A stretch of DNA of 45,558 bases from the NCBI RefSeq assembly GCF_001194135.2, contig NC_068995.1, positions 13,994,882 to 14,040,439 on the forward strand. Direction: 5' to 3'. The position numbers were made by a program, and so were the translations under genes. A model generated the notes under the pieces. The model saw only the letters and a program-made list of their open reading frames with translations, searched no databases and was not told where the DNA came from. Source of the stretch: Octopus bimaculoides (taxonomy: Eukaryota). Below, piece by piece: positions 1 to 45,558 of this stretch (positions are counted from its first letter, which is position 1; every line of letters starts with the position of its first letter).

Positions 1-229
1 GGTTTTTTTTTTTTTTCCAAGTTTCATGTGTCTCACTTTTTGTCTGAATTGTTGCAGTGTAAATATGAACGAACCATTGAGGGGACTTCAGGCATTTTTT
101 TTTTTTGTGTGTGGGTGTCTAAGAGCATGGTTTCAGTCCACCTGCTGCATAACTGTTCCTGAGGGGGTTGGAGTGAGCCATAGTCTTCACACTATATTAT
201 CATCATTTAATGTTCATTTTTCCATACTG

Positions 230-614
230 GCATGGTTTGACAGGAGCTGGTAACTGGAGGGCCATACCAGGCCTCAGTCATCTGTTTTTGGCATGGTTTC
301 TGCAGCTGGTTGCCCTTCCTAATGCCAACCACTTTACAGTATGTACTGAGTGTTTTCACATGGTACTGGCGTGGATGCTTTTTACATGGTGCCAGCACAG
401 GTACTTATGTGGTACCAGTATGTGTGGGGTTGCCAAGTAGCTTGTAGGACAAGGACGTCACAGCTGAAAGAGGGAAAGGAACTGAGAAGTGGGTATGTCC
501 CAGGGGAAAGGTTGGAGTATGATAGAGAGTCAGGTATAGCTGTCTTACTACAGAGAAGACACTTAGCTATCATCATCATCATCATCATCATCGTTTAACG
601 TCCGCCTTCCATGC
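230..614 (-). mobile_element. Fragments of a SINE family with a (GAT)n tail (RTE-like 3' end)
   Basis: Shares gcccttcctaa(t/c)gccaaccact and catcatcatcgtttaacgtccgccttccatgc with the copy at 3610-3900; broken by a gap at 615. Confidence 0.6.
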
Positions 615-1969
615 NNNNNNNNNNTATATATATATATATATATATATTCATATATGTATGTATAAAATATATATGTATGTATATACATATATATTCATAT
701 ATATATATTTCAAAGGCAGTGATTTTTTTTTTGCATGAGTAGATACTCAGAGTAAATCTGTTTAGAATATTTCAAATCTTATATTACTCTACGCTTTGAA
801 TTCAAGAGATGTGGGTTTATTTTCATTTTAGTTTTTTCAAATTGTTTTTGCTCTTAGCTTCTCTCTCTTTATAATTGATTAAACAGTAGTGGTCAAAATA
901 GTAATATATATCTTAGGGTGGATTCATTTAGCTCTAATGCTACCCTAACATTGGTTAGCTTAATTTAGAGGTCCTTAAATATGAGGTTGTGTGAGTGTAT
1001 ATGTGTCTGGGTATATGTGTGTGTGACTCTAAAATCTGTTATGCATATGAAAGACACTTGCCAGTTAATATATATATATATATATTATTTTCTATTCTGT
1101 TAATTTTCGTAATAAAACTCTTATTTGATGTAGGTAATTTAAAAAAAAAAAATCTGGTATTAGATTCATTCTTGAATATTTCCGAGATAATTTTAGCTTT
1201 TTTCAATAAATTTTTCATTTTTGTATTTGCTGTTTTCACAATGAATTTAATAGATATTTAAATTTGAGGGAGAAAAATAATTACCAAATTTTATTTTATT
1301 TTATTTTTCATTATTATTGCAACATTTCATGGTTTTATTGTTGACTTATTTTTTTTAATTTATATATATTTTATGTGTGTATGTGTGAGTAAGAGAGTGA
1401 GAATAAAATATTTTGTTAAAGGAACTAAAAAGTGTTAACCTCATAATCATCATCATCATGCTCATCATCATTAAACAGTTAGTCGTGACCCTAAAATATA
1501 CATAATCAGAATTTTATTTACAGGTTTCAAAAAAAAAAAAAAAAAAAAAAAAANNNNNNNNNNNNNNNNNNNNNNNNNNNNNNNNNNNNNNNNNNNNNNN
1601 NNNNNNNNNNNNNNNNNNNNNNNNNNNNNNNNNNNNNNNNNNNNNNNNNNNNNNNNNNNNNNNNNNNNNNNNNNNNNNNNNNNNNNNNNNNNNNNNNNNN
1701 NNNNNNNNNNNNNNNNNNNNNNNNNNNNNNNNNNNNNNNNNNNNNNNNNNNNNNNNNNNNNNNNNNNNNNNNNNNNNNNNNNNNNNNNNNNNNNNNNNNN
1801 NNNNNNNNNNNNNNNNNNNNNNNNNNNNNNNNNNNNNNNNNNNNNNNNNNNNNNNNNNNNNNNNNNNNNNNNNNNNNNNNNNNNNNNNNNNNNNNNNNNN
1901 NNNNNNNNNNNNNNNNNNNNNNNNNNNNNNNNNNNNNNNNNNNNNNNNNNNNNNNNNNNNNNNNNNNNN

Positions 1970-2085
1970 AAGCTGGCGGAATAGTTTGAGCGTCAGACAA
2001 AACACTTAACATTATTTCTTCGAGTTCTTTAATTTCTGAGTTTGAATTCTGCTGAGGTCAACTTTGCCTTTCATCTATGTACCAA
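1970..2085 (+). mobile_element. SINE family A, partial
   Basis: agctggcggaa...gagtttgaattc...aactttgcctttcatc matches the family A head and central domain. Confidence 0.7.
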
Positions 2086-2114
2086 ATTTAGAGATTATTA
2101 TTACTATTCCAAGC

Positions 2115-2272
2115 TGATGTGTTTACGTCCCTGTAACTTAGTGGTTCGGCAAAAAGAGACCGATAGAATAAGTACTAGGCTTACAAAGAATAAGTCCTGG
2201 GGTTGATTTTCTTGACTAAAGGCGGTGCTCCAGCATGGCCGCAGTCAACTGACTGAAACAAGTGAAGAGTAT
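2115..2272 (+). mobile_element. SINE family B, 3' half
   Basis: tgtttacgtccctgtaacttagtggttcggcaaaaagagaccgatagaataagtactaggcttac...ccagcatggccgcagtc; near-identical to 20895-21068. Confidence 0.85.
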
Positions 2273-2285
2273 TACTTCTATTTCA

Positions 2286-2505
2286 GGCAGCGAGCTGGCA
2301 GGATTGTTAGCAGGCCGGGCAAGATGCTTAGCGGTATTTTGTCTGTCACTATGTTCTGAGTTCAGATTCCGCCAAGGTAAACTTTGCTTTTCATCCTTTC
2401 GTGGTTGATAAATTAAATACCAGCTATGCACTGGGGTCGATGTAATGGACTAGTTCTGTCCACCCTCACTCCAATTTCAGGCCTTGTGCGTTCAGTAGAC
2501 AGGAT
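2286..2505 (+). mobile_element. tRNA-derived SINE family A
   Basis: Head ggcagcgagctggcag, B-box-like gagttcagattcc, central gcttttcatcctttc...gataaattaaatacca, tail tttcaggccttgtg. Confidence 0.85.
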
Positions 2506-2522
2506 TATTACTTTTATTTTAA

Positions 2523-2740
2523 GGCAGCGAATGGGCTGAATTGTTAGCACACAGGGTGAAATGTTTAGTGGTATTTTGTCTGTCTTCACTTTCTGGGTTC
2601 AAATTCCACCTACGTCGATTTTGCCTTTCATCTTTTTGGGGTTGATAAATTAAGTACCAGTGAAACACTGGGGGTCAATGTAATCAACTAGTTTCCTTCC
2701 TCTAAAATTTCAGGCATTGTGCCTTTAGTGGAAAGGATTA
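2523..2740 (+). mobile_element. tRNA-derived SINE family A, CpG-decayed
   Basis: Same architecture as 2286 and 6703; most consensus CpGs are changed to TG/CA. Confidence 0.85.
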
Positions 2741-3609
2741 TTATTGCTTATGTTATTATTCCTCTTGAAGGTAGCAAATGCACAGAGTTGTTAGTGTTGG
2801 GGAAAAAACTTTTCAAGGGCAAATGCAACTAATGGGTGGCATAGAGGAAGAAGTGCCTAAAAGATATAACCTNNNNNNNNNNNNNNNNNNNNNNNNNNNN
2901 NNNNNNNNNNNNNNNNNNNNNNNNNNNNNNNNNNNNNNNNNNNNNNNNNNNNNNNNNNNNNNNNNNNNNNNNNNNNNNNNNNNNNNNNNNNNNNNNNNNN
3001 NNNNNNNNNNNNNNNNNNNNNNNNNNNNNNNNNNNNNNNNNNNNNNNNNNNNNNNNNNNNNNNNNNNNNNNNNNNNNNNNNNNNNNNNNNNNNNNNNNNN
3101 NNNNNNNNNNNNNNNNNNNNNNNNNNNNNNNNNNNNNNNNNNNNNNNNNNNNNNNNNNNNNNNNNNNNNNNNNNNNNNNNNNNNNNNNNNNNNNNNNNNN
3201 NNNNNNNNNNNNNNNNNNNNNNNNNNNNNNNNNNNNNNNNNNNNNNNNNNNNNNNNNNNNNNNNNNNNNNNNNNNNNNNNNNNNNNNNNNNNNNNNNNNN
3301 NNNNNNNNNNNNNNNNNNNNNNNNNNNNNNNNNNNNNNNNNNNNNNNNNNNNNNNNNNNNNNNNNNNNNNNNNNNNNNNNNNNNNNNNNNNNNNNNNNNN
3401 NNNNNNNNNNNNNNNNNNNNNNNNNNNNNNNNNNNNNNNNNNNNNNNNNNNNNNNNNNNNNNNNNNNNNNNNNNNNNNNNNNNNNNNNNNNNNNNNNNNN
3501 NNNNNNNNNNNNNNNNNNNNNNNNNNNNNNNNNNNNNNNNNNNNNNNNNNNNNNNNNNNNNNNNNNNNNNNNNNNNNNNNNNNNNNNNNNNNNNNNNNNN
3601 NNNNNNNNA

Positions 3610-3900
3610 TCATCATCATCATCATCATCGTTTAACGTCCGCCTTCCATGCTAGCATGGGTTGGACGATTTGACTGAGGACTGGTGAAACCGGATGGCAA
3701 CACCAGGCTCCAATCTAATTTGGCAGAGTTTCTACAGCTGGATGCCCTTCCTAACGCCAACCACTCAGAGAGTGTAGTGGGTGCTTTTACATGTCACCGG
3801 CACGAAAACGGCCACGCTCGAAATGGTGTCTTTTATGTGCCGCCCGCACAAGAGCCAGTCCAGGGGCACTGGCAACGATCTCGCTCGAAAACCCTACAAA
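3610..3900 (-). mobile_element. SINE with (GAT)n tail, 3' part
   Basis: On the minus strand it ends in ...gttaaacgatgatgatg; internal ggatgcccttcctaacgccaacc motif is shared with 230-614. Confidence 0.7.
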
Positions 3901-4046
3901 GGCCAGTCAGGCGGTATATATATATATATTAACTATAAATGGTGGTTGAGATATCTGTCTCTTAGAGGTGAATAGGATATAGTTTGTGTGTGTGAGTAAG
4001 TGGTGATGTATGAGGTTTTGGTTGGATCAAAGTCCATGGATGTTAA

Positions 4047-4246
4047 CCCTTTAGCATTCAGATTACTCTGTCAAATGTAATATTTATTCACATTGCTTTG
4101 AATTAATTTTGTATTATCTTGTAGCTTCAAGTTTTTGATGTAATTGCTTATGACATTGTAGCTTAGGTGTGAGAGGTTAGATCTGGCCACTTTGAACATA
4201 AAATAGAATATTTGGGCTAGATATGGCCTGTTCAAATGCTAAAGAG
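4047..4246. mobile_element. piggyBac-type MITE
   Basis: TTAA (4043-46) CCCTTTAGCATT ... AATGCTAAAGAG TTAA (4247-50): TTAA TSD and CCC/GGG-type TIRs; second copy at ~5160-5371. Confidence 0.85.
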
Positions 4247-4254
4247 TTAAAGCA

Positions 4255-4748
4255 AAAAGAGAATTGTCTAGGGATAGCATAGAATTGGTGGAGCCCTGAC
4301 AGTCAGCTGACTTGAAGTGCTGTAGGATTTGGGAGATGGAAAATGCGCTTTCTGTAATATGTGAATGTATGGTGGGTGGTTACATGAGGCTGTGGTCAGG
4401 CAACATGATATTTACAGTGGCACTTTGGGTCAAGTAGAGGCTGGGAAGAAATCCAAGTGTTTTTGTGATGTCCGTGTGTCAATCAGGGATGTATACAGGT
4501 AATGAAACTAATTGACTTAGCATGAGTTGAAAATTGCAAAAATGTTGATTTCTGCTCTCAATGGCTTCAGTATGTGATGAGTGGGGGAACCAAGATTGCA
4601 AGCATTGGAATGATGACTTCTGAGAGAGAAGTGCAGTGTTATAGACGTATTTTGATGTAGGAAGGGATGTGGTTGAAGAGTTGGTAGTAGTTGGAGGATT
4701 TCAGAGAGAAACAGAGGAAGCAGATGTACTTAGAGGTGGGGAAGGGCT
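4255..4748 (-). mobile_element. Degenerate CR1/L2-like LINE ORF2 endonuclease fragment
   Basis: Minus-strand translation gives SWFPHSSHTEA...LSQLVSLPVYIPD*HTDITKTL, resembling the APE endonuclease segment W..HSS.T....L.QLV..PT.IPD....LDL; contains stops and frameshifts. Confidence 0.65.
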
Positions 4749-4749
4749 A

Positions 4750-4965
4750 GGACTTGGGGCTGAAATGTTACTGGCTTTGGGTAAAAGAAAATACAGGAGG
4801 ATCAGTTAATTATAATTTTACTTGACATATTCCCCTCTCAGATTCACACACTTATTGCAGTGGTCCTTCAGTTTTTTCTAAGCCCTGTAAAAGAACTCAG
4901 AAAGTTGGGCCTCCAACCTGGCCTTTTGTGATACCTTTAAAGCTAGGAACTTTTCAGCCCCCTCC
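4750..4965 (-). mobile_element. Mariner-derived internally deleted element (MITE)
   Basis: TA-flanked TIRs ggacttggggctgaaatgttactggcttt / aaagctaggaacttttcagccccctcc; minus strand keeps the transposase C-terminus NKCVNLRGEYVK*. Confidence 0.75.
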
Positions 4966-4970
4966 TAGAT

Positions 4971-5155
4971 CAGTGGTTCTCAGCCACAGCTCCCAGGGCC
5001 TCATGTGGCCCATGACAATCTTACCTCTCTAAATATAATTAATGTCTCTTTAATTGACTTGTGTTTTACTTTTTGTTTTTCTTTTGTGCATCCCCTTGAA
5101 AAAAATTCAAGTTTTGGATCTGGCCTGGATATTAACAAAAAGTTTATTAATCACT
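4971..5155. mobile_element. Possible hAT-like MITE remnant
   Basis: Starts with cagtggttctca, typical of hAT/Charlie TIRs; the right end is not clearly matched. Confidence 0.35.
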
Positions 5156-5159
5156 AATT

Positions 5160-5371
5160 CAGATTATTCTGTCAGATGTAATTACTTATTTATTCACATT
5201 GTTTTGAATTAACCTTGCATTAATCTCATAGCTTCAAGATTTCAATGATGTGATTGTTTATTTTTTTAGAAAGACATTGTAGGGTTGGTGTGAGAGGCCA
5301 GATCTGGCCTGTTTGAACATAAACCAGGAAGAATATTTGGGCTGGATATGGCCAGTTTAAATGCTAAAGGG
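5160..5371. mobile_element. piggyBac-type MITE, left end lost
   Basis: Colinear with 4047-4246; ends aatgctaaaggg followed by TTAA. Confidence 0.8.
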
Positions 5372-5498
5372 TTAACCTAGCATAAACAGGCGTCTTTTAT
5401 TGCTGATCTCCATGTGAAACAGGTAAGTGGCAGAGATGTTTGAATAAACAACGTGACTTTAAAAAACAATTTTTTTTAACAGTTTTATGTGTAAGTGC

Positions 5499-5650
5499 GG
5501 GCATGGCCGTGTGGTTAAGAAGTTCGCTTTGCAACCATGGGGTTTTGAGTTTAGTCCCACTGCAGAGTACCTTGGACAAATGTCTTGTACTATAGCTCCA
5601 GGTCAACCAGTGCCTTGTGAGTGAATTTGGTTGTAGGAAACACAGATGTA
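5499..5650 (+). mobile_element. SINE family B, 5' head
   Basis: ggcatggccgtgtggttaagaag...gagtttagtcccactgc...ccttggacaaatgtctt; tRNA-like A/B boxes. Confidence 0.8.
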
Positions 5651-5653
5651 TGT

Positions 5654-5810
5654 GACGGGCTTCTTCCAGATTCCAACTACCAAATCCACTCACAAGGCTT
5701 TGATTGGCCCAAGGCTATTGTAGAAGACACTTGCTCAAGGTGCTACGCAGTGGGACTGAACCCGAAACCATGTGGTTTGCATGCAAGCTTCTTACCACAC
5801 AACCACGCCT
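5654..5810 (-). mobile_element. SINE family B, 5' head, inverted relative to 5499
   Basis: Reverse complement reads aggcgtggttgtgtggtaagaagc...gggttcagtcccactgcg...gaagcccgtc. Confidence 0.85.
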
Positions 5811-5951
5811 ACACCTATGTGTATTTCTATATATGTATGTATATTTATGTATGTCTGTACGTCTAGGTATGTGTTTGTATATGTATGTGTGTGTGTAATG
5901 TGTAAGGCCCTGCCTAAATCATCATCTTTCCTCTTCCTCACAGCAAAGAAA

Positions 5952-5989
5952 TCTATTTCTAGCAGGTCATTTGACCTGCTAGAAATAGA
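5952..5989. repeat. 18-bp-arm perfect hairpin
   Basis: tctatttctagcaggtca-tt-tgacctgctagaaataga. Confidence 0.95.
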
Positions 5990-6161
5990 GATTTGCCTGC
6001 TATTTTTAGCATGTCGAGCAACTACGTAAAAAAGCTCCCGCATTAAAATTAATTCTAAACTTAGTGTATATAAAACACAAAACCTGGTCTATTGGTCTCG
6101 TCTCGTGAAGATAGCGAAAATGGTGTAACTTGTATTCTCTCAAAGATAAGAGATGAATCTA

Positions 6162-6175
6162 GTTGCCATAGTAAC
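6162..6175. promoter_or_regulatory. RFX X-box motif
   Basis: GTTGCCATAGTAAC fits GTNRCC-N(0-3)-RGYAAC and lies at the CpG-poor to CpG-normal boundary. Confidence 0.5.
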
Positions 6176-6702
6176 TCCTTGTCCGTGTATTTTACCCAAC
6201 AGTTTTTTTTTTTTTATTATATTTGTTGTTAAAAAGTATTTCACTCCAAATATGGCAGCTGGAGACATTCAGCAATACTACCACAACGTGCTGTTATCTA
6301 AACAATACCCCAAACTAACATAAACACAAAAACATTCGAGCGAGAGACTCTGACAGAGAGGCGTTTGTCTGTGGCAATGAAAGTGAATGCAGTCAGTATT
6401 AACTTTAAAATGTGAAATGAAAATAAAGTTCAAGGAAATTACTGTTTGTCTGTGTTAGGCTGGAATGAATATAGTCTCTCATATAATAATTAACTCATGT
6501 GTTGGTTCGTTATCAACACTAATGAAATAAGTGTTGGAGTAGAAAGCTGCCAAATCCCAAATAGAGAGTGAGTGTGCGAGTGAAATGAAGAAGTATTTAT
6601 TACATTGCTCTGACATTTAACTTGTCGTTCGCATTGAGTATATTACGTAATTTAAAAGTTATTCTCAAAAGTAAGGGAAGAATTTAAGATTTAATTTCAT
6701 TA

Positions 6703-6903
6703 GGCGTCGAGCTGGCAGAAACGTTAGCACGCCGGGCGAAATGCTTAGCGGTATTTCGTCTGCCGTTACGTTCTGAGTTCAAATTCCACCGAGGTCGACT
6801 TTGCCTTTCATCCTTTCAGGGTCGATAAATTAAGTACCAGTTGCATAATCGACTAGCCCCTCCCCCAAAATTTCGGGCCTTGTACCTAGAGTAGAAAAGA
6901 ATA
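6703..6903 (+). mobile_element. tRNA-derived SINE family A, well-preserved copy
   Basis: ggcgtcgagctggcagaaacgttagcacgccgggcg...gagttcaaattcc...gcctttcatcctttcagggtcgataaattaagtaccag...ccccaaaatttcgggccttgtacc. The central block resembles the MetaSINE domain as I recall it (unverified). Confidence 0.9.
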
Positions 6904-7350
6904 TTTAATTTCATTATCTTGGTAAAATTATCTTATATATATATAACAGGAATACTAAATAAGCTTATAAGATACAAAATATAAAGCAGAATGAATACAG
7001 ATTGGGCTTAAAATTTTGAAATATAGCGTGAGTTCAAGGAAGTTAATGTTTGATTCAAGATAGTTTGGTTAAGATCTGTGATGTTCAACTTTTTTCTGTA
7101 CATTGTTACCGTAATAAATGTTTGGTAAATGTTTGCAGTCCCTAGAAAGCTTTGTCGTATCTCCAGGGATGAAGACACCACAGCTCTAGAACCAGATGCT
7201 TAATATGGGGCGCCGCTGTCAGTGACTTTTCCTCTGCTTCTAGGTCATGGAATACCTTACTTTATATATAAGAGGAAAAAACAAAAAAACAAGCAGAACG
7301 AGTATCTCAACTCATTTAGAATAATTTAGTTAGGGCAAGGTGAATTTGAA

Positions 7351-7426
7351 GTCTTACAGTCGTTTCTGAAATAACTTAAGTGATAGGTTAGCATGTCCAC
7401 GCACTGGGTATACCGTCATCAGAGAC
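7351..7426 (-). ncRNA. Type I hammerhead ribozyme motif (PLE-type, long stem II)
   Basis: Minus strand: GUCU-CUGAUGA-[49-nt stem II]-GAAAC-GACU-GUA-AGAC; stem I GUCU/AGAC; GUA cleavage triplet. Confidence 0.7.
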
Positions 7427-7760
7427 GAGGTATGAAAGTTCTAGACAAGGGAAAATTTAGTTTTACAAGGAGTAAAGAGTAAATGTAGTTAGAAGAATAC
7501 AGGCGGGAGGATAATGTTCACAACTCATCTTTTCCAGAGGATATGGATGTTGGTCAGTACTTCCATGAAGGTACAGGTCCTTAGTTAAAATCCTAGGTAA
7601 ATCCAGGCGGTATTTTGAATGATGTATTCATATTGAAGCGATAGCTAGTATGTAAATGTGTGTATATAGAGGGAGAAAGTAAGATAGACATAAATGGGTT
7701 TTGTGAGTGGGTGTATATGGGAGAGAGAGGAGAAAGGAATAAAAATAAGATAGGGGTAAA

Positions 7761-7838
7761 AGGGTCTGATGACAGTATACCCGGTGCGTAGAAATGCTAA
7801 CCTATCACTTGGGTTATCCCAGAAACAGCTGTAAGACT
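7761..7838 (+). ncRNA. Type I hammerhead ribozyme motif (PLE-type, long stem II)
   Basis: CTGATGA 7766-72, GAAAC 7822-26, palindromic ACAGCTGT stem III, GTA 7831-33; stem I has two mismatches in this copy. Confidence 0.7.
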
Positions 7839-8479
7839 TCAAATTCACCTTATTGTAATTAGATTACTTTGGTTTTTGCTTTTTTCTCTAATATGATATA
7901 TACCTACTATAACAGAACCTTAATGCGGATCCCTAATCCAGCATCAGCTGTGAACTTGGAACCTAACGGAGGACCAACTATAGCACTTACTTAGTGTACC
8001 TATTCGTTTAGATCAATATATATATATTGCCGAGAAATATATTTTAACGGATTCGAAACCGAACCGATTATGCATCACGAGTAAACTACAGTAGTTTCAC
8101 ATGATCGGTCTTTTAAGCAATTAATTAACGTCAAGCTATCACGTGATTCAATTTTCTAGAGTCTTCCTGAACCTTATGAAAGGCCACTTTTGACGGTAAA
8201 TAATTGCACCTAGCGGCTGAGATGAATTGCAGAATGTTGAGGCAGCTGCGCATTGTTTCTCCGTCCTCACTACAGCCAGGCGGTTAAGACAGATGACTAA
8301 TAGTCGACAGGAATCTTCGTCGCCACGAATATAATACAATCGTTTCCAGTTACGATGGCTCAGCTACAGATTGCTGTATTTGTAAACTTGTCGCAAAATT
8401 CAAGTAGTCTATCTCTCCCAGTGTGTAATTATTGTTGTTTTTATTTGTAAAAGACCAACACAAAACTCTATGTTCAATA

Positions 8480-9780
8480 ATAAACTCTTATGTTAATTGT
8501 TCATGGGTGTTGTCAGTTATTTCTTCACACAACCCGAGAAATATATTTTCATTCAGCAACTGAACTAGCCATCGTCTCAGACCAGCTAACAATACTCCAA
8601 CTGGCGGCAATATAACTGGCCAGAATGTTACCGATGGTTTCGCGCCGGAGCGCATAACTTTTATGCTGGAGGTAAATATTTGGTCCGATTTCGCTCGGTG
8701 ATGATTAAAAAAGAACCAGAACGAAGAAGTGGCGATGTTAGTTGTGGACGAAGGGTATCATCTGTGCGTTTATCTATTTTTCGTTTTCGAATTAAAAGAA
8801 AAAGAATAAAAAGGACGACCACATTAACAAAACGAATTTCCTTTTATGAGGGCAGCAACGAAATATTTCACTTTTTCAGTTCAGGAAAGCACCTAGATCG
8901 TGTGAATGTTTTTACACTGATCCTTTTCTCGGCCAAGCAAAACTTGTAACGCTTACTTTCATTGAAGTATGACGCCGGTTGTTCCAGAAGTTTCCAGTCG
9001 ATTTGGAATTGTGTTACTTCCTCTTTTAATCGCCATATATAGCTGGCCAATGTTGTGATATTGCGACTCTATTGGGTTCTAAAAGAGGATCTGCGATTAT
9101 TTAGCCTGGTCTTAAAGGGACCCTCTATTATCCCAACATATTTGTGTGTGTGTGTGTCCCTCCGTTGTTTGCTGTTACTGGACAACACCAGATCTGCTTC
9201 GTAGACCATAGTCAATAATGATCATTTATTGGGTAGTCACTGTTAACCCTTCATGAGCATCTTGGCTCTGCATGAGGCTTTGGGGCGTTCACTAGTATTA
9301 TTTTGATACTAGGTGCACAGCTGAACGAGATCTTTACGATAAGGTTCTTGAATAATCTCCTACAACCATGGGCCTGTGTAAAATGCTTATCTGCTTATCT
9401 AAGGAAAACCCTTCCCATACAGGTTGAGTAAGAAAGGTGGGGAAGACATGACAATTAAAACCAGCTCAAGATGGCGTGGCTATGGTTGACGAAAGACCGC
9501 AGGTGGAACCTTTCCATAAGCGAAGACTAATTCGGTCCTCGCTGCTCCAACCAGGCAAAGCTTACAAGCTAAGGAGCGAAACGCTGTGACTCTGAGATAC
9601 CTGCTGACGAAACGGAATAGTTCCCGACATTGCAATGAATTCAGAAAAGCTTGCAATATCTCTGAGTAGCTCCTGAAATTCCTGCACAGGGAAAAAGCAT
9701 CTCGGATGTTTATTTCACTTATTGTAGAAGGTACACAAATTAATAATTTTCTAGGGGTCCGGAGCATTGAAAATCACTAA
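8480..9780 (-). mobile_element. Degenerate Penelope-like retroelement (RT C-terminus/linker plus GIY-YIG endonuclease)
   Basis: Minus-strand peptides KISFSCAPSIKII, VYEADLV...KYVGIIEGPFKTR and LASYIWRLKEE...IDWKLLEQ...FCLAEK; many stops and frameshifts. Confidence 0.8.
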
Positions 9781-10586
9781 TTTAATGTATCCTTTTGTTC
9801 TTTTATTTATTTATATTTTTCTTCAGGCGGTGGGTTACCTGATAGAAATTTGGCTGCTGTGTCTAGCATGCTGAAGAACTACGTAGAAATTTCCTCGCTG
9901 TCTCATTTTGTCGATTTGATTGTCATATAAGGAAAATAGATTACGAAAGCTCAAATGTCTGAAAACAGATGTCTGTCAGCAGTTATATCATTTTGTGAGG
10001 AAGAAATTGCACGACGTAGTTTGTAAGAAAATGTTAATAGAAAAACGATTGCATTTCCAACTAATGTAACACATTATGATGACAGTAATATCTGATCTTA
10101 TCTCATGCATACATAGATACACGTACATTATGTTACATTTCTCACTCCTTCCTTTTCTCTCTTTCTCACTCACACGCACACTCTTTCCCTCCATCGCACT
10201 CATGTACACACACTGTCTTTCTTATACCCAAATTCCTACAGAGGTTAACGATCACATTTGTAATTCTATAAACTCCAAACTCTACTGGCAGCCACAAATT
10301 CTATTACTTAATAACTAAAACGACCTTTTTATTTCGTAATTGCTTTCTTGCATGATCTGTTGAAGTTTGCTTTACCTCTTAGTACGTCATATAATGTTTG
10401 ATAAATTCTGCTGTGTATGTGTGTATGTATTTAGCTCTCGGTTTAACAAACCTCAAGGTAACGGATTTCAGATTTAACGAGCAGGTTTTTTTTTAGAAGG
10501 AGAATGGGATATATATATATATATATTCTTCTTTCTTGCCTTTAACCCTCCAACGCGGAGTATAGGCCACTTATATATATATATCA

Positions 10587-11280
10587 CGGGAAAGTTTGAC
10601 ATTGTTTGAGGCAGATCCAGCTGGTTTTCTTGAATGTTTCCTAAGTGAGGATGAGTGTTGGGCTCATCACTTCGAGCCAGAGACAAATAGATAATCCATA
10701 CAGGGGAAACACCCCGCTTCACTTGGTGCAAAGACGGTCAATGTTGTTTCATCTGCAGGGAAGATGATGGCCTCAGTTTTGGGGGATGCAAGAGGCATTG
10801 TGTGCATTGACTATTTTCACAAAGGCCACACCATCAATGGAGGCTACTATGTCGACTTGTTGAAGTAGTTACGAAAGGCTATCAAGACCAAAAAGCTCAG
10901 GAAAACTGATGAAAGGTGTCTTCTTTCAGCAGAACAATGCTCCAGCACACAAGTTCTTGGTTTCAATGGCTGCCGTGCTTGACTGTGGCTTTGAACTGGT
11001 TGATCATCGTCCCTATTCTCCTGATTTGGCCCCATCTGATTATCATCTGTTTCCCCAACATGAAAAAACACTTAGCTGGGAACCATTGTCGGAGTGATGA
11101 TGACGTCATATCTTTTGTTGGTGACCATTTTGACCCGCGCGAATGGGATCCAAGCCCTGCAACACCGATGGAAGAAGTGTATGAACTGCAAAGGGGACTA
11201 TGTTGAAAAGTAAAACCTCATTTGGTCACATTCCATGAGAGTATCTTGGTCAGCCTATGAACTTTTTAGCCGACCCACGA
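10587..11280 (+). mobile_element. Mariner transposase pseudogene, catalytic half with right TIR
   Basis: EDECWAHHFEPE, SAGKMMASVF, QNNAPAH, YSPDLAPSDYHLF, RWKKC..KGDYVEK*; ends tatgaactttttagccgacccacg; stops and frameshifts. Confidence 0.92.
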
Positions 11281-13439
11281 AATGCACGTTTCATGGTTAG
11301 ATTGTTGATAGTTTGAAAAAATATACGAACAATTCTCTTTCTTACACGAAGAAATGGTTTAAGTACACCTTGGGAAACCTGCATAAAGATGTTCAATGTT
11401 AGCAAATGCTGTGTGAGAATGGATGAGTGCACTAACATCTATTATTGTTATAAGATGCTTCAGGATATCATGGGTCGATGCTTCAAGATATCATGAGTTT
11501 CCTGTCTTCAAAATGAATTAGGTACATCTTGTAAAACATGAATAAAAATATTCTGTTCAGTTATTATTAGCATACTGTCATGTTGCCAAAAATTAGTTTT
11601 TTCGCATCGTTTGTGTCATATTTCTGGTAAAAAAATTATATTTTTTTTTCTTCGTTGCATTGGAGGTTTAAAATGTCAAAACAATGTTGTGGTTTTTTGC
11701 CAGAATATGAAGAAATAACGACATTGCATGTGAGCAGTCTCAACCGTTTCACCAAGTCGTGAACACTGCCATAATATTGAAAACAGATAACATAAAGGAC
11801 ACTGTAACCTTGTCAGAAAAGACACGTCTACTGCAGTGACAAAAATATTGGGTGCTTTTCTTTTACGTCGGCACGATGTGCCACGTGAAATAGACCCCCT
11901 CCATTGTCTGACGAGACAATCTAAGTGTTGAATGTGAAATAGATTAAAAATTCAGTTTTCTTCTAGACCATCGACGAGGCCCAGATCATTTATTATATCA
12001 TATAAAAATAGAACTTGTACTTTAATCATATTTATTTAACAGGAAAAATGCAAAGTTTCAAAGTGTTCTTATTTCTATTAAAAAAAAAAACTATTTTAGT
12101 TTACTATTTGCAACATAGTAAAACTAATATTGGAAAAACTCTTCGATATTCTGATTCTCTTGTTGCTCTTAGCACGAGCTTATATTATTTGATAGTTAAT
12201 CAACGCCAGGGGTCTGTTTCATCTAAAATGAACAGAGAGCTAAAGAACAATAGACCTACGAAAACGAACTGGACAGAGGAAGATAAACGCAACAGACCCA
12301 GATTTCCACACTGTACTCCATAAAACGTTATTGTTTTCATGGCATCTCCCACAGCTCAAAATTTACATTCGAAATCTAACTGATACAGACTTCGCCAATT
12401 TCGTAGTTTATTGTACATTGCCGCCCCATCCTGTGATCGAGGTAGCCAGCAGTTCATTACGAGGTGATCTGCACCATTTAGAGATACCTGACACACAATA
12501 AGATTCACAATATCCCCGTGGATGCAAATTAGCCGCTTTTCTGCTGTGGTATGATTTCAGCCGATGTACGTTGCTTTCTGGTTAAGTGACCGATACTAAT
12601 GAGTAGTACAGTGGAGTTCCTTGATTAGGGCCTCATCGCCGGGAGGGTGCTTTACACTCTTTATTTGTCCCGACCCTCACACCCAAAGAACTCGACATGA
12701 TAAACCACTGATGATTGAATACACAATCTGTTTTTGAACTAGACAGAAATGTATGGTACATGTTGGAACAACTACCTACTTGCCATATGTCTATTGGATT
12801 GAGGCTGTAGCGAAGGAATATTTCGTTTGGTTGACAGAACAGAAGTTTGTGCAAAATTCCAAATACAAAAAGAGAAAAATGTCGTTGCGTTGAATAACAG
12901 AAAAAAGATATTTACATCAAATGAGTCAGTTTGTGTGTGTTCGCGAGAATTGTGTGTATCGGCAATGACAGTAGCCGTCACTGAGTAGACTGAAGTTATC
13001 GCATTCTATAGTCGAAGTTGAGTGGGGTAAATTCCTGCAGCGAGTTGGCTTAAGCTCTGTCACAACCTGTAACTAGCTAACGAGTCAAGGTCTTTCGAAA
13101 GTAAAGGCACCAAAGACGCAGTCGTTAATGAGATTTCAGTATATTATATATTCAAAAATGTTTGTTTACAACAACGGAGATTCTAATGAGTTAAACATCT
13201 GTTGGTTCTATTGTTTTCGCTGGTCACACTAGTTACTAATAAAAATATGTTCTCAGACACTTGAATGAGTTAGTCGCTTATTGACGTCATCAATCCTTGA
13301 CAGAATCCAGTTTGTTGTCTTAGTTATTTTTACGTCTGAGCACAATGATTCGGTTTCGATTTCGAGGTAGTTAGTTAGTGTTTGGGACTTTGCCAATATT
13401 CCTGCTACAGAGATAATTTAGGAGTTAAAAAACAAAAAC

Positions 13440-13580
13440 AAGAACAACAACAGCAAATTGTTTCGCCTCAGGTTGGTTCTGGTCGAATAGACCAAGGATC
13501 AAAGACGTTCCAGTTACGGAACGGTACCCATTTTAAAAAGACTATTGGATGTGATTTGGAGGAGGTTTGGTTGCTAGTTT
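13440..13580 (-). mobile_element. SINE-like family E fragment
   Basis: Reverse complement ctagcaaccaaacctcctccaaatcaca...tggaacgtctttgatc...; related pieces at ~9845, 30065, 39700, 40230 and 40740. Confidence 0.55.
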
Positions 13581-14074
13581 TAGTTAGTCAAGTGAAGGCA
13601 GAATCGTCACCGGCTTATTTTCTTCCCTACTAATAGGATGTTTTGAGGGAGATTGACAAGTGACTACGTTGAAGTTCTCTCATTGAACTGTTTTCCTTTT
13701 TTCTTTTCAAGAGACTTGGGTGCTACATGTAACTGGTCAAATGACTATATAGAAACTCCCTCATTGTTTCCACATTACCAACATTTTTGTAATCGGTGTG
13801 GTACAAGAGCCAAGTAGTCCTTTTCCCTTAATAGCAAACTGATGTCGGGTCAGGGCTTCGATATCAAGTTGAGTCCATCTCACTTCATTTACGCAGTTAA
13901 ATCCCCAACTGAATTGCAAGTCTTGATCAGATTTTAAACCGCAATACTAAGGACTCTTAACCTGCATCAGAGGAAGAAAAAGAAGAGAAACACCAAAGAG
14001 GGGGCTCAGCAGAGCATTCCTATGCTTCACTGCCGAACTAGATGGACATATACAGTGCTTAAATGTATTATGCA

Positions 14075-14160
14075 TTAATCGGAGTGGCGACCTCGTCTTG
14101 AGTGGTACTCTCATCTTAAGTGGTGTCCTCATTAATCATGAGGACACTACTCCGACTAAT
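14075..14160. repeat. Three 18-bp tandem units followed by an inverted copy (small foldback)
   Basis: gagtggcgacctcgtctt / gagtggtactctcatctt / aagtggtgtcctcattaa, then atgaggacactactccgactaat. Confidence 0.75.
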
Positions 14161-15039
14161 AAATAATATAAAATTCCTCATCTCAGAAATGTCAGATGGC
14201 GGGAACATCGATGAGAATAGGTGTACAGCAGGATAAACCTCCAGTATCGGCATCGACATATAATACCTCACCAAATAAATACAATAGATTTGAACCTAAT
14301 GCTAAAAAAAAAAGAAGAGTGATTCAAATGAAAAAACAGGATGAATCAAATTAAAAAACAAAAATTAAAAATTTTCTGGAAGAATTATTTAAAGCGAACT
14401 GGCATTCACAAATTCTATCTGCGTCGATATTATATTTTTTTGTGTGTATGTGTGTAACCAAAATATAATGCGTTATACGAAACAGAATAGTAGTTTTGAC
14501 ATTCCATAATTTCAGCATGACCGCCGCCACCTAAACCAAACACCATCACTACTTCACTTGCTACGAACGTTCTGGAACTTATCACATCTCTGCATTACAA
14601 TACGCAACCTTACCTGAAAATAAGCATCAGGTGATACGACTCTCGAGGGATCTCAGAAACGTTTAAATTTACCCCATCAAAACAAACAAAGGTAACTATG
14701 GCTTACGAGCGAACGAGAGAGACTCTATGAAGCTAATGAGGTTGCTTCTGCGTGATCGTATGATTAGCTAGAAATAACAACCAAATCTTCCTCCCACTAT
14801 TCCGTCTTATTTGATAATAGAATCAACAAACTGTGGCCCGCGGAACATTCTGAATAGCACGCCAGCGAAAAATTATCTGGAATTATTTTATTAGTGTAGC
14901 GAACCTGAGAATAATTTATATCTCATGCGGCTCGCTTCTCAAAAATGAGCCCTGTCGGCCCTCGTGCCTTTGAACCAGTAAAATCCCCAGGATATGACAG
15001 TTTGATGGAGAGAGAGGGCGGCACCAACACTCGACTGAT

Positions 15040-15150
15040 ACTCATTTTCAAGTGAATCAATTGTAACAATGTGAAATGAAGTATCTTGCTCAAGGGCACA
15101 ACGCATTGCTCGATTAAGGAGTCGAACTCACTGCACTATGGTCGTGAGGT
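15040..15150 (-). mobile_element. SINE family C fragment (CORE-like)
   Basis: gtgaaatgaagtatcttgctcaagggcacaacgc...gtcgaactca, homologous to 16830-16900. Confidence 0.65.
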
Positions 15151-15185
15151 CAACAAATACCTGTTAAAAGAAACGGGTTTGTCAT

Positions 15186-15445
15186 GGCTGAGGTTTGGCT
15201 GTGTAGTAAGATGTTTGCTTCTCAACCACACAATTCCGGGTTCAGTCCCACTGCGTGGCATCTTGGGTAAGTGTCTTTTACTATAGCCTTGGGCCGACCA
15301 AGGCGGTTCGGCAAAAGAGACCGATGCAATAAGTAGCAGGCTTTACATAACAATAAGTACTGGGATCGATTCATTCGACTAAAATTCTTGAAGACGGTGC
15401 CCCAGCATGGCCACAATCTGGTAACTGAAACAAGTAGAAGATAAC
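15186..15445 (+). mobile_element. SINE family B, internally deleted
   Basis: Head ...gggttcagtcccactgcgtggcatcttgggtaagtgtc joined directly to tail ggttcggcaaaagagaccga...ccccagcatggcc. Confidence 0.8.
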
Positions 15446-15469
15446 ATTATGTTCGGTCAGAATTGACCC

Positions 15470-15532
15470 CCAAACTTTCAGGCCTTGTGAAAGGGTTATT
15501 TAATAACCCTTTCACAAGGCCTGAAAGTTTGG
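15470..15532. repeat. 63-bp perfect palindrome (31-bp arms, 1-nt spacer)
   Basis: ccaaactttcaggccttgtgaaagggttatt-t-aataaccctttcacaaggcctgaaagtttgg. Confidence 0.97.
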
Positions 15533-15712
15533 AGGTGGGAGTAGTCGATTATATTGACCCTAGTGCTTGACTGGTACTTTATCTTATCAACCCTTGAATG
15601 ATGAAAAGCAAAGTCGACTTCGGCGGAATTTGAAATCCGAACGTAAGGAGCCGGAAGAAATGCAGTCAAGCATTTAGTTCAACACGGTAACGATCCTGCC
15701 AGGTCGTCGCAT
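15502..15712 (-). mobile_element. SINE family A
   Basis: Reverse complement of the family A head, central domain and tail. Confidence 0.85.
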
Positions 15713-15743
15713 TACCTTGTAGTGACAACTTATAGCAGACGAC

Positions 15744-15940
15744 TGTTATATGTTCAATGTCCGGAGTTTTATCCACGCATGCGCAGGGACTAGTTCCGGA
15801 AGGAATACAGAGAGAGTCTCATGCGCATGCGTAGAGTTCGACACCCAGCTTTGGCGCCTTTTCTCAGTCTCTTCGTTGACTGATCTCCGTCGAGCCAAGA
15901 CGTCCAACTGTTATAACCTCAAGTGACTAACCTTTCAACT
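15744..15940. promoter_or_regulatory. CpG-rich motif cluster (2x NRF1-type, ETS-type); promoter or solo-LTR remnant
   Basis: CGCATGCGCA 15776-85, CCGGAAG 15796-802, TGCGCATGCGTA 15822-33; segment begins TGTTATATG. Confidence 0.4.
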
Positions 15941-15944
15941 ATAG

Positions 15945-16140
15945 ACACAAGGCCTGAAATTTGAGGGGAGATGGTTAAGATTACATCGACCCCAGTGCTT
16001 GAGTGGTATTTAATTTATCGACCCCGAAAGGATGAAAGGCAAAGTCTATCTAGGAGGAATTTGAACTTAGAACGCAAAGACGGATGAAGTATCGCAAAGC
16101 ATTTTGTCCGGAGCAGCGTCGATTCTGCGAGCTCGCCGCC
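15945..16140 (-). mobile_element. SINE family A
   Basis: cacaaggcctgaaat...cgaccccgaaaggatgaaaggcaaagtc...gagctcgccgcc. Confidence 0.88.
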
Positions 16141-16461
16141 TTTACTTGTACTAAATAACAATAACATCAAAGTTATGGGATCTAGTACCGAAAGATCGCC
16201 TCGATTATATAAAGTACAAATTAATAATTGGGGTAGATATAATCGACTAACACCTTCGTCTCAAAATTGCTGGCCATTATGCCTAAATCAAATCATCATA
16301 ATTACTAAACTTCGAACTTACTCTCCAATGCATGTTCCTAATGTATCCAGATTTCGGAATTGTCTCCCCTGATGACTCGAATGATTAAAAAAAATTTTTT
16401 TTTTTTTATTACGGCTGTATTTTAATTCATTATTCTTTTGGAAAGACTTCCTTTTGTACTC

Positions 16462-17012
16462 CCACCTTAAATTTTTTTTTAAATATTACACATGGTGGAA
16501 AGTCATAAAAATTAAGGATTTCTATTAAAAAAAACTTCATTTCTGTTTTATGTATATTTATGTCCCAATTTGCCTAACGCTAAGGCCTAAATCGCCTAAC
16601 TCTATGAAATTTACCAAAACTTGGGACATGAGTAGAAATTCTTAATTTTTATGACTTTCTCATCCTTATTAGTATAAGACATAATAAAAATAAATAAATG
16701 CGCCCTTTTTAAAGCCTAACTAGGCTCATGGGCACGGTTTCCCGGTTTCAATGGCATATGTGTTCCCCGGCTGGACGGGACGCCAGTCCATTGCAGAGTT
16801 ACTCATTTTTGCCAGCTGAGTGGACTGGACCAACGTGAAATGAAGTGTTTTGCTCAAGAACACAACGCGTTGCCAGGTCCAGGAATCGAAACCACAATCT
16901 TACGATCATGATTCTGACACCCTAACCACTAAGCCACGCACCGCCACATTATAAGACATAGGAAATCAATTTTCCACCATATGTAATATTAATAAAAAAA
17001 TTATAATGGTGG
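16462..17012. mobile_element. Foldback MITE interrupted by a SINE
   Basis: Inverted arm pairs 16482-16500/16972-16990 and 16498-16524/16633-16659, each with one mismatch. Confidence 0.7.
16684..16949 (-). mobile_element. Full-length SINE family C with 11-bp TSD
   Basis: TSD tataagacata at 16673-83 and 16950-60; tRNA-like head (reverse complement of ggaatcgaaacc...cctaaccactaagccacgc), CORE-like centre, (TTTA)n tail. Confidence 0.9.
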
Positions 17013-17949
17013 TGGTGGTGGTGGGGGGGCTACAAAAGAAAGTCTTTTTTTTTTTTTTTTTTTTGTATTATCATTATCGTCATTATTCAGTTTTAGGTTT
17101 ACTACATTAAATTAGTCTCCACTTAACTACAAGTTATTCATAAAATAAAGCAAAAAACAAAAACCACTTCTAACCTGCTTGAAATATAAACAAAGATGTG
17201 TTGTTCAACTGCTCACTGCTCAAATATGTGAAATTAGAAACGGCATGATTAAAATTTCTTTCTTACAGAATAAAAGATAAGAAAACTGGTGAAAAGCTAC
17301 ATACACAAAATTCATCAGGGGAGTACTAAGTTTGTTATTGTTGTTTGACGTTTCTCTTTTGGTTTATATATGTTATTATTATTATTATTTCTTCTTCTTC
17401 TTCTTCGTTTCTTTCCTCACCACTACACAAGCTGGTATATCTAGAAGTCAAACAGTTTAAACATCATAGTAAATACGCCCACGCACGCACACATAAACAC
17501 TAACACACACACACACACATTCATACATACATGCACACGCACACACGCACTCCACACAGCCAGAGACATCCAATATAATTTTCATAAAATCTGTTATTAC
17601 TAAATATAATGGCGGGAGAGTCATGGTTGGAAAAAAGCCTAACTTTGGAACGAGTCTTGTTCTATCAAGCAGGTTGAAATACCACCACACCACTGCCACC
17701 AACTTCACAACGACAACGATAGCAACACCCTCTGCCACCACCGCCGCCTCCGCCACCCCCAACAACAACAACTACAACTCTATATTCCACTCTATACGAC
17801 AGTAACAAGATAATATTTGGCAAATTTACTGATTACATTAACATACGAGATCACATGTATGTATGTATATGTATGTATATACATATATGTATGATTGTAT
17901 GCATGTATGAATGTATGCATGTGTGCATACATACATACATATATATAAT

Positions 17950-17988
<39 letters not shown>

Positions 17989-18054
17989 TTAGAGACAGGT
18001 ATTCTCTGTATAGAATACACTTCGTAGTGCTCAACAGATTTGAACTTGAGCAGG

Positions 18055-18692
18055 TAGAGGAGTAAATATAAAGGACAAGCAAGTTAGGCAAGTCGAGATA
18101 CATAAAATATTAATACAAAAAATGTACATTTATATGCATATAAAAAAAAGTCTGATTTGTACAGAATGGAAATGATATGTGGAATGAAANNNNNNNNNNN
18201 NNNNNNNNNNNNNNNNNNNNNNNNNNNNNNNNNNNNNNNNNNNNNNNNNNNNNNNNNNNNNNNNNNNNNNAATGATTGTTGCTTGATTCCACCATCGGAT
18301 ACCACCAGCCTCCGTGTTCAGGGAAGAATTTTACATTTGAGGTGTTGACAGAATCCCCCTAAACTTACCCTTAATAGCGTACTCACAGGCATAATTATCA
18401 GAATCTCTAACTTATCTGCTAACGAAGAAATTCTTCCCTGAAGACGGAGGCTGGTGGTATCCGATGATGGAATCAAGCTACAATCATTATTTTGAACCAG
18501 CAAGCCCCCAGAAACAGCTGTTGGACTCACAAATCTCTTACTCAACCCCTTTAATTTCTGATATCATTTGTATTTTGTCTAAGTCGGACTTTTTTATATG
18601 CATATAAATGTACATTTTTTTGTATTAAATGTATTTAATATTTTTTGTATATCGACTTGCCTAATTTGCTTGTCCTTACATTTACTCCTCTA
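18055..18692. mobile_element. Penelope-like structure with long inverted terminal repeats
   Basis: 18055-18189 vs 18555-18692 and 18271-18331 vs 18428-18488 are reverse complements; ~95-bp spacer; a gap lies inside the left arm. Confidence 0.75.
18435..18525 (+). ncRNA. Hammerhead-like motif (CUGAAGA variant, long stem II)
   Basis: UCC-CUGAAGA-[66-nt imperfect stem II, CGG...CCA]-GAAAC-AGCU-GUU-GGA; palindromic ACAGCUGU; 3-bp stem I. Confidence 0.55.
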
Positions 18693-19712
18693 TATATATG
18701 TATAATATATATAAATATGTGTGTGTGTGTGTGCATACTCGCTCTCACACACACAACAAGAGTATTTCATAAAAATAGCCATTTATGTATTATACTTAAT
18801 GTAAATGCATCACGATATTTACGGCGGTATTCGTCCGGAGATAATATATCATATAGTCGTTCCGTGTTTAAAAACAATATGTATTGAAAAAAGGAGAAAT
18901 ATGTCACACCAACGCCAACGAGAACACGACATACGTTTCTGCCTGGTTGGGAGTTTCCAGTTTACATTATTCGGCCTGGTGTCCTCTAACGTAGAGAAAG
19001 CAACAATCAAGATGAGGACACTAGTCCAACAAACCTAAATAGAGTACATTTTCTTCTTTAATCTATATATTGCATATAACTGTATTCTTTGCTGCTTGTT
19101 CGTATTTCATTCTATTATATGTACAAGAATGTAAAATGAGAAAGCATGAATAATTATCATCATAATTGAGGGAAAATATACAAGTATGCATTTCATTTGA
19201 TAAAGCAATAGTTAAAAGAGGATTCTCATATTTAATACTGTGGGTGAAAAATATTTTAATGAATAATACTTATACGACGTGGATAAGAGATTAACTTAAT
19301 AGTTAATATTAATATGTCTGATTTTTGGTAAATATGGGGGACAACTCTAGAGATACTCCACTTAGTGATTGCATAGCCTCCCTTGATTTCCAGTAATGGA
19401 ATACGAAAGAATCTCTTTTTTTTTTTTTTTTTTTTTTTTTTNNNNNNNNNNNNNNNNNNNNNNNNNNNNNNNNNNNNNNNNNNNNNNNNNNNNNNNNNNN
19501 NNNNNNNNNNNNNNNNNNNNNNNNNNNNNNNNNNNNNNNNNNNNNNNNNNNNNNNNNNNNNNNNNNNNNNNNNNNNNNNNNNNNNNNNNNNNNNNNNNNN
19601 NNNNNNNNNNNNNNNNNNNNNNNNNNNNNNNNNNNNNNNNNNNNNNNNNNNNNNNNNNNNNNNNNNNNNNNNNNNNNNNNNNNNNNNNNNNNNNNNNNNN
19701 NNNNNNNNNNNN

Positions 19713-19753
<41 letters not shown>

Positions 19754-20165
19754 GTCATAGATGATAAAACAAAAGTGAACATAATAACATATGTTTGCTA
19801 TAAATAGCTACCATATCCGTATCCCAAGGCAATACAAGTTGTTTTCTAAATTCTTCATTCATGTTCAGATATTCAGTGAATATTCGAAATATTTTCTAGT
19901 TGAATTCTTTTTCTTGTAAATCACCAGTGGCGATAATTCGTGAATTTAGTTTTATAGTTTTGTCTAGTTATCTCCCATACTTACCTTCACAATGAATATA
20001 TTTCGTGCATACACATAAATAAGCCTAAGATATTTCAAGACAATTTAGAAGTGGGAATGTTCATACTTTTACAAAGATATCAAAATTACTTGTTTTGATT
20101 GCCTTATTTGAAGTTTTGTATCAACCAATATACATTAATGCATTAATGCTTCAAGACGGTGACAT

Positions 20166-20345
20166 GACAGAAACGTTAGCACGCCGGGCGAAATGCTTAG
20201 CGGTATGTTGTCTGTCTTTACGTTCTGAGTTCAAATTCCACCGAGGTCGACTTTGCCTTTCATCCTTTCGGGGGTCGATAAATCAAGTACCAATTGTGTA
20301 CTGAGGTCGACCTAATTTCGGGCCTTGTGCCTGGAGAAGAAAAGA
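20166..20345 (+). mobile_element. SINE family A
   Basis: Near-identical to 6703-6903 over the head and centre. Confidence 0.9.
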
Positions 20346-20894
20346 ATACATTAATGCTTCTTTTAACTCAAGTTTATCAGCAATATGGACATATATAACG
20401 AAGTGTGTGTATGCGTATACGCATACACATATCGCTGGACTGTGGCCATGCTGGGGTACCGGTATGGATGTGCGAATATGTGTGTGTGTGTGTGTGTGTG
20501 ATATATTTAAGTTACAATATATGGATTCAAGTAATCCGGTAGTACTCATAGAAAAGACTCCTTAATGTACTATTTTACAAAACATATAGACTATACAGGG
20601 CGATACAAGAGAAAACCATAAGGATTGTATAAAGTCAAAAACGACAGAGAAATAGTTTGATGAAATCTTATTTAACAATAAGAAAATTCTAATTTCACGA
20701 TAAATTGTTTCGTAACTTAAAAACATATAAATAATTTCTATTATTATATTCGATTATAAATAAGTTACTTATATTCCTGCATTAATGCAAATATATATAA
20801 GTAATATTCGTAGCCACTTTAATATGGCTGTCCGTTCGAGCGGACTCGACTGCGATTTTTTTAACCCGGAGAGGATATATAAATGTGTGTGTGT

Positions 20895-21068
20895 GTGTGT
20901 GTTTGTCCATGGTGTGTTTACGTCCCGGTAACTTACTGGTTCGGCAATAGTGACCGACAGAATAAGTACTAGGCTTACAAAGAATAAGTCCTGGGGTCGA
21001 TTTGTTCGACTAAAGGCAGTGCTCCAGCATGGCCGCAGTCAAATGACTGAAAGAAGTAAAAGAATAAA
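20895..21068 (+). mobile_element. SINE family B, 3' half
   Basis: Follows a (TG)n run; gaccgacagaataagtactaggcttacaaagaataagtcctggggtcg. Confidence 0.88.
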
Positions 21069-21882
21069 AGAATATATATGTATATATATGTGTGTGTGTG
21101 TGTATACGTATATGTACATGTATGTGTGCATATATGCATATATGTCTTGCAAACAAAGTGCTACCAGTCGAGAACTCCGCATGCCGGAAGCCAGCAAGTG
21201 TATGGGGTCATCAGGAGAGAATGCGCGCTGTTTCGGGGTCTACCTCTCGACGGCATCAATGCGCACCGGCCCCCCCCCCCCTCACTGATATGAGGCCCGC
21301 TTGCTAGATCAACTGGTTATTAAAAACAAAACATGATGATGATGTATATACATATATATGCATACACGCACACATTCCTTTTCTAAAAACCTCGTCAATA
21401 TATGAACAAAAGATTAGATTGCATTTCCTCTACATCAAGCATGTAGAAGCCAATTCCTCTTTATTCAAACATTATCTCTTCTAGCAGAATTTCAAAATAT
21501 TCATACACCCACTTGTAAAAAAAAAAAAAAAAAAAAAAAGCACCAGTCAGTTAAATCATTTTCGTTTACCTTGTTGATTTATCTATTAGCCTGTCAGTTT
21601 CCTAATTAGACATACCTGCTGCTTGTCTGTAGTTGTTGTTTTATAACTAACGATTTTCATAACGGTTAATGTGAGTCTTCTAATTAGTCTAATTAGAATT
21701 GTTATACAACAATCGATATCTATTACAGTTTATGATGGAAATGTTCTTTTCCTTAGTAAATTTTAGTGTCTTGTTTAACTGTTATAAAGTACTATAGAAT
21801 ATATATATAGAGATTTTAGCCAACACTGTATTTAACACACAGATACAAACGAAGGTGATTAAATCTGTCTATAGTTGTAGTC

Positions 21883-22292
21883 GCAGGTGTGACTGTGTGG
21901 CTAAGAAGCTTTGCTTTGCCACCATGTGGTTTCGGGTTCGTTTCCACTACAAGGCATCTTGGGCAGAGCAAGTATCTTCTACTATAGTCGCAAGCCGACA
22001 AATACCTTGCGAGTGAATATAGTAGACGGAAACTGTGTGGAAGCCCGCATTCTGTGCACGCGCGCGTGCGTGCGTGGTGTTGTGTGTCCTTGCACTTCTC
22101 ACCGCTTGACAACCGGCGTTCGTTTGTTTACGTCCTCATAACCTGGTGGTTCGATAAAGAAGACCGATAGAATAAGTATCAGATTAAAAAAAAAAACAAG
22201 AACAAAGTACTGGGGTCGATTTGTTCAACTAAACTCCCTAAGTCGGTGCTCCAGTATGGCTGCAGTCCAGTGACTGAAACAGAGAATAAAAG
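21883..22292 (+). mobile_element. Near full-length SINE family B (head, microsatellite, tail)
   Basis: Head ggtgtgactgtgtggctaagaag...gggttcg, internal (GCGT/TG)n, tail gaccgatagaataag...ctccagtatggc. Confidence 0.88.
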
Positions 22293-22939
22293 AAGTAATT
22301 GAAATCAAACTAGCAGCGAAGAAAGCGTTATAGTATGCCAATCGGTCTATTCAATTTACCCAAGCAATAGTGGGTTTATAAGCCACTCCTTGAAATTATT
22401 TCTGCTTTCAGAGAAGGTAGAACAATCATTAGGTGGTAATTGGGATCAACTCCTTTTAAGAGCGGCAGATGACCTCAGAGTCGGGATTTCTCCAAAACAG
22501 ACATGTCATTGGGGAAACAACTGTCCGATTGTCTGGAGATAAGAGAACGTCTGTTGACTCATGACTCTTCCTCGATATACGTCATTAGCAGGGTTGTTAT
22601 TCTACTCTATTTGCTTGCAGAACGAGATATTTAGGTATATACAAAGAAAGAGAAAACATCTTTGACCTAGATAAAGCAGAGACAAATAACTGAGAGTGGC
22701 CAGTAGCGTGTACTTGAACAACCAAGACAAATAGGGTTATATTAAATAACATGCAAGATAACTGTTACCGTATCGTATACATATACAGTATAGTATTTCT
22801 AGATGTATAATAGTATTAAAACAATACACTCTAAACGCACCGTACTATCGAATAAGAATGCGTTTATAATATGCAAATTAGCAAAATGATTTACGCGATT
22901 TGATTAAGTCCTTTGTAATATTCTTTCCTATGTAATATT

Positions 22940-23088
22940 CTTTTCTACTCTAGGCACAAGGTCCGAAATTTTGGTACTTAATTTATCGACCCTGAAAGGA
23001 TGAAAAGCAAAGTCGACCTCGGCGGAATTTGAACTCAGAAGGTAAAGCATTTCGCCCGGCGTGCTAACGTTTCTGCCAGCTCGCCGCC
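22940..23088 (-). mobile_element. SINE family A with internal deletions
   Basis: gcaaagtcgacctcggcggaatttgaactcag...ctgccagctcgccgcc. Confidence 0.85.
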
Positions 23089-23207
23089 TTAGGCCTTAGT
23101 AATATTGGGTTTTTAAAGAGAATCTCCCAGAACATAAAACGGGTACTCAGGGCTGATGAAATCTAAACACAGTATTGAAGCTAATTCTCTCTCTCTCTCT
23201 CTTTCTC

Positions 23208-23238
<31 letters not shown>

Positions 23239-24577
23239 TTGTCCACGAAGTATTGTTTATAAAGCTAAGGTTTTCTTATCTGTTTATTACATAAGGAGTC
23301 GACTGCTCNNNNNNNNNNNNNNNNNNNNNNNNNNNNNNNNNNNNNNNNNNNNNNNNNNNNNNNNNNNNNNNNNNNNNNNNNNNNNNNNNNNNNNNNNNNN
23401 NNNNNNNNNNNNNNNNNNNNNNNNNNNNNNNNNNNNNNNNNNNNNNNNNNNNNNNNNNNNNNNNNNNNNNNNNNNNNNNNNNNNNNNNNNNNNNNNNNNN
23501 NNNNNNNNNNNNNNNNNNNNNNNNNNNNNNNNNNNNNNNNNNNNNNNNNNNNNNNNNNNNNNNNNNNNNNNNNNNNNNNNNNNNNNNNNNNNNNNNNNNN
23601 NNNNNNNNNNNNNNNNNNNNNNNNNNNNNNNNNNNNNNNNNNNNNNNNNNNNNNNNNNNNNNNNNNNNNNNNNNNNNNNNNNNNNNNNNNNNNNNNNNNN
23701 NNNNNNNNNNNNNNNNNNNNNNNNNNNNNNNNNNNNNNNNNNNNNNNNNNNNNNNNNNNNNNNNNNNNNNNNNNNNNNNNNNNNNNNNNNNNNNNNNNNN
23801 NNNNNNNNNNNNNNNNNNNNNNNNNNNNNNNNNNNNNNNNNNNNNNNNNNNNNNNNNNNNNNNNNNNNNNNNNNNNNNNNNNNNNNNNNNNNNNNNNNNN
23901 NNNNNNNNNNNNNNNNNNNNNNNNNNNNNNNNNNNNNNNNNNNNNNNNNNNNNNNNNNNNNNNNNNNNNNNNNNNNNNNNNNNNNNNNNNNNNNNNNNNN
24001 NNNNNNNNNNNNNNNNNNNNNNNNNNNNNNNNNNNNNNNNNNNNNNNNNNNNNNNNNNNNNNNNNNNNNNNNNNNNNNNNNNNNNNNNNNNNNNNNNNNN
24101 NNNNNNNNNNNNNNNNNNNNNNNNNNNNNNNNNNNNNNNNNNNNNNNNNNNNNNNNNNNNNNNNNNNNNNNNNNNNNNNNNNNNNNNNNCTCACTCACTC
24201 ACTCACTCACTCACTCACTCACTCACTCACTCACTCACTCACGTTTCATATAACGATGGGCAGAAACTGTTGCGTTGTTCTCGACGTGTCCTCTTTATCC
24301 GACACTCTTGTTCGTTGTAATCATCATCATCATCCTCAGCAGCAGTAGTAGGAGTAGTACTAGTGGTAGTAATAGTAGTAGTAAAAGGAAGGAGGAGTTG
24401 GAGGAATAGTAGCGGTAGCAGGGCCTATAGACATTCGAGAACAGGCCAGGCCACAAAAGGAAACAAACACAACATGCCTATACTGTCGCATCGTCGCATG
24501 TCGACGAGGAAACTCAAAAGTGACGCTATGGTTAATTAGAAATTGCATATTACACACCGGCTCGTAATTGTTCAATA

Positions 24578-24799
24578 CAGTAATCCCCTCGCCATATCGC
24601 GGTTCACCTATCGCGGTTTATTATTTAAGATTACATCGGTTTCTCCGTGATGTTGTTTTGCATTATAATAAGATAAATATATACAAATTATAAAAATAGT
24701 AAGAAAAAAATACAATACAGTACTGTTTCTACTTTGCGGATTTTCACCTATCGCGGAGGGTTTTGGAACCTGATACCCGTGATAGTTGAGAGATTACTG
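24578..24799. mobile_element. pogo/Tigger-type MITE
   Basis: TA-CAGTAATCCCCTCGCCATATCGCGG ... CCCGTGATAGTTGAGAGATTACTG-TA. Confidence 0.85.
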
Positions 24800-24870
24800 T
24801 ACATTTACGACATTTGTTTGATCTTAAGGTGGCAGTCAGCATCGAGTCATCGCTGATTTTGACACAGCCC

Positions 24871-24950
24871 CATACACTGATCTGTGTATATCATACACAG
24901 ATCTGTGTATGATATACAGATCTGTGTATCTGTGTATGGATACACAGATA
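24871..24950. repeat. Array of palindromic tacacagatctgtgta-like units, including a 34-bp perfect palindrome
   Basis: 24885-24918 tgtatatcatacacagatctgtgtatgatataca is self-complementary. Confidence 0.9.
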
Positions 24951-25149
24951 AACAGGTACACATACACATAAATATATATACATATCTGTATATATATCTG
25001 TCAAGTGTATATATATATATATATATATACACGACGGGTTTCTTTCAGTTTCCGTCTACCAAATCCACTCACAAGGCTTTGTTCGGCCCGAGGTTATTGT
25101 AGAAGAACCCGGAACCATGTGGTTGGGAAGCAAACTTAATGAAATAAAA

Positions 25150-26158
25150 TTTTTGCAAGATAGATTTATAAGTACATTTTAATGTACTGAAAGAGCTTCG
25201 TCGTTGGTTTGCAAAGGCGCTTGAACTATGATGTTCCGTGAAAGAATTTGAGATCGTCTTTTACTAAAATATCACAACGTTATATGCCAAGAAGTCATTG
25301 TGTGGTGTTATGTTAATGATTGTGAGATACGTGAATAGAATTAGAACGAGGGCGTTAAATAAACAAGAATTGAGAGAACATTGCAAAATGGAATGTAGCA
25401 ATCATGACCTCCATGGTGAGTTGCGCTGACTTTCTAGAGGACTAGTTCTGGTTAGATTTTCACGAAGAAAGAATCCGTTTATGTCAGAACAATTAGCTAT
25501 TTGATTTAGCATTTTTAGCTGATATAACCAGCCATCTCAATGATCTAAATAAGAAACTACAAGACAAGAACAAATTGTTTTCAAGCTTGCTAAATGATAT
25601 CAATGCATTCAAGCTGAAATTTGAAATGTTCATCTATCAGTTTGCAAATGAGAATTTAAACTAGTTTTCACACTTAAAAGAGCGGAATAAACGTGTCTAG
25701 GAAAATGGCAGTTTTACAAAATATGTTGATATACTGAAAGAAATCAGGTTATTGCAAAAAAAAAAAAAAAAAAAAAAAAAAAANNNNNNNNNNNNNNNNN
25801 NNNNNNNNNNNNNNNNNNNNNNNNNNNNNNNNNNNNNNNNNNNNNNNNNNNNNNNNNNNNNNNNNNNNNNNNNNNNNNNNNNNNNNNNNNNNNNNNNNNN
25901 NNNNNNNNNNNNNNNNNNNNNNNNNNNNNNNNNNNNNNNNNNNNNNNNNNNNNNNNNNNNNNNNNNNNNNNNNNNNNNNNNNNNNNNNNNNNNNNNNNNN
26001 NNNNNNNNNNNNNNNNNNNNNNNNNNNNNNNNNNNNNNNNNNNNNNNNNNNNNNNNNNNNNNNNNNNNNNNNNNNNNNNNNNNNNNNNNNNNNNNNNNNN
26101 NNNNNNNNNNNNNNNNNNNNNNNNNNNNNNNNNNNNNNNNNNNNNNNNNNNNNNNNNN

Positions 26159-26192
<34 letters not shown>

Positions 26193-26460
26193 CGTATATA
26201 TGGTGCTCTCGGTAACTAATTTAACGCCAAACATTAAAAACTTGGCAAAATGAAAACATGCTCAAATTTCTCATTAAAGCAAGTAATTTTCACATTGTCC
26301 TTGCTCTTATAAATATTAAATTAATATATCATTAAAAAGTACTAAAATGCATCTATATTAAACATAAATTATTACAGTAATTGAACGGGGATACAAAACT
26401 TTTATGGTTCATCTGAAATCGAGCATGGAAAACTGGCACTTGGGAAGGCAAAAGAGAGGG
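25150..26460 (+). mobile_element. hAT (Buster/Charlie/SPIN-like) transposase remnant spanning a gap
   Basis: GELR*LSRGLVLVRF, LAFLADITSHLNDLNKKLQDKNKL, and the C-terminal TPNIKNLAK*KHAQISH*. Confidence 0.85.
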
Positions 26461-26541
26461 CAATCTCTAATATTCACGAAATATTAGAAATAGTACATCA
26501 TTTTCAATGGACGGATAGGTGCCCTCACCTTGTTTGTTGCT

Positions 26542-26587
26542 GCCGCAACGTTTCGGTTGATGTACTCTCCAGCCTTCATCAGGCATT
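26542..26587 (-). ncRNA. Minimal PLE-type hammerhead ribozyme motif
   Basis: Minus strand: aaUGC-CUGAUGA-A-GGCUG-gagaguacau-CAACC-GAA-ACGU-U-GCG; palindromic ACGU stem III. Confidence 0.65.
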
Positions 26588-26699
26588 CTGGTGGAATTTC
26601 GAACCCAACCCTTTATTTGACTAACGGGGTACTTTGTTCTCATTCCTAATGTATTCTTTTTTACTGATGTTATTTTTTGTTGATATTATTTCTCAAGTT

Positions 26700-26765
26700 C
26701 TTGCTTGGGATTGAATTCAGAATCCTAGGGTTTGTAGCCCACGCTATTACCCACTACGCCCGTAG
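26700..26765 (-). promoter_or_regulatory. tRNA-like Pol III promoter remnant inside the PLE 3' region
   Basis: Minus strand ggcgtagtgggtaatagcgtgggctacaaaccctaggattctgaattcaatccc, homologous to the better-preserved A/B boxes at 42141-42195. Confidence 0.6.
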
Positions 26766-27642
26766 GCAATTACAGAGTGAATTTTTGGGCTTATAAGCCT
26801 AATATTTTATCTTTTCTTAATTCCCATATTATATTCATATCTGCATTAAGTCTTCTTAGGAGGTTATTGTGTCCTAGCATATATGCTGCCACTTTTAATT
26901 TTCGTATTTTCCAGTGGTATTCTCTGTCTATTGTTTTAACTTCATCCCACAGGGGGAGGTGGTCCCTGTTTCTCCATACCCGATTTTTCAATATCCCCTC
27001 GTGTCACAGCTTTATGATGTTCCTTTACTTCAAATTTTAAGGGGCCGACATGTTTCACCTTTGTACACCCTACCGCAACTGCATGGGATGGAGTACACGC
27101 AGTTTTTGGTCATATTCTCTTTTACGGATGGTTTTACTCGGAGGAGATATTTGCGAAGTGTTGTATTACTCCTGAATACTGCTCTGATGTCATTTGGACC
27201 GCATATCTTTTGTACCTTTTCCGAGAGGCCTTTGACATAGAGTAGAAAGACAGCGGTCAGTTTATGGATTTCATCCTCTCTCCTCTTCCTAATTGGAGTG
27301 GACAGCATGAACTACCCAGAAGACATTCTATCCACTCATTAAGGTGGCGAACTGGCAGAATCATTAACACTCCGTGTAATATGCTTAGCAGTATTTCGTC
27401 CGTCTTTATGCCTCCTTTCTCTTGGTGCCTATCTATCTGTCTGTCTGTCTGTCTGTATGTATGTATGTATGTATGTATGTATGCATGTCTGTATGTCTCT
27501 GTCTGTCTCTGTCTGTCTGTCTGTATGTCTCTCTTATAGTATGATGGCCAAATATCTACACGTTAATTTATGCATCAAATATCTGTATATGTACAGGTGA
27601 CTCTTAATTATTTATTATGTGAATTTATATACCAAATGTCAA

Positions 27643-27900
27643 AGGCGCATGGCCTAGTGGTTAGGGGTGTTGCATTCACGATCGTGAGATTGCGGTTTCG
27701 ATTCTCAGACCGACTGTGCGGTGTGCTCTTGAGCAAAAACACCTCATTCCACATTGCTCCAGACCACTCAGCTGTTAAATGGGTGACCCTGCAACGGTTC
27801 AGCCTTCCGATCAGTGTGAATATTGGCCTGTTCACCTGGCCAGCAAGGTGGCATAATTCGAAAGCTAAAATAATGCGAAGTGCATTGTGACCAGAGACAG
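27643..27900 (+). mobile_element. SINE family C-related copy
   Basis: ggcgcatggcctagtggttaggg...ggtttcgattc...cttgagcaaaaacacctcattccacattgctccag. Confidence 0.8.
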
Positions 27901-28854
27901 TTTGATCGATACGGTATGCATACCAAACACCTATATAAGACCATTTTTGACTCAGGGATTCTAAACATTGCTAGGATAACGAGCTTTTTGACACCTTCTT
28001 TCCTACGACACCTGTATGGAGTCTGAGTAACAAATATGTTATCACACACACACACACACACACATACATGGTGGTATAATACCGTCTATCGTCTGTTACT
28101 CGTCAAAGTCTCGAGTTAATAAATCTCATGTTCTCACTGACAGCACTTTAAAAGATCGGGCGAGACAAGCAGATTACTCCTTCTTGTAAGATAAGTAATC
28201 TAACAAGAGTGTAATTCATTCTTTCTCTCCCCTCCTCCCTCTTTCATCCTCTCACACACATACATACACCCACACTCATTCTTTCCTTCCTTCCGTCCTT
28301 CTTTCTTTCTTTCTTTCTCGCTCTCTTTCTTTCTCTCTCTCTCTCTTTGCACCCCTCTCTCTATCACTCTCATTCGCTCTCTCCAGGAAGTCGATGTCTT
28401 CTAGGAATGTTGATATTGCTTGGAGTAAATAGACGGAGAGAAGGAAGGAATACCGTAATGGCGAGGTCTACCGAGTGAGCGACGCACCTAAAATGGTGAG
28501 GAACAGAGATACCTGATAACGAAAACTCTCAACAAAATAAATGAAAAAAAAAAGAAGAGGAAAAAGAGAGAGAGAGAGAGAGAAAAGCGAAAGGGTGAAG
28601 TAAATAAATACATACATACATGCATGCACACACATATGTATATAAATATGTGTGTATATGGATACATTCATGCATACATATATACAAATACACATACATA
28701 TATACATACATGTGTGTGTATATATGTATATATACACATAAATATATATACACACACACAGATATATACGTATATGTCGAATACATACATACATGTACAC
28801 GTACAAATACAATATACCTACATCTATCTATCTATCTATCTGTCTATCTATCTA

Positions 28855-28891
<37 letters not shown>

Positions 28892-29294
28892 GCATACACA
28901 CACAAACACACACACTCACACACATATACACGTGTGTGAGAAAGAGGGCTGGTGGTGTTGAGGGCAGAGTTGGTTGTTAACAAAACAAGAATTAATACTA
29001 CTACTAGTAATTTTGGTGGTGGTGTGGGGGTGGTGGTAGTAGCAGTAGTAGTAGTAGTAGTAGTAGCAGCAGCAGTAGCAGCAGCAGCAGCAGTTGTAGT
29101 ATGCACAGTCGGTTCGTTGTCGACAGGACTGCATGGGTTAGTTAGAAGCTGTGTTTTTACTTAACGAAGTCAACTATTTGTTTATATATGTGCATTCGGT
29201 ACTTAATTATCGTTATCGTCATCATCGTCATCATCATTGTCATCACCATCACTATCGACGTCATCATCATCATTATTATTGCTATTATTATTAC

Positions 29295-29325
<31 letters not shown>

Positions 29326-29793
29326 ATTATTATTATTATTATGAAATTTTTAAAAAAAAAGAAAAGAGAAAAAATTAGCGAGAAGCTGAAGAGTACGGTG
29401 AGTTATAAATAAAATACACATAAACACAAGGAAGATAAGACATGGAGACGAGAGAGGTAGAGTTAAAGTAGAATTGACGAATATATTTGATAAGAGTAGA
29501 AAGAAAATAATAGCATTTCTGTTTATAGATGGAATTATTTATATAATTATTATGAGGAGAAGGAAGACATGGGCAAAGAACTGGTGCTGGTATCAGACAA
29601 AAAACGCCATTGCATTATTATTAGAGTTCCATCCTTTTCTGATCTTAGTTCTAGTCCCAACGAGGTCAACTTTGTCTTTCATTCTTCCAGGAGTTGATTA
29701 AATTAGGTACCAATCAAGAACGGGGTCGACGTAATTGACTAACCCTTCATTCAAAGTTTCATGCTCTATGTTAGAAACGTTTATAAAGAGGAG

Positions 29794-29865
29794 GCAGACG
29801 ACAGTAGATTGGCAGACGACAGCAGATTAGCAGACGACAGCAGATTAGCAGACGACAGCAGATTG
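29794..29865 (+). repeat. 4 x 18-bp tandem repeat
   Basis: gcagacgacag(t/c)agatt(g/a) x4, running into a SINE-A-like head gcagaatcgtt. Confidence 0.95.
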
Positions 29866-30161
29866 GCAGAATCGTTTGAACGCCAGAAAGACTTTTATAG
29901 TATTTGTTCCGGTTTGCAGAAGGATTTATAAGTATTAATCTAGATCTAAGGTAACATCTAGAAAGTTAACTAGTGATACGTTTGTATCAATGATAAGCAT
30001 AAGAGAAATGAGGTTATAGATCAGTTCTTACTGAACCTATCAAGATTACGTCCCTTTGACGTATCAAAACCGTCATTTGGCCCAGGTTGACCCATTGTCG
30101 AAGATCAGGGATTTCCTAGCATTCATAATTATATCTTTGTCCCTGTCACTAACCTTTTATT

Positions 30162-30604
30162 CTTTTACTAGTTCCAGTCCTTAGACTTCGGCCGTGCTGG
30201 TGCAGGGCTTTCAGGAATTTTGAATCGAATGAATCGACTCCAGGCCTTTTTTTTTTTTTTGTTCAGCCTGGTACTTATTCTATCGGTGTCTTTTACCAAA
30301 CCGCTATGCTATGGGCACGTAAACACACCATAGCTTAGTGGTTGTCAAACGCTGGTGGAGGGCAAACACAAACGTAAAGACACTCCACCACACACACACA
30401 CACACACGCAAACACACACGTGCGCGCGCACACACATATACACACACACGACAAGTTTCTTTCAGTTTCCATCTACCAAATTTACTCGTAAGGCTTTGGT
30501 CGGCCCCAGGCTATAATAAAAGACACTTGCCGAAGATACCACACAGTGAGACTGAACCGAGAACCATGCGGTTAGAAAGCAAACTTCTTCCCACACAGCC
30601 ATGC
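30162..30604 (-). mobile_element. Full-length SINE family B
   Basis: Tail, internal (CA)n and head, all in reverse complement. Confidence 0.85.
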
Positions 30605-30699
30605 TTGTACCTATCTGTATAGATTTTAGCGAAGTCGAGTGCCTTATATAACAATTCCCTCGACATAGGCTCTTCGACAACAGTCTTTGTCCCCGGATT

Positions 30700-32030
30700 A
30701 AAGGACCAGATTAAAGGACTAGTTAGCTCGGTTTGTATCTCCAGAGGGATCTAGAGTGAAGAGAAATGACAACAAAATGGCTCAATGCACTCAGAAATGG
30801 CCTAGGAGAAAGCTATCCTTCACAGACCGAGCACAAGTGGCGAATGCTTACATTATATATTTACTTATATATTTTTGTTAGAAGAACATCTGCTGCCTAT
30901 AGTCGCCCTGAAGACATTTTCGGATGTTATGATTAATGAATCTTCAACATACTTTATTTACAAAGTATCTTGAACAGTAGGCAGGTGTAGCCGTAATGTC
31001 AGTCAGACGAAATAATCTCTTTAACTGTACTGTAGAACTGGGTCAAGCGTAAAGAGAGACGAGAGCTTGGCAGGCCCTAACAGCATTCTGTTAATTGGGC
31101 AGTGTGCAGTTGGTGGAAAATACACTCATCCTATTCTAAAGAGAGCTTACTTTGGAAAGAAGAGACAATTCTCTCGACATCGCTGTCTAAATTCCCGAGC
31201 TGGTTTCAGGTATTGAACTGCAGTGCACGAATGACTTAATTAACCAAATAGGCTCAAAAACTTATTTCATACCAGTTAGTTATTTTAATGAGCTCTTATT
31301 TCTGATCTGCTGGATCATGGACACGTGAAGAAAACAAACCAACCAGCATTTTAACTGTGAGAGACAAACGTTTTCCAGAGACTAAAGTCCACAGGTTGCT
31401 GACTGAAGTGATTATGTCAATCTGCAGTTGTTTAGTATAGGACCGATGAAGCAGTACGGCAATTACATTGACAAAGAGGATGAAGTATTGCTTCTGGCCC
31501 TTGGCTAAGTTCATTGTAAAGATCACTCACCCCCTTCATTTGGGCCGGGCAGGGCAGAGAGTTTTTCTTCTCTTTACTGCGAGTCAGGTTCTACGGTGAA
31601 CGCGACTAATAGGACCGAAGACAGATCAGATACTACTTTACTCTAAGACCAATCCTCATTTATGAGGAATCGAGGGGAGGGAAGGAGATGCTGTTCCCCA
31701 ATAAATTTGCTGAAAGGTGTAACAGAGTGACGAATATGTTTTCAAGAAAAGGGCCCACTCTGAGCATGCGCTTTAAACTAGAAAATTACATTTGGAGGAT
31801 GGCGCTTGCCCCAGGTGATCAGGTTGTAAGATGTCCCCCTGACTGGCTCTAGGTACCATTTCCCCACTTTTGGGAATTTTTCTTGATATATATTTTTTGT
31901 TAACTTTTGCTTTTGTTACGTTTGTTTTACATGCATTTTTCTTTTGTTTAGCTTTTTTGTAGACTCCCACCTCATTTTGTTATATTCTGTCTTTCGTATT
32001 GTCCTCGTCGTCTCTTGTGGCTAATAAAGA
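30700..32030 (+). mobile_element. Degenerate Tx1/L1-like LINE ORF2 3' portion with 3' UTR
   Basis: WPRRKLSFTDRAQVANAY, ILTVRDK, a terminal ...KGPTLSMRF*, a T-rich UTR, and ctaataaagaa followed by (AAC)n/(AAT)n. Confidence 0.7.
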
Positions 32031-33307
32031 ACTAACAACAACAACAACAACAACAACAATAATAATAATAATTATTATTATTATTATCGTCATGGTTACG
32101 TTTTTTTCGAGAAGGGGAAGTTGCAGAGTGCGTTAAGTTATAAATAAACACGCTAACATGTACGCACGGATACGCACACGCACACACGCACGCACGCACA
32201 CACACNNNNNNNNNNNNNNNNNNNNNNNNNNNNNNNNNNNNNNNNNNNNNNNNNNNNNNNNNNNNNNNNNNNNNNNNNNNNNNNNNNNNNNNNNNNNNNN
32301 NNNNNNNNNNNNNNNNNNNNNNNNNNNNNNNNNNNNNNNNNNNNNNNNNNNNNNNNNNNNNNNNNNNNNNNNNNNNNNNNNNNNNNNNNNNNNNNNNNNN
32401 NNNNNNNNNNNNNNNNNNNNNNNNNNNNNNNNNNNNNNNNNNNNNNNNNNNNNNNNNNNNNNNNNNNNNNNNNNNNNNNNNNNNNNNNNNNNNNNNNNNN
32501 NNNNNNNNNNNNNNNNNNNNNNNNNNNNNNNNNNNNNNNNNNNNNNNNNNNNNNNNNNNNNNNNNNNNNNNNNNNNNNNNNNNNNNNNNNNNNNNNNNNN
32601 NNNNNNNNNNNNNNNNNNNNNNNNNNNNNNNNNNNNNNNNNNNNNNNNNNNNNNNNNNNNNNNNNNNNNNNNNNNNNNNNNNNNNNNNNNNNNNNNNNNN
32701 NNNNNNNNNNNNNNNNNNNNNNNNNNNNNNNNNNNNNNNNNNNNNNNNNNNNNNNNNNNNNNNNNNNNNNNNNNNNNNNNNNNNNNNNNNNNNNNNNNNN
32801 NNNNNNNNNNNNNNNNNNNNNNNNNNNNNNNNNNNNNNNNNNNNNNNNNNNNNNNNNNNNNNNNNNNNNNNNNNNNNNNNNNNNNNNNNNNNNNNNNNNN
32901 NNNNNNNNNNNNNNNNNNNNNNNNNNNNNNNNNNNNNNNNNNNNNNNNNNNNNNNNNNNNNNNNNNNNNNNNNNNNNNNNNNNNNNNNNNNNNNNNNNNN
33001 NNNNNNNNNNNNNNNNNNNNNNNNNNNNNNNNNNNNNNNNNNNNNNNNNNNNNNNNNNNNNNNNNNNNNNNNNNNNNNNNNNNNNNNNNNNNNNNNNNNN
33101 NNNNNNNNNNNNNNATTAAATAATTTTATATTCTTATTTGAAATCAAAGTTAGAAATCAATGAATCGTTGAACTTAGTAAGGTCTCACTCAGGTAATGTA
33201 TTGAGCTGAAAGGCATCGATCGGCTGAGTATATCAAAGCAATCCGTACACTAAATCTTTTTGAGCGTTTGAAATTTTAAAAGAACGCTACGAACAAGGGA
33301 AATAATC

Positions 33308-33438
33308 TTTTTTACTCTAGGCACAAGGCCCGAAATTTTTGGGGAGGGGGTCAGTCGATTAGATCGACCCCAGAGCGCAAATGGTGCTTAATTTATCGAC
33401 CCCGAAAGGATGAAAGGTAAAGTCGACCTCGGCGGAAG
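33308..33438 (-). mobile_element. SINE family A, 3' two-thirds
   Basis: ggcacaaggcccgaaatttt...cgaccccgaaaggatgaaaggtaaagtcgacctcggcgg. Confidence 0.88.
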
Positions 33439-34084
33439 AACAAGGGAAATAATACCAACAAATTTTGTATTTTGGAGTTAGTGAATGATTGCCGTTTGTG
33501 CGGTGGACTAATTTATCCCCTGGGTCACCGTGACTAGATTTTTGAAATTCATCAACTGGTTGGAATGTTCCTTCTTTGGCTTATTATGGTAAGAAACTCA
33601 TTTTTCTGATCAGAAATCGTATCCTGTATTAACATCGTTTTCCCACCTACTCGAGGGTGAGTGAAGGAATCTCGAAATGCCGTGACTAATGATACGTAAG
33701 CGTTCCTGTTCTCGTTCATTCATCGTAGGTTTACTCAAACAGTAACATTTATAACCTTCCTTTTAGTAAAGAATGGTTATACAGCTGTTAACATGCAGTC
33801 TAGTGTCCTACAAAAGTGAAAGTAAATTGCGATAGAGACTGGAAGCCATGACAGTGAAATCTCATAATCTAATTATAAAGTAATGCCTCACTTTACGAGG
33901 ACTCGCTTTACGTGACCCCTGGTTTACGAATTTTATTTTTCAAGCACAAGATCCAAATTTTAAACGAAATGCAAAAGTTTCTATTACCATAACAAATATA
34001 AAGCCAGAAGAAATGCAATAAGCATTTTGTCCGGTGCGGTGACGGTTCTGCCAGTGCGCTGCCTTTAACTATTTTTTAGAGAAT

Positions 34085-34262
34085 GGTTTCAAATTTTGGC
34101 ACAGGGCCAGCAGTTTTTTGGGGGAAGGGAGAAGTAGATGACATCATCAGAAGTGGATGACATCATCGACTTCGGCGCAATTTCAACTCAGAACGTAAAG
34201 ATGGACGAAATACCATTAAGCATTTTGTCCGGCGTGCTAACAATTCTGCCAGCTCATCACCT
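34085..34262 (-). mobile_element. SINE family A
   Basis: ggcacagggcc...aactcagaacgtaaag...ctgccagctc. Confidence 0.75.
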
Positions 34263-35905
34263 TTAATTACTTTATAGATAATTCAATAAAGATTGGTGAA
34301 TCTTGATCCATTAGTGTAACTACAGTTTGTGCCACCCAGGGTAGGCTCTGAGTTTAGCGCGTCACTTTTCCTGAGCAATGCAGCCAGCACATGTTTATAA
34401 TACAGCAACCCCGAAGGTGCCTCCATGAAAGCGTCGTCCGGGCCGGGCGATCACTCTCAATACGTTACTGCCTGGAGCGATTGTTCAAACCAATGATTCG
34501 AATTTTTCGGTATTTAATCCAGCATCATATGTTCCGTGTTCAGTTCTCACCGCGATCAATCCTGCTTTTCATCGCCTCCCTTACCATTTATCGGCCGCTG
34601 AGTTTGATAAATAAACTCCAGAACTGGAGCCGTGAACTGGCAGAATCGTGAGAACGTCGGACAGATGTCTTGCTGTAGTTGTTCTGGTTATTTGCGTTCT
34701 GCGGTCGAATCCTGCCAGAGCCCGCTGGTCATTGGGTACTTTTAGTAGAATCCACCTTGTAGCTAGCATTCGAGTTTCGCTTTTCTCCCGTCAGTCTTAG
34801 GGGCCTTATAAAGGGTCATTAGAAGTGTCCATCCCTCCTGACTAAACAATAAATAAAAAAAAGAAAAGAAATACAGTTGCTAGGCGACGAACTGAGAGAA
34901 TCGTAGAACTTCAGATAAATTATATCGTGGTATTCGTTCTGTTTCTCTGGGGTCTGAGTTCAAATCCCCGGTGAAGTTATTCTTTACTTTCCATGTTTAA
35001 GACGTCAATGAATTAAATTCCAGCCTCGGACAAATTCTTCTCTCACTCACTCACTGTCTGCCTCTCCCTTTCTTTGGATTATACGTGCATTTTAAATCCA
35101 AAGGTCCAGCCATGTCGTATGATGTCACGTGGACACAAGATACTCACCGTTTACGCGTTAATTTCAAGATTAGAAATCCGTTCAGTAGAAAAACTAAACG
35201 GTCACCCTCGAGACCGACGGAGAGTCCACCACTGACAGTTTCCCCATCGAGACGCAGTCTACCGCTTTAATCACATCACGTTATATTTGGCATCTCATCT
35301 TATTTCGATTCTCCATTTAACCACCGTTAACATATCTGAGCTGTCTACGAAGTGTCCAGGATTTGTTGATTCCACAGCGAAGGAGATTTGTTTAAGGAAT
35401 GTTTGACTGTCAATGTTATTGTTGTAGTTGTTTTTATTACTGCTGTTGTTATTGTTTCTGTGGTGAAGCCAGTCCTTTCAGTACAACTCAGGCGGAAAGC
35501 TTGCTTGGACAGGTAGAGTATCGAACACTTGCGAAGGACTTACGCTGTTATTTGATCAAACAGTCTGGATATTTATTTCTATCAAACCTGGAACTATGCT
35601 GCTAACGCTGTCACATACCGTACGGTTATGTGTTGTATAGAGATTGACTTAGGCCAAACATGTCACCCTGTTTAATGTCCCATTTGGCAGTTGAAGGAGA
35701 ATAACAAAGATATACACACACACACGCACGCACGCGCGCGCACGCGCGCGCACACACACATTGTACAGTATTTTACATCGATTTTACCAATTGATTTCGC
35801 ACACGAAATAGGAAAATCTAAAATGGCGCTTGTCAGAAGGGCTGGCATGGTATGGGGATTCTTACACTACCTATCGATCTATCTATCTATCTAGCTAGCT
35901 TTATT

Positions 35906-35970
<65 letters not shown>

Positions 35971-36329
35971 TAATAAATGAGTATATGCATATATACGTAC
36001 ATATATGTGCATACTTACATCTACCTGTATATATATAGATGCATATCTGGGTACAGGACATTGCAAACAACACGTAGACAAAATGATAAACAAAGTACAG
36101 AAAACACACAGGCCACATAGAGAACATTTCCTTCATCAGCTGCCACCATTCTAACACTGGCGTTTCGAAGAGTTAGGGCAGGACGCATCGTTAAAATGGC
36201 TCTTCCCACGGACCACAAATTATATTTGTACCACGGAGGAATATGATGGCGGACAGAAAACAAGACAGGAAAACGAAACAGTAGAATAAACAGAGGCTAT
36301 ACGGCCAGACGTGGAAAAATATGTGTATA

Positions 36330-36500
36330 TTGAACGCTGACTGCGGGCATGCTGGAGCATCGCCTTTACTCGAGCAAATCGACCCCAGGACTTATTCTTT
36401 GTAAGCCTTGTACTTATTCTATTGGTCTCTTTTACCGACCGAACCGCTAAGTTACGGGGGCGTAAACACACCAGCATCGGTTGTCAAGCGATGTTGGGGG
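36330..36500 (-). mobile_element. SINE family B, 3' half
   Basis: gactgcgggcatgctggagc...cgaccccaggacttattctttgtaagcc...gaaccgctaagttacgggg. Confidence 0.85.
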
Positions 36501-36530
36501 GAAAAACACAGATACACAAACACACACACG

Positions 36531-36590
<60 letters not shown>

Positions 36591-37244
36591 CATATACATA
36601 TATATAGGACGGGCACCTGTACATTTGTATACCTGTATATTTGAGTGTGCATGTATGCACATATACATCTACATGAATACATACATATACACATGCATAT
36701 ATTGTACACACATACATACATTGTACACGCATACATACACACATTTCTTGGTATGCTGACGCGTAATTGGGAATGTATAATTTCAAGTTATTTACTTGAA
36801 ATATTCAAAATATTGTCTTAATGCGTGGGAATACTGGCAAAATGGAATCGAAACCTTTAGTCATGTCATTTGACGTTACAATAATAGTTATGTATGAATG
36901 GAGAAGTCGAATGACATAGATGGTTAACACACCACCTATTGAACAAATGACGTAATACAAACAGCAGTAGCAAATTCCGGTGTTAATGACACCAGAAACC
37001 TTGCCATGTTTATTATTTTTTTACGTCACACAATCGCCGCGTTTCATTGGTGGATTCTAAGAAAACGAACTCAAGCGTGTCTGGTGTCTTTCAATATCAC
37101 ATCTAGAAGTAGGTGTGTTTTAATAAATGGGTGTTTTATTCTGTTGTTTAATTTCAATTTAGCCCTTTATTAGATAGATTTACGATCTAAAACATCTCAA
37201 AATGGGGTAATTTGGTATATCTAGGACTACATTAGTTTATCTTT

Positions 37245-37503
37245 TACCTTTCACTTGTTTTAGTCATTTGACTGCGCCCATGCTGGGCATCACATTGAAG
37301 GGTTCAGTCAAACAAATCGACCTAAGTTTTTTTTATATTTTTAATCTTACTACTTACTGTATCGGGTCTGTTGTTCCGAACCGATAAGTTACGGAGACGT
37401 AAACAAAGTAACACCATTTGTCAAGCGGTACTGGGGACAAATTCAACATAAAAGCAAAGAAACACACACAGGCACTCATAGATACATGCATACATACGTA
37501 CAC

Positions 37504-37569
<66 letters not shown>

Positions 37570-37659
37570 CGGGCTTCCAGTTTCCGTCTACAATACACGA
37601 TTAAGTCTTTGATCACATTTGCCCAAGTTGCCGTGCAGTAGGACTGAACCAAGACCTCA
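37245..37659 (-). mobile_element. SINE family B, cut by a gap
   Basis: Tail, (CA)n, then head gacgggcttccagtttccgtcta...ggactgaacc. Confidence 0.8.
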
Positions 37660-38350
37660 NNNNNNNNNNNNNNNNNNNNNNNNNNNNNNNNNNNNNNNNN
37701 NNNNNNNNNNNNNNNNNNNNNNNNNNNNNNNNNNNNNNNNNNNNNNNNNNNNNNNNNNNNNNNNNNNNNNNNNNNNNNNNNNNNNNNNNNNNNNNNNNNN
37801 NNNNNNNNNNNNNNNNNNNNNNNNNNNNNNNNNNNNNNNNNNNNNNNNNNNNNNNNNNNNNNNNNNNNNNNNNNNNNNNNNNNNNNNNNNNNNNNNNNNN
37901 NNNNNNNNNNNNNNNNNNNNNNNNNNNNNNNNNNNNNNNNNNNNNNNNNNNNNNNNNNNNNNNNNNNNNNNNNNNNNNNNNNNNNNNNNNNNNNNCACAC
38001 ACACACACACACACATGTACATACATACATACATAAATACATACATACATCATACAGATACGGACACACGTACATACACACACACATATATATGAGAGTA
38101 TATGTACATGTGTATAGGTATGTATATATATATATATATATCTGTATATTTGCATACATGTATAAAAATGTGTATATTATGTGTGTGTATGTTGTGTGAG
38201 TGTGAGTGTGTGTGGTGATGTAAAGTACTGACATTGAGCATGTACCAACTGCCGAGTCCACGACCCACTTTCAATTTGCTGATTGTTGTCAATTTCTCAT
38301 TCCATTGACATGTCACTGACGTCATCAACAACACCTTCTTTTGTGACACC

Positions 38351-38409
<59 letters not shown>

Positions 38410-39299
38410 NNNNNNNNNNNNNNNNNNNNNNNNNNNNNNNNNNNNNNNNNNNNNNNNNNNNNNNNNNNNNNNNNNNNNNNNNNNNNNNNNNNNNNNNNNN
38501 NNNNNNNNNNNNNNNNNNNNNNNNNNNNNNNNNNNNNNNNNNNNNNNNNNNNNNNNNNNNNNNNNNNNNNNNNNNNNNNNNNNNNNNNNNNNNNNNNNNN
38601 NNNNNNNNNNNNNNNNNNNNNNNNNNNNNNNNNNNNNNNNNNNNNNNNNNNNNNNNNNNNNNNNNNNNNNNNNNNNNNNNNNNNNNNNNNNNNNNNNNNN
38701 NNNNNNNNNNNNNNNNNNNNNNNNNNNNNNNNNNNNNNNNNNNNNNNNNNNNNNNNNNNNNNNNNNNNNNNNNNNNNNNNNNNNNNNNNNNNNNNNNNNN
38801 NNNNNNNNNNNNNNNNNNNNNNNNNNNNNNNNNNNNNNNNNNNNNNNNNNNNNNNNNNNNNNNNNNNNNNNNNNNNNNNNNNNNNNNNNNNNNNNNNNNN
38901 NNNNNNNNNNNNNNNNNNNNNNNNNNNNNNNNNNNNNNNNNNNNNNNNNNNNNNNNNNNNNNNNNNNNNNNNNNNNNNNNNNNNNNNNNNNNNNNNNNNN
39001 NNNNNNNNNNNNNNNNNNNNNNNNNNNNNNNNNNNNNNNNNNNNNNNNNNNNNNNNNNNNNNNNNNNNNNNNNNNNNNNNNNNNNNNNNNNNNNNNNNNN
39101 NNNNNNNNNNNNNNNNNNNNNNNNNNNNNNNNNATTAACCTACTTAGACTTGTTTAAAATTTTTTATTTCTATCTCTAAGTATTTAATACACTGTAGTAA
39201 ACATTTTATTCCTGCGTTTGGAGATTTTGCGTCTTGAGAAAAAAATCTTTTAAAAAATTATATTTGTAAGGGTGCCGATACTCATTTTTACAATATTGG

Positions 39300-39512
39300 T
39301 ATCAAATTTTGGAAATTTGGCCAGTAATTTCGGGAGACAGGGTTAATCGATTACATCGACCCCAGTAATCAGCTGGTACTTATTTTATCGACTCTGAAGG
39401 GATGAAAGGCAAAGTCGACCTCGGCAGAATTTGAACTCAGAACGTGAGGACAGAAGAAATGCCGCTACAAATTTTGCTCTGTATGCTAACGATTATGCCA
39501 GCTCTCCGCCTT
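39300..39512 (-). mobile_element. SINE family A
   Basis: cgaccccag...ggatgaaaggcaaagtcgacctcggcagaatttgaactcag...gccagctctccgcc. Confidence 0.88.
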
Positions 39513-39938
39513 TTAATATAACAATATTAGAAATATTCGGTGAATAAACAGAGCAAAGGTCATGGCAGAAAAAAAACCAAAACAACTGAAAAGTTTGGAA
39601 TTTCATAATCCAAAGCGTAAATATTTTAAAATTCCAATCAAAATAACAGTTTTGTCCTCGTTCATGTTGCTGTTGCTATTGCTGCAACGGCTGTTGCTAT
39701 TGTTGTCACTGTTTAACTCCAGGTTAACCGTGATCGAATAGACCTATGATCAAAGCAATCTAGCCATGGCTATTCCATCTATTATTTCCTTCCAGGCAGT
39801 GCATCAAGCCTTATGTTATACAACGTGGTTATTTTTTCCTCTGTGATTGAAGAGGATTTGGTTGCTGTTTCTCGTAGATCGAGAGGCCGCTTGGAAGCTT
39901 TGTCTATCTGTCTGTTTGTTTCTCTCTCTCTTTCTCTG

Positions 39939-39984
<46 letters not shown>

Positions 39985-40111
39985 CCTTTCTCTCTCTCTC
40001 CCTCTCTCTCTCACTCTGTATGTCTCTTTCACTAGTTGGCTTGGATGTAATTCAATCATATAATGACAAAAAAAAACCCATAAAAGAACAAAAGAGAAAA
40101 ACAAATGAACA

Positions 40112-40181
40112 CCACTATGTTCCACTATGTTCCACTATGTTCCACTATGTTCCACTATGTGCCACCATGTACCACCATGTG
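40112..40181. repeat. 7 x 10-bp minisatellite
   Basis: ccactatgtt x4, ccactatgtg, ccaccatgta, ccaccatgtg. Confidence 0.95.
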
Positions 40182-41388
40182 ATCCATTCGTGGAACAGAA
40201 CCAACAAGGAAATCTTCAAGTACCCACTTTAAATGCTAGAAATAGCTGCCAAATTTCCTCACAAGTTACACCCTAGCATAATAATTTTAAAGAAGGGAAA
40301 AAAGAGGGAAATGTATATTGGTTAACGGTTTTGTTGAGCATGTGCAATTGGAAGGTCCTTCCCTAAAGCGCAGATCTGGGCATGTTCTTTGTGAAAGACA
40401 AAAGGTTGCCCATGCATGCAAGTCTCCCCTATATATGCCAGAGATGATATCCAAGGGAAACGCAAAGCAAGGGCTAACTTTGCTTGACACAGTGACATCA
40501 AAATCGTGACGTCAAATGCAATGAGCCTGAACAAATACTGCATGACGACCCGTTTGATCCCTTTAGCAATTTCGTTTACCCACTGATCTTGGTGGAAATC
40601 GAACTCAAGGTACAAAGAGTCATAACAATTATCGCTAAGTATTTTATCCTACTCTCTAACAAGTCGGCCAAGTTACCGCCTTCCGCTGGTTGCTCGTTAT
40701 TACGATTCTAGATATAATGTATTTGAAAAAAAAAAACACTGCAATGGTCACGTTTGGAATGTCCATTGGTCATAGATATACTCGTTCAGGACCGTCTCAG
40801 AATTGAACACCATGATGACCATCACCACCACCACCACTAAGAATCAAAGCAGGGGGTCACATGGCTTGTCATCACAGTTCTATTTTCTCTGAGGTGGCTC
40901 TGATTATATGAAATTATTAGAAGGATACTGTGTGACAGACGTTAGTGTTATACGTATGAAAAGTCTTTTCTTGTTTTGAACATGACTTGGCATGTTTTTA
41001 CATGTTCTGTTTTTTTTTGCCAAGCCCCATTAATGTTACCCTGCTTGCATTAACTTTTTTAAGTACAACCAAAGTACAATAGTAAAATACTAATCAATGC
41101 TCATTACCCCTACCTCAGCCCCAACACGCGCGCACACACTTCGTGTGTGTGTGTGTGTCTGTGCGTGCGTAAATGTACGTAGCTTAGGATGTAAGGATGG
41201 CAATGAGGTTGGGTAGAGAGTGCATATGTTATACATATGAACGTATGTATAAATGTATACACACACATACACACACGCACACATACGCACACACACACAC
41301 ATGCTCCAAAAATAAAGAAAACACAAACACGAGGTGAAAGAACAATAAACGATGTATTAGTTTGACGCCCAGGAAAAATGGACGAAGT

Positions 41389-41425
41389 CTTTAACGTTTC
41401 GAACCTACGCTCTTCTTCAGATGAG
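41389..41425 (-). ncRNA. Degenerate minimal hammerhead-like motif
   Basis: Minus strand CUGAAGA-A-GAGC-guag-GUUC-GAA-ACGU-U; stem I is not formed. Confidence 0.4.
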
Positions 41426-42082
41426 GAGAGATAAAAAAAATTGAAAGAAAAAATCGTATGTACATATATACATACATACATACATAAATTCCGGTTTGAA
41501 CTGCAGTTGAACATGTGATCTTGTGACTGCTTTTCTAAAGCGGCTAAAAGTGAGGTATAGATTAAAGTAGAAATGAAAAGGCAAACGGCTTGACAAAACT
41601 TGACAAAGACTTTTAATTTAGCAATATAATAAAAAGGTTTACGTAGTCTCTAATAGCTGCTTCTAGAATATGTCAGCTGCTGGAACATCGTGTCGAGTGA
41701 GAATTCCATAGGCCGAGTATTCCATCAACGGAGAGAGATAAGTTAAACATATGTAACAGTGGAAGAATATTCCTCATCAATGATATCATTGTGGTTCATT
41801 TTGTCTAGAAAAGGAGGAGAAATCCAGTTAAAAATCCAATCAAAATAGGTATTTATTAGGTAAATTTATGAACAAATGAACAAAATCGATGTCTTTTAGT
41901 AGAATCGAAACAGAGAGAATGGCTTGATTATAATCCATGGCGAGGGATGTTAGCAAAGAAGAGAATTTTATTAATATAATTTTATTAATATAATAAAAAA
42001 TATAATTTTATTAACATAATTTTATTAATATAATAAAAAGTAACCAGAAGATATTATTAGTATAATAAAAGAAAAATAATAT

Positions 42083-42375
42083 TACAGTTCTATATTTACG
42101 AGATATGGAATTATGTACATTATTTACATCTACGGGCATATAGCGTAGTGGTTAAGAGCGCCGGCTACTAACCCCAAGATTCCGAGTTCGATTCCAAGCA
42201 GTGACCTGAATAATAAAAATGATAATAGCATCGAAAAATACCTTAGGAATGAGAACCCAGGTTCAAAATTTCCCCAAGACACCTGATGAAGGCTGGAGTG
42301 TATATCAACCGAAACGTTGTATTAACAACAAACAAGATGAAGACAAATATCTATCAAATGTAAATAATGTAAATA
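42083..42375 (+). mobile_element. ORF-less PLE terminal module: tRNA-like head plus hammerhead, with 14-bp inverted ends
   Basis: A-box tagcgtagtgg 42141, B-box gagttcgattcc 42184-95, HHR 42278-42323; tacattatttacat 42116-29 / atgtaaataatgta 42358-71; colinear with 26490-26765. Confidence 0.8.
42278..42323 (+). ncRNA. Minimal PLE-type hammerhead ribozyme motif
   Basis: GACAC-CUGAUGA-A-GGCUG-gaguguauau-CAACC-GAA-ACGU-U-GUAUU. Confidence 0.65.
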
Positions 42376-44189
42376 ATGAAAAATGATATATTTATTACTA
42401 AAAATCCAGAAAAGATCGTAAAAATAGAGCAGAAATAACAAACTGAAACTAAATTAAAGTTTTTAGAGACAATGTTTATAAAATATAGGATTTGATACCG
42501 ACAACAGAAATATGAACAATATTAAATTAAAATTTTTTTAGACATTTGAAGATATAAGTAAATATTTTTTTAAAATTCATAAAATGTATGGAAGACAATG
42601 AAAATAAAATTAATATAAATAAAACAGTTTTCTAAGAAGACAAAGGAGATTTATTAAGATATCTACTAGTTACTTTATAATTGTATTACTAAAATTCCCT
42701 TCCTTTTGTTAGAAAATGGTTTTATTATGTTGTATTAATTTTATTATTATTGTCTTCCATAACTTTTAAGATTCAATTTAAATATTGACTTTGCGTTCTT
42801 GAAACGTTACGTCGAGACTAGTATTTAACAAGGATTTTTCTCTCATCTGATGAGGAGGCTTAATTTCTGCACGGTTTTAAAGGATTATCTATATTAATGC
42901 AGACAATGTAAGCAATTTATTTAATATAAGCAATTTATTTATTATCAAATATAACAAAATAACTTATCTTTACACGCTTTAAGTTATGAAACAATTTGTT
43001 GTGATATATGAATTTTCCAGTGGTTAAATAAATTTCATCATACGATTTCTCTCGTATATATANNNNNNNNNNNNNNNNNNNNNNNNNNNNNNNNNNNNNN
43101 NNNNNNNNNNNNNNNNNNNNNNNNNNNNNNNNNNNNNNNNNNNNNNNNNNNNNNNNNNNNNNNNNNNNNNNNNNNNNNNNNNNNNNNNNNNNNNNNNNNN
43201 NNNNNNNNNNNNNNNNNNNNNNNNNNNNNNNNNNNNNNNNNNNNNNNNNNNNNNNNNNNNNNNNNNNNNNNNNNNNNNNNNNNNNNNNNNNNNNNNNNNN
43301 NNNNNNNNNNNNNNNNNNNNNNNNNNNNNNNNNNNNNNNNNNNNNNNNNNNNNNNNNNNNNNNNNNNNNNNNNNNNNNNNNNNNNNNNNNNNNNNNNNNN
43401 NNNNNNNNNNNNNNNNNNNNNGATCTTATATATATATATGTATACATATATGTATATATGTATATGTGTATGTATGTATGTATGTATGTATTTGTGTCCA
43501 TAACACAAGGTTGATTTCGGAGAAAGGTATCGTTGATTATAGTGACTCCAGTTCATTTAGGTAGGAATTTTTATTTTATCAGTTCCTCGTAGGATGATTG
43601 AAGTGCCCTCGGTGGGTTCTGGATCCCTGCTAAAATAATATAGGGATTTCTGATATAGGTATAAGGTCAGAAATTTGGTGAGAGGGTGGAGGAGGCTGAG
43701 GGAATAAGCAGTCATTTCGACCTAAATAAATGGCTGTTGCTTTATTTTACGGACTTCAAAAAGATTCAGAGGAGAGTCGATCTCAGCAGGCTTTGAGCTT
43801 AGAAAGTAAAACGTTGGCATTTTCTACGGTGTAACAACGTGTTTCGGTTGGAGCTGATGCATATCTGTTTCTAAGTAATGTAAATTTCTCGAATGAATTG
43901 AAAGAAAATAATAAAAAGTTTTTTGGCAGGAAATATCAATATTTTAGAATCACAAAACCGAATCGGCAGAGTCGACAAAATGGCTGACGATAAATAAACA
44001 GTATTGTTACAGAGAAAATGAACCGGATTTTAGTCCTTCTCACAACGTACTATAAATCTGTGTTCTGAAATACATTGCCATCAACAAGTAGTATTGATTG
44101 ATCGATTACGAAAAGAGAAAAAATAACAATAGCCAAGTGCTCACAATAGCTAGTAATTAGTCACGTCAAGAGCAAAACGACTATCTGAA

Positions 44190-44200
44190 TGTTGTTGTTG

Positions 44201-44271
<71 letters not shown>

Positions 44272-44272
44272 C
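44190..44272. repeat. (GTT)n/(GAT)n microsatellite, representative of many across the window
   Basis: Direct reading; other runs of (TA)n, (CA)n, (CT)n, (CTCA)n, (GTCT)n, (ATT)n and (GTA/GCA)n often abut N-gaps. Confidence 0.98.
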
Positions 44273-44704
44273 AGAAAAAAGGCGAAAGACAGAAAAGGGA
44301 AATATGGATAAAGCTTCCATTAGATTAGTTTAGACAGATATTTATATTTTGTGCCCCATGGTTCCGCATGGTGTCACTTATCGCCATGTGGTGTTCCATG
44401 TTGCCACTTGGGAGCCACATCGTGACGTTTACACTACTGTATGGGATGGATCTTTGTTGGTTTCAATGATAACTATTTTGTTAGTTGTTCAATCAACTGA
44501 ACTTCCAGCTCTTTGAAGTGGTTGAGCTCTCTCTGAAAACTGTGAGGAATGACACAGTAAATTAGAAGTTCTCTCCGCAACCATGAGGCATTTTGAGCTA
44601 GCGTTTTCTTCTATGGTCTCCTATACTTTATAGGTCGACCTATACTTTATAAGTCAACCTATACTTTATTTGTGAAATTAGGTTGACAGAAACCATATAA
44701 AAGC

Positions 44705-44865
44705 CCATCGAGTGGATTGCACCTGTAATTCAAAATGTACAGCCTTGTCATACACTGGGTCACGCTGATTCTGCCCGAGAATTACGTTATGGGGACACGC
44801 ATCCGTGGAATCCTCAGTGCCTCACGCGTTAATTCAGCAACAGACAATTCAGTTAATCGGACAAT
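44705..44865 (+). mobile_element. Old copy of repeat family F, inverted relative to 45310-45558
   Basis: cctgtaattcaaa...cagccttgtca...gtcacgctg...gagaattacgtta is the reverse complement of 45330-45490; another relative lies at ~35060-35260. Confidence 0.7.
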
Positions 44866-45309
44866 TTTGTACTCCTTTATATATTAACTAAATGTTCTAT
44901 GCTATCGACTGGGGGAAGAAAACTGGTTACGCCTCGTCAGAAGGGCGGCCAACAAACTGCGTCAATTTTTCTCAATCTTGATATCGAAACAAACACAGAG
45001 TTGATAATAATGATTATTATATTTGTACATTAAACAAATCAGATTGGACCAATAATGAAAATATAATGTTCGAAATCAATCTAAAAATGTATTTAGGTTC
45101 GTTCACCTTTTATCGATGAAGTTTTTCTGGAGGATGTTCAAAGCGTTTTCATTGCCCACCAACAAAAATTTAGAGGATGCGCTTATCCCCCACTCTCCCC
45201 GCCTTTGCTCATAGGTGTGTTCAATCAAGACTGCCCTTGTGTTAAACAACAAAAACAACTCTAGCAGGAGAAATAACAACTACAATAACAACAATAACGA
45301 GCAATATGT

Positions 45310-45558
45310 TGTTGGCACTCCGTCGCTTACGACGTCGAGGGTTCCAGTTGATCCGATCAACGGAACAGCCTGCTCGTGAAATTAACGTGCAAGTGGCTGA
45401 GCACTCCACAGACACGTGTACCCTTAACGTAGTTCTCGGGGAGATACAGCGTGACACAGTGTGACAAGGCTGACCCCTTTGAATTACAGGTACAACAGAA
45501 ACAGGAAGTAAGAGTGAGAGAGAGTTGTGGTGGAAGAGTACAGCAGGGTTCGTCACCA
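45310..45558 (-). mobile_element. SINE-like family F, 3' portion, running off the window
   Basis: Structured CpG-rich repeat; the minus strand ends ...gacggagtgccaac next to (AAC/AAT)n. Confidence 0.7.

What the first reader, a model, noticed from the sequence alone, without database searches (positions are those of the whole stretch)
42083..42375. Free-standing tRNA-head plus hammerhead unit: candidate PLE-mobilised SINE or retrozyme
Seen: the same module as 26490-26765 but with no ORF, cleaner A and B boxes, an intact hammerhead core and 14-bp inverted ends (42116-29 / 42358-71). The two copies differ by a ~27-bp indel between the B box and the ribozyme. Stem I covaries between the copies: AC/GU here vs GC/GC in the PLE copy, an A-U to G-C swap at the second pair. 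Inference: the module spreads independently as a non-autonomous, Pol III-driven, self-cleaving retro-unit using PLE RT/endonuclease in trans. The short inverted 5' copy of the 3' end matches the inverted-pLTR junctions typical of PLE insertion.
Basis: partly seen in the sequence, partly recalled or inferred. Interest (0 to 1): 0.85.

Follow-up and report, generated by a model that had tools for sequence, protein, structure and literature searches.

The report
Octopus Penelope-derived tRNA-headed hammerhead SINE copy
This 250-bp stretch is an old, non-coding copy of the tail end of an octopus Penelope-like retrotransposon; the tail carries a tRNA-derived promoter-like head and a minimal hammerhead ribozyme motif, and some copies start exactly at that head, which suggests it also spreads on its own as a SINE.

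Summary
Window 42130-42377(+) and 26765-26494(-) are two diverged copies of one module: a tRNA-derived head with A and B boxes, a body, a Penelope-type minimal hammerhead (HHR) motif and a 3' end. The window is octopod DNA.

In five ORF-linked copies from two Penelope-like element (PLE) lineages, the whole module, tRNA head included, lies directly 3' of the RT/endonuclease ORF. It is therefore the PLE's own 3'UTR/pLTR, not a separate unit sitting next to a PLE.

- Of 7 copies sampled without regard to the ORF, 3 begin within 4 nt of the head start (solo42, L011, L008), 11-16 nt upstream of the A box.
- Five of 14 junction-spanning database peptides break at the same place.
- All other copies are truncated at scattered positions.
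- The head-start copies carry short inverted fragments of the element at their 5' junction, which is typical of PLE insertion.

A PLE-mobilised SINE-like class is thus supported structurally. Pol III transcription and self-cleavage remain untested. The window copy's HHR is not predicted to adopt the hammerhead fold, and it is single, so this copy is not a retrozyme.

Closest known are schistosome Sm-alpha, PLE min-HHRs and animal retrozymes. I rate it a new variant of a known kind, of moderate interest.

The parts
42110..42129 (+). Left inverted arm: a reverse-complement copy of the element's last 20 nt, abutting the head start. This is a PLE-type 5' junction piece.
   Evidence: I5: 20 nt, 95% complementary to 42358-42377. 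Analogous inverted pieces at 5' junctions in L011, L007, L010, L005 and L004.
42130..42377 (+). Solo non-coding copy of the PLE 3' module (head + body + min-HHR + 3' terminal region). Homology to the PLE-linked copy starts at CTACGG (42130).
   Evidence: The upstream flank shows no similarity to the PLE UTR (p=0.76).
42134..42206 (+). tRNA-derived head. A box TAGCGTAGTGG at 42141-42151; B box AGTTCGATTCC at 42185-42195. No cloverleaf.
   Evidence: z 11.4 against shuffles. Negative.
42207..42279 (+). Body, including the conserved block TTAGGAATGAGAAC (42243-42256). It lacks a 27-nt segment and a 10-nt segment that are present in all PLE-linked copies.
42280..42321 (+). PLE-type minimal type-I hammerhead motif. 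Helix I 5' strand ..AC; CUGAUGA 42283-89; unpaired A 42290; helix II 42291-42310 (GGCUGG/UCAACC with a C.A mismatch); GAAA 42311-14; CGUU 42315-18 (palindrome AACGUU 42313-18); predicted cleavage after 42318; helix I 3' strand GU.
   Evidence: Sequence reading; pair counts; fold; description of PLE min-HHRs in PMC4209133. No Rfam match.
42322..42377 (+). 3' terminal region shared with PLE copies (…AAGATGAAGACAA…AATGATGTA), including the right inverted arm 42358-42377.
26494..26765 (-). The same module directly 3' of a PLE ORF remnant. Head starts at 26765; HHR CUGAUGA…GAAA at 26582-26551; a possible tail runs down to about 26455.
26791..27308 (-). 5'-truncated, frameshifted C-terminal (endonuclease) part of a PLE ORF with the motif CVYSIPCSCGRVYKGETCRPLK. 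It is bordered upstream by microsatellite.
   Evidence: 108 homologues, with named hits from Octopus sinensis and O. vulgaris. RVT_1 lies upstream in the homologues P0062 and L012.
18960..19045 (+). Third, short and degenerate fragment of the same PLE 3' end (post-HHR region).

Best explanation
The element at 42130-42377 is a non-autonomous, SINE-like copy of the 3'-terminal module of an octopus Penelope-like element (PLE).

Shown:
- In this PLE clade the 3'UTR/pLTR consists of a tRNA-derived head with Pol III-type A and B boxes, a ~100-nt body, a minimal type-I hammerhead motif and a ~55-90-nt 3' end.
- Some copies begin at the head start.
- The junctions of those copies carry inverted fragments of the element.

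Inferred mechanism:
1. RNA polymerase III (or some other start fixed at this point) initiates 11-16 nt upstream of the A box, in a PLE copy or in an earlier solo copy.
2. The short transcript runs through the hammerhead to the PLE 3' end.
3. The PLE RT/GIY-YIG endonuclease recognises that 3' end in trans and copies the RNA into the genome by target-primed reverse transcription.
4. The RT reaches the true 5' end of the RNA and then switches template. This leaves the short inverted piece at 42110-42129.

The hammerhead is inherited baggage in this copy. In the PLE life cycle it probably trims tandem or read-through transcripts as a dimer. One near-full-length PLE (L012) has an upstream repeat that starts at the predicted cleavage site. 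The window copy itself is old, diverged and most likely inactive.
For: 1. The module lies directly 3' of the PLE ORF in window 26k, L001, L002, L003 and L006, with homology across head, body and HHR in two lineages about 60% identical at protein level.

2. 5'-end census, in coordinates of reference L001:10001-11500 with the head start at ~1186. The six peptide-targeted copies, chosen without regard to what lies upstream, start at <=61, 907, 1090, 1183, 1186 and 1299. Solo42 starts at the homologous position. That makes 3 of 7 within 4 nt. My rough estimate of the chance probability is 0.002-0.03 for a pre-specified 15-nt window.

3. Independent peptide proxy. Of 14 ORFs spanning the head, 5 diverge from the element right at its start (P0229, P0230, P0231, P0233, P0135). 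Five or six are truncated at scattered points inside the head. Two read on into the PLE UTR.

4. The 5' ends lie 11 nt (solo42), 13 nt (L011) and 16 nt (L008) upstream of the A box. This is the usual distance for tRNA-type Pol III starts (established knowledge).

5. The A-box pattern is enriched in the window (4 hits against 0.34 expected), and the head resembles tRNA at z = 11.4.

6. PLE-type insertion scars are present: inverted pieces at the 5' junctions of solo42, L011, L007, L010, L005 and L004; a ~33-nt tail; microsatellite targets. They match the description in PMC8557442.

7. The HHR matches the published PLE min-HHR: unpaired nucleotide 5' of helix II, short helix I, no helix III, palindromic ACGU (PMC4209133). 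Helix II is paired in 96.7% of cells, with CG to UA changes in 3 sequences.
Against: - The sample is small: 7 DNA copies and 14 peptides.
- L008's exact 5' end is less certain. An upstream 17-mer duplication loosely resembles the UTR (test p=0.17).
- There are no expression data, so Pol III use is inferred only.
- A hairpin or palindrome at the head start (TGTCC-AGCA-GGACA, CCAGCTGG) could instead be a hot spot for RT stalling or template switching.
- L008 and L011 do not cluster apart from PLE-linked copies, so no independent SINE master lineage is shown.
- No clear target-site duplication was found (only TATATTTA at 42091-98 / 42387-94, in AT-rich DNA).
- The head does not fold as a tRNA.
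- The absence of T4 runs in the module is no more than chance expects.
- The solo HHR is not predicted to fold.
- The endonuclease domain was identified by reading its motif only. Pfam gave no GIY-YIG hit, and the AlphaFold model was too poor to use.
Confidence: 0.58

Rival explanations
1. It is an ordinary dead-on-arrival, 5'-truncated PLE insertion. Reverse transcription of a full PLE RNA simply stopped, or switched template, near the tRNA-like head. The head has no promoter role and the unit never propagated by itself.
For: - Most other short copies are truncated at scattered positions: reference 907, 1090, 1299, 1381, 1395, 1456.
- The whole unit is contained in the PLE 3'UTR.
- Published surveys attribute dispersed single min-HHRs to truncated PLEs (PMC4209133).
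- The head-start copies do not form their own clade.
- A hairpin or palindrome at the head start could act as an RT stop or switch site.
- A second recurrent breakpoint at the B box shows that hot spots exist.
Against: - Three of 7 DNA copies and 5 of 14 peptide junctions coincide within a few nt, in two diverged lineages.
- They do so exactly where a Pol III start is expected relative to the A box.
- The solo copy keeps better A and B boxes than the ORF-linked copy.
Confidence: 0.27
2. The discrete 5' end marks the PLE's own transcription start inside its terminal repeat, driven by Pol II from a promoter upstream of the start. Solo copies would then be retrocopies of short pLTR transcripts and would lack a promoter they can carry with them. 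The A/B boxes would be relics of a captured tRNA or SINE.
For: - PLE transcripts are known to start inside the upstream pLTR (review PMC6765202).
- The tRNA-like head has lost its cloverleaf.
- The solos are interspersed with PLE-linked copies in the tree.
Against: - In the one near-full-length copy seen (L012), the upstream repeat is only 90 nt and starts at the HHR site. It does not contain the head.
- The A and B boxes are conserved across lineages at the right spacing from the 5' end.
Confidence: 0.1
3. It is a retrozyme unit: a hammerhead-bounded repeat that is transcribed, self-cleaves, circularises and is copied back as tandem arrays.
For: - Tandem 129-nt HHR units exist in the same family (L007 10087-10439, 2.7 copies).
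- Several database peptides carry 2-3 such units.
- Animal retrozymes have been proposed to derive from PLE pLTRs (bioRxiv 10.64898/2026.07.22.740005).
Against: - The window copy has one HHR only, and no tandem repeat surrounds it.
- The tandem unit elsewhere starts just 5' of the HHR and excludes the tRNA head.
- The solo HHR is not predicted to fold.
Confidence: 0.05

Closest known systems
Sm-alpha / Sj-alpha SINE-like retroposons of schistosomes (Ferbeyre et al. 1998; Laha et al. 2000; summarised in PMC6765202 and PMC8490949)
   Same: Both are short, non-coding, dispersed repeats with a Pol III-type promoter followed by a type-I hammerhead with a very short stem III.
   Different: - The Sm-alpha hammerhead is canonical and cleaves well in vitro. 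Here it is the PLE minimal variant, with a 2-3 bp helix I.
- No autonomous partner is established for Sm-alpha. Here the whole unit is the 3'UTR of a PLE.
- The hosts belong to different phyla.
- Sequence homology was not tested, because I had no Sm-alpha sequence.
Minimal hammerheads in pLTRs of Penelope-like elements, and their dispersed single copies (Cervera & de la Pena 2014, PMC4209133; Lunse et al. 2017)
   Same: Same ribozyme architecture (unpaired nucleotide 5' of a long helix II, short helix I, no helix III, palindromic ACGU for dimer formation). Same location in the PLE terminal repeat. Many solo copies.
   Different: - Those reports attribute solo motifs to truncated PLEs and, in the text I read, mention no tRNA-derived head.
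- Here a tRNA-derived A/B-box head lies upstream of the HHR, and a class of copies starts at it.
Metazoan non-LTR retrozymes (Cervera & de la Pena 2020, PMC7229834; Li et al. 2026 preprint)
   Same: Non-autonomous, HHR-bearing, and proposed to be derived from and mobilised by PLEs.
   Different: - Retrozymes are tandem repeats of 170-400 nt expressed as circular RNA.
- The window unit is single, has a tRNA-type head and a defined 5' end.
- Tandem 129-nt units in the same family lack the head.
Classical tRNA-derived SINEs with a LINE-derived 3' tail (Ohshima & Okada model; octopus OK, OR1, OR2)
   Same: A tRNA-derived head with internal promoter boxes at the 5' end, and a 3' part shared with an autonomous retroelement.
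   Different: - The partner is a PLE, not a LINE.
- The partner contains the entire SINE, head included, rather than the tail only.
- Insertions carry inverted junction pieces instead of simple target-site duplications.
- Whether this family equals a described octopus SINE could not be checked. OR1 or OR2 is a CORE-SINE (PMC4758252 and PMC4824008 disagree on which), and this unit has no CORE domain.

Membership tests
tRNA-derived SINE | 5' head related to tRNA, with A and B boxes | tested here: met
   A box exact at 42141-51. B box 10/11 at 42185-95. No cloverleaf, which is common in SINE heads.
tRNA-derived SINE | Copies begin at the head, at a Pol III-compatible start | tested here: met
   Solo42, L011 and L008 start 11-16 nt 5' of the A box. 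Five of 14 peptide junctions fall at the same point. The sample is small, and many other copies are truncated elsewhere.
tRNA-derived SINE | Short, non-coding, with the 3' part shared with an autonomous retroelement | tested here: met
   248 bp. There is no real ORF; open frames in the repeat are artefacts. The full length is shared with the PLE 3'UTR.
tRNA-derived SINE | Transcribed by RNA polymerase III | not testable with these tools
   No expression or ChIP data. The absence of T4 runs is not significant.
tRNA-derived SINE | Own amplifying lineage (subfamilies distinct from the partner) | tested here: inconclusive
   L008 and L011 are interspersed among PLE-linked copies (9 sequences). Solo42 has private 27-nt and 10-nt deletions relative to all linked copies, but no sister solo copies were available.
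Penelope-like element (3' end / pLTR) | Single ORF with RT followed by a C-terminal GIY-YIG endonuclease | tested here: inconclusive
   RVT_1 hits on P0062 and on the L012 ORF. The endonuclease was recognised only by reading the CVYSIPCSCG..YKGET..R.L…EH motif. No Pfam GIY-YIG hit, and the structure model had pLDDT 48.
Penelope-like element (3' end / pLTR) | Hammerhead motif in the terminal repeat | tested here: met
   Present in every complete 3' end. The upstream 90-nt repeat in L012 starts at the HHR site.
Penelope-like element (3' end / pLTR) | Insertions with partial tandems, inverted 5'-truncated copies, a 30-40 bp tail and microsatellite targets | tested here: met
   compared with PMC8557442.
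Hammerhead ribozyme, type I minimal (PLE) variant | Conserved core CUGANGA … GAAA with a cleavage-site H | tested here: met
   42283-89, 42311-14, U at 42318. The same core is present in 26k and in most related copies; some decayed copies carry core mutations.
Hammerhead ribozyme, type I minimal (PLE) variant | Helices I and II supported by pairing and covariation | tested here: inconclusive
   Helix II: 96.7% of cells paired and one pair with CG to UA in 3 sequences. Helix I: only 3 bp, with one compensatory change. Covariation score 0.158 against 0.125 in shuffles (8/500). The window copies have a C.A mismatch and no hammerhead minimum-free-energy fold.
Hammerhead ribozyme, type I minimal (PLE) variant | Match to curated Rfam hammerhead models | tested here: not met
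   No hit at gathering score or at E<=10.
Hammerhead ribozyme, type I minimal (PLE) variant | Self-cleavage | not testable with these tools
   Published PLE min-HHRs cleave weakly and only as dimers (PMC4209133).
Non-LTR retrozyme | Tandem repeats, each unit with an HHR | tested here: not met
   There is a single HHR at 42.2 kb and no tandem. The feature is met elsewhere in the family (L007), but there without the tRNA head.
Sm-alpha-type HHR SINE | Canonical hammerhead with loop-loop contacts; sequence homology to Sm-alpha | not tested
   No Sm-alpha sequence was held and Ferbeyre 1998 is not in the library. By architecture, the HHR here is the minimal variant, not the canonical one.

The most novel reading that the evidence does not exclude
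Octopus Penelope-like elements carry a working tRNA-type Pol III gene inside their own 3'UTR. Every PLE copy, and every solo copy, would then be a source of short transcripts that end in the PLE 3' recognition region, and the PLE machinery would copy these back into the genome.

That would be the first SINE family partnered with a PLE rather than a LINE. Its whole sequence would be nested in its partner. It would link the Sm-alpha type 'Pol III promoter + hammerhead' elements, PLE minimal hammerheads and animal retrozymes into one origin story. It might also account for part of the large pool of unclassified octopus SINEs.
Probability: 0.35. Interest if true: 0.72.

Novelty: new variant of a known kind. 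Interest (0 to 1): 0.55.

Why it matters
- SINEs are defined by their partnership with LINEs, and PLEs are the least understood class of retrotransposons. A tRNA-headed, PLE-mobilised SINE would extend the SINE concept to a third retroelement class.
- It would supply an origin for hammerhead-bearing SINE-like repeats.
- It would give a tractable substrate for studying how the PLE RT recognises its template: about 250-350 nt, with a defined 5' end and a defined 3' recognition region.
- SINEs are the largest repeat class in Octopus (11.6% of O. vulgaris, mostly unclassified; PMC13282606). Knowing which machinery moves them bears on how these genomes expanded.
- There is a practical side for databases. 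About 3100 'proteins' in the public collection are translations of this non-coding repeat.

Tried and rejected
- **Rfam and ARAGORN.** Rfam was searched at gathering score and at E<=10 on the whole window, on 701-nt stretches and on 91-101-nt stretches. ARAGORN was run on the window and on all 12 loci. No tRNA and no hammerhead was reported. Both motifs are therefore below the reach of the curated models, and the claims rest on motif reading, homology and pair counts.
- **Metagenome scan.** An exact-pattern scan of metagenome contigs for the HHR found 0 hits.
- **Pfam on the endonuclease domain.** No GIY-YIG hit even at E<=10.
- **AlphaFold on the endonuclease domain.** With a 27-sequence alignment, mean pLDDT was 48. 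That is too poor, so no fold search was run.
- **T4-run avoidance as a Pol III signature.** Nine of 11 copies have none, but only about 0.66 runs per copy are expected, and the copies share ancestry. Not informative.
- **Possible extension of L008 into the PLE UTR.** Suspected by eye, not supported by nhmmer at maximum sensitivity or by a shuffle test (p=0.17). Kept as a caveat.
- **Identity with the described octopus SINEs OK, OR1 and OR2.** Could not be checked. The 1994 paper is not held, and two later papers disagree on whether OR1 or OR2 is the CORE-SINE.
- **Papers not held.** Ferbeyre 1998 and Lunse 2017.
- **Target-site duplication.** Only an 8-nt AT-rich repeat was found (TATATTTA 42091-98 / 42387-94). 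It was not treated as evidence.
- **Ratio of module peptides to endonuclease peptides.** 3100 against 108. Rejected as a census, because the two searches differ in sensitivity.

Full report
**What is in the window.**
The window is AT-rich (33% GC) draft eukaryotic sequence with 11 runs of N. Two stretches are homologous: 42130-42358 on the plus strand and 26759-26494 on the minus strand (66.5% identity, blastn E 3e-23; alignments).

Reading 5' to 3', each copy has four parts:
- a tRNA-like head,
- a body of about 70-100 nt,
- a hammerhead-like motif,
- a 3' region of about 55 nt.

In the solo copy the A box is exact (TAGCGTAGTGG, 42141-51). That pattern occurs 4 times in the window against 0.34 expected; the other three hits belong to other SINE-like heads. 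The B box matches 10 of 11 positions (42185-95).

The head resembles real tRNA genes over about 70 nt (z = 11.4 against shuffles). The head is not a foldable tRNA:
- ARAGORN finds no tRNA in the window or in any related locus.
- Rfam finds no tRNA even at E<=10 on a 91-nt query.

**The hammerhead motif.**
The motif reads CUGAUGA, A, GGCUGGAGUGUAUAUCAACC, GAAA, CGUU, then G. It has an unpaired base 5' of a long helix II, a helix I of only 2-3 bp, no helix III, and a palindromic AACGUU.

This is the 'minimal' hammerhead described for Penelope-like elements, which is thought to act as a dimer and cleaves poorly in vitro (PMC4209133; review PMC6765202). Rfam's hammerhead models do not match it.

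Pair counts over 15 related copies:
- Helix II is paired in 96.7% of cells. One pair changes CG to UA in three sequences and to UG in four.
- Helix I is 3 bp, with a single compensatory change.
- The overall covariation score is modest: 0.158 against 0.125 in shuffles, with 8 of 500 shuffles as high.

A young copy (L008) folds into the hammerhead shape as its minimum-free-energy structure (-12.1 kcal/mol). The window's solo copy does not (-5.1 kcal/mol, z +0.63), because helix II carries a C.A mismatch. 'Intact core' is therefore true at the level of the conserved letters, but this copy is a poor candidate for a working ribozyme.

**Organism and partner element.**
Directly upstream of the 26k copy, on the minus strand, lies a frameshifted, 5'-truncated ORF remnant (27308 to 26791). 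It carries the motif CVYSIPCSCGRVYKGETCRPLK.

A database search returned 108 homologues. The named ones are from Octopus sinensis and O. vulgaris. Longer homologues carry an RT domain (RVT_1) upstream.

I read the C-terminal motif as the GIY-YIG endonuclease of Penelope-like elements, from established knowledge of that family. I could not confirm it with tools:
- Pfam gave no hit.
- The structure model was too poor to use (pLDDT 48).

Three other lines of evidence point to a PLE:
- the minimal hammerhead,
- the insertion architecture described below,
- the reported abundance of Penelope elements in Octopus (PMC13282606, PMC8967140).

**The module is the PLE's own 3' end.**
I fetched 12 octopod loci (224 kb, all from one ENA assembly) through proteins found in the searches. 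The full module directly follows the ORF in every locus where the PLE 3' end is complete: L001, L002, L003, L006 and the window's 26k copy. L010 and L012 show the same arrangement.

The tRNA-like head sits at the same place in two PLE lineages that are only about 60% identical in protein. Homologous UTR sequence flanks it on both sides (…TTATAAGCCCAAAAATTCAC.CTG.AATTG upstream, GGAATSAGAAC downstream).

So the head was already part of the 3'UTR in the ancestor of these lineages. The 26k copy is not 'a SINE module plus an ORF'. It is simply a PLE 3' end.

**Is the solo copy more than a truncated PLE?**
I sampled copies without regard to what lies upstream by using spurious peptides translated from the hammerhead region (3100 database hits). 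I then mapped each copy onto a reference, L001:10001-11500, in which the head starts at about 1186.

The six sampled copies begin at:

| Copy | Start (reference coordinate) |
|---|---|
| L012 | <=61 |
| L010 | 907 |
| L007 | 1090 |
| L008 | 1183 |
| L011 | 1186 |
| L009 | 1299 |

. The window's solo copy begins at the homologous position (CTACGG against CCAGCAGG).

L011 and solo42 are firm, because each abuts an inverted piece of the element itself. L008 is somewhat less certain.

Three of seven copies within 4 nt is unlikely under scattered truncation. My rough estimate is 0.002-0.03 for a pre-specified 15-nt window. This figure was not produced by a tool.

A second, independent proxy agrees. 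Among 14 database ORFs that read across the head:
- five diverge from the element right at its start,
- five or six begin at scattered points inside the head,
- two read on into the PLE UTR. These are visible only because a stop codon there had mutated.

The shared start lies 11, 13 and 16 nt upstream of the A box. That is where tRNA-type Pol III promoters initiate (established knowledge).

The picture is therefore a mixture: ordinary random 5' truncations, plus a discrete class that starts at the tRNA-like head.

**How the copies were inserted.**
The solo copy's left arm (42110-42129) is a 19/20 reverse-complement copy of its own last 20 nt. Comparable inverted pieces sit at the 5' junctions of L011, L007, L010, L005 and L004.

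Young copies also carry a ~33-nt tail, and several insertions lie in microsatellites. Craig et al. describe these same features for PLE insertions (PMC8557442).

**Retrozyme reading.**
Tandem arrays of a 129-nt unit (hammerhead + 3' end + tail) exist in the family:
- L007 has 2.7 copies at 94% identity.
- Several database peptides carry 2-3 such units.

These arrays fit the recent proposal that animal retrozymes derive from PLE terminal repeats. However, the tandem unit excludes the tRNA head, and the window's solo copy has a single hammerhead with no tandem. The retrozyme label therefore does not apply to this finding.

**Most likely mechanism and its limits.**
Shown:
- homology of the whole unit to the PLE 3'UTR,
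- a discrete 5' terminus at the head,
- PLE-type junctions,
- conservation of the A/B boxes and of helix II.

Inferred:
- a Pol III start at the head,
- read-through to the PLE 3' end,
- recognition of that end by the PLE RT/endonuclease in trans,
- template switching at the RNA 5' end to give the inverted piece.

Against an independent SINE lineage:
- The two head-start copies of the well-sampled lineage do not cluster together. They may be spawned repeatedly from PLE copies rather than from SINE master genes.
- A small hairpin or palindrome at the head start could be an RT stall site.
- No expression data exist.

I put the SINE-like reading at about 0.58, plain truncation at about 0.27, a PLE-own Pol II start at about 0.10, and a retrozyme at about 0.05.

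**Comparison with what is known.**
- The architecture 'Pol III promoter + hammerhead' is known from schistosome Sm-alpha elements (PMC6765202, PMC8490949).
- Minimal hammerheads in PLE repeats, and their many solo copies, are known (PMC4209133).
- PLE-derived non-autonomous hammerhead repeats have been proposed (PMC7229834 and the 2026 preprint).

In the papers I could search I found no report of two things: a tRNA-derived head inside a PLE 3'UTR, and a class of copies starting at it. In other words, I found no described SINE whose partner is a PLE and whose whole sequence is nested in that partner.

The search was limited to open papers, and I could not consult repeat libraries. The family may already be catalogued under another name.

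I rate it a new variant of a known kind, of moderate interest. The window copy itself is old and probably inert.

Noticed in passing
window 27620-27900 (+) and 16700-16945 (-): Two copies of a different tRNA-headed SINE with a CORE-like central domain (…GTGCTCTTGAGCAAAAACAC…CTCAGCTG..AAATGGGT). Each has an exact A box. One abuts the truncation point of the 26k PLE remnant.
   Followed up: partly
window 18960-19045 (+): A third, short and degenerate fragment of the same PLE 3' end (the region after the hammerhead).
   Followed up: partly
L007 10087-10439: 2.7 tandem copies of a 129-nt unit made of the minimal hammerhead, the 3' end and the tail (94% identity). Database peptides P0109-P0117, P0123 and P0129 also carry 2-3 such units. 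This is a retrozyme-like minisatellite born from the PLE end.
   Followed up: partly
L012 7424-7513: A near-full-length PLE has an upstream terminal repeat of only 90 nt. It begins at GAAACGTT|GTG, the predicted hammerhead cleavage site, next to a (CA)n(TA)n(GA)n microsatellite. This fits an RNA 5' end made by ribozyme cleavage.
   Followed up: partly
Protein database: About 3100 predicted 'proteins' are translations of the open frame that happens to run through this non-coding repeat (…TPEEGRRTYRPKRCGNNNKDEDNS…). This is an annotation artefact.
   Followed up: yes
L011 9819-9865; peptides P0237, P0238: A second recurrent breakpoint lies at the B box (reference ~1250). Two truncated copies start there, and L011's inverted junction piece ends there.
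   Followed up: no
L008 9871-9884, L001 11187-11194; window 42127-42138: The head start carries a small hairpin or palindrome (TGTCC-AGCA-GGACA and CCAGCTGG; GCC-TAC-GGC in the window lineage). This could matter for how the 5' end is formed.
   Followed up: no
Peptides P0135 and P0232: Both begin with MSSGLLQVFV. This back-translates to the reverse complement of the hammerhead core region, suggesting an inverted hammerhead fragment placed against the head start. No DNA was seen for these.
   Followed up: no
window 30331-30450 and 25040-25100 / 30450-30530: Another A-box hit lies next to a long (CA)n tract. A further unclassified repeat (…CAAGTTTCTTTCAGTTTCCATCTACCAAATTTACTCGTAAGGCTTTGGTCGGCCC…) is present at least twice.
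   Followed up: no
window 41955-42081: An AT-rich 40-nt tandem and palindromic low-complexity tract lies immediately upstream of the solo insertion. This fits the reported PLE preference for simple repeats.
   Followed up: no
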